Assembly (NCBI GenBank): GCA_051874735.1
Contig: JBJEGD010000003.1
Coordinates: forward strand, 1 to 64,000
DNA length: 64,000 nucleotides
Direction of reading: 5' to 3'
Origin: Candidatus Bruticola sp.
GTDB taxonomy: Bacteria > Vulcanimicrobiota > Xenobia > Xenobiales > Xenobiaceae
The position numbers and the translations under genes were made by a program. Below, piece by piece: positions 1 through 64,000 of this stretch (position 1 is the stretch's first letter; each line of letters begins with the position of its first letter). A model generated the notes under the pieces. It was not told the DNA's origin and searched no databases. It was given only the letters and a program-made list of their open reading frames with translations.

Positions 1-60
1 TCCAATAATTTCTACTGTTGTCAAAACTTTTTTGCGTCGCCTCATCGCGACTGCTTGAAT

Positions 61-89
61 ATATTACTGCTCAGCTTAGCCGCTGTCAA
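61..89 (-). promoter_or_regulatory. Strong sigma70-type promoter pointing out of the window (stable-RNA-like)
   Basis: Minus strand reads TTGACA (89-84)-N17-TAATAT (66-61), with upstream A/T tracts and a GC-rich downstream segment. The same architecture precedes the tRNA genes. Confidence 0.6.
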
Positions 90-343
90 GTACTTAAATA
101 AAAAAATTAGGTTAAAAAAATGTACGCAAAAAGTTTGAGAGCCAATAACGCTAGGAATCCTGGCTCAATATCGACAGTAAACGCCTAAAAAAGACGGCAT
201 CTAAAGATAAACGTAACGGCAAAAAAAACAAACACGACCCCTCCCCCAACATAATACCATTTAAGGTAAAAGAAGGTAGACGGCCAAACCGCAAGAAGTT
301 CACGCCCCTTGTTATTATTATTTTGTACGCGGTGACTTTAATT

Positions 344-2275
344 ATGTCTTTAGTAAAGTTAGATCAGGCAGGACGTCAATTTTTAACTGAACCAATTTGG
401 CAGAATATATCCCTAGACATAGGAGCTGCCGAACGTTTAGGCATAATCGGAGCTAACGGCTGCGGAAAAACCAGCCTCATACGCGTTATCGGTCGTCTCG
501 ATGAACCTGATTACGGCCAAATCACTTTTAGTCAAGGCTTGACTATAGGCTGGCTACCTCAAACTCCACAATTTCAAGATAATTTGTCAATCAGAGAAAC
601 AATTAGACATTCACAACAGCACATTATCGACAAATTATCGGAATATGAAAAAATTTGTGAAGCCTATAGCCTTAATCCCTCTCCAGAAAACACTCAAAAG
701 ATGGAACGGCTCAGCGCCCAGCTCAACGCTTCGCAAGCTTGGGAACTTAATACACGCATTGAAAGTATGATTTCCCAACTAAATTTAGAAAATATCACCG
801 AGCCAATCGGAAAACTTTCGCAAGGAACACGCAAAAAAGTAGCTATCTGTATTGCGCTTTTAGACAATCCGCAGTTACTACTTCTCGACGAACCGACTAA
901 CCATCTTGACACCGTAACGATCGATTGGCTAGAAACTCAGTTAAACTCCTTTAAAGGAGCTGTAGTTATGGTCACTCACGACCGCTATTTTTTAGACCGT
1001 ACAGTAAACCGCATTTTAGAATTAGATAAAGGTTCAGGGTACCTTTATGAAGGCAATTATGCCAAATATTTAGAGCAAAAAGCCCACTTTTTAGAACTTA
1101 ACAAAGCAGAAACTGAAAAACGGGCCAATTTAATCCGTCAAGAGATGGAGTGGTTTAAACGCGGAGCCAGAGCACGATCGACCAAACAAAAAGCCCGCCA
1201 AGAACGCTTAGCAGAGTTATTGGAAGTACAACAAAAGCAAAAAGCTCTGCTCAATAGAGCCCAGGAAGTAACCTTTAAAAATATGCAGAGCGGTCAAAGA
1301 TTAGGCACTAAGGGAATTGATCTCTGCAATATTAGCAAAAACTACGGCGGACGCACTTTATTTAAAAATTTTTCTTTAAAAATAGGCAAAGGAGCCCGGT
1401 TGGGGGTCGTAGGAGCTAACGGCTGTGGCAAAACTACTCTTCTCAATATTATCGCTGAAACTATAAAACCGGATAGCGGTCATATTGAGGTCGGCGAAAC
1501 TATCAGGCGAGGCTACTACACACAGACTCAAGAGCAAGAAAATTTTGAACAAACTATTATTGATTATCTGCGCGAAAGCGGAGATTATATAGTTTTAGCC
1601 GACGGACGTCGCGTAAGTGCTGAAAATTTACTAGAACAATTTTTGTTTCCCCGTCCTATGCAGCACACTTTAGCCAGCAAACTTTCTGGAGGCGAGCAAA
1701 AAAGACTGCGCCTGCTCAGATTACTGATGAGCAATCCTAACTGCCTGCTGCTAGATGAACCTACTAACGATCTGGATATTCCTACGTTAATCAGATTAGA
1801 AGCTTGGTTGGATGACTATCCTAATATTGTTATTATTGTCAGTCACGATCGCTATTTTTTAGATCGCTGCGCAGACCGACTATTTTTCTTCGGCAACGGA
1901 CAAATCCAAGAATTTGCCGGTGATTATGAAACTTTGCGCCAGCATATAACTAAACAGGCAGAAGAACAAGCTCGCCAACATCGTTTACTAAAAGAAACGA
2001 CCGAACGACCTTCTCCTCGTCAGCCTGATAGTTCTCCAGACAAGCAACCGCCAACTAAAAAGAAAAAACTCACTTACAAACAGAGCAACCGACTGAAAGA
2101 ACTTGAAAATTTAATCACGCAAAGTGAAAATAGAATGGGTCAAATTGAAAAACTTTTAGAAAATCCGATCGGCAGTCCTGAGCAAATGGCCTCCTTGGGG
2201 AAAGAATTTGAAAATTTAAAGGCCGATATAGAGACATATATGCTAGAGTGGGAAGAATTAGCTTCGTTAGCCTAA
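344..2275 (+). CDS. ABC-F family ATP-binding protein (Uup-like)
   Basis: Two ABC domains (GANGCGKT twice, LLLDEPTN twice, LSGGE), no TM segments, C-terminal coiled coil. ATG at 344 preferred over TTG at 323. Confidence 0.9.
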   Translation: MSLVKLDQAGRQFLTEPIWQNISLDIGAAERLGIIGANGCGKTSLIRVIGRLDEPDYGQITFSQGLTIGWLPQTPQFQDNLSIRETIRHSQQHIIDKLSEYEKICEAYSLNPSPENTQKMERLSAQLNASQAWELNTRIESMISQLNLENITEPIGKLSQGTRKKVAICIALLDNPQLLLLDEPTNHLDTVTIDWLETQLNSFKGAVVMVTHDRYFLDRTVNRILELDKGSGYLYEGNYAKYLEQKAHFLELNKAETEKRANLIRQEMEWFKRGARARSTKQKARQERLAELLEVQQKQKALLNRAQEVTFKNMQSGQRLGTKGIDLCNISKNYGGRTLFKNFSLKIGKGARLGVVGANGCGKTTLLNIIAETIKPDSGHIEVGETIRRGYYTQTQEQENFEQTIIDYLRESGDYIVLADGRRVSAENLLEQFLFPRPMQHTLASKLSGGEQKRLRLLRLLMSNPNCLLLDEPTNDLDIPTLIRLEAWLDDYPNIVIIVSHDRYFLDRCADRLFFFGNGQIQEFAGDYETLRQHITKQAEEQARQHRLLKETTERPSPRQPDSSPDKQPPTKKKKLTYKQSNRLKELENLITQSENRMGQIEKLLENPIGSPEQMASLGKEFENLKADIETYMLEWEELASLA

Positions 2276-2416
2276 GCCCCCTGATAAAGCAATTATTTCT
2301 CGTTCCTTGCTTGTATATAAGGCAGGCAAATAGTGTTTTGTATTGAACTCGCCCCAATCAATATTTGAAAACGTTTGAGTCCGCACCAATTAGGGCGTAA
2401 ACGCTAATGGAGAGCA

Positions 2417-4267
2417 ATGGATCTTCCTAGCACACAAGAGTTACAAGAGAAATATATTAGAGTAACCAACGAACATAGACGCACTTTAGTCCGCCTGCGC
2501 AATGCGAAACTGATTATCGGTGTCATTGACCGACTCGATGCGGCTATCTCCAACCTGGAGGTAGTGGGACACATTTTTGTTGACACCCTCATCGGACGTC
2601 TAAACGCTAAAAAGGCCGCTATATTTGTCAAAAATCATAACAGAGATAGTGCTTCTTACAATAGACAGAATCAAAACGGTGAAGAAGATCCTATTGCCAA
2701 ATATCTAGGCAAATTTACTAGCAGTGTCAAAGAAAAGGAAAATAACGACGAGTTTTTCCACTGTATTTATCAAGTAAATCTTAACATTTCCCAGCAAAAC
2801 TTCTCTTTTATACCTAATAAGCAGAGCATGTTTTGGCTAGATACCTGCAATGGTCACCCTTTTTCTACTGCCGATGATATAGCTAGACAACATGCCGCTC
2901 TTTACGCTGATAGTCTAGCGGAATGCAATTTAGATAAACTTGGACTTTATTATTGGATTCCGCTCCTACACCGTCTCGACAATTCTGTACTAGGCATTAT
3001 TGGCTTAGATATTTCTGATCCTGAACCTTTGGAACTGGAATTTATTGAGCAGCTAACCGCTCAGGGTATTAGAGCTCTGCGCAACGCCATATGGTACAAA
3101 CAACTCGAAGCCTCCCGTGCTGCTCTGGCTCGCCAAATCCACAAATTGGAAACTCTTTACGACGTAGGTAAAGCTTTAAGTGCTATTGACGATCGCGAAC
3201 ACCTTATTAAAGATATTTTAAGATATGCCGCCAGTATAGTACAAGCTCAAAAAGCTTCCATTATGCTTCTCAATGAGTCTACTGGCTATTTAGAGGTAGC
3301 TTTCGTTCACGGCATCGATCAGAAGACTGAAGATAACATTAAACAAGGCACTCGCAAAACCTGCAGTTTAAAAATTGGCGAAGGTACTGCTGGACAGGTA
3401 GCAAAAACTAGAGTGCCAACTATCATTAACAACGCCGCAGACAATCCTATGTTCGTGCGCAACGAATCTTCCAATGTCTCTTCGATTATGTGCGTACCTT
3501 TAGTGGTTCACGATGATCTTCAAGGCGTGCTCAACATAACTAACAAAGAGATGGGGGCTCCTTTTACTAGCGACGACCTGCAAATTATTTTGCAAGTTGC
3601 CGACCAAGCGGCTGTGGCTCTTTATAATGCTCACCTTTATGAGCTTGCTGTCACAGATGGTCTTACTAAAGTTTTTATTCGCCGTCATTTCTTCTCAAAA
3701 TTTTCCGAAGAAATTCGCCGCGTCGACCGCAGTGGAGCCAAGTTAAGCTTGATTATGCTCGATATAGACTTCTTTAAAAGTGTAAACGACACTTACGGAC
3801 ATCAATGCGGTGACTATGTACTTTATGAAGTCGCTTCAGTGCTGCGCAGCACTCTGCGCGATGTCGATATTATAGGACGCTACGGCGGAGAAGAATTTGC
3901 TATAGTTCTTATCGACTCCGACATAGAAGGAGCTGTAAAAGTCGCCTGTCGCATTCAGCACTCTTTAGAGCAGCATCGGTTTACTTGGAAAACTGAAGAG
4001 TCAGGAAAAGAATTAGAGCTGCGCATCTCAGTCAGTATAGGTATTTCCTGCCATTCTAAACCAGATTCTTCCCAAAGCGAATCTGGTTCTAAACAAGTTT
4101 CTTCCCAAAGCGAACTTATAAAAGCTGCCGACGCCGCTCTGTACTACTCTAAACATCATGGACGCAACAGAGCGACAGTTTACAGCGATAAAGTTAACAA
4201 ATTTATGGAAAGTCTCAATAAAAAAGAAAACGAGATCCTCAGTCCGATCGATCCTAATAACAACTGA
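2417..4267 (+). CDS. GAF-sensor diguanylate cyclase (GGDEF)
   Basis: GAF domain(s), then D-x-D-F-F-K-x-x-N-D-x-Y-G-H, RxxD I-site (RDVD) and active-site GGEEF. Confidence 0.92.
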   Translation: MDLPSTQELQEKYIRVTNEHRRTLVRLRNAKLIIGVIDRLDAAISNLEVVGHIFVDTLIGRLNAKKAAIFVKNHNRDSASYNRQNQNGEEDPIAKYLGKFTSSVKEKENNDEFFHCIYQVNLNISQQNFSFIPNKQSMFWLDTCNGHPFSTADDIARQHAALYADSLAECNLDKLGLYYWIPLLHRLDNSVLGIIGLDISDPEPLELEFIEQLTAQGIRALRNAIWYKQLEASRAALARQIHKLETLYDVGKALSAIDDREHLIKDILRYAASIVQAQKASIMLLNESTGYLEVAFVHGIDQKTEDNIKQGTRKTCSLKIGEGTAGQVAKTRVPTIINNAADNPMFVRNESSNVSSIMCVPLVVHDDLQGVLNITNKEMGAPFTSDDLQIILQVADQAAVALYNAHLYELAVTDGLTKVFIRRHFFSKFSEEIRRVDRSGAKLSLIMLDIDFFKSVNDTYGHQCGDYVLYEVASVLRSTLRDVDIIGRYGGEEFAIVLIDSDIEGAVKVACRIQHSLEQHRFTWKTEESGKELELRISVSIGISCHSKPDSSQSESGSKQVSSQSELIKAADAALYYSKHHGRNRATVYSDKVNKFMESLNKKENEILSPIDPNNN

Positions 4268-4323
4268 TTAGAGAGCGTCTTCAAAACTAAACTGAATTCA
4301 GCTCAGGCTAAAATTAAAACGTT

Positions 4324-5733
4324 TTAAAGATGATCGGCTGCTTCGGCTAGGGACCTATGCGGGAAGAGCTTTTTCCATTCGGCCTTAGCCTGAGCGGCTT
4401 TTTCTTTATCCTGTAAAACGTTATAAAGGTAAACTAAACAGTAATAAACATGCTCATACTGCAAGTAGTGCCTCTGCAGATCGCTGTCCGCCTGGTCAAT
4501 TAACCGTTCTTTAGCTTGTTGAGCCAATTTTAAAGCTTGACGGTAATTGCCGTTTTTTATGTAAAGTACGGCTAAATTATGACAGGTGTCGACCTCAGCT
4601 CCGTTGGCTTCATATAATTCTTGAAAATAAGCTAAAGCGGAAGCGGTCTGCCCCAAAGCAGCAGCAGTTAAAGCTGCATATTTTTTGTTGACTTCAATTA
4701 GGCGATCTAATTCCCGGCCCTTAATAAACTCATTCCCATCTATAGCAGTATCGCTACTAGATAATTCGCAAATCAGTTCTTGAACCTTTATAAAGCTACT
4801 CCGAGATTCTGAAAATCGTTGTGCACGATAAAGAGCTATACCATAAAGAAGTTCAGCCAAAGGATGGGCCGGGAATTTATCAGTCAGTTCAGCCAAGCTC
4901 AACACATTATCTGAGCCTTCAATAAAGACTTGACAGACGGCATAATTTAAACAAGCCACATTGAGCGTTGTCTCTGCTTGCTTAAAATAATCTTCAGCTT
5001 CAGCTGACTGGCCCAGCTGCCAATTTATGACGCCTAAATTGTTAAGTAGCAAACTACTTTGAGGCTGAACCTGCAGCGATTCACGCAGCACCCGGCAAGC
5101 TTGCTCAGAATCGGCCAACTTCTGATAGACTGCAGCCAAAGTCAGAGCGGCCCCAATATTATCTTTGCGCAGTTGCAAAGCTCTCTCAAGCTTGACCTTA
5201 GCGCTGTCCAAATTTCCTCGGTGATAATCGGAAGTTCCACTTAAACTTAAAAATTCTGACGATGAAGCTAAAGGAGAGACGACCAGCAGATCGATAGTTT
5301 TAGCAACCTCTTCCCAACGTTCTAGACGTCCCAGACAAACAGCCTTGTTAAAAAGCACTAGGTCTTCATTAGGCTCTTTATCTAAATAAAGATTGTAAAG
5401 CTGTAAAGCGTACTCACAATTTCCTAAACGGTACTCAACTAATCCCCAATAAGGCAAAACTTCGATGCGACCTTTATCGAGATTGTAAGCTTTTTTATAC
5501 AAATCTGACGCTCTGGACAACTGCCCTTGACGATGCAGAAGTAGCCCCTCTTGAAAAAGCTGCTTAAACTCCCAGGAGGAGTCAAAAATAGACTTTCCTC
5601 CCAAAGCTTTAAATGGAGAAACATCACCAGTTTCAGCAGAACTTCCCTGAGCGGTATTAGGGATTACCCACAAACCGCTCCAAATTAAAAGAGCTGAAAC
5701 TGCCATCATTATTTTTATATTCTTACAGTTCAT
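4324..5733 (-). CDS. Exported tetratricopeptide-repeat protein
   Basis: N-terminal signal-like hydrophobic segment and multiple TPR-like helical repeats (e.g. LLNNLGVI, CHNLAVLY). Confidence 0.8.
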   Translation of the reverse strand: MNCKNIKIMMAVSALLIWSGLWVIPNTAQGSSAETGDVSPFKALGGKSIFDSSWEFKQLFQEGLLLHRQGQLSRASDLYKKAYNLDKGRIEVLPYWGLVEYRLGNCEYALQLYNLYLDKEPNEDLVLFNKAVCLGRLERWEEVAKTIDLLVVSPLASSSEFLSLSGTSDYHRGNLDSAKVKLERALQLRKDNIGAALTLAAVYQKLADSEQACRVLRESLQVQPQSSLLLNNLGVINWQLGQSAEAEDYFKQAETTLNVACLNYAVCQVFIEGSDNVLSLAELTDKFPAHPLAELLYGIALYRAQRFSESRSSFIKVQELICELSSSDTAIDGNEFIKGRELDRLIEVNKKYAALTAAALGQTASALAYFQELYEANGAEVDTCHNLAVLYIKNGNYRQALKLAQQAKERLIDQADSDLQRHYLQYEHVYYCLVYLYNVLQDKEKAAQAKAEWKKLFPHRSLAEAADHL

Positions 5734-5799
5734 ATTATCTCTGCTGACGCATATAAAAAGACGGCCAAGGCCAGCGCTTATAAGCAGCTTACTTTTCTT

Positions 5800-6390
5800 T
5801 CAATCTGTTAAACAATCAGCTAAACTTGTAAAAGAAGCTAAAATATTTGACCAATGATTCCACTGCAAATCTTCAGGACAACGATTTTTTCTAGTCAGAC
5901 GCAAAAAATGCTTATTAGCTGTCAAACGGAGAAAAGGCAGCAACCTGCTTATATGCTTTCCAGTTTCCTGGTCAGCTATAAACCGTTCAGCTGCGTCAGG
6001 TTCAACACTGAAAGCCTGTAAATTAGGCCACTCCTCTAATAGAGACAAAGAGGCTAAACGCGAACCTACAAGACCTAAATCATCGGCAATAGCAAATTCT
6101 TTATCCAGCAGTGAAAAACTCAGGTTCATGGGACAGCGGAACTCCAGCACAATTAAACACTGTCCGCCAGTACCGCAAGGTATAGTCTCTAAAGCAAAAC
6201 GGCGCCCTTTAATATTACCTAAAAGACACGGCCACAGAAAGTAATGGTGCTCTCTCTGGGCCAAATGTTCAAACCCTGGAGGCAAAATAACTTTGCCTCC
6301 GTGGCGCTTATTTTCACGCAAACGCTTAATCTGCGGTTCTTCTAACTGTTGGGATACACTGTTAATAAGCTCTTCAACAGCTTGGAACAC
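5800..6390 (-). CDS. Hypothetical protein
   Basis: 196-aa ORF with GTG start and GGAGG RBS, co-oriented with neighbours. Confidence 0.7.
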   Translation of the reverse strand: MFQAVEELINSVSQQLEEPQIKRLRENKRHGGKVILPPGFEHLAQREHHYFLWPCLLGNIKGRRFALETIPCGTGGQCLIVLEFRCPMNLSFSLLDKEFAIADDLGLVGSRLASLSLLEEWPNLQAFSVEPDAAERFIADQETGKHISRLLPFLRLTANKHFLRLTRKNRCPEDLQWNHWSNILASFTSLADCLTD

Positions 6391-6485
6391 AAAAAATACC
6401 TCCGAATCGCCTCTTTACTAATTAAAGAGGCCCAGAACGCTGACCCAAACAAGAAACGCAGCAGATCAACCGCCATTATTACAAT

Positions 6486-7748
6486 CTAACTAGCTACACC
6501 TTTTTCCATTATAGCGTTGAAGGCGCGGATAACCTGAGGATCGAATTTGCTATTAGCTAAGGACTCGATATAGGCTTTAACTTCCATCGGATCACGCCGA
6601 GACTGATCGGGGCGGTCGTGGGTCAAAAGATCGAAAGTTTCTGCCACAGCGATTACCATAGCTCCCAGGGGTATAGCGGGACCGCGCATGCCGGCGGGGA
6701 AACCGGAGCCGTCGTAACGCTCATGATGGTGCAAAATTAAAGGCAAAGAACGCTCTACAAACCCTAAAGGTTTAAGCCACATTACAGCCGCTTTATCTTG
6801 ATTTAAAACTAACTCGCGCTCGGGGCCAGCAGGCAAGCTTTCACAAAAACGCAAAGACGACGGCATGGAGAATTTACCCAAATCGTGAAGCAGAGCCGCA
6901 GCTCGCAGCACTTCAAGCTCATTTTCATTCATACGCAATTCACGCCCCATAGCTTCAGCCATACGGGCAACTCGTTCCGAGTGTCCTTCACACCCCGGCA
7001 TGTTCTTCTCATAATTAGTAATAATTTCTACAATTGTATTGACAATGCCACCCTGAGCTCGCTTAAAAGTAATAGCTTGGTACAAAGCTAAAGCGAAAGG
7101 CATAGTCAAAAAGCCCATCATATCGAAATCTTCTTTTTTGAAGTTCCCCATATTAGCTTTATTGGCCACAAATAAAAGGGCAAAAATGTTATCGCCTGTG
7201 CGCATAGGCGTAACAATAACTTCACTGATAGGCTCGCGCAGGAAATTAAATTCTTGCAGCTGACGATCTGTACGGTTTAAGGCTACCGATTTAGCTTTAG
7301 TGCGCATAAAATCGACTAAACCATTTTTAGCATCTAATTTAAATGCCTGCCGACTTTCTTCACACAAACCGATGCCGGCCTCAAATTGATAAGTATTGCC
7401 TCTAAGAATGAGCAAAGCGCAATACTCACATCCCATCTGCTCTTTAGTGGATTCCAAAATAACTCTAAATACCTGGTTAGGTTCTGAGCTTTTGGTCAGC
7501 TTACCTATTAGAGCGGGCAGAGCTTCCCAACGCCTAGTATCGATAGAACTGGGACTCATAGTAGTAGGAATCTCTACAGGAGGAGCCATACGCGCAGAAA
7601 CGGCATTAAGCAATGCTCCCCCACCGATAGCTAGTACGGCGCCGCCCATAGCACCGCTAAGAATTTGCAGCCAATTCAGCCCATCCATAAAACTGCCCGC
7701 CGCGACTGAAGTTTTAGCGGCCGCCGCCAACATAAATAAAGAATCCAT
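6486..7748 (-). CDS. Membrane-anchored GAF + HD-GYP domain protein
   Basis: N-terminal TM, GAF domain, HSERVA, LHDLGK and HHERYDGSGFP motifs. Confidence 0.88.
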   Translation of the reverse strand: MDSLFMLAAAAKTSVAAGSFMDGLNWLQILSGAMGGAVLAIGGGALLNAVSARMAPPVEIPTTMSPSSIDTRRWEALPALIGKLTKSSEPNQVFRVILESTKEQMGCEYCALLILRGNTYQFEAGIGLCEESRQAFKLDAKNGLVDFMRTKAKSVALNRTDRQLQEFNFLREPISEVIVTPMRTGDNIFALLFVANKANMGNFKKEDFDMMGFLTMPFALALYQAITFKRAQGGIVNTIVEIITNYEKNMPGCEGHSERVARMAEAMGRELRMNENELEVLRAAALLHDLGKFSMPSSLRFCESLPAGPERELVLNQDKAAVMWLKPLGFVERSLPLILHHHERYDGSGFPAGMRGPAIPLGAMVIAVAETFDLLTHDRPDQSRRDPMEVKAYIESLANSKFDPQVIRAFNAIMEKGVAS

Positions 7749-7859
7749 CTCTCCGCTCCATCAAAAAAAACCTTAGCCCCAGGAATTCGCTTCTACGTAC
7801 TCGATTCCCTAGCTATTCCATAAATATAGACGCGCAAATAACTGCCCTGCAAATAAAAA

Positions 7860-7885
7860 GAATCGGCATTATACAATACCGATTC
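7860..7885 (-). terminator. Intrinsic terminator after clpX
   Basis: gaatcgg...ccgattc hairpin flanked by A tracts, giving a U tract on the minus strand. Confidence 0.6.
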
Positions 7886-7919
7886 TAAAAAAAGGCAAAC
7901 CTATAAATATTGGTAAGAC

Positions 7920-9185
7920 TTATTCTTTCTCAGTAGCGGCGGCAGCTACATCTTTATAAATTAAAGTAGGTGGCTCTTTTTTCTCTATTACTTCTTCAGT
8001 AACTATACATTTTTGCACATTGTCCATAGAGGGAATCTCAAACATAACATCGAGAATAGCTTCCTCAATGATACTGCGCAGAGCTCGAGCCCCCGTTTTG
8101 CGCTCTTCAGCTTCTTTAGCCACCCTTTCTATAGCGTCTTTGCTGAAAACTAATTCTACTCCATCCATGCTGAACATGCGCTGATACTGCTTAATAAGGG
8201 CATTTTTAGGCTCAGTGAGCACCCGCACTAAAGCGGTTTCATCGAGGGCGTTGAGAGTGACTACAATAGGCATACGGCCAACAAATTCGGGAATGAGCCC
8301 GTACTTCAGCAGATCTTCAGGCATAACCTGAGCTAGCAGTTCCCCGACGTCGCGTTTACTCTTGCTTTCGATGTTGGCTCGGAAGCCCATTGACTGCGAA
8401 CTGACACGCTGTTCAATAATATCTTCTAAACCTTCAAACGCACCTCCGCAAATGAACAGCACGTTGTTAGTATCTATTTGAATGCATTCCTGATGAGGAT
8501 GTTTGCGTCCACCCTGAGGAGGAACACTGGCCACAGTACCTTCCACAATTTTCAGCAACGCCTGCTGCACGCCCTCACCACTGACATCGCGAGTAATAGA
8601 AACATTTTCCGATTTGCGAGTAATTTTATCAATTTCGTCTACATAGACTATGCCTTTTTCAGCTTTGCTAATGTCGTAATCAGCGGCCTGGATCAGCTTT
8701 AACAAAATATTCTCTACATCTTCGCCCACATAACCGGCTTCTGTAAGAGAAGTGGCATCGGCCAAAGCGATAGGCACCTTAAGAATTTTGGCTAAGGTAC
8801 TAGCTAAATAGGTCTTGCCGCAGCCAGTCGGACCAATAATTAGTACATTGCTCTTCTGAAGTTCGACGTCATCTTCTTTGCCGCCATTCAAGTTTATACG
8901 CTTGTAATGATTATAGACGGCTACAGACAAAATTTTCTTAGCTTTCTCCTGACCGATAACGTAACGATTCAGGATTTCCATAATTTCTTTAGGTTTGGGC
9001 AGCTTACCATCGCTGTCAGCTGTACCTTCTTTGCTAAGCTCATCATCGATAATCTCTTTGCACATATCGACGCAATCAGAACAAATATATACACCCGGCC
9101 CAGCTATCATGCGGCGAACCTGTTCCTGCTTCTTGCCACAAAATGAACAGGTAAAACTTTGCTTATCGTCGCCGAATCGAAACAT
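7920..9185 (-). CDS. clpX: ATP-dependent Clp protease ATP-binding subunit ClpX
   Basis: C4 zinc-binding domain (CSFC..CSDC), [17 protein letters not shown] and GARALR motifs. Confidence 0.98.
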
Positions 9186-9242
9186 AATTTCCTCCTAAAA
9201 ATGATTTTTCACATTGCTCTGGGAACACTTAGCAAATATTGC

Positions 9243-9893
9243 TTAACCTCTAGCCTCTTTAGTAATTACTTTATCAATAAGACCATAAGCAACAGCTTCT
9301 TCGGCGCTCATATAATTATCGCGCTCAGTATCACGGGCCACTTCTTCTATAGTTTTTCCAGTATGATTAGCCAATATTCTATTGGTACATTCGCGCAGGC
9401 GCAGAATTTCACGGGCATGGATATCGATATCAGTAGCCTGACCGCCAATTCCCTGAATCCAAGGTTGATGGATCATAATATTGGAATAGGGCAAAGAATA
9501 GCGCTTACCCTTAGTGCCTCCAGCTAAAATTACTGCAGCCGCACTGGCAGCTAAACCGATGCAAATAGTGGAAACGTCGGGTTTAATAAGCTGTATGCAG
9601 TCATAAATAGCTAAACCAGCTGTCACCGAACCGCCTGGGCTGTTAATGTAGATATCGATATCTTTGTCAGGATCCTCTTGTTCTAAGAATAGCAGCTGAG
9701 CAATGACTAAATTGCTCACGGGATCGCTTACTTCATTACCCAAAAAGAGGATACGGTTCTTTAAAAGCCGAGAGTAGATATCGTAAGAGCGCTCTCCTCT
9801 AGCCGTTTGCTCAATTACCATAGGAATTAAGCTGTTATATATTTCCGATTTGTCTCTGTAATTCATTGGAGAGAATCTACTATAAAACCCCAT
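9243..9893 (-). CDS. clpP: Clp protease proteolytic subunit
   Basis: [21 protein letters not shown] (catalytic Ser) and MIHQP. ATG at 9893 has a GAGGA RBS; 9923 is the alternative start. Confidence 0.97.
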
Positions 9894-10131
9894 AATATTG
9901 TCCTCTTTTTTATAATTATTCATAACAAAATGAAATGGCTGCGGCTGTTTCTTCTAAAGGTCCCGACTTTTTAGCAAAAAAAATAAAGGCACTCCCAGTA
10001 CAGCCGAACGTATGTCCCTAAAAAAACAGGCATAGCACAGCATTAACCCCAGAGCGCCTAACTTTTCATACGAATTTGATTTTTCCCCCTATTAAATCAA
10101 ATTCAACCCAAAAAGAATAGGAAGAAAAAAA

Positions 10132-11571
10132 TTATTCAGCCTTATTCTCAGTCTTCTCTTCAGCCTTAACCTCGGTAGCCTCAGCTTTAGGCTCAGTTCC
10201 TTCTTTGGCAGCTTCTTCAGCGGCTTTCTTAGCAGCTTCTTCAGCGGCACGCTCTTCAGGAGTCTTGGGAGCTACATAAGTGACTTTTGCAGTGTCAACC
10301 AGGTGCTGGGTCACTTTGTCGCGGAGGATGCTATAACGCAGCATACCGATAGTACCGGCTTTCTCCATGCGGCGCTTCAAAGAAGCAGCAGTCTGTCTAG
10401 CGCGCTTAGCCTCTTCATCGATCACGCTATTTATTTCTTCCTCGCTAACCTCAGTACCGAGCAAACGAGCTAAGTTCTTAACTAAAATTTCTAAGCGAGC
10501 CTCACCAAAGCCCATCAAGCTAACATGCTTCTGCCAATCTTCGAGACGACGTCCCTGCTCTTGCAGCATCTGATCTAATCTGCGGCCATCGGCAGCTAAG
10601 TTGTTCATAACTCTATTATTGAACACGCGAGCATGATAAGCAGATAAGTTGCTAGGCACTAATTCGGTGGGAACCTGACCGGCTATAGCGTAATAAACCT
10701 TCTCGGCTATTCCCTGATTAGCTTCAGCCTGAATGCGCTCTTTCATTAAGTCAGCAATGTTTTTGCGCAAATCCTCAATATTGTCAAATTGAGAGTTAGA
10801 AATTTCCTTAATGAACTCAGCATTCAACTCAGGAAGCACGCACTCTTTAATTTCTTTAAGATGGAAAACGAAATGAATCTTGTGACCAGCGATGGGAGAC
10901 TTGTGATCAGCAGGGAACTCAGCATCGAACTCTCTGGTCTCACCGGGCTTCATACCGTAAAGATTCTCTAAGAATCCGGGGATATATCTGTCTGGGGCGA
11001 GCTCCATGGGGAAGTCTTTAGCTTCGCCATCTTTTACAGGCTTTCCATCTTCAAAGCTCTCGTAATTGACATAAGCTATATCTCCAGCCTGAAGACCGCG
11101 ATCCTCAACGGTCTGCAGTACAGCACGGCCAGCGCGAGTACGCTCAATAGCGCTGTCTATGTCTTCTTCAGTGGGCTCGTAACGCTCCTGTTCTACTTCT
11201 ACGCCCTCATAATCCTTAAGATCAATAGTAGGAATTACTTCAAACTCAGCCGTAAAGGTCAGCTCCTCACCACGATCGCCAGACACCTTAGTAAACTCAG
11301 GCTGAGAAACGACTTCAACTTTTTCCTTCTCGGCAGCTTCACTGAAAGAGCGAGGAATAACCGTTTCCAGGACGTCGCGCTTAAGCATTTGGTTTGGGAT
11401 GTATTTGCGGCCCATGTAAGCAGGGACTTTACCGCGGCGGAAACCAGGCAGAGAGAGCATTTTTAAAGCTTCTTTAAAAGCCTTGGCATAAGCCTGCTCG
11501 ACGGTATCAGCATCAACAACAACTTCCATGCTGCGCTTGATGGGAGAGAGTTCAGTCAGAGTAACCTTCAT
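10132..11571 (-). CDS. tig: Trigger factor
   Basis: GFRRGKVP ribosome-binding signature, FKBP domain, upstream of clpP-clpX. Confidence 0.95.
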   Translation of the reverse strand: MKVTLTELSPIKRSMEVVVDADTVEQAYAKAFKEALKMLSLPGFRRGKVPAYMGRKYIPNQMLKRDVLETVIPRSFSEAAEKEKVEVVSQPEFTKVSGDRGEELTFTAEFEVIPTIDLKDYEGVEVEQERYEPTEEDIDSAIERTRAGRAVLQTVEDRGLQAGDIAYVNYESFEDGKPVKDGEAKDFPMELAPDRYIPGFLENLYGMKPGETREFDAEFPADHKSPIAGHKIHFVFHLKEIKECVLPELNAEFIKEISNSQFDNIEDLRKNIADLMKERIQAEANQGIAEKVYYAIAGQVPTELVPSNLSAYHARVFNNRVMNNLAADGRRLDQMLQEQGRRLEDWQKHVSLMGFGEARLEILVKNLARLLGTEVSEEEINSVIDEEAKRARQTAASLKRRMEKAGTIGMLRYSILRDKVTQHLVDTAKVTYVAPKTPEERAAEEAAKKAAEEAAKEGTEPKAEATEVKAEEKTENKAE

Positions 11572-11747
11572 TTTTTCCTCCTAGAAAATCTTAGGACTGG
11601 CGGCGTTAGATCGTCCACCCCAATACAGAGACACTTCACGTGCCATCAAAATGATCGGAGCCCGCGTCGCTAAGGTTCACACATTTTTTACTTACGCTGT
11701 TAGATAAAACAAATAGAGACCACCTTTACGGCGGTCCCTACTCGCTG

Positions 11748-11822
11748 TGGAGCGGAAGAAGAGATTCGAACTCTCGACCCTTGCCTTGGCAAGGCAATGC
11801 TCTACCGCTGAGCTACTTCCGC
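11748..11822 (-). tRNA. tRNA-Gly(GCC), copy 2
   Basis: Cloverleaf GCGGAAG...CTTCCGCTCCA with anticodon loop TT-GCC-AA. Confidence 0.97.
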
Positions 11823-11921
11823 AAAATATGACCGAGAGCAACCTGCACTTACAATACCGGCCAATCTCGCTTTATTCCCCGATGTCGGGCACTTAAAGAT
11901 TGAAAATTGCACCTTTTTGTA

Positions 11922-11996
11922 TGGAGCGGAAGAAGAGATTCGAACTCTCGACCCTTGCCTTGGCAAGGCAATGCTCTACCGCTGAGCTACTTCCGC
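11922..11996 (-). tRNA. tRNA-Gly(GCC), copy 1
   Basis: Identical 75-nt sequence to 11748-11822. Confidence 0.97.
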
Positions 11997-12020
11997 ATGT
12001 ACAATCCTAACTTTAAGCTG

Positions 12021-12099
12021 TGGGCGGGAAGGGACTCGAACCCTTACGATTTCTCACTGGCTCCTAAGACCAGCGCGTCTACCATTCCGCCACCCGCCC
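12021..12099 (-). tRNA. tRNA-Leu(TAG)
   Basis: GGGCGGG/CCCGCCC acceptor stem, GGCGGAATGGTAGACGC D-arm, anticodon TAG, variable arm. CCA is not encoded. Confidence 0.93.
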
Positions 12100-12106
12100 G
12101 AAGAGG

Positions 12107-12182
<76 letters not shown>

Positions 12183-12200
12183 GTACCGCTTACGGGCAGT

Positions 12201-12229
12201 ATATTACTCAAACGAGGGATCGATGTCAA
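12201..12229 (-). promoter_or_regulatory. sigma70-type promoter of the tRNA Lys-Leu-Gly-Gly cluster
   Basis: TTGACA-N17-TAATAT on the minus strand about 19 nt upstream of tRNA-Lys. Confidence 0.75.
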
Positions 12230-12453
12230 GGGCTTTGCTTCAAAAAAAATAGTTTTTTTTCGAGCTCCATCTCGCCTAAGCTCAGATATTGTTTAAAAGC
12301 CCAATATTGACAATACTTTTAAGCTATTTGAGGCCACAACCTTGAAGTAAGGAAGGCCTTAAATCGAGGAAGGACAAGACCTAAAAAGCTCAAAAAAAAA
12401 CTCGCCAATCGATAAAAAAGCTAGGCTTTGACAGCTAAACATTTTTTAAGAAG

Positions 12454-12885
12454 GTGCAAATTATGCAGTGGAAACGCAACGGAGAACTCGTTTTGGTCAC
12501 GATGATACCAGGCGATAAATTGAAAGACTCTATACTTCAAGCAGCTAAAGAAGCTGGTCTCGAATCGGCTGTAGTTTCTGGTTTGGGAGGAGTGCGCAAC
12601 ATTGAACTGGGGCTGGCGAAGGCAGATCTTAGCGGCTACGATACGGTCTGCTTCCATGGAGCATGGGAATTAGTAAGTTTAACTGGTAATATATCCAGCC
12701 TGAAAGGCGAACCTTTCCTGCACGCCCACGCGGCTTTAGGTGGAGTCAACGGAGAAATGAAAGGCGGCCATTTAATTGAAGCAGAAATAAACGTAACTGC
12801 AGAAATTTTCCTTTATCCCTTAGCAGAACCTGTTAAACGCGGAGTTTCCCCCTACTTCGACGGTATAAAAGTCTGGAACTTTTAA
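12454..12885 (+). CDS. PPC/DUF296 domain protein
   Basis: ELVSLTGNIS, HAHAALG and GGHL motifs. Confidence 0.88.
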   Translation: MQIMQWKRNGELVLVTMIPGDKLKDSILQAAKEAGLESAVVSGLGGVRNIELGLAKADLSGYDTVCFHGAWELVSLTGNISSLKGEPFLHAHAALGGVNGEMKGGHLIEAEINVTAEIFLYPLAEPVKRGVSPYFDGIKVWNF

Positions 12886-12913
12886 ACTTATTACAAGCAG
12901 GCTTAACCACAAT

Positions 12914-13750
12914 ATGGAATACACTAAACTTAACAACGGACTGTCTATGCCCTTACTAGGGTTTGGACTTTATAAAGTTGAGCCATCTGAAAGCTACCGG
13001 TGCGTATCTCAAGCTTTAGAAGTAGGATACAGACTTCTTGATACAGCCCAGTTTTATGCTAACGAAGCTGAGACGGGCCGAGCGATCGCCGCTTCAGGCC
13101 TTCCCCGCCGCGATATTTTTCTGACTACCAAAATTTGGTACGACCACAGCGGCTACGAGAAAGCCCGCGAATCTATCAAGCAATCTCTGGAACGCTTGCA
13201 AACCGATTATGTCGATCTGCTGCTTATCCATCAACCTCTGGGCGACTATTACGGCACTTACAGAGCTATGGAAGAAGCCTATACTCAAGGCTTAGCTAAA
13301 GCTATCGGAGTATCGAATTTTACCCCAGATAGGCTAATTGATCTCTGCTATTTTTCTAAAGTTAAACCTATGGTCAACCAAGTAGAAGCCCATGTCTTCT
13401 TCCAGCAGAAAGCAGCTAGACAGATCATGAACAAATATCACGTGCAGATCGAGTCGTGGGGCTCTCTAGCCCAAGGACGTTCAGACTGCTTCACTAATGA
13501 AACGCTGCTCAAAATTGGCCAAACTCATCACAAAAGTCCCGCTCAAATTGCCTTGCGTTTCTTAATTCAGAGCGGGATTGTGGCTATTCCTAAGTCGTCC
13601 AATCTATCTAGAATAGCTCAGAATTTTGATATTTTTGATTTTGACCTTAATAAACAGGAAATAGATGAAATTGAAGCTCTCGATCGGGGCGTGGGCTTTT
13701 CTAAGCCGGCTAACGACAGCCAGAGGGTCGAATACCTTTTAGGTATTTAA
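12914..13750 (+). CDS. Aldo/keto reductase (2,5-DKG reductase-like)
   Basis: DTAQFYANE, TTK, DLLLIH, IGVSNF and IPKS motifs. Confidence 0.93.
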   Translation: MEYTKLNNGLSMPLLGFGLYKVEPSESYRCVSQALEVGYRLLDTAQFYANEAETGRAIAASGLPRRDIFLTTKIWYDHSGYEKARESIKQSLERLQTDYVDLLLIHQPLGDYYGTYRAMEEAYTQGLAKAIGVSNFTPDRLIDLCYFSKVKPMVNQVEAHVFFQQKAARQIMNKYHVQIESWGSLAQGRSDCFTNETLLKIGQTHHKSPAQIALRFLIQSGIVAIPKSSNLSRIAQNFDIFDFDLNKQEIDEIEALDRGVGFSKPANDSQRVEYLLGI

Positions 13751-13828
13751 AAGACTTCTGCACCTACAAAAAATCTGTTTCTTACGCTACCTGTTTCTTA
13801 CGCTTTTAAAAGCCTTGACTGAGTCCGT

Positions 13829-14929
13829 TTAACGAAACCCCTGGCGGCGCAGCCAAGGCTCGAAAGCGTCAGCCCAAGCTCGATGAATAATGGGACCAGG
13901 ATGATGGCTGGTGTTGCCCGTGACCCTATTTTTAGCTAGTTGTGATCCCGGAGGATCAATCAAACAAAAGTTATAGGCCTTACCCATCGTTTGGCATCCA
14001 CGAGCGAACAGATCCGCATTATTGTCAAGTATAACTACGGTAAATTGGCAATCTTGCTGACAGCAGGTTTCATACATTTCGTCGAGCAGCTTCTGTTGTA
14101 CTTTGACCAAATAAGAAACGGAAGGTATTTCCACAACCTCTGGCCCTAAAATATTCCTTCGGATAAAGTTGTTAATTTGAAAAGACCAGCTGTCCGTATC
14201 CTCAAGCCTTTGAGACTTGAATAGCTTATCGCTGTGTGCATTAAAAAAGTAAGCACTCCAAACGCGCTTAAAAAAATTAACAGTAAGAAAACGATCCTCT
14301 CCTGGCCAATTAAAAGAATCGCTGCTGTGCTCTATTAATTTTCCTTCTTTCAGCTCCACATAAGGCTGCAGCTTGTAAGCTCCATTTCCCCGCAACACCC
14401 CCCAAATGCGACGATCGACATTGCGGGTCAAATGTAACGGTATCATGCCGTAAACAACTAAATCGTATTTTTTCTGCTCCAGAACTCTCCGCATAGCCAT
14501 TAAGGCTTGATGGGCTCCAAAGCCACTTACACCGTAATTATCAAAAACGGTATCGGGGAAACGCTCGTTTAGCAAATAAGGAAAAGTTTTTTCGTCGGCG
14601 ACTCCGCAACCGAAAGTAAAAGAACACCCAAAAAGAGCTACTCTGCGGCTGCCTTTTTTCTCAATATTAGGTCGAGAAATCCGCAATCCATTAGTTCCTA
14701 CATGCTGCATAACCTGACTGTCTTCTTCAGAAGGGTAGCTGCCAACTTCCCATCCCCAGCCACACTCATCCCAAGCCTGACGCAAATACTGAGGCACTAG
14801 AGCCCTTCTAGAACGAAGTAAAGCATAACCGTTCAGATTTACCCCTTTAGACGCCAAATAAAGCTCACCACTTATAAAGATAATGATAGCAGCCATTACA
14901 CACCATAAAGCGAAACGAATTATTTTCAT
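13829..14929 (-). CDS. Membrane-anchored SGNH/GDSL-like hydrolase, paralogue 1
   Basis: N-terminal TM, block I GCSFTFG, block II NYGVSG, C-terminal HP. Confidence 0.75.
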   Translation of the reverse strand: MKIIRFALWCVMAAIIIFISGELYLASKGVNLNGYALLRSRRALVPQYLRQAWDECGWGWEVGSYPSEEDSQVMQHVGTNGLRISRPNIEKKGSRRVALFGCSFTFGCGVADEKTFPYLLNERFPDTVFDNYGVSGFGAHQALMAMRRVLEQKKYDLVVYGMIPLHLTRNVDRRIWGVLRGNGAYKLQPYVELKEGKLIEHSSDSFNWPGEDRFLTVNFFKRVWSAYFFNAHSDKLFKSQRLEDTDSWSFQINNFIRRNILGPEVVEIPSVSYLVKVQQKLLDEMYETCCQQDCQFTVVILDNNADLFARGCQTMGKAYNFCLIDPPGSQLAKNRVTGNTSHHPGPIIHRAWADAFEPWLRRQGFR

Positions 14930-14999
14930 AAAAAAAGCTATCCTTTAATGTGGCAAAAAAAATCCGCTTTCATTCCGACAGATGAACGAAAACGGACCA

Positions 15000-15038
15000 C
15001 TGCTGGGAAGCTCATCTGGAGGATGAGCTTCCCAGCAG
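15000..15038. terminator. Perfect 17-bp inverted repeat downstream of the peptidase gene
   Basis: ctgctgggaagctcatc-tggag-gatgagcttcccagcag. A second hairpin with a minus-strand U tract lies at about 14956-14996. Confidence 0.6.
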
Positions 15039-15062
15039 GCTTAGGCTGCACTTAACAGTAAA

Positions 15063-16790
15063 CTAATAAATGTTCTTGACAACTCCGTCCTTATCAGTAT
15101 GAATCAGATTGACTTGAGCACTTTTAGGCACAGTAGCTTCAATACTTAAAGGGGCGTCCGTGGTTGTCATCATGCTAAGGAAACAGTTGAACCAAGGCAT
15201 AACTTCAAACTTACTAGCAGTCAGTTTGGGATAAACGGAGCGATAGGTAATATCAACCGCTTTATTAATAGACACCGGCGAAACGCTATCGCCAGACTTC
15301 AGATAGTAATTGCTACCACCGAAGTTAATATAGGGTATAGTGTAGTCAGCGTACAGATCGGGCAGCCCATCTGTACCACTGAGAGAAACAGCCATATCGT
15401 AGCGATGCATGATGTCATTGATAGGCTCTTCTAAAGACTCTTCCAAAAGATCGATACCAGTACGGGGTGAAGTATAAATACTCTTAAGCTTATCTTTACC
15501 GTAATAGCCGAGCACATGCAAAGCGAAAAGATGACCCATACCAGCTTTATCTTTAATTTCTTCATCAAAGAAAGCCTGCGGGAATATTTCACTAACTTCA
15601 AACTCTTCAGTATCAAGCAAGGTTGCTCCATTCATGTAGCGGTAGATAGGATCGATGGAGTATATAGACGCTCCGCCTCCAACCTCATTAACACCAGCTT
15701 TATATAAACCGCTAGAGCAAAGTTCAGCACCAAGTTCCGCAAAGCCCTCGACCAGAACGGGCTCACCGACAGCTTCATACAAATTTTTCACTGAGCCGTA
15801 AGTATCTGGCAAACCTAAATCGGTAAAAGCACCATTTTGGGCGACTTTCTGGTTCAGCTGAGTAAGATGGACGAATTCATGAGCCAAAACAGACTTGACA
15901 TTCTCATGAACATAATTCTCTGACTTTTCGTCGTCAGACAGCAAAAGCTCGTAATTCAAATAAACATACTCGCCGTGATTGCTGTAATTCTGCTTTGTTA
16001 AGCTGCTATGCTCATTTTGAACTTCAGGCAGAAGATCGCGGGCACTAACGTATCCGTAGGCCTCTCCCCGATCGTTACCTTTGGACATCTGTTCGCTATT
16101 CAAAAGTACAATATTAACTTTGCTATCGTTATCCCGACCGCCGCCAGTCTTCCACTCGGTTCCGCAGACACTGGTAATTTGCTCGTAAATTTCTTCATCA
16201 AAAATTTTGGCAATCTGCTTGGCCTGAACTGAAGATACAACGGGCTCATATTTGGCGGTTTCTTCGTTGTATTCCGCATACGAAAGAATATTGCAATGCG
16301 TGGTATCTGAGTTGCCGACGACCTTAGACACATAAACTTTTTGAGCAGTACCGCCAAAAGCGACCCAAATAGGCTCGACATTGCCAATATCTAAACCGTC
16401 AAAACGAGCGTTAGCGCCGTTTTCCTGGACAGTAACTATATCATCAGCAGCTTCAGAGAAACCGCAGGAAATCGGAACGTAATCGCTCCCTTCATCTTCG
16501 TCTTTGCCTAAAGCTTTGTCGCTACTAGCAGCATAATCTACATCGGAGCTGACAGAAATTTCGCGAGTTTCTTTATCTGCTGTAGTTTTGGCATTAGTAG
16601 AAACAACCATCCGACACAGATCGTCACTTTTACAGTCGGGTACAAGATAAGAAACAACCTTCTGAGAATCGGAGATCGGGTGGATATCCGGAACGACATA
16701 GTTAGAAGCATCTCCTCCGCTGCCACTGCAGCCGACAGAAGTAGCCGCAGCTATTGCTAGGGCCATCCAACCAAAGATACATCTCCGCAT
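15063..16790 (-). CDS. Lipoprotein zinc metallopeptidase (HEXXH, M30-like)
   Basis: ATG at 16790 with GGAGG RBS, lipobox SVG-C, LAHEFVHL and downstream EGFAE third ligand. Confidence 0.8.
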   Translation of the reverse strand: MRRCIFGWMALAIAAATSVGCSGSGGDASNYVVPDIHPISDSQKVVSYLVPDCKSDDLCRMVVSTNAKTTADKETREISVSSDVDYAASSDKALGKDEDEGSDYVPISCGFSEAADDIVTVQENGANARFDGLDIGNVEPIWVAFGGTAQKVYVSKVVGNSDTTHCNILSYAEYNEETAKYEPVVSSVQAKQIAKIFDEEIYEQITSVCGTEWKTGGGRDNDSKVNIVLLNSEQMSKGNDRGEAYGYVSARDLLPEVQNEHSSLTKQNYSNHGEYVYLNYELLLSDDEKSENYVHENVKSVLAHEFVHLTQLNQKVAQNGAFTDLGLPDTYGSVKNLYEAVGEPVLVEGFAELGAELCSSGLYKAGVNEVGGGASIYSIDPIYRYMNGATLLDTEEFEVSEIFPQAFFDEEIKDKAGMGHLFALHVLGYYGKDKLKSIYTSPRTGIDLLEESLEEPINDIMHRYDMAVSLSGTDGLPDLYADYTIPYINFGGSNYYLKSGDSVSPVSINKAVDITYRSVYPKLTASKFEVMPWFNCFLSMMTTTDAPLSIEATVPKSAQVNLIHTDKDGVVKNIY

Positions 16791-17006
16791 CGAGCACCTC
16801 CAAAGAGTACTAAACAAAAATATTTTAGAAAGAATTATAACAAAAAATAAATCGAACAGCCGCTTAAACCGACGAACAGCGGAATTCTTATTTTTCAAGC
16901 GACAAGCGGGATTTCCTCCAAGAGGCACACAAAGAGAGAATAAACTGACAGCCGCCTCTGCACCCGCTCACAAAATTCAGCTGTACTCGATAGTTCTTCT
17001 TTAGAT

Positions 17007-17708
17007 TTAAAACTCTTGCTTGGTGTACGTACCGTCAGACTTCCCCGTAACACAAACCTTAGCATATCCAGAGAAAATCCCAGTTTCTACTACTCCGGTA
17101 AGAGCCTTAAGGCAACTATGTAACTCTGCAGGTTTTTCTATTTTATCAAATTGGCAATCGACAATATAATTGCCCTGATCAGTAACGAAGATCTGGCCAT
17201 CACGCCGACGCAGTTCTAGATTAGGAGTAAAAGCACTCAACCGCTCTATAGTGCGACTCCAAGCGAATGAGACGATTTCTACAGGCAATTTGAAAGTAGT
17301 GCCTAAATACTCTACATGTTTGGCTTCATCAACGATAACAATCATCTTGTCAGCAGCAGCAGCTACATACTTTTCACGCAGCAGAGCTCCTCCGCCACCT
17401 TTAGTTAAATTACCCAAAGGATCAATCTCGTCAGCGCCATCTACAACTATATCTAAATGACCGAAATCGGGGTACTCTTTATCAAGTTCCAGCCCTAAAC
17501 TTATAGCTTGCTTGGCGGTAACTTCGGAAGTAGGTACACAGACGACACACCAATTTTCTTTTTGGCATTGCTCAGCCAAAAGAGAGACAAACTTTTCAGC
17601 CGTTGAACCAGTGCCCAAACCAATACGCATGCCGTCCCGCACATAATCTAGAGCACCTCGAGCAGCAGCGATTTTGGCTGTTTCACGCGCATCCATAGAA
17701 ATTACCAT
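17007..17708 (-). CDS. rpiA: Ribose-5-phosphate isomerase A
   Basis: GLGTGST, DGADEID, KGGGGALLREK and GVVETG motifs. Confidence 0.97.
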   Translation of the reverse strand: MVISMDARETAKIAAARGALDYVRDGMRIGLGTGSTAEKFVSLLAEQCQKENWCVVCVPTSEVTAKQAISLGLELDKEYPDFGHLDIVVDGADEIDPLGNLTKGGGGALLREKYVAAAADKMIVIVDEAKHVEYLGTTFKLPVEIVSFAWSRTIERLSAFTPNLELRRRDGQIFVTDQGNYIVDCQFDKIEKPAELHSCLKALTGVVETGIFSGYAKVCVTGKSDGTYTKQEF

Positions 17709-17788
17709 CCTTCCTCGAAAGCCTTACAGGCTTAAATAGTTATCTTAACCTAATTAGGCAACCTCATACTTGCCCGTTAATTGATAAA

Positions 17789-19246
17789 TTAAACCTTAAA
17801 TCGCACTCCGTAAGAAGCACGGCCCGATAAAGACTTCCAACTATCAGCGTAAGCAGCTACATGCTTTTCCTCAGTTTTACAATCTTTGTGATCGGTAATC
17901 TCGTCTTTAGCCTTACAACTGTCATTCTGACAGTTCCTGCGAGATTCTTCCGCTCCACAGCCCTCGATCGACATGTTGAGAGGCTCTTGTGTGCGTTCTG
18001 AACATTTAGAACAGAAGCTGCTTCTCCGCATACGATTATAGCGGTATTTCTGACAGAGGTCGCGCCAGCACAGATAATCCTCAGTATCAGCTTCCCCCAC
18101 CTGACAGAGCAGATTGAACAGGGTAAGTGAATAAGGGAAAGACGCTTTTGAAGCTAAATCCCTGGCGGCTGCGCTGCTCAAATGACCGCTCAACATAAGC
18201 TTTAAATTTATAAAATACTGCGTAACCTCGCACTGAGTTTGGCGACATAAGCCAAAACACTCAGCCATAGGGCTGATTAACCCATCAATCCAACTGTCCT
18301 CTTCAAAACCGTGTTTAAAGCAACCACTTACAAACATAGGCAATATTAGAGCTGTAAAACGATAAGCTCTTTCTTTAGCCGGTTCGAATCTCAACTGATC
18401 GCTCAAATCGAGAAGTCTGTCAAACAAAAATGTAGAGCGGCGATATGCTTCAGAGTCACAACGAGAATCAGTCAAATATTTAGTAATACTAGGTACGAGA
18501 TCGGCCAACAAACCGCTATTTAAGAGCATGTGAAAACTTCTTCGGGAACAGCCTAATTCCAAAAAACGCAGCAGTTCTTCTTGTACTCTAGGCAAAGAAG
18601 AAGTTTTGATCAATAAATGCTTCTTTAAAATCGCTTCCCAAGTGCGTTTTTCAATAGTAAAACCTAACTTAGCGCAAAATTTTATAGCTCTGAGCATACG
18701 CACAGGATCTTCTGCGAAGCGCTTTTCCGGAACTCCAATCGTGCTGACCAGCCGGTTATTCATATCTTCCAAACCGCCTACAAAGTCAAGCATTTCTTGG
18801 CCCATTAAATCAAAAAAAAGACCATTAATTTTAAAATCGCGCCGCCAGGCATCTTCTTTGGGCGAACCAAAAGTGTTGTCAAGTACTATCCCGTCGTCTC
18901 CACAGAAATCGTCTTCACACATATATTCGGAAAGCTGAAGATCGGGGTTGCGCCGAAAAGTGGCAACTTCAATAATTTTTTTACCACAGCACACATGAGC
19001 CAGACGGAAGCGGCGCCCCACTAAACGGCTGTTGCTAAAAAGTCGGCGAACTTGGGACGGACGAGCAGTAGTAGCTATATCGAAATCTTTGGGAACCCGG
19101 CCCAGAAGCATATCACGCACGCATCCGCCAACCAGATAAGCTGTATGACCGGCCTCATAAAGCCGACGGATCACACTTACGGCAGCCTTATCTATTTCTT
19201 CCTGGCCTATACAATTAGGCGTGCATTCACAAGTTTTCATCTGCAT
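17789..19246 (-). CDS. pcnB: Poly(A) polymerase, class II nucleotidyltransferase
   Basis: LVGGCVRD, KDFDIAT, PAP signature LVGRRFRLAHV, RRDF and EDPVRMLRA. Confidence 0.85.
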   Translation of the reverse strand: MQMKTCECTPNCIGQEEIDKAAVSVIRRLYEAGHTAYLVGGCVRDMLLGRVPKDFDIATTARPSQVRRLFSNSRLVGRRFRLAHVCCGKKIIEVATFRRNPDLQLSEYMCEDDFCGDDGIVLDNTFGSPKEDAWRRDFKINGLFFDLMGQEMLDFVGGLEDMNNRLVSTIGVPEKRFAEDPVRMLRAIKFCAKLGFTIEKRTWEAILKKHLLIKTSSLPRVQEELLRFLELGCSRRSFHMLLNSGLLADLVPSITKYLTDSRCDSEAYRRSTFLFDRLLDLSDQLRFEPAKERAYRFTALILPMFVSGCFKHGFEEDSWIDGLISPMAECFGLCRQTQCEVTQYFINLKLMLSGHLSSAAARDLASKASFPYSLTLFNLLCQVGEADTEDYLCWRDLCQKYRYNRMRRSSFCSKCSERTQEPLNMSIEGCGAEESRRNCQNDSCKAKDEITDHKDCKTEEKHVAAYADSWKSLSGRASYGVRFKV

Positions 19247-19393
19247 ATATGTTAATTTTTAAAGCAAAAAGACTGCCGCCCCCTATCGCTCGCAGTCTGA
19301 ATCACTCAGCATACCCCCCTGAGCATTCAGTCTCATAAAACTAAGCTCAGCCAGATGCCTTCATTAATTTTTCCCGTTTATACTGCACCGATA

Positions 19394-20485
19394 TTAGTTA
19401 TCCTTTTTACAGTTCAAGCCATTATTTGAATCTAATTTAGCTTGAATATGAGGGGCTAAACGATCAAGCCAGCGTTTCTGAGCTCTGTAGTTAGGATGCA
19501 GTGTCGGCTGACCGTGATTGCGATACAAAGGTTCATTCAGTTGTTTAAAAGAGATGTCCCAAACTGAGCAAGGCCATCCTCCTCTTTCTTCTTTGGCAGC
19601 TTCCGGCACAAACGTATTGCCCGTCAAATCGACGACTGAAAATTCGGCCCCAGCCCGACGGCAAACTTCATCCATAAGGACGGCACATTGGCGAACGATC
19701 TGCCATCCATCTCTGTCAAAACAACGCTGCCACTGCAGATCAGACTGTTCATGCAGGGTGACATTCTTTTTAGCTTGATTAGCTATATACAAAGTACGGG
19801 CAAAACGAACTCCGGCCCAAGTATCTTGGCCCGGCCAATCAAAAGCACAGCTGGGGAAAAATTCCCATGTTCTGCCGTTGTAGCTCATAGTTGGACAGAT
19901 TACGAAATAACTGTTCAGGCTGACTAAACCGTGAATATTCCAAAAGAACTGACGCCGTACATGATCGTCGATAAAAAAGTATAAAACTTGATCATATTTT
20001 TCTTTGCGTTCCAATAATAGATATTGGGCCAGCATCAAACACTGATAAGTACCCCAACGGCGCACTCCGTAATTATCAAAGCAGATATTAGGAAAGCGTT
20101 CATTTAAAAGCCAAGCTAAGGTGTCTCGATCCCGGATTCCCATACCGTAAGTGTAGGAACAACCGAGCATAAGTACCCTTCGGCCACTATTTTTTTCTTC
20201 ATGGGTTCGGCTAGCTCTCTGTCCGTTGGGCCAAACGGTCTCTTTGGCTACAGTTTCACTTTGAGACACGCCCACTCTATTCGTCCAACCGCATTGGGGT
20301 AAAATCTGAGTCAAAGGCTCAGGAACATTGCCATAAAATTGTTTTCTGCTAACTTCTAAAGCGGAAAAATCGACTAAAAAACAACGCATATATATTTCAG
20401 CCGCCGCTATAACGGACAAAATATAAAGACAGGACCGACCGGCGGCCTTAAGCTTTTTATTAAAATTTGTACTCATAAAATTCAC
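19394..20485 (-). CDS. SGNH/GDSL-like hydrolase, paralogue 2
   Basis: TM, CGW, WPNGQRASR, GCSYTYG, NYGV and HPN motifs. Confidence 0.75.
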   Translation of the reverse strand: MNFMSTNFNKKLKAAGRSCLYILSVIAAAEIYMRCFLVDFSALEVSRKQFYGNVPEPLTQILPQCGWTNRVGVSQSETVAKETVWPNGQRASRTHEEKNSGRRVLMLGCSYTYGMGIRDRDTLAWLLNERFPNICFDNYGVRRWGTYQCLMLAQYLLLERKEKYDQVLYFFIDDHVRRQFFWNIHGLVSLNSYFVICPTMSYNGRTWEFFPSCAFDWPGQDTWAGVRFARTLYIANQAKKNVTLHEQSDLQWQRCFDRDGWQIVRQCAVLMDEVCRRAGAEFSVVDLTGNTFVPEAAKEERGGWPCSVWDISFKQLNEPLYRNHGQPTLHPNYRAQKRWLDRLAPHIQAKLDSNNGLNCKKDN

Positions 20486-21558
20486 TCAGCAGCAGAAAAA
20501 ATTTTGTAATGTTTTTTTAACTGTTCCTCGAGTTTAGCTAACCATATATCCTGAGCAGCTTCATTGGGATGGAAGCGCTCATTTCCTCCGTTGCGATACT
20601 TGACATTTTCCGATTCAAAGCGGATATCCAGTACAGGATAATTAGACTCTTGCCCCCAACTGTCTAGATAGTCCGTGTTATCTTCTAAAAGTACCACCGC
20701 AAATTGGCTTTTTTTATCTGCGCACACCTTACTGAAATTGTCACAGAGACTTCGAATCAAATGTGTCATTTGTTTATTATAGTTGCCATCGCGACTCGCT
20801 TTAGCATAGAATTCTTGTCGACCGGCATTATAAACTAAACTGCTGTATTCAGCTAAAGCGAAGTACTCTTTTAGCGGCAGATTGTAATAGAAGCTGGGCC
20901 TAATACATAACATGTCTTCTTGCATAAAAACTTCTGGAGCAGCGGCGTAAATTTCTCCCATCTTAAATTGACCAGCATATTTGCCTTTTTCTGAACGCAA
21001 ACAATGATTTTTTATATAGAAATACAGGACTAAATCGTAAGTCTGACTTCGCAGCAAATATTCTCCCAGCAGCAAACTTTGATAAGTACCCCAGCCAACA
21101 GTTCCGTAATTATCGAAAGAGGCTTGCGGATAATGCTGATTGAGCTTCCAAGCTAAAGTTTGTTCATCGTTCAAACCAAATCCGTAAAGATAAGAACAGC
21201 CCAGCATCAGCACACGTGGATGAGCAGCCCTCTCTTTATAGGGACGACTAGCTCTCTGGCCATCGGGCCAAATTGTAACACTATGGCGACAACCTTCCTC
21301 ATCGACTTCAATAGTGCCTACTCTGTTCAGCCATCCGCAGTAAGGGAGCAGTGGCAGCAAAAAAGAGGGATATTGTTTTAAGAGTTGGCGTTGTTTGATT
21401 ATTAATTGATTAGGGCTATCGTAGAATAGGCTGACGGCTGTTTCGGCTGTACAAAGTATAGCGGCGGCCAAGAAAAGGACTCGCCATCCCCAATAACGTT
21501 TCACGGCCTCTTTCCTTCCCATATGTTTTCTAAATAAGGGGAAATCTTCTCCAACCAC
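20482..21558 (-). CDS. SGNH/GDSL-like hydrolase, paralogue 3
   Basis: TM, CGW, WPDGQRASR, GCSYLYG, NYG and HPN motifs. The true start may be about 36 nt downstream. Confidence 0.75.
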   Translation of the reverse strand: MVGEDFPLFRKHMGRKEAVKRYWGWRVLFLAAAILCTAETAVSLFYDSPNQLIIKQRQLLKQYPSFLLPLLPYCGWLNRVGTIEVDEEGCRHSVTIWPDGQRASRPYKERAAHPRVLMLGCSYLYGFGLNDEQTLAWKLNQHYPQASFDNYGTVGWGTYQSLLLGEYLLRSQTYDLVLYFYIKNHCLRSEKGKYAGQFKMGEIYAAAPEVFMQEDMLCIRPSFYYNLPLKEYFALAEYSSLVYNAGRQEFYAKASRDGNYNKQMTHLIRSLCDNFSKVCADKKSQFAVVLLEDNTDYLDSWGQESNYPVLDIRFESENVKYRNGGNERFHPNEAAQDIWLAKLEEQLKKHYKIFSAAE

Positions 21559-22595
21559 TTCTGCTGAGCCGCTCCATTAGGATGGTTACATTCTTTAGAA
21601 GCAATGCGAAATTGTTTACTGGTAATAGAAGGCCAAGATAGAAGCCAATAATCGTAAGGCAAACGATCAGGCAGAGGGCAGTATCTCCACAGTTTAGGAT
21701 CTCCTTCTAAAAAAGCCAGGGCAAAACGACTGCCGTTTTTTTTCGCCTGAGAAGCCATTTTTTGCACCAGTAGCCAAAAGATTTTTTCCTTAGCAGGCAT
21801 AAAATGATCGAAATTTCCACGTGAGCAAGCATAAAGCTGCTGTTGTTCACTGACGCGCCTGCCTACCCATACCCGACGTAAAAAATCGAGAGAGCGAAAA
21901 TAAAACTGTCCAGGCCAAATTTCAGCATCGGCAGGAATTAAATGGAGCTGTTCTGGTTCGTCAGGCAAAGCATCAATAAATGATGCAGCTTCTGCTTCCT
22001 CCGGACAGTACATCAGCTGGTGCAATTCTACTCTAGGATAAAGGGCATAATGTTGACCAGGACGCAAACTGCCAACAAATTTGTATTCCGTATTGCGATT
22101 CCGGTGATCATTAATGGCGCCATAAATAACCAAGTCGTAGGAATTATCTTTTAAGAGAGTTTCTTCTAGCATTAAACATTGATAAGTTCCCCAACCTGGC
22201 ACTCCATAATTGTCAAATTGTACATGAGGATACTTTTGGTTAAGACGCCAAGCTAGAGTATCCTGATCGTCTAAGCCACTGCCAAAAATGTAAGAGCACC
22301 CCAGCAGCAAAACCCGCTGTTTAGTTTTCAAATTAGAATTACTTGGACGGGAAGCCCGCTGTCCATTAGGCCAAACGGTTTCTAAAGCGGTCCGATCTTC
22401 AGACGAAGGGTAGAGCCCCCTTTCGAGTCCCCAACCGCAACTTCTAACGCAAGAACGCAAAAAAGGAGCAACTTTAGCCTCATGTTTCTCTACTTCTGCC
22501 AAATAATGAAAATTAAATCCTAAAAAGGCTAAATACAGTTCAGCTGCCACTGCCAATACGACACATACTGCTAATAATGCAGTGATTTTACGCAT
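21501..22595 (-). CDS. SGNH/GDSL-like hydrolase, paralogue 4
   Basis: TM, CGW, WPNGQRASR, GCSYIFG, NYGVPG and HPN motifs. Confidence 0.75.
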   Translation of the reverse strand: MRKITALLAVCVVLAVAAELYLAFLGFNFHYLAEVEKHEAKVAPFLRSCVRSCGWGLERGLYPSSEDRTALETVWPNGQRASRPSNSNLKTKQRVLLLGCSYIFGSGLDDQDTLAWRLNQKYPHVQFDNYGVPGWGTYQCLMLEETLLKDNSYDLVIYGAINDHRNRNTEYKFVGSLRPGQHYALYPRVELHQLMYCPEEAEAASFIDALPDEPEQLHLIPADAEIWPGQFYFRSLDFLRRVWVGRRVSEQQQLYACSRGNFDHFMPAKEKIFWLLVQKMASQAKKNGSRFALAFLEGDPKLWRYCPLPDRLPYDYWLLSWPSITSKQFRIASKECNHPNGAAQQKWLEKISPYLENIWEGKRP

Positions 22596-22758
22596 ATTAC
22601 ATATCCGCTGCTTTGTAAGAAATAAGCTGTCACTTTCTCATGTTACTTCTTTAGGCCTTCCGAAAGACTGTAGCCGCATAATTTTATAATATATAGGCGG
22701 CCGATTAAACAGACAAAAAAAAGATATACAGCAGCTGGGCAAGAACAAAAAAAGCATT

Positions 22759-23655
22759 ATGGTAAAAATAGTAAAGTACACTTCAAGTTGGGCGGCAGTT
22801 TTGCTCTTGATTTGCCTCTTCAGTTCTGAGATAAAAGCCGGCCCTCTATCGGAGATTATCCTCTTTGCCTGCAAGCCTTATAAATATTTTCAAATTTATG
22901 CGGTTCGTCCAGACGGTCGCGATATAAGACAGGTACTCGACATACGACGCGACTGCCGTGAGCCTAACCTTTGTGCTCAAACTAATGAAATAGTTTTTAG
23001 CATGTTCTCCCAAGACACTTGGAATCTGTACATTACCGATCTGCAAGGTAGCTTTATTAGAAGGCTAACTTCAACATCGTACGCAGACCGGCACCCAGTT
23101 TGGTCCCCCGACGGCAAACAGATAGTATTCTCCACTACTCGCTGGGGACATATAGAATTGGCCATTATCAACGCTGATGGTTCCGGCCTGCGCCGTTTGA
23201 CTCATAACGGTTTAATAAATGATTTTCCAGTTTGGTCTCCCAACGGGCGTAAGATAGCTTTCGTCAGTTGGAAACGAGGCTGTAGCCATATTTATGTTAT
23301 GAATTTGCAAAACGGTTCGGTCAGACCAATGCTCAACAGGCATCTAACTTGCGTTACTCCAGCCTGGTCTCCTGATAGTTTAGACCTAATATTTCGCGGT
23401 CACAGTTATTTCGGCGATTTTTTAGCCTATGTCGATAAAAAGAACAACCAGCATCAATTTAGAAATAGTACTAGGTTTGCCTCTTATCCTACCTGGTCGC
23501 CCAATGGAGATAAAATACTTTTTAGCGACAATGGCAAAAATTACCACCGCCTGACTTTACTATATCCAGATGACGGCCGAACAGAAGCCTTTGCTGCTGA
23601 CATTCCGGCCCGTGCCTACGACCTAGTTTGGCAGAAAAAGCGCAGAACTTGGTAG
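22759..23655 (+). CDS. TolB-like PD40/WD40 beta-propeller protein
   Basis: Signal peptide and repeated PxWSPDG motifs. Confidence 0.85.
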   Translation: MVKIVKYTSSWAAVLLLICLFSSEIKAGPLSEIILFACKPYKYFQIYAVRPDGRDIRQVLDIRRDCREPNLCAQTNEIVFSMFSQDTWNLYITDLQGSFIRRLTSTSYADRHPVWSPDGKQIVFSTTRWGHIELAIINADGSGLRRLTHNGLINDFPVWSPNGRKIAFVSWKRGCSHIYVMNLQNGSVRPMLNRHLTCVTPAWSPDSLDLIFRGHSYFGDFLAYVDKKNNQHQFRNSTRFASYPTWSPNGDKILFSDNGKNYHRLTLLYPDDGRTEAFAADIPARAYDLVWQKKRRTW

Positions 23656-23664
23656 TTTCCACGT

Positions 23665-24294
23665 TTAATACAAATTTAACATTGATTGACGCAATAGAGT
23701 ATTGGCTTCTTCGGTCTGTTCCTTTACCGAACGGCTGCTGTTTTTGTCAATAGGCGGAAAACGTAAAGGCGGACCGAAGCGCACTTCTTTGAAAGCGCAA
23801 TGGATCCACCTCGCTTCTCGGGGGAAAAATTTGTCCGTTCCCAGCTCAACAATAGGATAAATGGGCACCTGAGCACGCATCGCCAAGGAAACGGCTCCCG
23901 GCATCAAAGGCCCTAGAACTGCGGGATTACTGCTAAGTCTGCCTTCAGGATACATAACTACAGCTTCTCCAGCTTCAAGCAAACGACAGCACAGTGAAAA
24001 GGCCCGCAAATCGTTGCCACCTCGTTTAACGGGAAAAGCACGCAAAGCTGTTATTAATTTGTTGAAATAAGGTATCTCAAAAAGTTCACTAGCAGCCATA
24101 TAGTAAAGAGGCCGAGGTAAAGTTCCTAAAAGCATCAACGGATCGCTCAAACTTACATGATTGCAAACTAAAAGGGCTCCACCTGTTAGGGGCATATTCT
24201 CTTGGCCAGAAATTTTAAGTCCACCCATTAAGCTCAAAATCGCTTTAGTCATAAAATGCATAGGCTTAAAAGCAAAACGTTCATAAAATCCCAT
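23665..24294 (-). CDS. 1-acyl-sn-glycerol-3-phosphate acyltransferase (PlsC family)
   Basis: NHxSxxD (NHVSLSD), FPVKR and YPEG motifs. Confidence 0.88.
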   Translation of the reverse strand: MGFYERFAFKPMHFMTKAILSLMGGLKISGQENMPLTGGALLVCNHVSLSDPLMLLGTLPRPLYYMAASELFEIPYFNKLITALRAFPVKRGGNDLRAFSLCCRLLEAGEAVVMYPEGRLSSNPAVLGPLMPGAVSLAMRAQVPIYPIVELGTDKFFPREARWIHCAFKEVRFGPPLRFPPIDKNSSRSVKEQTEEANTLLRQSMLNLY

Positions 24295-24306
24295 TTTAAT
24301 AACCTT

Positions 24307-25602
24307 CTAATACTGCTTCAGCTCTTCGATACCGCCAGTAATTCCGGAAGTTAAGACAAATAGGGTAATTTCCGGCTTAACTCCACTGCGAAAAGGCACA
24401 ACCGTTTCCCCCAACCCGGTATTAACATAGACCCGGCAGCGTTCATCACTATACCAGCCAGCAGTCAGTTGCTCAGGATAGCGAGTGGAAACTCCCAACG
24501 GAGTTCCCCAAGGAAGCATTACCTGACCTCCGTGAGTATGACCAGATACAATTAAATCAATACGCTCTTGTCCATCGTATCGATCGAAAGCGACGTCAGG
24601 ATTATGACTGAAGAGGATACGTGGCATGTCCGGGCTAACTTCTTGGAGAGCCTGGTCAATATCTACTTCACTTGACCATAAATCGCTTATTCCTGCTAGA
24701 CATATACCTTCCTCAGGAAGGTGTTTGGTCGGCTGCCTTTTTTGATCTATAAAAATACGATCGTTCATAAGTAAGTGCATGCCTCCCTGGGCACAGCTCT
24801 TTTCAATTTGAGCGCTACCTTGCCAATAATCGTGGTTTCCTATTACGCCTATGAAAGATATTTGTGGCTTCAGTCTGCGCATCCAAGCGGCAGCTTGATG
24901 AAAGCGCTCACGACTGCCGAACACATAATCCCCTCCCCCAACTAAAATATCCGGCTTAAGTTCGGCAATCATTTCAGCAGCTTTAGAAGTGTAAATTTCG
25001 CGACTATAAGTGCCGATATGAAGATCGGCAAAAAAAACTAAGCGAAGTCCCTCTAAACTTTGTGGCAAGCCGCTTAAAGGCAGCTTATAAGCACAGACAC
25101 GATAATTACCGGCGTCTTTGCGCAATAAGCCAACTAAAATAGCGAACAAGACGGCAGCTAAGCAGACTATAGCCGTGCAGCGCTTAGTCCAAATTATTTT
25201 GTTTTGCCTGTAAGCATTGCTGAAACGTTCCGCCCCTTCCATAAGCAGCTCGAAAGCAGCAGTGTAAATAAGTAAAGAGATAGCGGCACGAATGCTTACC
25301 GACAGCCAAGCTTCTAAACTAATACGCCCCCAAAAAGCCTGCATATCAACAAATTTGCCCAGTAAATGGCAGATTAAATTATCTAGAGGCACAATCCGCA
25401 ACAGCGCCAAAGCCGGCATAGAAACTGTATAGCAAAATATTCTATAAACACAGCGCTCCGGCATGATATTATTCACAGCAGCAGCGTTGGTATACCCTAA
25501 ATAAAAAACTAAAACAAAAGCCCAAAGCCCAACTATACCAGCGGCTAAACTGCGAATTTTTTTATTGTTTAGGCTGCTAACTAAAATATTACTCCGTTTC
25601 AA
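24307..25602 (-). CDS. Membrane metallophosphoesterase (YkuE/YaeI-like)
   Basis: N-terminal TMs, DLH, GD, GNHD, SHNPD and GHTHGGQ motifs. Confidence 0.9.
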   Translation of the reverse strand: MKRSNILVSSLNNKKIRSLAAGIVGLWAFVLVFYLGYTNAAAVNNIMPERCVYRIFCYTVSMPALALLRIVPLDNLICHLLGKFVDMQAFWGRISLEAWLSVSIRAAISLLIYTAAFELLMEGAERFSNAYRQNKIIWTKRCTAIVCLAAVLFAILVGLLRKDAGNYRVCAYKLPLSGLPQSLEGLRLVFFADLHIGTYSREIYTSKAAEMIAELKPDILVGGGDYVFGSRERFHQAAAWMRRLKPQISFIGVIGNHDYWQGSAQIEKSCAQGGMHLLMNDRIFIDQKRQPTKHLPEEGICLAGISDLWSSEVDIDQALQEVSPDMPRILFSHNPDVAFDRYDGQERIDLIVSGHTHGGQVMLPWGTPLGVSTRYPEQLTAGWYSDERCRVYVNTGLGETVVPFRSGVKPEITLFVLTSGITGGIEELKQY

Positions 25603-26266
25603 GCTCGTAACCGCTCCAGCGCAAGCCTTCAGCCAGCATGCCCGGCTCAGTCAGCATAAAGCCCTCAGCTTGGCCATTCTTAAAAAATATGCCTAAATCG
25701 CAGCGTGCCTGCGAGTAGAGGGCGATGCGTATACCTTTTTTCCTATGCACATAAAAGGCAAAAGGAGGCCCTAACTTGACGAAGCAATCAGAGGAGGATG
25801 TACCTAAAGTTAAAAAATCGGCTTCTCCCTGTCCCAAAGTCCAAACAGTACCGCGTCCGCCTAAAGGACGAGCTACAGAGATGTTGACCGCTTTGCCGTC
25901 ATTATTTAGCCGCACAACAACATTATCACCGTAAACATTAGTCTCCCCTTCGCCCTGACGATCCGGATGGCCCATAGCTGCAGCTAGCTCCTCCGAGCTC
26001 ATGCCTATGTACAGTTTGTTTACTCTTAAAGGCAAATTCGATTTCCATTGAGGCTCTACAATGGTACAAGGATCGTGACCATCGACCACATCTGTCCAAA
26101 TTCTAGTTCTTACGGCTCTATTTTCGATAGGATCTGCCTGCGCCGACTGAACCGCAAACGACGCTAACATCCATATAAATCCTATTAGACAAAGATAGAA
26201 ACTACAAAACCATATCACCTTAAAAAGGGCAAATTTTCTTAACACTAACTCAGCCTTCCTTTCCAT
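25589..26266 (-). CDS. Hypothetical exported protein
   Basis: Signal/TM segment, overlaps the downstream gene, IGMS..E....MG.P motif. Confidence 0.7.
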   Translation of the reverse strand: MERKAELVLRKFALFKVIWFCSFYLCLIGFIWMLASFAVQSAQADPIENRAVRTRIWTDVVDGHDPCTIVEPQWKSNLPLRVNKLYIGMSSEELAAAMGHPDRQGEGETNVYGDNVVVRLNNDGKAVNISVARPLGGRGTVWTLGQGEADFLTLGTSSSDCFVKLGPPFAFYVHRKKGIRIALYSQARCDLGIFFKNGQAEGFMLTEPGMLAEGLRWSGYELETE

Positions 26267-26345
26267 AGAGTCTCTGCCTATCTGCCGAAATCAAAACAAT
26301 AGACGAAATAAGTGGAGGCAGCTGGCCTTCAGCCATATCAGCAGC

Positions 26346-27839
26346 TTATTTTTTTTCAACTCCCAGCAGCCAGCGACGTCCCAAAAGTAGAGCTATAGGA
26401 GAGATCATCGCTACCAAAGCGTATATAAACCACATTTGACCGGAATGTTGAATTCCTTGAACGGGTACAAAAATATCTAATACGGTGCCGGAATAAAGAC
26501 CCGTAGTAAATTTAGCTAAAAACCAAGGAATACCAGCTAGTCCCATATAGGCTCCAACTTTTCCAGAAGGCGCTAAAGCAGCTACGTATTCTAAAAAACG
26601 TGAAGACCATAAAGCCTCTCCTAGCGAGAAGATAATTAAATATAGTACTAAACGGGTTAAGTCAGGACCGGGAACTAATAAAAATGTAGTGGCCGCGCTG
26701 ACAAAAGTACCGATAAGCATCATATCGATAACTTTTACTTTATGGGTTAAAGCGGCAAAAAGCGGTACAAAAATACATATAATTAGAGGATTTAACCCAG
26801 TGAGCCACTCAAACTTATCAGCGACTTCAGCAGGATAACAGCGGAACACATAATCGGGAATCGTCAGCCACTGATGGGCGAACAAAGTGCGTACCGGCAG
26901 CAACATAAAAATAAAGAAAAGGAAACGTTTGTCTGCTAAAGGCCCCAAATGACGGGATAAATTTTCCCACCAAGACAGTGAACTTTCTTCATCCTGAGCT
27001 TTAGAATCAGATTCAGCAGCTTCCGACTTAGCTTCGGGACTTACATAACGATCGTGCTCATCAACTTTTTTAGTTAGAAAACAGAGCACCCCTAAAAACA
27101 TTATCAGGGTTATGAAAGCACAAGCCCAATAGACTCCTTCAATACCCATCCCTAATCCTTTGATGGACACTGAACCTAGCTGTAAAAAGTCGGAATCGGT
27201 GCGTATATACGGACTGACAAAGTTAGATGCTACTATACCCAAATTCATAATAGCGTAAAGTAAACTGTAGCTTATAGCCGCTGTTCTAGGATCGGTATAT
27301 TCTTTGACTCCGCTGTACATAGACGGTTCCAAAATACCGTATCCTAAGGCCATAATCACCAGCGAACCGACAGCAGCCAATGAAGCGGCAGTACCGATAC
27401 CGATATGCGGACAAAAAGCTAATAAAACACGACCAACTAAAATAATGCCTAGCGAAACTAATAGTGCGCGTCGTACTCCCAATTTATCAGCAGCCCAGCC
27501 ACCGCCAGCGACCGACAAAGTAACTAAACCTGTAAAAAGAGAAACTGACAAACCGGCCTGAGCCGTTCCCATGGCTAGATCGGAGCCTAAGTATCTGGTC
27601 AGCAGGGTCAAAACTCCGAAATACGCGATACCATCACCGAAACTGACAAAATTGACAATCCAAAAAGCCCGTGAGGCCAAGAAAAGCAGTTTAATTGAAT
27701 CCCATAAACTTATGTTTTGATTTTCTGGCTCAGCCCCTGAAGTCTGACCGGGAGCGGTGTCGCTCAACTTCTCTGCTGACAAAGCTTGGCCAGATTCAAT
27801 CTCTATTTTTTCTTCGACGGCAGTTAATTCAGATTCCAT
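26346..27839 (-). CDS. MFS transporter (POT-like)
   Basis: About 12 hydrophobic segments, GGWAADKLGVRR MFS motif and LNPLII. Confidence 0.88.
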   Translation of the reverse strand: MESELTAVEEKIEIESGQALSAEKLSDTAPGQTSGAEPENQNISLWDSIKLLFLASRAFWIVNFVSFGDGIAYFGVLTLLTRYLGSDLAMGTAQAGLSVSLFTGLVTLSVAGGGWAADKLGVRRALLVSLGIILVGRVLLAFCPHIGIGTAASLAAVGSLVIMALGYGILEPSMYSGVKEYTDPRTAAISYSLLYAIMNLGIVASNFVSPYIRTDSDFLQLGSVSIKGLGMGIEGVYWACAFITLIMFLGVLCFLTKKVDEHDRYVSPEAKSEAAESDSKAQDEESSLSWWENLSRHLGPLADKRFLFFIFMLLPVRTLFAHQWLTIPDYVFRCYPAEVADKFEWLTGLNPLIICIFVPLFAALTHKVKVIDMMLIGTFVSAATTFLLVPGPDLTRLVLYLIIFSLGEALWSSRFLEYVAALAPSGKVGAYMGLAGIPWFLAKFTTGLYSGTVLDIFVPVQGIQHSGQMWFIYALVAMISPIALLLGRRWLLGVEKK

Positions 27840-27894
27840 ATAATTTATTTATCCTTATTAATGAACTGCGGCTTAAATAGTGCCGCTAAGTTAT

Positions 27895-29205
27895 TTACTC
27901 AGCATGACCTTCTTTGACGGTGTTGTAGTCTGGCAGAGTTAAATCTAGTTTTTCTAAATCGTCAGCCATTTCTAAAGCAGAATTGTAGCGCTGAGCTGGT
28001 TTGCGCGCAGTAGCCTTCAGTACTATCTGATCCAATTTGGGATCGACTTGGGGTCTAACTTTACGCAAAGACATGGGACTGCCCATTACAATTTCTTTTA
28101 TAATATTCATCACTCCATCTTCCCGAAAAGGCACACGACCAGTTATAGCTTCATAAATAATTAAACCCAAAGCGTAAATATCAGTACGGGCACTAATTTC
28201 TCCCAGAGAACTATCCAACTGCTCAGGAGCCATATAAACTGGAGTACCCAAAGTGCTACCAGGAAGAGTAAGGAGCACAGGAGCGTCAAGAAGTTTTGAA
28301 ATACCGAAATCGAGAATACGTACTTTACCGTTTTTATCTGTGAAAATATTGCTCGGTTTCAAATCGCGGTGAACGATGCCGGCCTGATGAATTTTATGCA
28401 GGGCTCTGGCGGTAGTAGCCGCTATCTGTACCGTTTCTGCCGGACTGAGTAGCCTCTCGCTAAGCAATCGTTCTAGATCGTGACCCTGAATAAGATCCAT
28501 AACAATATAGTTTACAGGGGTGCTGCCCACGTCAAAAATATGGACAGTTTCCGGAATACTAAGACGCGCCATGATTTCAGCCTCGCGCAAAAAGCGTTCA
28601 ATTTGGCGTTTTGATAAATCGGCATTATCTGGGAGAACTTTTATGGCTACTTCCCTTTCCAAATCTTTGTCAACAGCTTTATAAACGACCCCCATGCCGC
28701 CTATTCCTAAAATAGTAGTCAGCTCATAACGTCCTAAGGTATCGCCTACACCAATATTGCAAACAGGCCTTCGCGAAGAACGCACATTAGAGATAGGAAC
28801 ATTTTTAGAACAAGCTCGCAAAGCTGCCCCTACTCTGGCTGTCAATACATCAGGATCGGTATTTATATCAACAACGTCGGAGGCACCAGCGGTCAATAAC
28901 TTGACACTAGGTTCTTCTCCAAAAGAATTATCTCGTGAAGAAATTACTGCTACAATTACACAATCTGCTAATTGAACTGGCTGGCGCAGTTGGGCTATGA
29001 ATTCAGCGACCTGATCTACCGTAGCTAAAGCGCAGTCAATAATTATAACATCGGGAATAATTTCGGCTCCTAGCCCATCTGCCGAAATAGATGTACGACC
29101 TCCGGAAATATATCCAGCTCTTTCTAAAGCACTGAGAAAAGCCAAATTATAGGTAGTGCCCTTACCGTAGTAAACTACAGTGATGTCTCTGTTGACAACA
29201 CTCAT
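27895..29205 (-). CDS. Ser/Thr protein kinase with N-terminal receiver-like domain
   Basis: GIGGMGVVY, VAIK, HRDLKPSN, DFG and YMAPE; N-terminus contains PDVIIID and AGASD. ATG at 29205 preferred over TTG at 29223. Confidence 0.9.
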   Translation of the reverse strand: MSVVNRDITVVYYGKGTTYNLAFLSALERAGYISGGRTSISADGLGAEIIPDVIIIDCALATVDQVAEFIAQLRQPVQLADCVIVAVISSRDNSFGEEPSVKLLTAGASDVVDINTDPDVLTARVGAALRACSKNVPISNVRSSRRPVCNIGVGDTLGRYELTTILGIGGMGVVYKAVDKDLEREVAIKVLPDNADLSKRQIERFLREAEIMARLSIPETVHIFDVGSTPVNYIVMDLIQGHDLERLLSERLLSPAETVQIAATTARALHKIHQAGIVHRDLKPSNIFTDKNGKVRILDFGISKLLDAPVLLTLPGSTLGTPVYMAPEQLDSSLGEISARTDIYALGLIIYEAITGRVPFREDGVMNIIKEIVMGSPMSLRKVRPQVDPKLDQIVLKATARKPAQRYNSALEMADDLEKLDLTLPDYNTVKEGHAE

Positions 29206-29367
29206 ACAATAATCCGCCTTCAAAGAAAATATTCTATACCGGGAAACAGTTTATGTCCTCTTCCCATATTGCGATTGTTTCCCTGTTTACAATCAGTTAT
29301 TCCAGCAGACTGCCCTCTACAGTCTATCAGCCTATCAAACTAATTGGTAATTTTTTTATTAATGCTC

Positions 29368-29396
29368 TTGACAACTTTTGGCAAACCATATAATAT
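29368..29396 (+). promoter_or_regulatory. sigma70-type promoter of tRNA(CAT)
   Basis: TTGACA-N17-TAATAT, 10 nt before the tRNA. Confidence 0.75.
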
Positions 29397-29406
29397 GTGC
29401 TCGTTC

Positions 29407-29481
<75 letters not shown>

Positions 29482-29484
29482 CTA

Positions 29485-29510
29485 AGGCCCAGATTATCTG
29501 GGCTTTTTTT
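29485..29510 (+). terminator. Intrinsic terminator after the tRNA
   Basis: ggcccaga-ttat-ctgggc followed by T7. Confidence 0.75.
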
Positions 29511-29515
29511 GTATT

Positions 29516-31102
29516 ATGCACTCTATTGCCACCCGTCTCGAAGAATTTCTGCAGCAAAACAAGTTGATTATTCCAGGCAGCCGCTGTCTGCTCGCTGTTT
29601 CCGGCGGCAGTGATTCCACGGCTTTGCTTTGTCTGATGCATGAACTTAGGCACAGTTTAGGACTTACGTTATACGCAGCTCATTTTGATCATCAGCTGCG
29701 CCCTGAGTCTGGCAGTGACCGTCAATATACAGAAGAGCTGTGCCACTCTTTAGGTGTAGAATGTTTTACTACAACAAAACCTATAGCAGAAATTGCTTTA
29801 TCCCGAGGTTTATCTTTAGAGGAAGCTGGACGTTTTGAACGCTATGCTTTTTTTGACCAAATACAAAAACAGCATAATATTCCTTATCTATTAACAGCCC
29901 ATACGGCTGACGATCTAGCCGAAACGGTTTTGATGCGTTTAATAAGCGGCACCGGCACAGCAGGATTAGGAGCCATTAGAGCCACAACAAAACGCGGCAA
30001 TTTAAACGTAATTCGCCCTTTACTTATTTTCCGTAAGAGCGAGCTGTGCAGCTATCTTGAGGACATAGGCTCAACTTGGCGGGAAGATTCCACCAACCAT
30101 GTGGCCGAAGCTCCCCGTACTAAAGTGCGCTTGTGCCTTTTACCTTTGCTGGAACAATGGAATACAAAAATAGTCGATTCTTTGGGGCGACTGGCCCATA
30201 ACGCTCAGGAAGATGAAGATTATTTTACAGCTGAGGTACATAAGCTGTGGGAAAATGGCCTCATCGAACCTCAAGAAGTTATAGCAGCTAAACCTTACCA
30301 AATTTTTACGTCTAATAAATTAGCTGAACAACGCATCGGCTTTCACCGTGCTTGGCTGAACAGCCTTCATCCTGCCCTGCGCAAGCGGCTTTGGCGCTTA
30401 AGCCAAACTAAGTTACTGTCTAAACTAAATGGAGGCAAGGAGAAAGTTTGGCCTTTAGAAAGTTGTCACTATCAGTCTTTGGAGAATTTCTTACTAGCGG
30501 CCAACGGCAAACGCCTGCCCTTGATAAACGGAATCCAAGTGCGCTGGGAACAAAACATCCTTTGGTGGGAAAGTAGTCAAAACAATCGACAGCTTTCTCT
30601 GCCTAGTCAGACCCTTCCCCTATCTCCTCAGGACTGCCATAATCTGCTAGTAAATAAGTCAGTTCTAGAAGGGAATAACATAGCTGCCCAACAAAGCAAA
30701 AATGAGCTAGAACTAGATTTCAATCTCCTAAATGTAAAAATTACTATACGCAGAGAAAATATTAGCCAAAAGCCGGAGCCTTTAAAAATTTGGCTGAACC
30801 CTCAAGTCTTAATTGAAAGACTTAGCTTATGTCCAACTCTCAGTATGCGCTCCCGACTCCCCGGCGACATTTTCTTCCCCGCTGGAGGCTGCGGCAGGCA
30901 AAAGCTGAAAAAATATCTGTTCAGTGCTGGAATTACTCAAAATGAACGGGATCGTGTTCCTTTACTCTGCTGCGGTCCCAACATTATATGGACCATCGGA
31001 CTCAAAGCCGATCAAAGCTTTTTAGCTAGGCCAGGACAAACCGATGTTATAAGTTTGCAGGCTTCGCCAATACATGCTCAACTAACGAAAGGGTTAAAAT
31101 AA
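29516..31102 (+). CDS. tilS: tRNA(Ile)-lysidine synthetase
   Basis: AVSGGSDS PP-loop, AHTADD.AET, IRPLL, EDSTN and the C-terminal TilS_C region. Confidence 0.95.
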   Translation: MHSIATRLEEFLQQNKLIIPGSRCLLAVSGGSDSTALLCLMHELRHSLGLTLYAAHFDHQLRPESGSDRQYTEELCHSLGVECFTTTKPIAEIALSRGLSLEEAGRFERYAFFDQIQKQHNIPYLLTAHTADDLAETVLMRLISGTGTAGLGAIRATTKRGNLNVIRPLLIFRKSELCSYLEDIGSTWREDSTNHVAEAPRTKVRLCLLPLLEQWNTKIVDSLGRLAHNAQEDEDYFTAEVHKLWENGLIEPQEVIAAKPYQIFTSNKLAEQRIGFHRAWLNSLHPALRKRLWRLSQTKLLSKLNGGKEKVWPLESCHYQSLENFLLAANGKRLPLINGIQVRWEQNILWWESSQNNRQLSLPSQTLPLSPQDCHNLLVNKSVLEGNNIAAQQSKNELELDFNLLNVKITIRRENISQKPEPLKIWLNPQVLIERLSLCPTLSMRSRLPGDIFFPAGGCGRQKLKKYLFSAGITQNERDRVPLLCCGPNIIWTIGLKADQSFLARPGQTDVISLQASPIHAQLTKGLK

Positions 31103-31657
31103 ATGTTATATTCTCAAGAGCACGATGACAGTGTAAAACTGGGCCGCATTATCTATTCTGAATCAGAAATTCAAGAACGTGTCAAAGAGTTAGCGGCCCA
31201 GATTAGCCGCGATTACGCCGGATCTCCGGTCCATCTGCTGGCCGTTTTGCGCGGAGCTATTCCTTTTTTAGCTGATCTTTCCCGATATTTAACCCTAGAT
31301 GTAACTTTCGATTTCCTCAGCGTAGTACGCGACAAAAAAACTAATCATGTTCGTTTGCTGAAAGACTTGGACAGCCTAGTAGAGGGGCGTCACATTCTTA
31401 TAGTAGAAGACATTATCAACGAAGGAGAGACTCTCAACTATCTAGTAAGAACTCTCTCTTTGCGCGATCCGAAAAGCATCAAGATCGTAACTATGTTCGA
31501 TAGACCTAAACGACATAGTCCCAATATAGAAGCCAACTATGTAGGTTTTTGTTTGGAAGATCAGTTTGTAGTCGGCTACGGTCTAGACTACCAGCAGCAT
31601 TATCGCAACCTACCCTGCCTGGCTGAACTCAAGATCTTGAATCCTGATAAAAAATAA
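31103..31657 (+). CDS. Hypoxanthine phosphoribosyltransferase-like protein with degenerate motifs
   Basis: HPRT fold (FVVGYGLDY..YRNLP), but the PRPP loop reads VEDIINEGETL and loop II SY is missing. Confidence 0.8.
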   Translation: MLYSQEHDDSVKLGRIIYSESEIQERVKELAAQISRDYAGSPVHLLAVLRGAIPFLADLSRYLTLDVTFDFLSVVRDKKTNHVRLLKDLDSLVEGRHILIVEDIINEGETLNYLVRTLSLRDPKSIKIVTMFDRPKRHSPNIEANYVGFCLEDQFVVGYGLDYQQHYRNLPCLAELKILNPDKK

Positions 31658-31808
31658 ACGACGGTCGACAGTTTTACCTGACGCGATTATTCTTGCCATA
31701 CAGCCTGTTTTTAGGTTAGTATACAAGGCGCAGGCCGTTTAGTGTTTGCTTAGCAGCCGAAACGCCATTTTCAAAATTCGGCTCGGAAAATTTCAAAGGA
31801 TATCTGCT

Positions 31809-33734
31809 TTGTCTAAATATTTCAGACAGTTATTTATATTTCTTATATTAGGCGGAATCATTTTACTGATTCTTGACTATGTCGGCGGCTCCAAAAATTC
31901 CGAAGATTTGAAGTTCAGTGAGTTCATCGACGCCGTCACCAACAACAAAGTCGCTTCAGTTACCATAAGAGGCGACGTCATTGAGGGGAAATACGCTTCT
32001 CCTCAGTCGGCTTCTGACGCCAATTTAGCTTCAGTGGGTCGCACTTTCACAGAGTTTAGAACTAAGTTCCGCTCTACCGTAACTCCCTCTCCTGAAGAAT
32101 TGCTTATCAAGCACAAAGTAAAAGTTACCATTGAAGAAGATAGCTGGAGCGATTGGTGGATGATTATCTTCAACGTTCTGCCGCTATTTATCCTAATTTT
32201 CTTCTTCATTATGATTAGCCGTCAAGCTTCTGGGGCTAACCAAGGATTTGGTTTCGGACGTTCCAAGCACAAGGCCGTCGCCAGCGACGCTATCACAGTC
32301 AATTTTAACGATGTAGCCGGCGTGGAAGAGGCTAAGGAAGAGCTGGAAGAGATTGTCGATTATTTAAAATATCCTTCCAAATACAAGGCTTTAGGGGCCC
32401 GCATTCCTAAAGGCGTCTTGCTGCTGGGCAGTCCTGGTACAGGAAAGACGCTTTTAGGTCGCGCGGTTGCTGGCGAAGCTGGTGTTCCTTTCTACTATAT
32501 CAGCGGCTCAGACTTTGTAGAGATGTTTGTGGGCGTGGGTGCATCCCGAGTGCGCGATCTCTTTGAACAAGCCAAAAAAACAGCTCCCTGCATTGTTTTT
32601 ATGGACGAAATAGATGCCGTAGGTCGCCAGCGCGGTACCGGTTTAGGTGGAGGCCACGATGAGCGAGAGCAAACTCTAAACCAACTTTTAGTAGAAATGG
32701 ACGGCTTTGACAGTACCCCCAGCGCTTCTCCAGTTATAGTGTTGGCTGCTACGAATCGTCCAGACGTCCTTGATCCTGCTCTTCTCCGTCCTGGCCGCTT
32801 CGATAGACAAGTAATAGTAGATCGTCCTGACATTGCTGGACGCACCGCTATCTTGAAAGTTCACAGCCGAGGCAAGCCACTCGATGAAAAAGTTGATTTA
32901 CGTGATTTAGCTCAGCGCACTCCTGGTTTTTCCGGCGCCGACTTAGAGAATTTGCTCAATGAAGCGGCTCTGCTGGCGGCCCGCCGTCAAGAGGAAGTTA
33001 TCACCATGGCCGATTGCACAGAGGCTATCGATCGCGTTATGATGGGACCAGAGCGCAAGAGTCGCATAATTTCCGATAAAGACAGGAGAGTAACGGCCTA
33101 TCATGAAGGCGGTCACGCCTTGGTCGCCAGATACATTCCTCAAGCTGACCCAGTTCGCAAAATCACCATTTTGCCACGTGGCCAAGCTTTGGGTGTTACT
33201 TCTATAGTTCCAGAACAAGACCGATATAATAAAACGCGTTCAGAGATGCTGGCTAGTTTAGCTGTATTTATGGGCGGTCGTGTAGCAGAAGAGGTAGTTT
33301 TCGGAGAGATTACCACTGGTGCTTCCAGTGATATTGAGAAAGCTACCGAAATAGCTCGTGATATGGTCTGCCGCTTCGGTATGAGCGACCGTATAGGTCC
33401 GGTTAACTACGTACATGAACATGGTGAAGTATTTTTAGGACGCGATATTAGTGAGCATCGCAATTACTCTGAGAGTACTTCTCAAGCCATCGACGCCGAA
33501 GTTCGCCGTTTACTGACTGAAGCTTATGAAAGGGCCAGAAGCATCTTGCAGGAACATCGGCAAAATTTAGATAAGCTGACCGATCTGCTCATGGAAAAAG
33601 AACTGATCGAAGCGGCAGAACTCGATGAGCTTTTGGGTCCTTCAGCCCGCGATCTTCTTAAGAAAAAAGAAGAGAAACCAGTTTCAGAGGCAGAATCTGA
33701 ACAGCAAACTTCTTCTGACGTAAAAGAAGATTAA
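31809..33734 (+). CDS. ftsH: ATP-dependent zinc metalloprotease FtsH
   Basis: Two TMs, [23 protein letters not shown] and HEGGH. TTG at 31809 has an AAAGGA RBS. Confidence 0.97.
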
Positions 33735-33929
33735 GGGCAACTTTATACAGCAGTTTTTCCCTGCTGTTGGTTTCACAGAGCGCTGGCTCTGAAATGTTGA
33801 CAAAATAATCGAACATCAACCTCGTACAACTACGTTGGTGCGGTGAGTGTTTTGGGTTCAGAGTCATGAGTACTTTGAGCCCAAAACTATATATGACATA
33901 AAATATTAACTGAGGCTTGCTAAACAAAT

Positions 33930-34847
33930 ATGGACAGTTCGTCAAACAGCGACATCTTATATTCTGAAGTTCCAAAGCAGAGTCACAGCTCTAATTCGGA
34001 TTCGTCTGCCTCTAAAAAGTCAGAATCCTTCCACGATAAAAACCGATCTCATCAAAGCGAAGATGATCTGCCAGCTCCAGCAAATTACCATTTAAAGGCG
34101 ATCCCTGGTTCTCTGTCGCAGGAAAGTACTCAAGAACGTATTTTAAACGCAGTCAAAACTATCAGTCAAAAATCTGAGAATTTTACCTCTGATTCAGATA
34201 CCGATATTCCCAATGCCCCTAAATCACAGCCAACTATAACTCTGCTGCCGCAAAAAGATGCAGTATCTCCCAACTCCAACCTAGCGTCTCAATCTGATGA
34301 TGGTAAAAATTATACTGCTGATCGCCAATTAAATTCCTCACTAGGTGAAGACAGCGGGGTCTATTCTCATACGATGTTAACAGCCATAGCTTCTCCCTCC
34401 AAAGTTTTTCCCAAAGTCGGAGGTAAGCATATCTTAGTTGCTCCTACCAAGACAAAAAAAACTAGTATATTTAAGTCAAACTCACTAGCTGCGGCTAAGG
34501 ATGCCAACCAAGGAAAAGTACTTCATATATCTGCCAAGCTTAAGTCTGTTGGCGCTGACGATCCTTACAAGTCAGAATATTATTTAAGCGCTTTTCTGTC
34601 AGTAATTTTCATAATATTTACTTTTTTATGCATAGCTACATGTTGCCTAACCTTCTTGTGGCCAGAACATTTAGCACGCCTAAATTTAAATTTTGATACT
34701 GCCAGCCACATTTTACTGGCCGAAATAGCTGTTCTACTTCTAAGCAGCAGCTTCCAAAGTAAGTTTTCCTCAGGTTTCAGAAGAGCTAATTTTTTATGTG
34801 GTCTTCTGGTTGCAGCCGAAATGATGATCGTACTGTATTTTTCCTGA
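33930..34847 (+). CDS. Hypothetical membrane protein with a disordered Ser-rich N-terminus and 3 C-terminal TMs
   Basis: 305-aa ORF with a low-complexity N-terminus and hydrophobic C-terminus. Confidence 0.7.
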   Translation: MDSSSNSDILYSEVPKQSHSSNSDSSASKKSESFHDKNRSHQSEDDLPAPANYHLKAIPGSLSQESTQERILNAVKTISQKSENFTSDSDTDIPNAPKSQPTITLLPQKDAVSPNSNLASQSDDGKNYTADRQLNSSLGEDSGVYSHTMLTAIASPSKVFPKVGGKHILVAPTKTKKTSIFKSNSLAAAKDANQGKVLHISAKLKSVGADDPYKSEYYLSAFLSVIFIIFTFLCIATCCLTFLWPEHLARLNLNFDTASHILLAEIAVLLLSSSFQSKFSSGFRRANFLCGLLVAAEMMIVLYFS

Positions 34848-34863
34848 AATTTAAATGTTATAA

Positions 34864-35475
34864 ATGAGAAAGGTACATATTACCGTGAGCTTAATCAGTA
34901 AGCAAGAAGAATCCCAACCAGCCAATGTTCATCCTCTAGCTAAAAACATAGACAAAGTGCTTGTTCCTACAGAGATTATCTATAAACGCATTGAGCGCAT
35001 GGGTGAGCAGATCTCTAAAGATTATGCCGGCAAAAATCTAGTTATCATAGGCGTGCTTAAAGGGGCGCTCCCCTTTATGGCAGCTCTTATAAAATGTATC
35101 ACCGTACCTATGGTCATAGACTTTGTGGCTCTTTCTTCTTACGAGGGCGGCACCTCTTCTACTGGAGTTGTCCGCTTTCAAAAAGATGTAGAAGAGCCTT
35201 TGGAAGGGCAGCATGTCCTGGTAGTGGAAGATATCGTCGACACAGGCTTAACCTTACATTACTTACTTAAAACTCTCAAGCTGCGCAATCCTAAAAGTTT
35301 AGAGGTATGCTGTTTGATAAGCAAACCGTCCCGCCGTAAAATTGACATCGATGTAAAATATTTAGGTTTTACTATTCCTGATAGATTTATTGTCGGTTTC
35401 GGCATGGATTATCAAGAGCGTTACCGCAACCTCGACTATATAGGTGTTCTTTCCCCCGCTGCAATTACTCCCTAA
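34864..35475 (+). CDS. hpt: Hypoxanthine phosphoribosyltransferase
   Basis: Canonical VLKGA, SSY..GTSSTG, VVEDIVDTGLT and FIVGFGMDY motifs. Confidence 0.93.
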   Translation: MRKVHITVSLISKQEESQPANVHPLAKNIDKVLVPTEIIYKRIERMGEQISKDYAGKNLVIIGVLKGALPFMAALIKCITVPMVIDFVALSSYEGGTSSTGVVRFQKDVEEPLEGQHVLVVEDIVDTGLTLHYLLKTLKLRNPKSLEVCCLISKPSRRKIDIDVKYLGFTIPDRFIVGFGMDYQERYRNLDYIGVLSPAAITP

Positions 35476-35499
35476 ATTTATTTTGTTGAGGAGGCCTTT

Positions 35500-36207
35500 A
35501 TGTTTTTAAGCAGTCAACTCCTGAAAATGCAGGATCTAGACGACAAAATTGATGAGTTGAACAGAGAGATTGCCGTCATAGAGGCCTCTACAGCCCACTG
35601 GATCCCGGTTAGAGAGCTTCAGATTAAACGTCAAGCTGTGCAACAGCAGCTTGAAACTTTAATATCGGAAACTGATGAACTCTCTATTCAGGAGGAACAG
35701 CTGCAGAGAAAAAAACAAAAGCTGCACAACAAACTTTATAGCGGTACTACTAGCAGCATTAAGGAACTAAATAACATAGAAAGAGAGCTTAAAGAAACGG
35801 AAGCTAAGCTTTCTCCTCTCTGTGAGATTGTGGTCAGTAATATCGATGAATCAGACAAACTGCTTCAACAAGTTAGGGATATTGATAAAGAACTTGAACC
35901 TAAGGAACGCGAAGCTAAGCAATATAGTGCCCATTTGCAGCGTAAGATAGCGGCCTCCCGAGCCAATATTGAAAAGCTGCAGCAACAACGCCCGCAAGTG
36001 CTTGGAGAATTGCCCACAGAGGCTCGCAGCGCCTACTGTAGGCTTTATAACAGCCGAAACACCCCAGCAGTCTCTATTTTAGAGAACAGAATTTGCAATA
36101 TTTGCCGCGCCCGAGTTCCTGAGCATAAACTCAATGCCATTTATCAAAATCAACTTACTTTCTGTGAAAGCTGTGGCCGTATCTTGGCTATCCGACGTTC
36201 CTCCTAA
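35500..36207 (+). CDS. Coiled-coil + C4 zinc ribbon protein (DUF164/CT398-like)
   Basis: Long coiled coil followed by CxxC...CESCGRIL. Confidence 0.85.
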   Translation: MFLSSQLLKMQDLDDKIDELNREIAVIEASTAHWIPVRELQIKRQAVQQQLETLISETDELSIQEEQLQRKKQKLHNKLYSGTTSSIKELNNIERELKETEAKLSPLCEIVVSNIDESDKLLQQVRDIDKELEPKEREAKQYSAHLQRKIAASRANIEKLQQQRPQVLGELPTEARSAYCRLYNSRNTPAVSILENRICNICRARVPEHKLNAIYQNQLTFCESCGRILAIRRSS

Positions 36208-36233
36208 ATTTATGTAAACTAAAATAGCCAATA

Positions 36234-36276
36234 TAAAGGCCCGGCACCCCTATATGACAAGAGCGCCGGGCCTTTA
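36234..36276. terminator. Terminator-like hairpin between convergent genes
   Basis: taaaggcccggc ... gccgggccttta 12-bp inverted repeat. Confidence 0.6.
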
Positions 36277-36304
36277 GGTTAGACATAACTTTATGGAAAA
36301 AAAA

Positions 36305-37132
36305 TTACCAAACAGGAGGAAAAGGCGGCAAGCTTTCTGCTTTTTCAGCGACAGGAGCTGCCGGTATCTGCTTGACTTGAGGCTTAACGACAACAGCACT
36401 TACTTCTTGAGTAGGCTTAGTGTCGGGGCCTAACTCTAAAATAAAATAGTGTCCCTCTACACCAAAACCTGTAAACCGGGCATTGACATTTATAGGAACC
36501 TTAGGCCACGGATTTATTACCACATAATCATCAGTTATCTTAACTACACCACGCAGTCCTTCAATACTCCCCAACTTTTGCTGAGCGAAAGACATAATCA
36601 AACGGCGCACCATGGCGGGCAAAGGCAGCATATCGGCAGCCCAAAAGTTCTTGAAGACTATTTTTAAACTATTGTCAGGAGTCGGACTGAAACGCAATTC
36701 GATAGAAAAAGGGAAATTAAGAATTTTACGCACTTCACCGCGAATTGTGACCATCTCATCGTCAAACACAAGACGCAGGCCACGAACTTCCACAGGAGCA
36801 TTGCGTTTTAATTCGGCTAAAAAGGCCGGGCTGCTCAGAAAGGAATTAATTAAATCGGCATTCATGCGCACTACTAAGCTCTCAATATCGAGCTTTATAG
36901 CTTTAAGCATTTCTTCAGAAGTTAAGCCTAATTTAATATTGCTTACTTTCAAAGCTAAATCGTCGACGCGTACGCCTTCTAAAGTTCCTGAAGCAATACT
37001 GGCATTGCGGGCTTTAATTCTAAAAGCATAGCTGCCCGCCTGCTCCTCTAAGGAAACGGAAGCCCCTCCTAAACCAAACGCATTGACGTTGTTAACAAAC
37101 AGAGAAACAATCTCTTGTAAGCCCAGTTTCAT
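36305..37132 (-). CDS. Hypothetical protein, possibly a DUF2993/LmeA-like lipid-binding fold
   Basis: 275-aa beta-rich ORF. The fold guess is weak. Confidence 0.6.
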   Translation of the reverse strand: MKLGLQEIVSLFVNNVNAFGLGGASVSLEEQAGSYAFRIKARNASIASGTLEGVRVDDLALKVSNIKLGLTSEEMLKAIKLDIESLVVRMNADLINSFLSSPAFLAELKRNAPVEVRGLRLVFDDEMVTIRGEVRKILNFPFSIELRFSPTPDNSLKIVFKNFWAADMLPLPAMVRRLIMSFAQQKLGSIEGLRGVVKITDDYVVINPWPKVPINVNARFTGFGVEGHYFILELGPDTKPTQEVSAVVVKPQVKQIPAAPVAEKAESLPPFPPVW

Positions 37133-37139
37133 ATTTTAA

Positions 37140-37487
37140 TTAAGCCACCTTATTGCCAGAATCGTCCTTCTTTGTTTCTGCTCCAGATGAATTCTTTCCT
37201 TCAGTTGATGAAGCAGCGCTAGTTTCCGTTTTAATAGCTTTATCAGTTTCACTAGAACTATTTTCAGTAGTAGTATGATGGCTATGTTTATCAGTAGCAG
37301 AATTTCCATGCGGATTATCAGTTACATAAAAACCGCTACCTTTAAAAATAATTCCTACACTGGAAACTACTTTATGCATAGTTTCAGTGCCACAGTTAGG
37401 ACACGTAGTAAGAGGCGGATCACTAACATACTGCAATTCTTCCACTTCTTTATGACAATTACTGCAGCGGTAGACATATATAGGCAT
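37140..37487 (-). CDS. FmdB-family zinc ribbon protein
   Basis: MPIYVYRC..C...CPNCG...FKGSGFYVTD signature. Confidence 0.9.
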   Translation of the reverse strand: MPIYVYRCSNCHKEVEELQYVSDPPLTTCPNCGTETMHKVVSSVGIIFKGSGFYVTDNPHGNSATDKHSHHTTTENSSSETDKAIKTETSAASSTEGKNSSGAETKKDDSGNKVA

Positions 37488-37578
37488 AGTAAAAAGACCT
37501 CAAAAAACGTTTAAAATCTAAAATAGGAATGAGGTCAAGATCCTCATTCCACAACTACAAGTCTAAAGAAGAAAAAGC

Positions 37579-37848
37579 CTACTCCCCTTCAGCAGCCAGT
37601 TCGGCGTCTTGAGCTATCATAACTTCAATAGAATGTTTGTTTACAGTGACAAAATCTGAAGTATGCAGCAAAGTATCCCCATGGGTACTGTAGATCTGTG
37701 CATTTGTTACAGCAATAAACTCACGGGCGCGAACGTTAAGCTCATCAGCGACCTTCGAGTCAGCAACCAAATAAATTTCACCTTCAATACGATGATTGTT
37801 AGTGTATATTAAAACTTGTTTGCGTTCTTTAGGAATGCGCAGCGACAT
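37579..37848 (-). CDS. Small conserved hypothetical protein (DUF6812-like)
   Basis: I-x-G-x-I-Y-L...D-x-L-N...F-I-A-V-T-N-A pattern with GAGG RBS. Confidence 0.7.
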   Translation of the reverse strand: MSLRIPKERKQVLIYTNNHRIEGEIYLVADSKVADELNVRAREFIAVTNAQIYSTHGDTLLHTSDFVTVNKHSIEVMIAQDAELAAEGE

Positions 37849-38095
37849 ATCTTCTTTATGACCTCACTTGCTGTGTAGAACTTGCCCCTGAATAAAATGT
37901 TCCTGAAAAACAGAGGGGAGCTTTAGCAAAACGTATAGGATAAACAATCTCCCTTCCCCTCCTGCAGGAGCCCCCCACAGTTATCCGCCCGTCTATTATA
38001 CTAAAGGAGCCCCTAATCCTCCTCAAGTCAGCTTCAAATACTGAGGAAAGAACAAAGGGCTCCTACAATTACCGTCTTAAGTAAAACAAAGCTTA

Positions 38096-39064
38096 TTAAG
38101 CAGGATTGACACAGTTAGGAACCGCTTCTTTGCCTTCAGCATAAATAGCGGCTAAACGAGCAGCCTCAAGACCAGTGGCTAACTCAGATTGTTCTGTAGA
38201 AGCACCAATATGATGTGAAGCATAGCAATGAGGATGTTTAGCTAAAGCACAATCAAAATCAGCAGTAGCTGTGCCGGGCTCGTTAGGAAGAACGTCTAAG
38301 CCGCAGCGCAATCCCTTCTCATCGAGGGCTTTCAAAAGTGCATCATTATCAACGATATCCGCGCGAGAAGTATTAATTAAAATAGCGCCAGGCTTCATAG
38401 CCTTGAGGAACTCTTCTCCGACCATTTTTCTGGTGGAGTCGAGCAAAGGTACATGGATAGAAACGATATCAGACTTAGCGGCCAACTCAAGCAAGTTCTC
38501 ACAGCGATCGATACCGAGCTCAGCGGCTAACTCGGAGGTCAAACAGACATCGTAGGCACAGACATTGACTTCAAAGCCTCGCAAACGCTTAATGAGCTCA
38601 CGACCAATCATACCGGTACCAATTAAACCGACCGTTTTACCCTTTAATCCCTGCGCCTTACCAAATTCTTTTTTGTTCCATTTGCCAGCGCGCAGCTGAG
38701 CTACACAATCGGGAATACGCCGTTCTAAAGAAAGTATCAGTCCCATAGCCAACTCAGCCACAGCTACAGAGTTCTTGCCGGGGCAGTTAACCACGCGAAC
38801 ATTATGTTCAGTAGCACAAGCTACATCGATGGTGTTTACGCCACTGCCGGCACGAATGACTAATCCCAATTTATCCGCAGCTTCAAAAACCGCCTTAGTT
38901 ACTTTAGTAGAACGAACTACTAAAATATCTATATCTTTAATATGAGCGGGCAATTCATCGGCAGTAATAGTCGGATTATTAATGACCTCGGCGCCTTCAA
39001 TAGCTTTAAATGCCTCAATAGCCACGGGATTAATTTTATCTGCTAACAGGATCTTCATAAACAA
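38096..39064 (-). CDS. D-3-phosphoglycerate dehydrogenase-like 2-hydroxyacid dehydrogenase (no ACT domain)
   Basis: VRS.TKV, RAGSGVNTID, GLIGTGMIG, INTSR and HIGASTE motifs. Confidence 0.88.
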   Translation of the reverse strand: MFMKILLADKINPVAIEAFKAIEGAEVINNPTITADELPAHIKDIDILVVRSTKVTKAVFEAADKLGLVIRAGSGVNTIDVACATEHNVRVVNCPGKNSVAVAELAMGLILSLERRIPDCVAQLRAGKWNKKEFGKAQGLKGKTVGLIGTGMIGRELIKRLRGFEVNVCAYDVCLTSELAAELGIDRCENLLELAAKSDIVSIHVPLLDSTRKMVGEEFLKAMKPGAILINTSRADIVDNDALLKALDEKGLRCGLDVLPNEPGTATADFDCALAKHPHCYASHHIGASTEQSELATGLEAARLAAIYAEGKEAVPNCVNPA

Positions 39065-39248
39065 AACCTTCCTATCCCCAACGGCTCGGCCCGCATAACC
39101 ATCCGGCCCCCGACAAAAGTCGGCGTTGGAGCAAATTTATTTCTGCAAATAGAACTAGAAACGGTCTACATCTTCCTGTAGTCGGCTTTTTTCTCCTGCT
39201 TTTTGCCAGTTATTAATGCACAAAAGCCTGCCTAACTGCAGATATTAG

Positions 39249-40964
39249 CTAAGGTAGACAAACTACTCTATCATCAGCTTCATTACTTAAGGGAGAAAGA
39301 CGTTTAATCGCTTCAACAAATAGGGGCTGAACAGGACCGAGCACACGTTTATCTTCAGCCTTTTTGAAAGCAGCCTTACGCGACATAGTCTCGTTGCTGA
39401 CAATTACGTACGAAGCTTGAGGATCTAAACTATCTCCGTTAGCTAAAGCCACTTTCACTAAACGGCTGCCCTCAGGACGTTTCTTATCATAAACATATTT
39501 TAAACCGCAGGGTACAGCTAATTCAGTAGCCTTGTCGCGCAAATCATCCTCAATTTCATCGAGAACCATCTGGCCAGTTACTTTCATAGTAACATAATTT
39601 TCTTCAGTAAAAGGCAAGGCGGAGTACACATCACGGTAGGTCACTTTTCCCTTAGGCAAACTGCCTCGCAAAGAGCGGGAATTGCAAATGCCAAAAACTG
39701 GCTTTTCTTTACCAGGCGCATCAAAACCGGGCTGAGTATCAGTTCTATTGATAGCGGCCTCTAAAATGGAGTCAGCATGAATTTGATTTAATTTTCCAGC
39801 CTCGCGGTGAAAGAACAAAATATCTTCATTAGCCTCAGCAACAATTTGATTGCCTATTTGATCAGCTTCTAGGCGGTAAGGTTTAAGAATTTCTTCCACT
39901 TCTGGATCGGGCTGAAGTTGGTTACAAATAACGGGCAGGAGCTTAGATTTAGCCTCTATCAGACGCCAATGGCCCGGCTTTCCCTCTAAATACAGCTTAA
40001 TTTCTCCTAAATATTTGGCTGCAAAGCCAGCTTGAGCAATTAAGGTTTTGCCAACAGTATGCCCTTCAGGCAAAACCGTATGGGAGTGAGCTCCCACTAT
40101 AACATCGATACCTGGAACTTTAGAAGCTAATTTTAAATCGTTCTCGTAGCCTATATGTGAAAGTACGATAACAATATCTGCTCCAGCTTCACGCATAATG
40201 GGCAGATAATATTTTACAGTCTTGGCCGATTTGCGAAAAACTAAATCATCAAGTTTTTTAGCAGCTACAAAATGTTTAATATCAGGAGTATCTAACCCCA
40301 AAATGCCGACCTTAACTCCTTCAATATTGACAAGGCGATAAGGCTGGGTTCCCTTCAAAGGCAGACCGTTAGAAAGATGCAAAATATTAGCCGCTACAAT
40401 TGGAGAATCGATAGCTTCTATCATATTGGATAAGGCCTCTTGTCCCCAAGCAAAATCGTGGTTACCTAAGGCTACAGCATCAAACTTCAAACTGTGCAGA
40501 GCCTTACAGTATCCTACACCACGACTCATATAAGAAAGCATACTACCTTCAGCTAAATCGCCACCATTGAGAAGCAAAGTAGACTGAGGATTTTGGGCTC
40601 GGCGCTGCTTAATAAGGGAAGCCAGCCAAGCTAAACCTCCGACCTTCGATTCGGCACTCATTTTAAGATCTACACCAGGATCGACGCTACCATGTACATC
40701 ATTTACATGCAAAATAGTTAATGTACGATCTTGAAGCAACTGCCCTTTTGGAGAAGCCTCTTTGACGGTAGCCTGCTGACAAGCTTTTTTGTTTGAGTTA
40801 CCTTTAGCTAATCTCTGGTTTACGGCCTTTGAAGCAGTTTGACATACATAGGGCTCAGCCGATTTACCCTCAATGGGAGCTGCCTGGACAGTTCCTACAC
40901 TCCAGCAACAGGCAAAAATTATTCCAGCGCTGAAAATTTTTCTCATCCATAGGTATTTGCTCAT
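39249..40964 (-). CDS. Secreted 5'-nucleotidase / bifunctional metallophosphatase
   Basis: Signal peptide, HVNDVHG, GD, GNHDF, SHIG, GAHSH and a C-terminal 5'-NT domain. Confidence 0.9.
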   Translation of the reverse strand: MSKYLWMRKIFSAGIIFACCWSVGTVQAAPIEGKSAEPYVCQTASKAVNQRLAKGNSNKKACQQATVKEASPKGQLLQDRTLTILHVNDVHGSVDPGVDLKMSAESKVGGLAWLASLIKQRRAQNPQSTLLLNGGDLAEGSMLSYMSRGVGYCKALHSLKFDAVALGNHDFAWGQEALSNMIEAIDSPIVAANILHLSNGLPLKGTQPYRLVNIEGVKVGILGLDTPDIKHFVAAKKLDDLVFRKSAKTVKYYLPIMREAGADIVIVLSHIGYENDLKLASKVPGIDVIVGAHSHTVLPEGHTVGKTLIAQAGFAAKYLGEIKLYLEGKPGHWRLIEAKSKLLPVICNQLQPDPEVEEILKPYRLEADQIGNQIVAEANEDILFFHREAGKLNQIHADSILEAAINRTDTQPGFDAPGKEKPVFGICNSRSLRGSLPKGKVTYRDVYSALPFTEENYVTMKVTGQMVLDEIEDDLRDKATELAVPCGLKYVYDKKRPEGSRLVKVALANGDSLDPQASYVIVSNETMSRKAAFKKAEDKRVLGPVQPLFVEAIKRLSPLSNEADDRVVCLP

Positions 40965-41046
40965 TGTTCAAAACCTCATTGTCTCAAAAAAAAGGACACA
41001 CCAAACAGCAGTGCGTCCTTAAATTAAAAGAAATAGTTAGAAAAAC

Positions 41047-42186
41047 TTAACGGCCGCGCTTCTTTCTGCCTTTGACTGATTCATCAGCAAAAATGCGCAG
41101 GTTATCAGGACGGTAAGCATTCACGATAGCGTCGTCGTAGCTAATTAAACCAGCTTCAACTAAACGGCTCAGCGAATACTCCATGGTGCACATGCCAAGT
41201 TCTCCGTTCATCTCTATAGTAGAGTAAACTTGATGCAGTTTATTATCGCGTATCAAAGCTGACAAAGCAGGAGCGCTAAGCAGAATTTCTCGAGCTGCAA
41301 CTCGCCCACCACGATCGACTCTAGAAATTAACTTCTGAGAAATTACAGCTTTTAGACAGCTAGCTAACTGTGTGCGCGCCTGCGGCTGACGTTCGGCAGG
41401 AATAGCTCCCAAAATACGCTCCAGCGTGCCAGTTGCATCGGGACTATGCAAACTAGCCAACACCAAATGGCCCGTCTCAGCTATAGTTAAAGCCATTTCA
41501 ATGGAAACGGCATCGCGCAGCTCACCGATCATAATCACATCGGGATCTTGGCGCAAACTGCTAATACAGGCGATATCGAACGAGTTAGTATGACGTCCAA
41601 CTTCACGCTGGCTGACCATACCGCGATGAGGATGCAAAATAAACTCTATAGGAGCCTCCAACGTTAAAACGTGGGCAGCTCTATTACGCAACACCGTATC
41701 CAGCAGAACGGCTAAAGTAGTAGATTTACCTACTCCAGTAGCACCAGTAACTAATACTAAACCTGAAGTAGGTAGCAGCTTATCTTTCAACTTTTCATCG
41801 AGACAGATGTCATCAAAGCTAGGAATTTGAGGAGGGATAAGGCGCAGAGCAGCCGCAGGCCCTAAACGATCGAAATAAGCATTAAGACGAAAACGCCCGA
41901 TGTCGGCAACATCGACAGCTGTATCCAACTCTAAGTTCAGCTCCCACTCCTTGCGCCGCTTGTCATCTAAAAAAGATGCAATCGTATCGCGCACTTCTAA
42001 AGCGCTCAACGGAGCGAACCCAGGCATAGCCGCTAATTCTCCGTTGAGACGAATCATAGGAGCCATACTAGATTTCAGATGTATATCAGAAGCTTGCATA
42101 CCGGCAGCACAGCGCAGCATAGCATCTGTATCTATGGCAGAACGGCGACTAGCGCTGCCTATAGGAGAGGCTGAATTTATAGTCAT
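41047..42186 (-). CDS. PilT/PilU-family type IV pilus ATPase
   Basis: ASDIHL, GATGVGKST, QREVG, LRQDPDVIMIGELRD and ETGHLV..LH. Confidence 0.9.
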   Translation of the reverse strand: MTINSASPIGSASRRSAIDTDAMLRCAAGMQASDIHLKSSMAPMIRLNGELAAMPGFAPLSALEVRDTIASFLDDKRRKEWELNLELDTAVDVADIGRFRLNAYFDRLGPAAALRLIPPQIPSFDDICLDEKLKDKLLPTSGLVLVTGATGVGKSTTLAVLLDTVLRNRAAHVLTLEAPIEFILHPHRGMVSQREVGRHTNSFDIACISSLRQDPDVIMIGELRDAVSIEMALTIAETGHLVLASLHSPDATGTLERILGAIPAERQPQARTQLASCLKAVISQKLISRVDRGGRVAAREILLSAPALSALIRDNKLHQVYSTIEMNGELGMCTMEYSLSRLVEAGLISYDDAIVNAYRPDNLRIFADESVKGRKKRGR

Positions 42187-42373
42187 ATCAGTACCCTTTC
42201 TTTGACATTGCCGCCAGCTGAAGCCAGATTACCTGACTGCTGCAGCTAGAAATTTAAGTTCACTCAAACGACTGCCGACCGCTGAACAGCCTTTTTCGGC
42301 GCCGACATCCGTATTTTAAATCGTACACTGAACTGAACAATTTAAAAAACTGTGGACATATGAACAAATTATG

Positions 42374-43750
42374 CTATTTGCACGCTTCTTGATAAAGCTT
42401 AGCATAAGACTTAGCCGATCGGTCCCAACTAAAATCAATATTCATAGCTCTAATCTGAGTGCGATACCAAAGTTCAGGTTTGTAGAGATAATGTTCTAAA
42501 GCACGGCCAAAAGCCGTCAGCATATCATCGACAGTATAATTACGGAACAGGTAACCAGTTCCGTCTCCGTAAGAGTTGTCTTTTATTGTATCAGCTAATC
42601 CGCCAGTCTCTCTAGCAATAGGCAAGGTACCGTACCGCATAGCAATCATTTGACTTAAACCGCAAGGTTCAAATAAACTGGGCATTAAGAACATATCGCA
42701 ACCGGCGTATATGCGTCTGGCTCTGGCGGGATCGAAGCCTATATAACAAGCGACGCGTTCGGGATGCCTTTGAGCAGCCTGAACGACTCCTTGGGAAAGA
42801 TCGGGATCACCACTCCCTAAAATAATAACTCGCAAATCGGAGTAATAAACGATATCATCGATGGCTCGTAAAACTAAATCGACGCCCTTTTGGAAATCTA
42901 GGCGAGAGACTAAACCGACTAAAGGCTCTTTAAGGCCGCACAGCCCGTACTCGCGCAGCAATTCCGCCTTGCAGCGTTCTTTGCCATAAAATTCACCAGC
43001 GGTGTAATTAGCGTACAATTTAGGATCGGTGACTGGATTATAACTCTCAAGATCTATACCGTTGACAATGCCAACTAAATCGCTGCCTTTCAAACGCAAC
43101 AGCCCATCTAACCCAAAGCCGTACTCTTCGGTGCAGATTTCTTTGGCATAATTCGGACTGACAGTCGTTACTTTGTCAGCACACCAAATAGCTTGCTCCA
43201 TTAGGTTCATAGGACTGTGGCCATCATAAACTCCCAGCAGTGGCCATCCATCAGGTCTTTGATTGCCCTGATGAGCCATATTATGGATAGTAAAGACTAA
43301 AGCGGGATGCTGAGGAGCAGCCCAGGCGATACGCAGAGCGGCTGCAGTATGCCAATCGTTGGCGTGGATGACGTCCGGGTACCAACCTTCTAAACGACAA
43401 GCCTCCAAGGCTGCCCGGCAGAACAGCACGAACTGCTCAACTTCATCGCCACATCCATAAACTTGAAAGCGCGATCCGAAGAAGTAGTGATTTTCAATAA
43501 AACGATCGCCATTTTGGGGATTACACCAAAGTTGGCACTCTTCGCGGCGCCAGTCCATCTTGACTTCAAAGTTATCTAAATTTTTGCGGAGGCCCAGCTT
43601 TTCGGGATCTAGCAGGCCGTAGCGCGGCATCATTAAGCGGACGTCGTGTCCCAAACGACGCAAAGCCCCCGGCAAGGCTCCCGCCACATCGCCTAATCCG
43701 CCAACTTTTACGTAAGGAACAGCCTCGGCGGCCAAAAACAGAACTCTCAC
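42374..43750 (-). CDS. glgA: Glycogen synthase
   Basis: KVGGLGDV, HANDWH, TVSPNYA, SRL..QKG and PSLFEPCGL motifs. Confidence 0.95.
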   Translation of the reverse strand: MRVLFLAAEAVPYVKVGGLGDVAGALPGALRRLGHDVRLMMPRYGLLDPEKLGLRKNLDNFEVKMDWRREECQLWCNPQNGDRFIENHYFFGSRFQVYGCGDEVEQFVLFCRAALEACRLEGWYPDVIHANDWHTAAALRIAWAAPQHPALVFTIHNMAHQGNQRPDGWPLLGVYDGHSPMNLMEQAIWCADKVTTVSPNYAKEICTEEYGFGLDGLLRLKGSDLVGIVNGIDLESYNPVTDPKLYANYTAGEFYGKERCKAELLREYGLCGLKEPLVGLVSRLDFQKGVDLVLRAIDDIVYYSDLRVIILGSGDPDLSQGVVQAAQRHPERVACYIGFDPARARRIYAGCDMFLMPSLFEPCGLSQMIAMRYGTLPIARETGGLADTIKDNSYGDGTGYLFRNYTVDDMLTAFGRALEHYLYKPELWYRTQIRAMNIDFSWDRSAKSYAKLYQEACK

Positions 43751-43906
43751 TTTTAACCTCGTAATAGTCTGAAAGACACTCTGGAAATTTATTAGATGGC
43801 AGTTGTTTTTTGCACTGCCACTCTTTGTCCTGCCGCTCTAATGTTTTACCCTATTCGACAGTAATCCACAATCGGAAACAAGCCAGCCAGCTGGATCAGG
43901 AGGAGC

Positions 43907-46084
43907 CTATCTCATTAAACTTTCTGCTGCAGCGCACAGCAAAGCGGACTGTTCCGCATCAGCTGGGACAAAATGTTTAAATTGACACAACCTATCTAGC
44001 AAATGGATATGCTCAGCCACTTTCAAAACTTCAAGTTCAAGCATCTCTCCATCTAAATATGAACTCCAAGGTCCCAAATCGAGCTTTGAGATCAGCGTTT
44101 TTATGTTTTGTCGAATCGCTATTTTTAAAGACGCCGCGCTTAAAGCCAACTGTTCTAATCCGTCTATATCTCTGCAGACTAATACGTAAGGATTTGCCTT
44201 AAACAAAATATCTCCTAAAGTTAGTGAGATTGCCTGCAAAAAGATCGCCCCGCTGGTGCCCATAAAATGAGAACAAATAATACAGTTATCTCCATTAGAA
44301 GTATAACACGAAGAATCAGAGGGAAAATGTAAAAAGGCTGCAAAATGGCGGGCCCACTGGGCAGATACTGCAGGCATACTTCGGCCACTGAAGCGACAGC
44401 GGCGTAACCTTTCCGTATTGACCGCCATATCTTTACACACAGACGCAGTACTGTCGGTTACACTCAAAACTCTGTAGCTAGAACCACTAAAGTTAAAAAA
44501 GTCTCCAGGGCTGAGTCGACAATTAGCAGATAGTACACCTATAACCACATTACTGTCTCTATCAATGACTTTTAGACCATCATCAGCCGAGCCTACCATA
44601 GAAATATTGTGGTGTATTTCCCCTCTTTCAAAAAGTTTTTTAAGTTTATCTGAACGATAATAGCCTCCCTGAGTTCTGTATTTCAACAATCCTCCCTCAG
44701 CGACGCTACGTAAAATTCTGTTGCAAACTTCCTCAGTATAAATGGAACGTAAATACGAGGGCAGACGATGGTGCAAAGCGGCGGCGTTAATCACATCGTT
44801 GGAGCTCTGGCAGACTAAAGATATAGCCTGCTGTACCAAAACTGAACTCAAAAAAGGCGGGTGATCGCTGCACATATTAGCTTTTTCGGCCGCTTTGACT
44901 AGATGGAAATAGCAAAGCTTCTCTAATTCATTCTTATACAAACAAAGAATATGCGGTACTTGACCACGACGACCGCTGCGTCCCGCTCTCTGTAAAAAGG
45001 CATTGACATTAGACGGAGGCACAGTTAAAGCCACTGCATCGACGTCGCCTATATCAATACCAACTTCTAATGTTGAAGTAGCAAAACATATGGCCGACGG
45101 CAAAGCGGCAAAATTTTTCTCTGTTTTTTCTCTCTGCTCCGTCCCCAAACTTCCATGATGAGAAAAAACAGCCTCACCGAAAGGATTTATGGTTAAATAT
45201 TTCTTCACAGACACTAACTGTTCAGCTTCGGCACGAGATCGCACAAATACCAGCATTTTGCGACAATTATGCTCGCTGCAGTATTTAATGCAGCTGCGAA
45301 ATATAGCTAAACTGTCTAGATGTTCTTTCGTAATGCAGGCTGAAGCCTCGCCATCATCAACAGGACTGAAGTTAACTTCCAGCTCTACTCCCTGTTTGTT
45401 TTCAATGATCAATCCTTGACCAGCTAAATATTTACGGTTAATTATCTCTGAATTTCCGGGAGTAGCCGTTACTGCCAAACGCTGCAAACTCTTTCCTATA
45501 TAACCTAGAGTGCCCTCAATTTGCTTGGCCTTGGCACAATGGACTAAAGCATCGAGACGTTCTGCCAAAACAGCCAGCTGATCTCCACGAGCTGTCCCTT
45601 CAGCGACATGCAATTCCTCAAAAACTACCGTTTTTACTTGGATTAACTCGACAGCCCAACGACAAAGCAGCGAATCTAAAGACTCCAAAGTAGTAACTAA
45701 AACCCCAGCTTTTTTATCTCGCATAGGAGTGGGGTGATCACCCGTGCGCAGCAACACTTTTATAGAGCAGCGATCGAGAGGAGCAGAAATACGCTTAACT
45801 AGATCGTTAGCCAAAGCACGAGTAGGACAAATTATGAGAACGCATAATTTACCCGCTCGCATAGGCTCGAACCAACGCTCAGTTAGAGGAGCTAAATAAG
45901 CTTCAGTTTTACCTGAAGCCGTGCAGGAAGAAATAACAGCACTTTTGCCCAGCAAAATAGGCTCAATTACCTCAAACTGAATGGGGCGAGGCTTATAAAA
46001 ACGACCGTAAAAGACACCTTTAACACGTCTTAAACACTCCATCCGACGGCGCAGCTTACTTCTGTCCCAAGTATCAAGAACCAT
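43907..46084 (-). CDS. Lhr-like SF2 helicase (BrxHI/SngC-like)
   Basis: Q motif, TASGKTEA, PTRALANDL, TTLESL, variant motif II EELH, TAT, HHGSL, ATSTLEVGIDIG and QRAGRSGRR. Confidence 0.88.
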   Translation of the reverse strand: MVLDTWDRSKLRRRMECLRRVKGVFYGRFYKPRPIQFEVIEPILLGKSAVISSCTASGKTEAYLAPLTERWFEPMRAGKLCVLIICPTRALANDLVKRISAPLDRCSIKVLLRTGDHPTPMRDKKAGVLVTTLESLDSLLCRWAVELIQVKTVVFEELHVAEGTARGDQLAVLAERLDALVHCAKAKQIEGTLGYIGKSLQRLAVTATPGNSEIINRKYLAGQGLIIENKQGVELEVNFSPVDDGEASACITKEHLDSLAIFRSCIKYCSEHNCRKMLVFVRSRAEAEQLVSVKKYLTINPFGEAVFSHHGSLGTEQREKTEKNFAALPSAICFATSTLEVGIDIGDVDAVALTVPPSNVNAFLQRAGRSGRRGQVPHILCLYKNELEKLCYFHLVKAAEKANMCSDHPPFLSSVLVQQAISLVCQSSNDVINAAALHHRLPSYLRSIYTEEVCNRILRSVAEGGLLKYRTQGGYYRSDKLKKLFERGEIHHNISMVGSADDGLKVIDRDSNVVIGVLSANCRLSPGDFFNFSGSSYRVLSVTDSTASVCKDMAVNTERLRRCRFSGRSMPAVSAQWARHFAAFLHFPSDSSCYTSNGDNCIICSHFMGTSGAIFLQAISLTLGDILFKANPYVLVCRDIDGLEQLALSAASLKIAIRQNIKTLISKLDLGPWSSYLDGEMLELEVLKVAEHIHLLDRLCQFKHFVPADAEQSALLCAAAESLMR

Positions 46085-46114
46085 GATACAATTATTCCTA
46101 AATCATTAATTCCG

Positions 46115-47350
46115 CTAAAGCATATCACTGAGCGCAGCCTCATCAAGATCAGTCTGACCATTGATGTACCAATTATGCAAAACTGCGATCCAAAACTTCA
46201 CAAATAGACGATAACCGCCAGTAAAGATATGATCCATCATAAAATTAACAAAAACTTGCAGCGAAGCCTGTCCTCGTTCGCAATCAAACGAATGCCAATC
46301 CCAGGCAATAACAGCAGCGTCTGCCAGTTTTTGGCCTAATTCAGTAAAAAAACGTCCGTCGTTGTCGGTAGAACGTTCTAAATCGATCACTACCGATTGC
46401 GGACTAAACTTAGACATATGTAAAGGACGCTCCAGACGCTGCTGCAGAGCAGGATAAGACGCAACATTAATAGTCATAAATTCTGGAGGCACAGCGTAAA
46501 AAAACATAACTTTGGGCAGACGTGAACTGGCGCAAAGGTCGATAAGCTGGCGCAAATTATCTCCAATGGCCTGCAAATGGCGACGAGAGGAGCTGGAAAT
46601 ATGCATATCAACTTCATCGAAAAGAAAAATAACTCCAGGGAACCCTAAAGAATTTAAAATACTAACCATAGAACGCAATACGGGGAAAGCATTATCCGAA
46701 GCTATATCATCGAATACTCCAAATTTACGCAGAACTTCGCGATCGCAGCCTGCATCCCCCAACAGCCAACGCTCTAAAACAAAACTTTCATCTTCGTCAT
46801 TTGACTGACAAGCTGAAAGAAACCGTCTACATACGCGACGAAAAGTATAATTTTCTACCGGAACGTCGTCTAAATTTACATCAGCCCAAAACGGCGCCTG
46901 ATCTTCGGCTACTAAACGCAAAATATTAGTAAATCCAACCACGTCGGAGGCCGGTTCCAGCGTTTTATCACTGTGAGGGCTGCTGTGCATAACAATATTA
47001 GCAGCAGCAGCTTTATAAACGCGCAGCGCATCCTCATAGGGGCACTCAGTTGGGGACAAATTTACTGAACAAGTTAAAAAGCCGAGCCGCTGAGCGATAG
47101 AACGCACACAACTTAAAAAGTGAGTTTTGCCGGCTCCGTAGCTACCCTGCACCAAACGGAAGGCAGAACCTCCAGCCTGTCCCAGCAGACGACGTAAGTA
47201 CTCGTTTTCAATAATATCTAAATGAGAATTCAGACCAACTGTTACAAACTCTAAACCATGTTCAGGCGGCTGACCGTTTTCTCCCATACAGTCAATAATT
47301 TCCTGGGCTAAACTTTTAGAAAGAGTTTTCCGACTGCTGGGAAAAAACAT
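46115..47350 (-). CDS. BrxD/DUF2791-like P-loop ATPase (third)
   Basis: GSYGAGKTH, FLFDEVD and YPALQQRL; close paralogue of 49082-50359. Confidence 0.82.
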   Translation of the reverse strand: MFFPSSRKTLSKSLAQEIIDCMGENGQPPEHGLEFVTVGLNSHLDIIENEYLRRLLGQAGGSAFRLVQGSYGAGKTHFLSCVRSIAQRLGFLTCSVNLSPTECPYEDALRVYKAAAANIVMHSSPHSDKTLEPASDVVGFTNILRLVAEDQAPFWADVNLDDVPVENYTFRRVCRRFLSACQSNDEDESFVLERWLLGDAGCDREVLRKFGVFDDIASDNAFPVLRSMVSILNSLGFPGVIFLFDEVDMHISSSSRRHLQAIGDNLRQLIDLCASSRLPKVMFFYAVPPEFMTINVASYPALQQRLERPLHMSKFSPQSVVIDLERSTDNDGRFFTELGQKLADAAVIAWDWHSFDCERGQASLQVFVNFMMDHIFTGGYRLFVKFWIAVLHNWYINGQTDLDEAALSDML

Positions 47351-47388
47351 ACTGCATACTCCTTCTCATAAAAAAATAAAAGAATATT

Positions 47389-49095
47389 TTAGAAGTTGTA
47401 ATCTTCGTCATCGACATCCTCTTCTGAAGAGAAGTTGTCTTCTGCAACTAAGTACTCTTCAGAACTTGTTCCTGCCACAGAACTACTCGCGATACCACTC
47501 CGTTCCCCACCAGCCTCAATATGTTCCATCATTTCATGAACATAGGCACCAATATTTTCTCTGCACAATCGGGAATAATCTAACAATTCTAAAATACAGC
47601 GCAGTAGCTGGCGAGAGCCACTAATAGCCGAACGCTCCATCGCTTTATAAACAACCTGCCCCATATATCCGGCCGCTTTGTCATCACACAAGAAACTCGG
47701 ATAAGCCCGCCTGTACATATCAATAATAATAGAACAAAGCTGCTGGTAATCGTTGTTGCTAAGAGAACTAAGCTCAATAAAGGCGTCTTCACTAAGTTGC
47801 TCTTTTAGGGCATTAAGACCACCGCCATTATCCATAGTCATGGCAAACACGCAGTAGACGCCGCTTTTATAAATATCTCGCCCAGGATTATAAGTTACCG
47901 GCACGCTTCTGTGGTTAGGGTGACCGCCGCGCTGAAACTTCTGCACACTGCGTACCTTGTGCGTTCCTAAAGCTAAAGCAGAATAGTATCCGAATAACTG
48001 ATCCGCATAAGTGCGATCACGACTCGAGAGAATGTTGTACATTTCAGCTTCATCGAGGAGAAGAACTAAACCAGTATAGCCAACCTGTCTAGCTAAATAA
48101 GCAATTCCGCTGAGGATATTAGCATAAATATGGCCAAAAGTTCGATAATCTTTTAAAGCTGGAAACTTGTATACCGAAGGCGTATTCGGAAAGGCCCGCT
48201 GTAAAGAAGCGTTAAACTTATCTGTCAGTTCTTTTGATTCCTGACCTTCAAGCCAATCGATCATGTGACGAATTACCGCTTCTTGGTTATCCAATTCGGA
48301 CTGTTTTTCTTCAGTGCTTCCACAAGACTCTAAGTTATCTGCATAACGATTAAAGTAATAAAGAGCCGGACTCAAATAACGATGAAACTTTTCTGAACTC
48401 AACCAACCTTCAATAAGACCTAAACGGCGGGCTTCACGAAAAAGAGGCAGCAAACCGTACTTGCCGTCATGATCTGGGTAGGTCAAATTAAACATAAGCG
48501 CTCGGTAAACGCGCTGCGGATTGCCAGGACTGGCGTCCTTACTATTCAAAGCTATGCGGGCTGTTAAACACTTTTTACTTAAAGCTTTAGCTTCAATGCA
48601 CTCAAGCATATGAGTTTTGCCTGCGCCGTAATCTCCCAAAAAAACACGCACTGCGCCGTCGCTGATATTATCGAGGTCATAACAGACCATATCCATTTCT
48701 AAGCTACGTCCGATAGTGTAAAGTTCAACACGCTCACCCACTACACCGGTCCGCATGGCTTCTAAAATACGCAAAGCCACAAATTGGCCTTCTTCACCCT
48801 CGGGAAGAGCGGCAGCTCCTGTCAGCTCAGGACTATCTGAGAATTGGCAACTGTAACGGGAAAAACGCCGACGAGGAGAGGCCACGGGCAAAACTACACC
48901 GTGAGGAGATAAATACTTGAGTTCTTTAAAGGAGCAGCACTGGTTGGTATTGCTGATAAAAAAATTAATAAAGTAACTGCCGCCTTCTAAAATACGAAGT
49001 ACTCTGCCGGTGCCGTAACGTTCGTGGGAAACATTATCACCAACAGCCAGAACTCTGGCAGTCTTTTTTTCAGGAGCGCTCTTAGAAGTCTGCAA
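47389..49095 (-). CDS. BrxD/DUF2791-like P-loop ATPase (second) with N-terminal Tudor-like motif and acidic tail
   Basis: ILEAMRTGVV, GDYGAGKTH and GLVLLLDEAE; N-terminal VGDNVSHERYGTGRV. Confidence 0.82.
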   Translation of the reverse strand: MQTSKSAPEKKTARVLAVGDNVSHERYGTGRVLRILEGGSYFINFFISNTNQCCSFKELKYLSPHGVVLPVASPRRRFSRYSCQFSDSPELTGAAALPEGEEGQFVALRILEAMRTGVVGERVELYTIGRSLEMDMVCYDLDNISDGAVRVFLGDYGAGKTHMLECIEAKALSKKCLTARIALNSKDASPGNPQRVYRALMFNLTYPDHDGKYGLLPLFREARRLGLIEGWLSSEKFHRYLSPALYYFNRYADNLESCGSTEEKQSELDNQEAVIRHMIDWLEGQESKELTDKFNASLQRAFPNTPSVYKFPALKDYRTFGHIYANILSGIAYLARQVGYTGLVLLLDEAEMYNILSSRDRTYADQLFGYYSALALGTHKVRSVQKFQRGGHPNHRSVPVTYNPGRDIYKSGVYCVFAMTMDNGGGLNALKEQLSEDAFIELSSLSNNDYQQLCSIIIDMYRRAYPSFLCDDKAAGYMGQVVYKAMERSAISGSRQLLRCILELLDYSRLCRENIGAYVHEMMEHIEAGGERSGIASSSVAGTSSEEYLVAEDNFSSEEDVDDEDYNF

Positions 49096-50359
49096 AATCT
49101 TCGCTCTCCATTACTTCGCTATTGTCTTGCTGCCTGCCTACAGACTCAACATCAGTTGTACCTTCACCGCAACTGTACTCTGATTGCAAGACAGCAATCC
49201 ACTGTTTTACAAAATTACGGCGCTGACCAGCGTCAAAGTTCATAGCCAAATAGTTGCTAACTAACAGCTCTAAATTGCTCTTCTGCGTATCAATACTGTA
49301 CTGCCAATTCCAAGCAACAGAAGCTGTATGCAAGATTTTTTCTCCCAAGGCTGTAAAAAATTCTTCAGGCGTTAAACCTGAATCAGTTACATCGATAGTC
49401 GGAACCTGAGGACTAGAAGCAGAGAAAGGCATAGGACTATTTAGACGCTGCTGAAGAGCGGGATATTCAGAAACTACATCGCTGATAAACTCCGGAGGTA
49501 CAGCAAAAGCCCAAAAGAACCCAGGCAAACGCCTGCTGCCGCACATATCGACAATTTGACGCATGTTATCAACGACATCTTTTTTCTCACGCTTGGTTCC
49601 CGAAGCGATACGATCGACCTCATCGAACAAGGCCGCTATACCAGAGTAGCCGATCAACACCGCAGCTTGAACTAAACTGGACAGCATGGAAGAAGCATTT
49701 TGACGACATATGTACTCAGGTATCGTAATACTACCTAATTTCAGCTTTTTAACTGGGTGGCCTAAAATCCACATTTCGCAAGCTTCCGCTGTATTTTCAT
49801 CGTCTTCCCACAAACTTTTGACAAAATAGAGAAAAACTAACCGATAATTATTATTTTCAAAACGGCTCAGCTTGACCTTATTGAACCACAAACGACGCTC
49901 ATCCGGATCGGTTACGTTCATGGCCCAATTACGGATAACAGCATTGAAGCCCATAATTTGGCAAAAGTCTTCACTATGACTAGGAGCGGCGGCAACCCGA
50001 TCAGCCAGTACTCGATAGACGGCCGCTCCATCTCCGAAGCTACATTCTTTCAGTGATAATTCAACTACTGAAGCTAAAAAACCGCGTCTCCAAGCTAAAT
50101 TGCGCAAACAGGTCAAAAAATGAGTTTTGCCACTACCAAAAGAACCGCGTATAAGTTTGAAAGCTGAGCCGCGCCGTCCCTGCTGCATAACCTTCAAGTA
50201 GTGCTCGTCAAGTACTTGCAGAGGTTTATCTAGCCCAACAGTCACAAATTCTATACCGCGTTCCGGAGGGAGCCCTAAAGCCCCCATACGATCTATAATT
50301 TCAGATGCTAAAAACTCTGAAGGGCAAGCTCCAGCTTCAGACTTACACACACTAGACAA
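49082..50359 (-). CDS. BrxD/DUF2791-like P-loop ATPase (first)
   Basis: GSFGSGKTH, ALFDEVD and YPALQQRL; TTG start with AAGGAG RBS. Confidence 0.82.
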   Translation of the reverse strand: MSSVCKSEAGACPSEFLASEIIDRMGALGLPPERGIEFVTVGLDKPLQVLDEHYLKVMQQGRRGSAFKLIRGSFGSGKTHFLTCLRNLAWRRGFLASVVELSLKECSFGDGAAVYRVLADRVAAAPSHSEDFCQIMGFNAVIRNWAMNVTDPDERRLWFNKVKLSRFENNNYRLVFLYFVKSLWEDDENTAEACEMWILGHPVKKLKLGSITIPEYICRQNASSMLSSLVQAAVLIGYSGIAALFDEVDRIASGTKREKKDVVDNMRQIVDMCGSRRLPGFFWAFAVPPEFISDVVSEYPALQQRLNSPMPFSASSPQVPTIDVTDSGLTPEEFFTALGEKILHTASVAWNWQYSIDTQKSNLELLVSNYLAMNFDAGQRRNFVKQWIAVLQSEYSCGEGTTDVESVGRQQDNSEVMESEDFADF

Positions 50360-50364
50360 AGCGA

Positions 50365-51357
50365 TTACTCCTTATTTTGGAACCACAGCGAAAGATAATA
50401 TTGTCCGTTGCCAACTCCATCATCGAGCCAAAATACCTTTTCTTTGTTCTTAGTTGTCCCAATGGTGGCTGTACTTAAATTCAAGCGCAATTTTCCGCAC
50501 TGTAGTCCTGCGCAGCGGCGCAAACGCACTATATCCCAGCAAAATTGCAATCGAGAATACTCTTTAAAAAGACTGGGAGCGCCATTTTCTCTAAACTTGC
50601 GGCTCTGCCTAAGCACAGACAGCACAGCCCAAATATCATGCAACGGTACTCTATCGCCCAAAGATTTGCGCCGACAGCGCAACATAGTATTGTAAGCAGT
50701 CCAAACATCGGCAAAAAACTCTCTGCAGAACAGCTCGTTACCTTCTAAACTATCCGGCTTCACCCCATCAGCTAAATCGTCTTTATATCCGTTTCTATTG
50801 AGAAGCTCAATAAGCTCGTTGAGTGACTCAAAAAGATAATTAGCCTCTAACGGCCAGTCGTTAGCAGCCAACATACGAGCGTAAGCCACACAACAAGTTC
50901 CCTCTGCAAAATTAGGACGCAAATAAAACGAGCCGACTTTTAACTCTAAAGGTTCTGAACCAGTGCAGCGTACTTTCCATCCGAACTCAGCCGCAGCGTT
51001 CTTAAAATCTCTTCTAAAGCTATTTTCTGTTTCTTTTAAAGCCCAAGCACGCAAAGAAGCAACGCGCTCATTCAAGGAGGCAGAAACAAAAAACGGCCGT
51101 TCCTTATCTATTTCAGTGAGCGAATTATGCAATCGAACTAATGAAGAAAGACTCGAATCTTTTAAACAGCAGCTTAAAACCTCAACAAGATGCTTAAATT
51201 TATCGGCGCAAGCGCTCAACTCAGTCTGTATATCCGCAGTTATTTTTCCAGCTTCTTCCCACGACGAGGGCTCACCAAAATAATCATCACATGTTGAACC
51301 GTTTAGTACGTTCTTATTTGCCCATGAATCAGCGGCCATCCATGCCCCCATTGACAT
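50365..51357 (-). CDS. Hypothetical protein, paralogue of 51329-52153
   Basis: 330-aa ORF sharing blocks G.F.L..N, LAA..WP.EA and Y.x.QF..D with the upstream gene. Confidence 0.8.
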   Translation of the reverse strand: MSMGAWMAADSWANKNVLNGSTCDDYFGEPSSWEEAGKITADIQTELSACADKFKHLVEVLSCCLKDSSLSSLVRLHNSLTEIDKERPFFVSASLNERVASLRAWALKETENSFRRDFKNAAAEFGWKVRCTGSEPLELKVGSFYLRPNFAEGTCCVAYARMLAANDWPLEANYLFESLNELIELLNRNGYKDDLADGVKPDSLEGNELFCREFFADVWTAYNTMLRCRRKSLGDRVPLHDIWAVLSVLRQSRKFRENGAPSLFKEYSRLQFCWDIVRLRRCAGLQCGKLRLNLSTATIGTTKNKEKVFWLDDGVGNGQYYLSLWFQNKE

Positions 51358-52153
51358 AAATCTTTATCTGACTGTCTATATTTAGCTCGGAAGCGCTTTC
51401 CTCTATATAAATTTTACTGTCCAAATTTTGACAGCAGACCTCCTCCAAAGCTTTTATAGTATCGTACATAAACTGCGCTTTAGTGTAGCAAGCCAAGTTG
51501 TTCTTACTAGGACGACGTCCAAAATCACTGGCAGCTAAACCTATACAGTGCACTATAGGCCAAAGTTCTCGCAAAGTACAACTTTCTTCAGACTTAGATA
51601 AAACGGCCCAGGCATTATAGAGACGATTTAAGGCTAGTTTAGCAGCAGTGCGTTTACTATTTAATTCGGTTTCAAGATTAATCAAATTGGAAGCTACAGT
51701 CCCAGCTTCAGGCGGCCATCCCTCTGCGGCTAACACCCCGCCTAACAAGACAGATACACCATTCTGACTTTCATTAAAAGACAGGCGAAACAGCCCTATA
51801 GGCAATAAAGGCAGAGGCTGACCGGGTATAACGGACAGGGCGCCGCTAATGCGAGCCTCATCGAGCTTGCAGCAATCAAATCCGAGAGCAGAAGCTTCAG
51901 AGCTAAGTTCAGCGGCAAAATTAGATATTTCTGCCGATAATTTCGCACTAACTTGTTGCTTCAAAACCTCAAGATTGACAGACTGCACCGAACTATCGAA
52001 ATTAAGTTCAAGCCGACACAAGCCTCTGCCCGGCCGAGCCTCTAAAGACTTCAAGGCAGACAGCTGCTTACGGATAAGCTTAAGATAAGACTCAGCTTTA
52101 CTTGCAGCTTCTGCCAACTTTATTTGCAAGGCGTCTCTATTAGTTGCCACCAT
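51329..52153 (-). CDS. Hypothetical protein, paralogue of 50365-51357
   Basis: 274-aa ORF starting 6 bp after the glmM stop and overlapping the next gene. Confidence 0.75.
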   Translation of the reverse strand: MVATNRDALQIKLAEAASKAESYLKLIRKQLSALKSLEARPGRGLCRLELNFDSSVQSVNLEVLKQQVSAKLSAEISNFAAELSSEASALGFDCCKLDEARISGALSVIPGQPLPLLPIGLFRLSFNESQNGVSVLLGGVLAAEGWPPEAGTVASNLINLETELNSKRTAAKLALNRLYNAWAVLSKSEESCTLRELWPIVHCIGLAASDFGRRPSKNNLACYTKAQFMYDTIKALEEVCCQNLDSKIYIEESASELNIDSQIKIYVNGGMDGR

Positions 52154-52159
52154 AATTGC

Positions 52160-53527
52160 CTAACAAGAACAGCACTCTGACACAACCTGACAAACGCTGT
52201 CCACTAATCCTTTCAATTCAGGCAAAGAAGGCCCTTCGGCCATAACTCTAATTAAATTTTCTGTACCGGAAGGACGTATTAACAAGCGTCCCTTACCCTG
52301 AAGCGCATCTTCCACGCTCTTGACCGCTTCCAAAACGCGCTCATGCTGATTCCAAGTATGTTTATCTTTAACTTTTACATTAACCATGTATTGCGGTTTT
52401 TTAACTACAGCTTCAGCTAATTTAGATAAAGGCTGAGCGGCGTCCTTTATAATCTGGCTAAGCATAACACCAGTCACCAAACCGTCACCCGTAGTAGCAT
52501 AATCTAAAAATATAATGTGACCAGACTGTTCTCCACCTAACACAGATCCAGTACGGCGCATCTCTTCAAGAACGTAGCGATCACCAACGGCAGTTCTCGT
52601 CATTTCAAAGCCATTTTCCCGGCAAGCTTCTTCCAAGCCAAGATTAGCCATAACCGTAGTAACCAAACGTTTCCCGGGCAGATGGCCGCTCCGCTCTAAC
52701 CATTTAGCGAATAAAAGAAGCATATGATCGCCATCAATCATTTGACCTAATTCATCGCAAGCTAAACATCTGTCGGCATCACCATCGAAACAGAGACCGA
52801 AATCAGCTTCTAAATCGACTACTACCTTCTGCATAGATTCAGGGTGCGTAGAACCGCACTGATTGTTAATATTGGTACCGTTGGGGTACCGATGAAGTAC
52901 AGTTACTTCAGCCCCTAAATTGCGGAAAATACCTTCAGCTAAAGCGGAAGACGCACCGTTGGCGCAATCTAACACGATCTTTAAGCCATCTAAACGCAGT
53001 TTAGCCAAACTCTCAATGTAGCGAGCATACTCCCGCTGAGCCTCTTGACCGCTGATAATGGCGCCTATATTGGCCTCAACAGCCCTGGGCAGCTCATCAC
53101 TTTTACCAATAAGATCCTCAAGTTCATCTTCCTGTTCATCGCTAAGTTTATAACCATCAGCTCCTATCAACTTTAGACCATTATCGTAAAAAGGATTGTG
53201 ACTAGCCGAAACCACACAACCGCCCTGAGTATTGTAGCGCCTAATCGCCCAAGCGACACCAGGAGTAGGAATAATATCTAAACACAAAGCATTTACGCCA
53301 GAGCTAATCAGTCCACAGACATAACTATTTTGCAGCAGCTGACCGCTAACGCGCGTATCCCGCCCCACCGCAATGACAGGCCTTCTGCAAGTTTCAGCAG
53401 AACTACTGCTTTGAAACTGTTCCTTTACTAAATATCCATGAGCTCGCCCTACTTTGAAAGCTAACTCCGGAGTAAGAGTGTCATTTGCTCGACCACGAAT
53501 TCCATCAGTGCCAAATAAACGCGCCAT
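52160..53527 (-). CDS. glmM: Phosphoglucosamine mutase
   Basis: LFGTDGIRG, SASHNP, DGDADR, GGEQSGH and RPSGTE motifs. Confidence 0.96.
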   Translation of the reverse strand: MARLFGTDGIRGRANDTLTPELAFKVGRAHGYLVKEQFQSSSSAETCRRPVIAVGRDTRVSGQLLQNSYVCGLISSGVNALCLDIIPTPGVAWAIRRYNTQGGCVVSASHNPFYDNGLKLIGADGYKLSDEQEDELEDLIGKSDELPRAVEANIGAIISGQEAQREYARYIESLAKLRLDGLKIVLDCANGASSALAEGIFRNLGAEVTVLHRYPNGTNINNQCGSTHPESMQKVVVDLEADFGLCFDGDADRCLACDELGQMIDGDHMLLLFAKWLERSGHLPGKRLVTTVMANLGLEEACRENGFEMTRTAVGDRYVLEEMRRTGSVLGGEQSGHIIFLDYATTGDGLVTGVMLSQIIKDAAQPLSKLAEAVVKKPQYMVNVKVKDKHTWNQHERVLEAVKSVEDALQGKGRLLIRPSGTENLIRVMAEGPSLPELKGLVDSVCQVVSECCSC

Positions 53528-53749
53528 AACTAAACTTATCTCTCACATTTCTATACAAACGGATCGATCTAAGAGATACCGCCGACAAAAAAATTTTAAG
53601 CTCGCGCCTTCAATATTCGCTTATATTATCCCTGCCCAATATGAACTGCGGATCAACAGTATGCTTAACAGACATTGCGCATAAGTTCTTTCCCCTCACC
53701 CCTCAGTCAGCGCCGCTGTCAGTCCAAAAGTGCAGACAAAAACAATGCT

Positions 53750-54712
53750 TCAACTTTTTCCGTCGGTAGCTTCCTGAACGGCCAACGGCTCCACAGTCAC
53801 TGTAACCTGATTTTGGGGCACACCGTACGCTCTGTATTTACTAGGTATGAGCAGTTTTACTTTCCGACTTACAGATTTACCTGCGTACTTCAAAACGCAT
53901 TTTTCTACTTCTAAGCTATCTAAAGAAGCGTTTTCAATGTCGTCACCGCTAAGATAAACCTCTTCAGGAATTACATTGACTTGGTACACCTCTCCGCTGC
54001 TACTCTCAACCTGGATATTATTTAAACTTACCTGAACTTTGCGAACGGGATAAGCAGGTATAGTAACAAAAACGCTGTTTGTGTAAATTTCTACGTTGTC
54101 AACCTTCTTGCCATTGACGTCGACGGCAGTGAGCGTGACCGCTCTAGTACTAAAACTAGATTTGATGCCAGAAATAGAGATAGGTACAGAGACAAAAGCT
54201 ACCTTATCTACATCTTCCATACTGCCTACTATGCGCACCTTACTTGGCTCAACTATAGGATTTTCCAAACGACAACTGTCACTTGCTTTGCCTATAAGAC
54301 CTATTTTAACGGGTACGCTGGCAAAAGTACGCTCAGAAACGGCAGCCCATACGTGGCTGGGCTCTACTTGGGAAATCTCGGCTCCTCCAGGAGCCATAGC
54401 ATCGACAGCTTCTAAACTAGTTCCAGGTTTAGTTCTCTTACTTAAATCGACTACTACGGAAATGAGCTTAGGATCGATACGATCAATTACATTTTTAGTT
54501 CCGCTAATAGTCACGGTCACTTCTTTGGGATTAATCGAGCTAATTAAATCGTTATTATTAGGGGTAAGAATATCTATAGGTTTAGTGTAAACGCGCTGAG
54601 CTGGCAGTTCGCTAATAGGTTTCGCTAGAGTTTTTACTAACACGGCTGTAACTACAGCCATGAAAAAGGCCAGCATTTTTAAACCGAAATTACTGCGCAG
54701 ACGGGCAAACAT
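53750..54712 (-). CDS. cdaR: YbbR/CdaR family regulator
   Basis: N-terminal TM, repeated P..V.V.G YbbR-like domains, located between cdaA and glmM. Confidence 0.85.
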   Translation of the reverse strand: MFARLRSNFGLKMLAFFMAVVTAVLVKTLAKPISELPAQRVYTKPIDILTPNNNDLISSINPKEVTVTISGTKNVIDRIDPKLISVVVDLSKRTKPGTSLEAVDAMAPGGAEISQVEPSHVWAAVSERTFASVPVKIGLIGKASDSCRLENPIVEPSKVRIVGSMEDVDKVAFVSVPISISGIKSSFSTRAVTLTAVDVNGKKVDNVEIYTNSVFVTIPAYPVRKVQVSLNNIQVESSSGEVYQVNVIPEEVYLSGDDIENASLDSLEVEKCVLKYAGKSVSRKVKLLIPSKYRAYGVPQNQVTVTVEPLAVQEATDGKS

Positions 54713-55579
54713 CTACTCGTTTCCTCCGATCGCATCGCCAATAGTACGGAAAATATTGAAAGTACCAAACCGGCGGCGTTTATCTTTATTCCATTCAGCC
54801 ATAAGCTCTCTAGCCAAAGCCTTACGAACTTGCGCTTCTTCAACCATAGGCTGACTAAAAGTTCCGTCTTTGGCAATACGTATTTCTCCAGTTTCTTCAG
54901 AGACTACAACCACAATAGAATCACTCTGTTCAGTTATACCTATAGCGGCCCTATGCCTGGTGCCGAAGCGTGAATCTACTACAGAATCGGTAAGAGGTAA
55001 GTAACAGGCCGCCGCCAGCAGACAACCATCACGAATTACTACAGCTCCATCGTGTAAAGGTGTTTTGGGACGGAAAATAGTCTGCAGCAATTTAGCAGAT
55101 ATAAAACCGTTAACTATCTGGCCAGTTTCAACTACTTCCTGTAAACCGGTTTCCTGCTCTAAAACGATCAGAGCTCCAAAACGCGTAGTTGAAAGATTGT
55201 AAGCAGCCAAAGCTATTTCATCAATTATGCGCTTTAATTCTTCCTGACCGACCTCACTTATGCCGTTAGACGCTATTAACCCTTGCTGCCCTAAACGGGT
55301 TAACGCCCGGCGCAGTTCAGGTTGAAAGACAACTGGCAAAGCCACCAAAGTAGAGACTAAAATACCGTTAAGTATATAACTGAGCGTCTGTAGTCTGGCA
55401 AAATAAGCAATACCTTGCAGAATTAACAAAGCAGCAATGCCCTGAAGAATCTGCAAAGCTCTCGTCCCTTTTATAAGTAACAGAACGTAATAGAAAAAAA
55501 CTGAAACCAGAATTACATCTATAAAATCCCAATAAGTTAAATCTCGAAGTAAAGCGTATACTCGTTCAAGCAAACTCAA
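54713..55579 (-). CDS. cdaA: Diadenylate cyclase CdaA
   Basis: 3 TMs, FQPELRRAL, HDGA and GTRHRAA motifs. Confidence 0.95.
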   Translation of the reverse strand: MSLLERVYALLRDLTYWDFIDVILVSVFFYYVLLLIKGTRALQILQGIAALLILQGIAYFARLQTLSYILNGILVSTLVALPVVFQPELRRALTRLGQQGLIASNGISEVGQEELKRIIDEIALAAYNLSTTRFGALIVLEQETGLQEVVETGQIVNGFISAKLLQTIFRPKTPLHDGAVVIRDGCLLAAACYLPLTDSVVDSRFGTRHRAAIGITEQSDSIVVVVSEETGEIRIAKDGTFSQPMVEEAQVRKALARELMAEWNKDKRRRFGTFNIFRTIGDAIGGNE

Positions 55580-55671
55580 CCTGCCCCAAGAAGGAAAAGA
55601 ATAGAAAGCAGTCCTATTTTCACCCGTCTGTACTGAAAACAGTCTCCGAAGCTATTATTCAGACACATCTT

Positions 55672-56280
55672 TCATTTTGATGATAAATACGGCAATAAAC
55701 GGCGTATGCACAACCCAGCAGCGCCACAGCTAATCAGACATTTTATAAAATTAAAGGGGAGAGCTGCTCCAATTAAGTAGGTACCTACAGACATTGTCAT
55801 AATATCGGTAAAAAATTTCTGTAGTATCAAATAAATCAGAAAATTGACCGGTATCATGACTATTGTAGTAATAACCGTTCCCAACAGCATAGCCGTGCAC
55901 AAGCGCTTATAAGAAAAATCTTCACCGCGAGATAAATTATAGAACTTAGCCGAAGTGCAGACAATAAGCAGACCGGTGATCAGGTTAGCCGGCACCCCTA
56001 TAAGCTGCAGAGGGTTAAAATGCAAAATCATAAAAATAAAGCATTTGATCAGCTCTACCGCTGCTCCAGCTGCAGGTCCCAAAGAGAAAGCAGCCACTAA
56101 AGCCGGAACTTCCGAAAAATCGTAAGTTAGAAAAGGCGCCATGGGCAAAATCGGCAATCTGACAGTAAGCATAAGCATGAGTGCTAAAGCTGACAGTGTG
56201 GAAATTTTCAACCAATCGGCCAAACTAAACAAAGCAGAATGGCTGCGTTCAGAGGAAGTAGGCATTTTATTGGCCGCCAT
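55672..56280 (-). CDS. ECF transporter S component (RibU-like)
   Basis: PFLTYDFSEVPAL, GP..G..VELIK and LPFNFIK motifs. Confidence 0.85.
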   Translation of the reverse strand: MAANKMPTSSERSHSALFSLADWLKISTLSALALMLMLTVRLPILPMAPFLTYDFSEVPALVAAFSLGPAAGAAVELIKCFIFMILHFNPLQLIGVPANLITGLLIVCTSAKFYNLSRGEDFSYKRLCTAMLLGTVITTIVMIPVNFLIYLILQKFFTDIMTMSVGTYLIGAALPFNFIKCLISCGAAGLCIRRLLPYLSSK

Positions 56281-56626
56281 GATTTTGTTGAGAATTCTCT
56301 TCAGTCGACGTCATAGATAAGTCGATCCAACGCAGATAGTCTTCGCTACTAGCTCCTAAAGGTAAAGAAACTATTTCGGGGATATCATAAGAGTGAAGTT
56401 GTTTTATAGTTGCAATTAAACTTTTTAGTTTATCTTCCCTAGTTTTCATGAGCATGAGAGTCTCACAACATTCTTCAATTTTACCTTCCCACCAGTATAT
56501 AGAGGAAATTTTAGGAACCAAATTAACACAAGCTGCCAAACGACTTTCTAAAACACGGAGAGCTATTGATTTAGCTTCATAGGCCGACGACACAGTGACC
56601 AAAACCACATAATAAGCTGAGTCCAT
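56267..56626 (-). CDS. cutA: Divalent cation tolerance protein CutA
   Basis: LAACVN, SIYWWEGKIE and LHSYDIPEI motifs. Confidence 0.93.
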   Translation of the reverse strand: MDSAYYVVLVTVSSAYEAKSIALRVLESRLAACVNLVPKISSIYWWEGKIEECCETLMLMKTREDKLKSLIATIKQLHSYDIPEIVSLPLGASSEDYLRWIDLSMTSTEENSQQNHGGQ

Positions 56627-56683
56627 TAATTTTTCTCCAGAATTTAGTTTTCAGAGGCTGCCCCAACCAACAAAAATTTATTT

Positions 56684-57325
56684 TCAGCGGCTGCGGCCGC
56701 GCTTTAGTTTTTTTCCTGCTCTCTTTTCTGACAAATGTCCAGGCAGATCGGTAACATCGGCTATAACAATAACTGACGACAGCTTGTAATATTTAGATGA
56801 TTCATAAGTCCAAAGGTTTCCCTTGGTGTGAAAGGCATAGCCAAATTCTAAAAGATTGTACTGTTCATCAACTATTAAAATACCGACCTGACAAACCTTA
56901 ACAGTATCAAAAGCGGTGACCTCTATTCTATCACCGCGGCATCCGTTATATTTACTTAAATTTATGCGACTAATTTCTGGGGGAGTAAAAAAATCGCGAG
57001 CCGCTAGTTCCAAAGGAGTCATGCCCAACTTCTGAGCGGCGTTGATATATTCGGGACGGAATTGAGCCTTTTCAGCATAAGCCAGGGCGTCTTGAAAACA
57101 TCCCCAACACATGTTGTCGGCCTCCCAACTCTCTCCGTTAGGATGAATAAGGCGATGAACTTTGTCGGAAGAGACTTCTAGAGGTAAAAAACGCTCCTCA
57201 GAACCATCTTCTATGTATTCGGCAGATAATTTACTTGAGGCCTCCCCCCTTTCCGCACCAGAAACCGGAGGGATACCATTTTTATTATTTTCACTATTCA
57301 AACTGTTAAAGCAGTCGGCTGACAA
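56684..57325 (-). CDS. Hypothetical protein with a probable beta-sandwich C-terminus
   Basis: 213-aa ORF with DFF.PPEI, GDRI.V.A.D and TDLPG blocks. Confidence 0.65.
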   Translation of the reverse strand: MSADCFNSLNSENNKNGIPPVSGAERGEASSKLSAEYIEDGSEERFLPLEVSSDKVHRLIHPNGESWEADNMCWGCFQDALAYAEKAQFRPEYINAAQKLGMTPLELAARDFFTPPEISRINLSKYNGCRGDRIEVTAFDTVKVCQVGILIVDEQYNLLEFGYAFHTKGNLWTYESSKYYKLSSVIVIADVTDLPGHLSEKRAGKKLKRGRSR

Positions 57326-57557
57326 TTTGACCGTACCTCTTATAAGAAAAATATCAAATTTTATGCGTTGTTACAGCCTAAGTTCCCAAAGCAGCGACAA
57401 TAGGACGACCTTAGAATCTGTGGATTACAACTCTCCGACCCCTACGGCTGAGAATTACCTTTCACATAAAAAAAAGTTGCTCCTGCTAGAAACTTTAAGC
57501 GATCGTAACCTTATCTATCAAAAAAAATTAAAAAAAATTTTTTTTCTAGTTTCAGAG

Positions 57558-57584
57558 GAAGGATTTATATACAGACAATAGAAT
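57558..57584 (+). promoter_or_regulatory. Possible sigmaH-like promoter
   Basis: GAAGGATTT-N11-ATAGAAT matches the B. subtilis sigmaH consensus RNAGGAWWW-N11/12-RNNGAAT and ends about 10 nt before the riboswitch. Confidence 0.4.
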
Positions 57585-57593
57585 AATCTATTC

Positions 57594-57690
57594 ACCAGGC
57601 AGGGGAGTCGGTGTTCTCCGGCTGAGATGGCAGCGTAAGCTGTCTACCCTTAGAACCTGATCCAGGTAATGCTGGCGAAGGGAGCTTGGT
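57594..57690 (+). ncRNA. TPP riboswitch (THI box)
   Basis: AGGGG..GCTGAGA..ACCCTTAGAACCTGATCCAGGTAATGCTGGCGAAGGGAG, with P1 formed by accaggc/gcttggt. Confidence 0.93.
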
Positions 57691-57766
57691 TTTTTTCTTT
57701 TATGTGCGTTTTCAACTACTACAAAAGTAGTGACGAATAATTAAATTATTTCTGTGTGGGAGAATT

Positions 57767-58210
57767 ATGGCAGATAGTCCTGTTAACGGCCAGAGCGGTT
57801 CGACAAATGGCAACGAAGACGTATTCGCCCAGCTGCGCAGACTCGCTGAAATAAGTCATCAGATTGAACAGCACGCGCGCATGCAGGCTTCGGCTTACAA
57901 TTTTGTCCAAGCCGGAGAGATTAAACGCCGCATCGATGAGCTAACGGAAAATCAGAATAGACTGATTATGGATATTGTGGGTCGTCACCCTAACTCAGAA
58001 GTGCGTGATAGATTTGTCAAGCTAGCCCATAAGATAGACGACTACCGCCCCCAAATAAAATCCTGCGAAGATCCTGAAGAGCTAAAAAAGCTGCGTAAAG
58101 AAATTGACGAGGCTGTCGACGACTGGATTTATCAGTTCCAGACTATTGTGTCCGAAATTGTGGGAGTAAAGCCTCCAGATCAGCCCATTCAGGGGGAAAG
58201 TCCTTTTTAA
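57767..58210 (+). CDS. Hypothetical helical protein with a UVR-like motif
   Basis: GGGAG RBS; ASAYNFVQAGEIKRRIDEL resembles the UvrB/UvrC UVR motif. Confidence 0.8.
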   Translation: MADSPVNGQSGSTNGNEDVFAQLRRLAEISHQIEQHARMQASAYNFVQAGEIKRRIDELTENQNRLIMDIVGRHPNSEVRDRFVKLAHKIDDYRPQIKSCEDPEELKKLRKEIDEAVDDWIYQFQTIVSEIVGVKPPDQPIQGESPF

Positions 58211-58520
58211 GTTTTTAGATTAACTGCTGTACACATTCGTATTACCCGTACAATTAAGCAAGGAAAGCTCCGCTTCTCGATTGGAAAAGTAAGGAGCTTT
58301 TTATATTTTAAAGATAATTGACAACTATGATAAACAGATGAGTCTACCGTCAATTAAAAATAAACTTAAATGCCTAATTTTCTTTATCAAAAATGAGAAA
58401 ATTCGATAATATTTTTTATGGAACAGAAAGTTTTTAGCCTTAAGAATGGAAATAAATCCAGATCGTTTTTGATACAAAAAAACTGTCAAAGTTCAGCAGC
58501 TAAGCGATGAAAGGTTTACC

Positions 58521-61259
58521 ATGGATCCTATTTCTGAATCACATAGCAAGAAAAAAACTTCAGCCTCAGGAGCGATCGATTTTCACATTTACGAACAGCT
58601 CCGCAGCGAAATTCAACACCTTAAACAAGAACTTATTTCCGCTTCTGAACAAAATGTTGATTTGGCCATACAATTGGGGCAGATCGATGAATTGAATGCT
58701 ACAGTTGCTGAAAGAAACAGCAAGATCGCCTTACTAATCGAAGAAGTGGCTACTCTGCGCAACAATATAAACAATCTACAAGAAAGTTTAAATAACGAAA
58801 CTGAACAGGTAAAAAAGTCGAACCAGCGCATTACTGAACTATTGGCTTTAGAAAAAGAACTCAAAGAAAACCTTAAGCAATCGCAAGCAGAGTGTTTTAA
58901 ACTTAAGTCGCAAATTGCAGAGAATCAAGCTTCTATTGCTAATCTGCAAAGTCTGCTAGCTGCCGCCCAAGCTTCCAACGCACGTCATATGGAGGCTTTG
59001 GAGTCTTTGGAAGCCTATATAAGTAAGCCCAAAGAAAATGACCAAGCGACAACTCCTCCCATGCTGCGTTTAAAGAATGCCCTGCAAGAAGTGCTTGGTA
59101 CAGCCGGCCAAGTTATTTTCAGCCGTACTTGCCGCACTCTCAATATAAATGAAGCTAACTTATCCGATTGTTCAGAAGATACTCTCCACAAAGCTGCAGC
59201 CTCTATAATAGCTCCTTCCCTACGTTTATGCCGCAAGGAAGAAACGGTTCAAACTTTCAAAGGGCGTATTAGAGCTATTTGTGCAAAAAATGGTCAGCTC
59301 AGCAGCGATCTACAAAACATGTTAGATAACCCAGGCAAGAGTTCTGTTAAATTATCGACGTCGCCCACAGTCTCTTTGCCATCAACATCAGTTCAAATAC
59401 CAGCTTCAGCCACCACAAAAGAAGAATTAACTGCCCCCGCTTCGGAATCGGTACCGGAGATAGCCTCTACCGCCAGCAGCCATCAGGAAGAAACTCAAAA
59501 TGAGAAGCATCCAGCCGAAGATGAAGTCCAGCAAGATATAGGCCTTTTCGTTCCTTATGCTTACAATACCGTCAGCGATGAAGATGAAGAAACAACAGAA
59601 GCTGAAGACGATCGCGAAAACGAAGTGGAACTGACAGCCCAAGAAGAAGCTACTGAAGACCAAGACGATCGTGAAAAAGAAGCGGAACTGACAGTCCAAG
59701 AAGAAGCTACTGAAAACCAAAACGATCGCGAAAAAGAAGCGGAACTGGCAAGCCAAGAAGAAGCTACTGAAGACCAAAATGATCGCGAAAAAGAAGCGGA
59801 ACTGGCAAGCCAAGAAGAAGCTACTGAAGACCAAAACGATCGCGAAAACGAAGCGGAACTGGCAAGCCAAGAAGAAGCTACTGAAGACCAAGACGATCGT
59901 GAAAACGAAGCGGAACTGACAGTCCAAGAAGAAGCCACTGAAGACCAAAACGATCGCGAAAACGAAGCGGAACTGACAGCCCAAGAAGAAGCCACTGAAG
60001 ACCAAAACGATCGTGAAAACGAAGCGAAACTGACAGCCCAAGAAGAAGCTACTGAAGACCAAGACGATCGCGAAAACGAAGCGGAACTGACAGCCCAAGA
60101 AGAAGCTACTGAAGACCAAGACGATCGCGAAAACGAAGCGGAACTGACAGCCCAAGAAGAAAGCCGCGAAGGGGAAACTTTAGTTCAAACTACTGAAGTA
60201 CCTAATAGAACTTTGTCTAACAAAATGTCCCGTGAATTCAATGAATCTTTTATTGCTGTTCTTGACGGCACTCAGACTAAGTTCCAAGATCATGTTGTCG
60301 ATTTAATTTATAAAATGACTTGGAAACCTGAACAAATTTCCGAAAGAGAGCGTATCTGCGCTCGTCCTAAGCAGATCAACAAACTCTCACAGTCTATTAT
60401 ACGCTCTTCTTTAGATTTCGATCTTGACCAGATAATTGAATGGCTTAATTATTACGTATTGCCTAAGCGCACTGGAACTTATATTCCTGAAGCTAAGCTG
60501 GCCCAAATGAGCAACATACAAGTTCGTCAAGATAATGCGGTTCAAGATCTTCTCACGGTAACTGAAGCTTTAAACAAACGCATATTTAGAAAAGATCGCC
60601 TCAAAATTTTATTCTTTGACGGCCCCAACATGTATTTGAGCTGCACAAAATCTAAAGAGCCTCACATTTATTACAACAATAAAATAGTTGAACTGTTTAA
60701 TCAAGCTCAGCAGACCTTCTTTGCTGCTCGCGCCCTGTTTAGTTTGCAGCGCGGTTATTTTGAAATACAGACCGCTTTAAACTCCCTGAGTGAACAGCCT
60801 GATTACGATCCCGTATCTTTTGGTTCAACCTTGCTGAAGAGAGCTTTATCACTAGCCTCTGAAAAGAAAATCAGCATACCTAAAGACATTGCTGAAGAAG
60901 TCCAGAACGCTTGGAGCTTAGAATCTGAGCAAGAACTGCTCGATCTAACCGAGCGTTGTTGCAAAATCACTAAATTTGCTCAATTTAGTTATATAAAAGA
61001 ACTACTGTCCGTAGAGCATCCGTTCCGACAGAGCATGAATATAGAAGGTGACGCTTTCACTCTGAAATTCTGCAATATATATGATGCTTCTTTAGTTATA
61101 GTTAAATTGCTCAGTGGTACTAAGCGCGCAGATCATCTGGCCCAAAAAGGTTTTGCCGAGCTTTTCTCCGATCGCCATCAACCTCAAACTTATTTGCAAC
61201 AGCGCTTAAGCAATCTTTGGCTTAGTTACTACATAAACGGAGATGAATTTGCTTTCTAG
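58521..61259 (+). CDS. Large coiled-coil protein with acidic 19-aa repeats and a degenerate M48-like C-terminus
   Basis: 912-aa ORF with an N-terminal heptad region, a repeat block and a globular C-terminus. Confidence 0.8.
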   Translation: MDPISESHSKKKTSASGAIDFHIYEQLRSEIQHLKQELISASEQNVDLAIQLGQIDELNATVAERNSKIALLIEEVATLRNNINNLQESLNNETEQVKKSNQRITELLALEKELKENLKQSQAECFKLKSQIAENQASIANLQSLLAAAQASNARHMEALESLEAYISKPKENDQATTPPMLRLKNALQEVLGTAGQVIFSRTCRTLNINEANLSDCSEDTLHKAAASIIAPSLRLCRKEETVQTFKGRIRAICAKNGQLSSDLQNMLDNPGKSSVKLSTSPTVSLPSTSVQIPASATTKEELTAPASESVPEIASTASSHQEETQNEKHPAEDEVQQDIGLFVPYAYNTVSDEDEETTEAEDDRENEVELTAQEEATEDQDDREKEAELTVQEEATENQNDREKEAELASQEEATEDQNDREKEAELASQEEATEDQNDRENEAELASQEEATEDQDDRENEAELTVQEEATEDQNDRENEAELTAQEEATEDQNDRENEAKLTAQEEATEDQDDRENEAELTAQEEATEDQDDRENEAELTAQEESREGETLVQTTEVPNRTLSNKMSREFNESFIAVLDGTQTKFQDHVVDLIYKMTWKPEQISERERICARPKQINKLSQSIIRSSLDFDLDQIIEWLNYYVLPKRTGTYIPEAKLAQMSNIQVRQDNAVQDLLTVTEALNKRIFRKDRLKILFFDGPNMYLSCTKSKEPHIYYNNKIVELFNQAQQTFFAARALFSLQRGYFEIQTALNSLSEQPDYDPVSFGSTLLKRALSLASEKKISIPKDIAEEVQNAWSLESEQELLDLTERCCKITKFAQFSYIKELLSVEHPFRQSMNIEGDAFTLKFCNIYDASLVIVKLLSGTKRADHLAQKGFAELFSDRHQPQTYLQQRLSNLWLSYYINGDEFAF
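59586..60161 (+). repeat. 57-bp in-frame tandem repeat, about 10 copies
   Basis: Unit gaagaagctactgaagaccaaRacgatcgYgaaaaMgaagcggaactg...caa at 59643, 59700 ... 60099 plus a degenerate first copy. Encodes EEATEDQNDRENEAELTAQ. Confidence 0.95.
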
Positions 61260-61324
61260 AGTAGCAATATGAGGAGTTTGCCAAATTCAGATACTGATTA
61301 CTTAAGATAAGACAAAACGTGAAG

Positions 61325-61354
61325 AGGCCCTCCCGAGCATACTCGAGCGGGCCT
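61325..61354. terminator. Hairpin between convergent genes
   Basis: aggccc.c.cgag...ctcgagcgggcct imperfect stem. Confidence 0.5.
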
Positions 61355-61378
61355 ATTTACATTAGTCACATTATATAG

Positions 61379-62302
61379 TTAACTGAAAAGCCAACTGCTT
61401 AAGTAACGCTCACCACAATCTGGCAACAAAGCGACAATACGCTTACCCTTAAATTCAGTACGCTTGCTGAGCTGTAAAGCAGCATAAAGAGCCGCTCCTG
61501 AGCTAATACCTATAAGCAGACCTTCCTGAGAGGCAGCCTGACGAGCTGTCTGACCAGCCTCTTCAGTAGTTATTTTAATCACTTCATCAATTAGTTCAGT
61601 TTTAAGTACATCGGGAATAAATCCGGCACCTATGCCCTGAATTTTATGGGGACCAGGCTTACCTCCGGAAAGTACTGGAGAATCGGCAGGCTCAACTGCA
61701 AAAATTTTAGTCTGAGAATTATATCCTTTTAAGACCTCGCCTACTCCAGTAATAGTGCCGCCCGTACCAACACCGGCCACAAAAGCGTCAACCATACCAT
61801 CAGTATCATTCAAAATTTCTAAAGCGGTAGAATGCTTGTGAATTTCCGGATTTGCCTGATTGCAAAACTGCTGAGGCATAAAGGCATCTGGATTTTCTTT
61901 CATTAACTCCTCTGCCTTTTCAATGGCACCTTTCATACCTTTAGCCCCTTCAGTAAGTACTAATTCGGCTCCGTAAGCAGCTAACAACTTCCGTCGCTCA
62001 ATACTCATAATATCAGGCATTGTCAAAATAAGACGGTAGCCCTTAACAGCAGCAGCCAAAGCTAAACCTATGCCTGTGTTGCCGCTAGTAGGTTCCACAA
62101 TAAGAGTACTAGGCTTAATTTTACCCTCACGCTCAGCAGCTTCAAGCATAGCCAAACCGACACGATCTTTAACACTGCCGCCAGGATTGAAGTATTCGAC
62201 TTTAACTAAAACTTCCGCTCCTCCTTGGTTAAGCTTATTAATACGCACCAAAGGTGTATTGCCTATTTTCTCCAGAATGCTGCGGTAAATTTTTTCTTCC
62301 AT
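61379..62302 (-). CDS. cysK: Cysteine synthase A
   Basis: [32 protein letters not shown] and ERYLS motifs. Confidence 0.96.
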
Positions 62303-62432
62303 AATTCGTACCCCTGAAAGATTTCATTTCAAACAGAGATAGTGTAATAAAAACTACTAATTTAGTCAAATTAATTTTAATGATAACATATCAGATAAAA
62401 ACTTGTAAAATATGTATAATTTTACCTAAAAA

Positions 62433-62489
62433 ATAATCTTTGTTATTAATATACTACTAAAAAAGTTGTATATTAATAACAAAGATTAT
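62433..62489. promoter_or_regulatory. Perfect 22-bp inverted repeat, probable Rrf2 operator
   Basis: ataatctttgttattaatatac-N13-gtatattaataacaaagattat between divergent cysK and rrf2. Confidence 0.6.
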
Positions 62490-62511
62490 AACCTGAAAGA
62501 TTTGTAATACT

Positions 62512-62955
62512 ATGAAAATTTCTACCCGAGGGCGCTACGGATTGCGCATTCTGATTGATATTGCTTTATACGATCTAGCTGCTAAACCGCGTATGGTTAA
62601 AGAAATTGCAGATAACCAAGGAATTTCACAAAAGTATGTTAGTCGACTCATTATCGATCTGCGTCGAGCTGGCTTTATCAAATCGGTTAGAGGAGCAGGC
62701 GGCGGCTACCGTTTAGCTCAGCCGCCGCAAAAAATCAGTCTACTCCACATTTTAGAAGTTATGGAAGGTCCAGTGTGCTTAGTCAACTGTACTCCCAACG
62801 GCTCTTTGTGTATACGTTCAACGCTTTGTCCAGCTAAAAATATTTGGCAAGAAATTTCTCAAGAATTGCGCAGCCTTTTCGCTAAATACACTTTACAAGA
62901 TTTTCTCAATCAATATATGGCCAACGGAGAATCATTTTTGGATTACTGTATCTAA
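62512..62955 (+). CDS. Rrf2-family regulator (CymR/IscR-like)
   Basis: MKISTRGRYGLR, SVRGAGGGYRL and a C-terminal Cys cluster (C..C......C.....C). Confidence 0.92.
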   Translation: MKISTRGRYGLRILIDIALYDLAAKPRMVKEIADNQGISQKYVSRLIIDLRRAGFIKSVRGAGGGYRLAQPPQKISLLHILEVMEGPVCLVNCTPNGSLCIRSTLCPAKNIWQEISQELRSLFAKYTLQDFLNQYMANGESFLDYCI

Positions 62956-62992
62956 TGAATACAAGCTTAAAAAAGCTTGCGACTTTTGCAAA

Positions 62993-63035
62993 AAAAATCC
63001 GCTCTTTCTGTCTCAAAAGAAAGCAGCGGATTTTT
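62993..63035. terminator. Bidirectional terminator
   Basis: aaaaatccgct...ctttc...gaaag.agcggattttt between convergent genes. Confidence 0.7.
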
Positions 63036-63051
63036 AATATAACAGGTATAA

Positions 63052-63999
63052 CTACCAGGGGAATAACATTAAAGCTACAGACTTAGTCCAGTAAGCAACC
63101 GCTTGATCGAATTTGCCACGCTGATAGTAAAGCGTACCTAAATTATGGTACACATGCCAGAACTTAGGATTAAGCTGAACAACTTTATCCCATTCTAAAC
63201 ATGCTAGCTCAATCTTGCCCTGCTCTAAATAGGCTTCACCTAAATTATAGTAGGCCTGCCAGTATTGACTATTAATGCCCGCTACTCGCTGCCATTCAAT
63301 AACAGCCGCCTCGATTTGAGCGCGTTGATAATAGTAAGTATTACCTAAATTCCAGTGAGCAGGCCAATGCTGATCTTCAAACTGGACAGTCTTCTGCCAC
63401 TGATTGATAGCTTCATCGAACTGAGAGAGATAAAAGTAGGCATTACCCAAATTATAATGCGCCTGCCAGAATCCGTATTTAGCTTGAGTAGCCTTTTCCC
63501 ATTCAGGAATAGCCAGTTCTACCTCGCCGCGATCGTAATGCAGATTGCCTAAATTATATCTGGCTTCAGCAAATTCGGGATTAACTTCCAGACACTTTTG
63601 CCACAACTCTACAGCACTATCGACCTCACCATCTTCCATCTGCATACTGCCAATATTATATAAGGCGATAGCGAACTGAGGATCTAACTCAAGGGCTTTG
63701 TTCCAGTAGTCTTTGGCCTCTTCTTTGCGCCCCTTGCGATAATAAGCGTTGCCTAAATTGTACAGAACTTCAGCGAACTGAGGATTAAGAATTAAGGCCT
63801 TCTGCCACTCTTCAATAGCAGAATCGAGCTTACCCAAGCGGAAATAGCCATTGCCTAAATTATAATAGGCCGGAGCGAACTTAGGATTTAATACCGTAAC
63901 TGTGCGGTACTCTTCAATAGATTCAGCTATTTCTCCGTTTCTATAGTGAGCTGAACCTAAATTGTAGTGAGCTACAAAGTTATTAGGATTTAAATCGAC
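63052..63999 (-). CDS. TPR-repeat protein, 5' end outside the window
   Basis: 34-aa repeats (A.YNLG..Y...G....A...W). The frame stays open to the window edge. Confidence 0.88.
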   Translation of the reverse strand, partial: VDLNPNNFVAHYNLGSAHYRNGEIAESIEEYRTVTVLNPKFAPAYYNLGNGYFRLGKLDSAIEEWQKALILNPQFAEVLYNLGNAYYRKGRKEEAKDYWNKALELDPQFAIALYNIGSMQMEDGEVDSAVELWQKCLEVNPEFAEARYNLGNLHYDRGEVELAIPEWEKATQAKYGFWQAHYNLGNAYFYLSQFDEAINQWQKTVQFEDQHWPAHWNLGNTYYYQRAQIEAAVIEWQRVAGINSQYWQAYYNLGEAYLEQGKIELACLEWDKVVQLNPKFWHVYHNLGTLYYQRGKFDQAVAYWTKSVALMLFPW

Positions 64000-64000
64000 C

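Follow-up and report, generated by a model that had tools for sequence, protein, structure and literature searches.

A six-gene cassette of DUF2791-family ATPases and an Lhr-like helicase in Candidatus Bruticola: an enlarged four-gene module with a possible role in nucleic-acid surveillance

The described systems that come closest to the genes discussed here are Shango and BREX type 2. Shango is reported to be anti-phage by experiment, and in P. aeruginosa it is found in cDHS1, a defence hotspot (10.1101/2022.11.11.516204). BREX type 2 is also reported to be anti-phage by experiment, and its BrxD is an ORC/Cdc6-type AAA+ protein proposed to load or activate BrxHI (PMC12839542). Both experimentally studied relatives of the ATPase–helicase pair are anti-phage, an observation that speaks against the reading we come to prefer below. 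The pairing itself, a DUF2791 ATPase with an Lhr-like helicase, is a recurrent dyad, seen in both systems and as canonical dyads at two further loci (L050 and L051).

A related arrangement occurs in the window, by which we mean the whole 64,000-nucleotide stretch of DNA that was analysed from Candidatus Bruticola, a gut bacterium that has not been cultured. Its features, in gene order and with the three genes immediately upstream first, are as follows.

54713-55579, minus strand: cdaA (Pfam DAC/CdaA_N)
53750-54712, minus strand: cdaR/YbbR (Pfam YbbR)
52160-53527, minus strand: glmM (Pfam PGM_PMM I-IV)
51329-52153, minus strand: unkA, 274 aa, from the ORF list, paralogue of unkB
50365-51357, minus strand: unkB, 330 aa, large uncharacterised family
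49082-50359, minus strand: ATPa, 425 aa, DUF2791/BrxD-family AAA+ ATPase (PF10923)
47389-49095, minus strand: ATPb, 568 aa, second DUF2791-family ATPase (PF10923)
48880-49056, minus strand: Tudor-like (SH3-barrel) domain of ATPb, residues ~14-72
46115-47350, minus strand: ATPc, 411 aa, DUF2791-family ATPase (PF10923)
43907-46084, minus strand: SF2 helicase, Lhr/BrxHI/SngC-like, 725 aa (Pfam DEAD and Helicase_C)

The initial annotation had described six co-oriented genes with gaps of at most 38 bp, and six minus-strand reading frames do indeed fill 43907-52153 exactly: the first and third junctions are overlaps of 29 and 14 bp, and the second, fourth and fifth are gaps of 5, 38 and 30 bp; gene content, families and order were all confirmed. 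The start of unkA lies 6 bp past the glmM stop, and because of this spacing, which is the sole basis for saying so, the cassette is probably co-transcribed with glmM. Promoter and terminator scans yielded nothing usable: promoter-like sites numbered 25 where 23.7 were expected, and those resembling terminators were dispersed within the genes.

All three ATPase translations contain the P-loop and hhhDE motifs that had been reported for them, with Walker A reading GSFGSGKTH in ATPa, GDYGAGKTH in ATPb and GSYGAGKTH in ATPc, and the second motif FDEVD, LLDEAE and FDEVD, respectively. Their proposed likeness to BrxD/DUF2791 is borne out by PF10923 BrxC_BrxD scores of 114, 82.2 and 131.3 bits (cut-off 22.2) and by PADLOC, where the BrxD and SngB models match all three (46-103 and 54-77 bits; for ATPa, 92.9 and 53.8 bits). 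ATPa and ATPc are 39% identical and ATPb and ATPc 23%, and ATPb is anciently diverged from the type, here called ATP1, to which the other two belong. The last gene is, as proposed, an SF2, Lhr-like helicase: it matches the PADLOC models BrxHI (199.3 bits) and SngC (176.8 bits), and mycobacterial Lhr (5v9x, 1.2e-20; also 7lhl) provides its best PDB matches and its nearest solved structures by sequence. With bacterial Lhr/Lhr-Core it shares a chromosomal, repair-like context, but the alignment is limited to the core (query residues 25-183, motifs IV-VI), and the cassette protein lacks both an Lhr-CTD and a Pfam match to WH_Lhr. Among NCBIfam models the ligase-associated DEXH helicase (TIGR04121) comes out best, with 156.9 bits where the cut-off is 850. 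No Lhr protein is known to require an AAA+ partner.

Like Shango, the cassette has a DUF2791-family ATPase and an Lhr-like SF2 helicase side by side, preceded by a small partner gene for a non-enzymatic protein, and neither system has a recognisable effector nuclease. However, where Shango has TerB (SngA) the cassette has unkA and unkB, and where Shango has one ATPase the conserved unit has two anciently diverged paralogues (three proteins here), one with a Tudor-like domain; the 82-131 bits of the cassette ATPases on PF10923 also compare with ~399 bits for the canonical dyad ATPases of related genomes, and the cassette's surroundings are chromosomal housekeeping genes, in contrast to the cDHS1 hotspot of Shango. 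BREX type 2 supplies the best PADLOC matches through BrxD and BrxHI and has the same closely linked ATPase–helicase pair, whereas the cassette has in addition a family of adaptors and a further type of ATPase, and its ATPases reach 46-102 bits on the NCBIfam BREX_BrxD model, for which the cut-off is 350. By Pfam and PADLOC, TerB, PglX, PglZ and PglW are all missing from the cassette and from the six ORFs scanned on its flanks, in agreement with the initial annotation, and BrxC/PglY is absent from cassette and flanks too; nor is there an additional PF10923 gene anywhere in the genome. Shango is ruled out by the missing TerB, and BREX type 2 by the missing PglX, PglZ and PglW and the lack of another PF10923 gene. 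The cassette thus stands as a distinct relative of the BrxD-BrxHI and SngB-SngC pairs, with more than one ATPase, and since no matching system was found in PADLOC-DB 2.0.0 or in literature text searches, the suggestion that it is possibly undescribed holds.

The two unknown genes do occupy the partner position, and neither has a match in Pfam, NCBIfam or the 5027 PADLOC models. They had been called paralogues, for which BLASTP gives weak evidence by itself (E=6e-4 over only 63 residues) and profile-profile comparison with hhalign much stronger (probability 98.6%, E=5.9e-16, 148 columns). Both diverge at a much higher rate than the housekeeping genes beside them: in three genomes of the same genus the counterparts of unkA are 63%, 35% and 31% identical, while GlmM is 89%, 85% and 69% identical, and by these comparisons unkA is a fast-evolving paralogue of unkB. 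Members of the unkB family always stand ahead of the ATPase pair. The AF2 model of unkB (pLDDT 83, pTM 0.72) shows a helical hairpin at the N-terminus, a sheet of five strands and a C-terminal part made of helices, and the family alignment shows a conserved motif at the C-terminal end, RLxLGxATxGxTxxK...GQYYLSLxF. Fold comparison gave no clear structural match for unkB, and weak winged-helix-like ones for residues ~200-330 (ORC1 WHD, Z 5.9-6.2; Cdt1, Z 5.4; TubR, Z 5.5), so that this end of the modelled protein is a possible winged helix, all matches having Z<7.

The three ATPases and two unknowns listed in the initial annotation are not the basic design. From gene content and order across loci, the conserved unit is four genes (unkB, ATP1, ATPb and the helicase), and the six-gene form is a lineage-specific expansion in which two genes have been duplicated. 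The four-gene operon is found in Eremiobacterota class Xenobia, Planctomycetota, Myxococcota and Acidobacteria, which makes at least four phyla, and because the same genes recur in the same order in other genomes, in family loci and other phyla alike, the order is far beyond chance. Among 23 loci of other phyla, drawn from Planctomycetota, Myxococcota, Acidobacteria and 'Deltaproteobacteria'/'Proteobacteria' MAGs, 22 have the order unkB-ATP1-ATPb and in the 23rd the contig ends inside ATP1. A profile of unkB detects the family in 10/10 genomes of the window's genus, in 33 of 42 genomes in families f1-f4 and in none of 108 genomes from 17 other families in the phylum sample; further afield it is found in 25/41 genomes of one Myxococcota order and 9/41 of one Planctomycetota order, nearly always in single copy.

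One might ask whether the trio of unkB, ATP1 and ATPb works without the helicase, for example in the envelope or c-di-AMP pathway of the upstream genes cdaA-cdaR-glmM or as a protein-remodelling AAA+ complex, the helicase being a separate repair enzyme that is its neighbour by chance in some lineages. We think this improbable. The trio does stand without an adjacent helicase in six loci from the order's other two families (L019-L024), and in 7/23 other-phyla loci no helicase lies in the downstream DNA examined; the unlinked helicases have no neighbours in common, and in the window's family the trio or cassette begins a few bases after glmM. Yet the helicase directly follows ATPb in 12 of the 23 (4 more contigs end too early) and in 8/8 loci of the window's family, all six genomes checked with an unlinked helicase encode a close, full-length homologue elsewhere (E 4e-63 to 4e-104), the ATPase–helicase dyad recurs as set out above, and the linkage of these genes to cdaA-glmM is limited to one family.

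In the ATP1 tree ATPa and ATPc are each supported at 100/100 and their joint split at 97/94, and the duplication of the unknown gene and of ATP1 happened once, in an ancestor that two gut genera share. ATPc is the closer to the single-copy ATP1 of other genera by tblastn (41-45% identity, against 38-40% for ATPa), while ATPa retains the ancestral ATP1 position and an acidic-aromatic C-terminal tip (…EDFADF) kept in 21/21 ATP1/ATPa rows; ATPb of the window's lineage has an extra acidic tail (…DDEDYNF). It is very unlikely that we are looking at a degenerating four-gene system, with unkA, ATPa or ATPc as decaying, functionless duplicates and a catalytically weakened helicase, even if unkA is without the conserved C-terminal module of unkB, ATPc has lost the tip, both ATP1 duplicates sit on long stems, and helicase motif II reads EELH in 5/5 six-gene loci against DE[LV]H in the 10/10 four-gene loci aligned. 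None of the six ORFs is broken in any of the five six-gene loci examined, which come from two genera; the ATPase alignments show no change in Walker A or B, including 26/26 ATP1-type rows; the EELH change is conserved, not scattered, and the helicase keeps its motifs I, Ia, III, V and VI, which are conserved; and the identity of ATPa and ATPc between species of the genus (73-86%), alongside 85-89% for GlmM, indicates purifying selection. Fast evolution of unkA and unkB and long branches of the ATP1 duplicates are also typical of conflict genes, which counts against the reading we favour.

The ATPb N-terminal domain carries the motif GDxVxHxxYGxGxVxR...GG.Y and is present in 16 of 21 aligned ATPb proteins and absent from 5. 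Its Pfam matches fall below threshold (CarD_TRCF_RID in 10/16 of the domain-bearing proteins, PcrA_UvrD_tudor in 7/16), with 17 bits against cut-offs of 23-24. With the AF2 model (pLDDT 77), Foldseek finds the UvrD1 Tudor domain (9dqs_B, 30% identity, TMt 0.75), the T. thermophilus UvrD CTD (7egt_B, 29%, TMt 0.80) and PcrA (5dma), and VIA gives mainly Tudor/KOW/PWWP-type small barrels at Z 6-7.2, values of 6-7 being common to all small SH3-like barrels. The modelled domain is likely Tudor-like, nearest to that of UvrD/PcrA, with which it shares the motif GDxVxH..[FY]GxGxV, a five-strand barrel and 25-32% identity over 47-53 residues of the UvrD1, T. thermophilus UvrD and PcrA structures. The UvrD/PcrA domain is a docking module for the RNA polymerase beta lobe or UvrB, and it lies at the C-terminus of an SF1 helicase, whereas that of ATPb lies at the N-terminus of an AAA+ ATPase, where partner binding is putative.

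What, then, is the cassette for? In the window's family it has been inherited vertically between glmM and glgA: the glmM-cassette-glgA order, whole or in part, is present in 8/8 family loci, with identities declining in parallel to GlmM, and cdaA-cdaR-glmM precede it throughout (L011-L018; in L015 cdaA falls beyond the contig start). It has been kept, and enlarged, in 2.4-Mb genomes whose order relatives have 5-9.5 Mb. In other phyla the genes next to it are housekeeping ones (PepF, YidC, TrpRS, PfkB, FKBP and a Cls-like PLD), and across 19 loci PADLOC matched 7/109 flanking ORFs at 1e-10, mostly through generic kinase, PLD and IscS domains. Genomic context separates maintenance from defence weakly, and a Shango-like anti-phage system fixed in the chromosome is a serious if somewhat doubtful candidate. 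Here unkA and unkB would be fast sensors replacing TerB, the ATPases would relay the signal and the helicase would act on phage DNA or replication intermediates. The BrxD/SngB and BrxHI/SngC matches fit this, Shango and BREX type 2 being anti-phage, as do the 35% identity of unkA where GlmM has 85%, the lineage-specific duplication with its long branches and a patchy distribution outside Xenobia, such as the 9/41 genomes of the Planctomycetota order. Pulling the other way are a cassette in which Pfam and PADLOC recognise no effector, be it a nuclease, a toxin or something else (that no nuclease is recognisable had been noted before), no defence-island context in 18/19 loci, glmM/glgA synteny that is stable across genera, the mostly single-copy unkB in 33/42 genomes of the class sample and 25/41 of the Myxococcota order, retention in strongly reduced genomes, unknowns that match 0/5027 PADLOC models and a helicase that is sometimes unlinked yet conserved, as mobile defence operons seldom show. 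Of the earlier proposal of an anti-phage or DNA-surveillance machine, we prefer surveillance, defence being less favoured in view of the housekeeping context, vertical inheritance and reduced genomes.

Our tentative preference is accordingly for one cassette, an enlarged form of a widespread, unnamed four-gene module, in which an ORC/Cdc6-type hetero-ATPase and an adaptor would load or activate a helicase in chromosomal nucleic-acid surveillance; of the two roles, genome maintenance (in stalled transcription, at R-loops or in repair) ranks a little above phage defence. Against this, the genome also encodes both Mfd and CarD, and because of these there is no obvious functional gap for the cassette to fill. 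ATP1 and ATPb, which by the classification in PMC12839542 would be ORC/Cdc6-type AAA+ proteins, might form a hetero-oligomer that, together with the coiled-coil hairpin and possible winged-helix end of unkB, would recognise a nucleic-acid structure. ATP binding or hydrolysis by the oligomer would then load or switch on the 3'-5' Lhr-like helicase. The acidic-aromatic tip of ATP1 may be a docking peptide, and the Tudor-like domain of ATPb could tether the machine to a partner, much as UvrD/PcrA Tudor domains engage the RNA polymerase beta lobe or UvrB. In the six-gene lineage, the duplicated pairs unkA/unkB and ATPa/ATPc would have divided these roles between them. The unkB family comprises 948 representative clusters at E<=1e-3, and the module is carried by several poorly studied bacterial phyla.

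The cassette is a lineage-specific six-gene expansion of a conserved four-gene operon, and it is as such that its individual genes are best introduced. The initial annotation had described six co-oriented genes, and this observation holds in full, since open reading frames occupy exactly the positions it gave, all on the minus strand, and no overlap or gap between neighbours exceeds 38 bp.

Genes of the cassette
51329-52153, minus strand: unkA, 274 aa, matched by no Pfam, PADLOC or NCBIfam model
50365-51357, minus strand: unkB, 330 aa, matched by no Pfam, PADLOC or NCBIfam model
49082-50359, minus strand: ATPa, 425 aa, PF10923 BrxC_BrxD, 114 bits
47389-49095, minus strand: ATPb, 568 aa, PF10923, 82.2 bits
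46115-47350, minus strand: ATPc, 411 aa, PF10923, 131.3 bits
43907-46084, minus strand: helicase, 725 aa, DEAD and Helicase_C (Pfam)

The three ATPases had been proposed to be DUF2791-related, and so they are. Membership of PF10923 (DUF2791) was judged by the Pfam gathering threshold of 22.2 bits together with the Walker A (GxxGxGKT) and Walker B (hhhDE) motifs; ATPa, ATPb and ATPc score 82.2-131.3 bits, and their Walker motifs are visible in the translations and invariant across our alignments of ATP1-type proteins (A6, where ATP1 is the single-copy ATPa/c-type ATPase of relatives) and of ATPb (A7). Each also matches the BrxD and SngB models of PADLOC, and a PF10923 search of the whole genome returned these three proteins and none beyond the cassette. 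ATPa and ATPc share 39% identity, as against only about 23% between ATPb and either of them, and a comparison of ATPc with PDB sequences gave nothing at E<=1. For the helicase, BrxHI is the PADLOC defence model that scores highest, at 199.3 bits, followed by SngC at 176.8 bits (E=2.1e-52, residues 33-549), and the best solved relatives of this protein are the mycobacterial Lhr structures 5v9x and 7lhl.

Shango and BREX type 2, both validated as anti-phage systems, each have a pair of a DUF2791 ATPase and an Lhr-like helicase at their core; the cassette appears to work like these pairs but belongs to neither system. Shango is defined by a TerB protein, which is absent here: as had been suspected, none is recognisable, with unkA and unkB giving no Pfam match at E<=0.01 and matching none of the 5027 models of PADLOC-DB 2.0.0, SngA included. 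The structure searches with unkB likewise placed no TerB protein in their match lists, although this alone is no proof of absence. Against the SngB model (PADLOC, with no curated cut-off) the three ATPases score 53.8-77.1 bits, below or near their BrxD scores, and Shango has one SngB-type ATPase whereas the conserved design here has two distinct types. In the case of BREX type 2, the core genes are missing from the cassette and its scanned flanks, in agreement with the initial annotation: neither PglX, PglZ and PglW nor BrxC/PglY is found among the six cassette and six flanking ORFs (Pfam, PADLOC). The ATPases also fall below the 350-bit cut-off of the BrxD equivalog NF033438 (ATPa 92.4, ATPb 46.1, ATPc 101.8), just as the helicase, at 156.9 bits, falls below the 850-bit cut-off of TIGR04121 (ligase-associated DEXH helicase). 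Nor does Pfam report WH_Lhr for this helicase, while it does so for the helicases of two canonical dyads (L050 and L051) discussed below. Among openly readable full texts, our searches turned up no account of an operon with two ATPases and an unkB-type gene.

The evidence for expansion comes from relatives. An unkB protein query finds a match in 30 of 41 related genomes, including 10 of 10 in the genus (G000 among them) and 17 of 18 in the family. When the window's proteins were run by tblastn against 16 retrieved regions of related genomes, the full six-gene set was recovered in three other genomes of the genus and in one of a second genus, where an unkA-like ORF was identified separately, and the four-gene form (unkB, ATP1, ATPb, helicase) in three further genera of the family. 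Genomes from two more families in the order, 5-9.5 Mb in size, carry unkB-ATP1-ATPb in other contexts and without an adjacent helicase, a full-length homologue of which (32-38% identity) lies elsewhere in all five genomes tested. In a maximum-likelihood tree of 26 ATP1-type proteins, including 16 single-copy ATP1, ATPa and ATPc each form a clade (100/100 in both cases), sit together on the same side of a 97/94 branch, apart from all 16 single-copy ATP1, and have long stems (1.91 and 1.02). This fits a single duplication of ATP1 in the shared ancestor of both genera with six genes, followed by rapid divergence.

The adaptor genes seem to have a similar history. By profile comparison unkA and unkB are true paralogues (probability 98.6%, E=5.9e-16, 148 columns), a relationship for which BLASTP alone is weak. 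The most conserved part of unkB is its C-terminal module, which unkA is without. Indeed, unkB carries both marks of its family, the motif RLxLGxATxGxTxxK...GQYYLSLxF (alignment A1, diverse members) and a site directly upstream of ATP1, the latter verified in 14 Xenobia loci (L011-L024) and in 23 loci of other phyla, while unkA has the position and lacks the C-terminal motif. Judged by identities to three same-genus genomes, both proteins evolve much faster than the remaining genes. The closest named homologue of unkB, 68% identical, is from Candidatus Bruticola sp., which puts the organism of the window in Vulcanimicrobiota (Eremiobacterota), class Xenobia.

Identity to three same-genus genomes (1 / 2 / 3)
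unkA: 63% / 35% / 31%
unkB: 66% / 59% / 46%
ATPases (range): 84-86% / 73-78% / 56-63%
GlmM: 89% / 85% / 69%

The six-gene form is a natural experiment in subfunctionalisation: after duplication of the adaptor and the ATPase, features came to be shared out among the copies, namely the C-terminal module, an acidic tail and a change in helicase motif II. An acidic-aromatic C-terminal tip, [DE]F.D[FV], ends all 16 single-copy ATP1 and all five ATPa, in every phylum sampled, and is lost in five of five ATPc; ATPb of the six-gene lineage has gained a long acidic tail with a DYNF or DWT end (4 of 5). We take the ATP1 tip to resemble the C-terminal docking peptide of SSB, which is a lead. Motifs I, Ia, III, V and VI of the helicase are intact, and its motif II reads EELH in five of five six-gene loci as against DE[LV]H in the 10 of 10 four-gene loci aligned.

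Sites compared between the six-gene lineage and its relatives
49082-49102, minus strand: C-terminus of ATPa (tip), alignment A6
47389-47412, minus strand: C-terminus of ATPb (acidic tail), alignment A7
residues ~156-159 of the 43907-46084 product, minus strand: helicase motif II, compared with the six-gene loci L011-L014 in the motif alignment

This conserved D-to-E change in motif II, at the Mg-binding position, coincides with the duplication of adaptor and ATPase.

What kind of protein unkB might be is best approached through its predicted model (pLDDT 83, pTM 0.72), which combines a long helical hairpin with a sheet of five strands and a helical C-terminal part that closes in a beta-hairpin. 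No convincing structural relative emerged from Foldseek, VIA or BFVD: Foldseek gave nothing in the PDB at E<=1e-3, the BFVD viral models nothing at the same level, and the highest Z in the wide VIA search was 8.5, across 75 residues, with the N-terminal helical hairpin filling the match list. A second look with VIA returned winged-helix-like rows only, all at Z<7, in which residues ~200-330 weakly match the winged-helix domains of ORC1, Cdt1 and TubR (Z 5.3-6.2). Sequence searches were no more informative, since the unkB profile found nothing meaningful among PDB sequences, the ESM Atlas returned 'hypothetical protein' clusters only, and a word-indexed protein search with the diverse alignment gave 12 proteins, 10 of them same-genus relatives already recovered by a single-protein query. 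A complex prediction for ATPa and unkB, with each input as an alignment, scored 0.01, which means 'no answer' and is evidence neither way.

Beyond the family, the module is far from rare. In a sample of the phylum, the unkB profile matches 33 of 42 genomes from four families of the class and none of 108 from 17 other families; against 1.84 billion representative proteins it finds 948 at E<=1e-3, of which 632 reach <=1e-10 and 193 reach <=1e-30. A scan of species genomes yielded 23 loci in Planctomycetota, Myxococcota (Lujinxingia, Nannocystaceae), Acidobacteria and 'Delta-/Proteobacteria' MAGs, which, coming from a four-sequence alignment of one sub-clade, sample that sub-clade of unkB and its near relatives and not the whole family. 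In 22 of the 23 loci, unkB, ATP1 and ATPb follow one another in that order, the remaining contig stopping within ATP1, and the helicase follows directly in 12, with four contigs ending too early to tell. The other seven have no helicase within the downstream DNA covered, and for one of these a homologue lies on another contig of the same genome. Of 41 genomes from the order to which the Lujinxingia locus belongs, 25 have a match to the unkB profile, as do nine of 41 from a Planctomycetota order, nearly always in single copy.

Five unkB-less genomes of the order have PF10923 proteins at ~400 bits, and in the two of these loci that were inspected the ATPase is paired with an Lhr-like helicase bearing WH_Lhr. 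These two, L050 (4602-8023, genome G037) and L051 (4626-8251, genome G024), with ATPases at ~399 bits for PF10923, are canonical DUF2791-helicase dyads of another branch. A third, unannotated gene of 268 or 453 aa follows each dyad; as a relative of unkB it was ruled out (probabilities 0.07% and 0.28%), and no TerB protein was found among the scanned ORFs of either locus. In one such unkB-less genome, G026, a further locus, L052 (6996-9577), holds a strongly diverged ATP1-ATPb pair (PF10923 38 and 77 bits) that adjoins photolyase and gyrB. Because this pair comes with no match to the unkB profile, the family may be more widespread in the order than unkB counts show.

Is this then a defence system? 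Its genomic context is not a defence island. In other phyla the neighbours are a PepF-type peptidase, YidC, TrpRS, a PfkB kinase, FKBP and a Cls-like PLD, and of 118 flanking ORFs in 19 loci, 109 were scanned with PADLOC, leaving out the nine longest, four of which show no defence domain in Pfam. At 1e-10 just seven of the 109 matched: two Ser/Thr kinases, one PLD, one HEAT repeat and one IscS-like cysteine desulfurase, together with two weak restriction/SIR2-like matches, both in a single locus (L038). Beside the unlinked helicase orthologues, we found no shared neighbour that could be an effector.

In the window, cdaA, cdaR (YbbR) and glmM lie directly upstream on the same strand, the unkA start being 6 bp from the glmM stop, and glgA, a PilT-like T2SSE ATPase and a 5'-nucleotidase lie downstream. 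Across the window's family cdaA-cdaR-glmM is constant, as is glgA wherever the far side is visible, and cassette identities drop in step with GlmM. The cdaA-cdaR(YbbR)-glmM operon (c-di-AMP/cell-wall precursor) is complete at 52160-55579, and throughout the family the cassette continues directly from it, the two lying a few bases apart or overlapping by a few. Consensus scans for promoters (25 promoter-like sites versus 23.7 in shuffles) and terminators (29 versus 17, scattered within genes) were uninformative.

Given such observations, the reading we favour, at a little under even chances, is that the cassette encodes a surveillance machine of the loader type that serves maintenance. Defence in the manner of Shango, by the same mechanics, is a serious contender, at perhaps a third of the probability: the two relatives that have been studied both act against phage, the adaptor paralogues are fast-evolving and the duplications are confined to one lineage. 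Against it, and for maintenance, stand vertical inheritance with a fixed place behind glmM, the retention and even enlargement of the cassette in reduced genomes (the window's assembly is 2.47 Mb), its high single-copy prevalence, a helicase that is unlinked yet conserved, neighbours with housekeeping functions and the lack of any effector. The remaining probability goes to a system that is split or decaying.

How might such a machine work? PMC12839542 classes BrxD as a stand-alone ORC/Cdc6-type AAA+ ATPase and proposes that it loads or activates the linked BrxHI helicase. By extension from BrxD, ATP1 and ATPb may form a hetero-oligomeric AAA+ assembly, to which unkB would add in trans a coiled-coil and a possible DNA-binding winged helix, and the complete assembly would then put the Lhr-like helicase onto a nucleic-acid substrate or activate it there.

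The N-terminal extension of ATPb, which bears the motif GDxVxHxxYGxGxVxR...GG.Y in 16 of 21 aligned orthologues, could supply a docking site. At E<=1, Pfam finds CarD_TRCF_RID in 10 of 16 ATPb orthologues (best E 0.0031) and PcrA_UvrD_tudor in seven (best E 0.0033), all below cut-offs, and the window's ATPb scores 17.2 bits for PF21196 (threshold 23.9) and 16.5 bits for PF02559 (threshold 23). The AF2 model is a small beta-barrel (pLDDT 77) whose Foldseek matches are chiefly Agenet, PWWP, KOW and Tudor domains, including the UvrD1 Tudor (30% identity, TMt 0.75), the C-terminal domain of T. thermophilus UvrD bound to UvrB (29%, TMt 0.80) and the PcrA Tudor, with UvrD/PcrA Tudor identities of 25-32%; VIA gives Z 6-7.2, and 7egs and 7egt are present in the match lists of both searches. 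The predicted fold is Tudor-like, and placement in the UvrD/PcrA Tudor subfamily is suggestive. Such a domain could tether the assembly to a partner, much as in UvrD/PcrA with RNA polymerase and UvrB. The same stretch is the genome's third-best CarD_TRCF_RID match, behind Mfd and CarD. Replacement of Mfd by the cassette was ruled out, the genome having an Mfd-length ORF with a RID domain as well as CarD.

A bolder and rather improbable reading, taken as a whole, is that the four-gene module is an unrecognised, vertically inherited helicase loader for housekeeping genome maintenance, in which an ORC/Cdc6-like hetero-ATPase with a winged-helix adaptor in trans would be tethered by a UvrD-type Tudor to RNA polymerase (or UvrB), so placing the Lhr-like helicase on stalled transcription complexes or R-loops, in a pathway of Planctomycetota, Myxococcota, Acidobacteriota and Eremiobacterota. 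If this were true, the ATPase-helicase pairs of Shango and BREX type 2 would be relatives of it that were recruited for defence.

The wider appeal is that the cassette represents a third and much more widespread branch (948 adaptor-family representative clusters in at least four phyla), in which two ATPase types are obligately paired and accompanied by a new adaptor protein and a putative Tudor-like docking domain, and of which the six-gene expansion is a further lineage-specific twist. Because this branch is stably inherited in the chromosome and has these parts, it offers a cleaner system for ATPase-helicase function and the loader question, and the four-gene module lets one ask whether 'defence' modules derived from, or double as, genome-maintenance machinery.

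Two recurrent neighbours deserve mention. Immediately upstream of unkB and divergent from it, both a Xenobiales genome (L022, 7463-9274) and a Lujinxingia (Myxococcota) MAG (L036, 6685-8517) have a gene for an M3 oligopeptidase of the PepF type, a pairing that may be chance or left over from ancient synteny. In addition, a PilT/T2SSE-type ATPase is found near the helicase in the window (41047-42186, beyond glgA) and, in a distant relative, immediately behind the unlinked helicase orthologue (L055, 9124-10590), which may be residual synteny.
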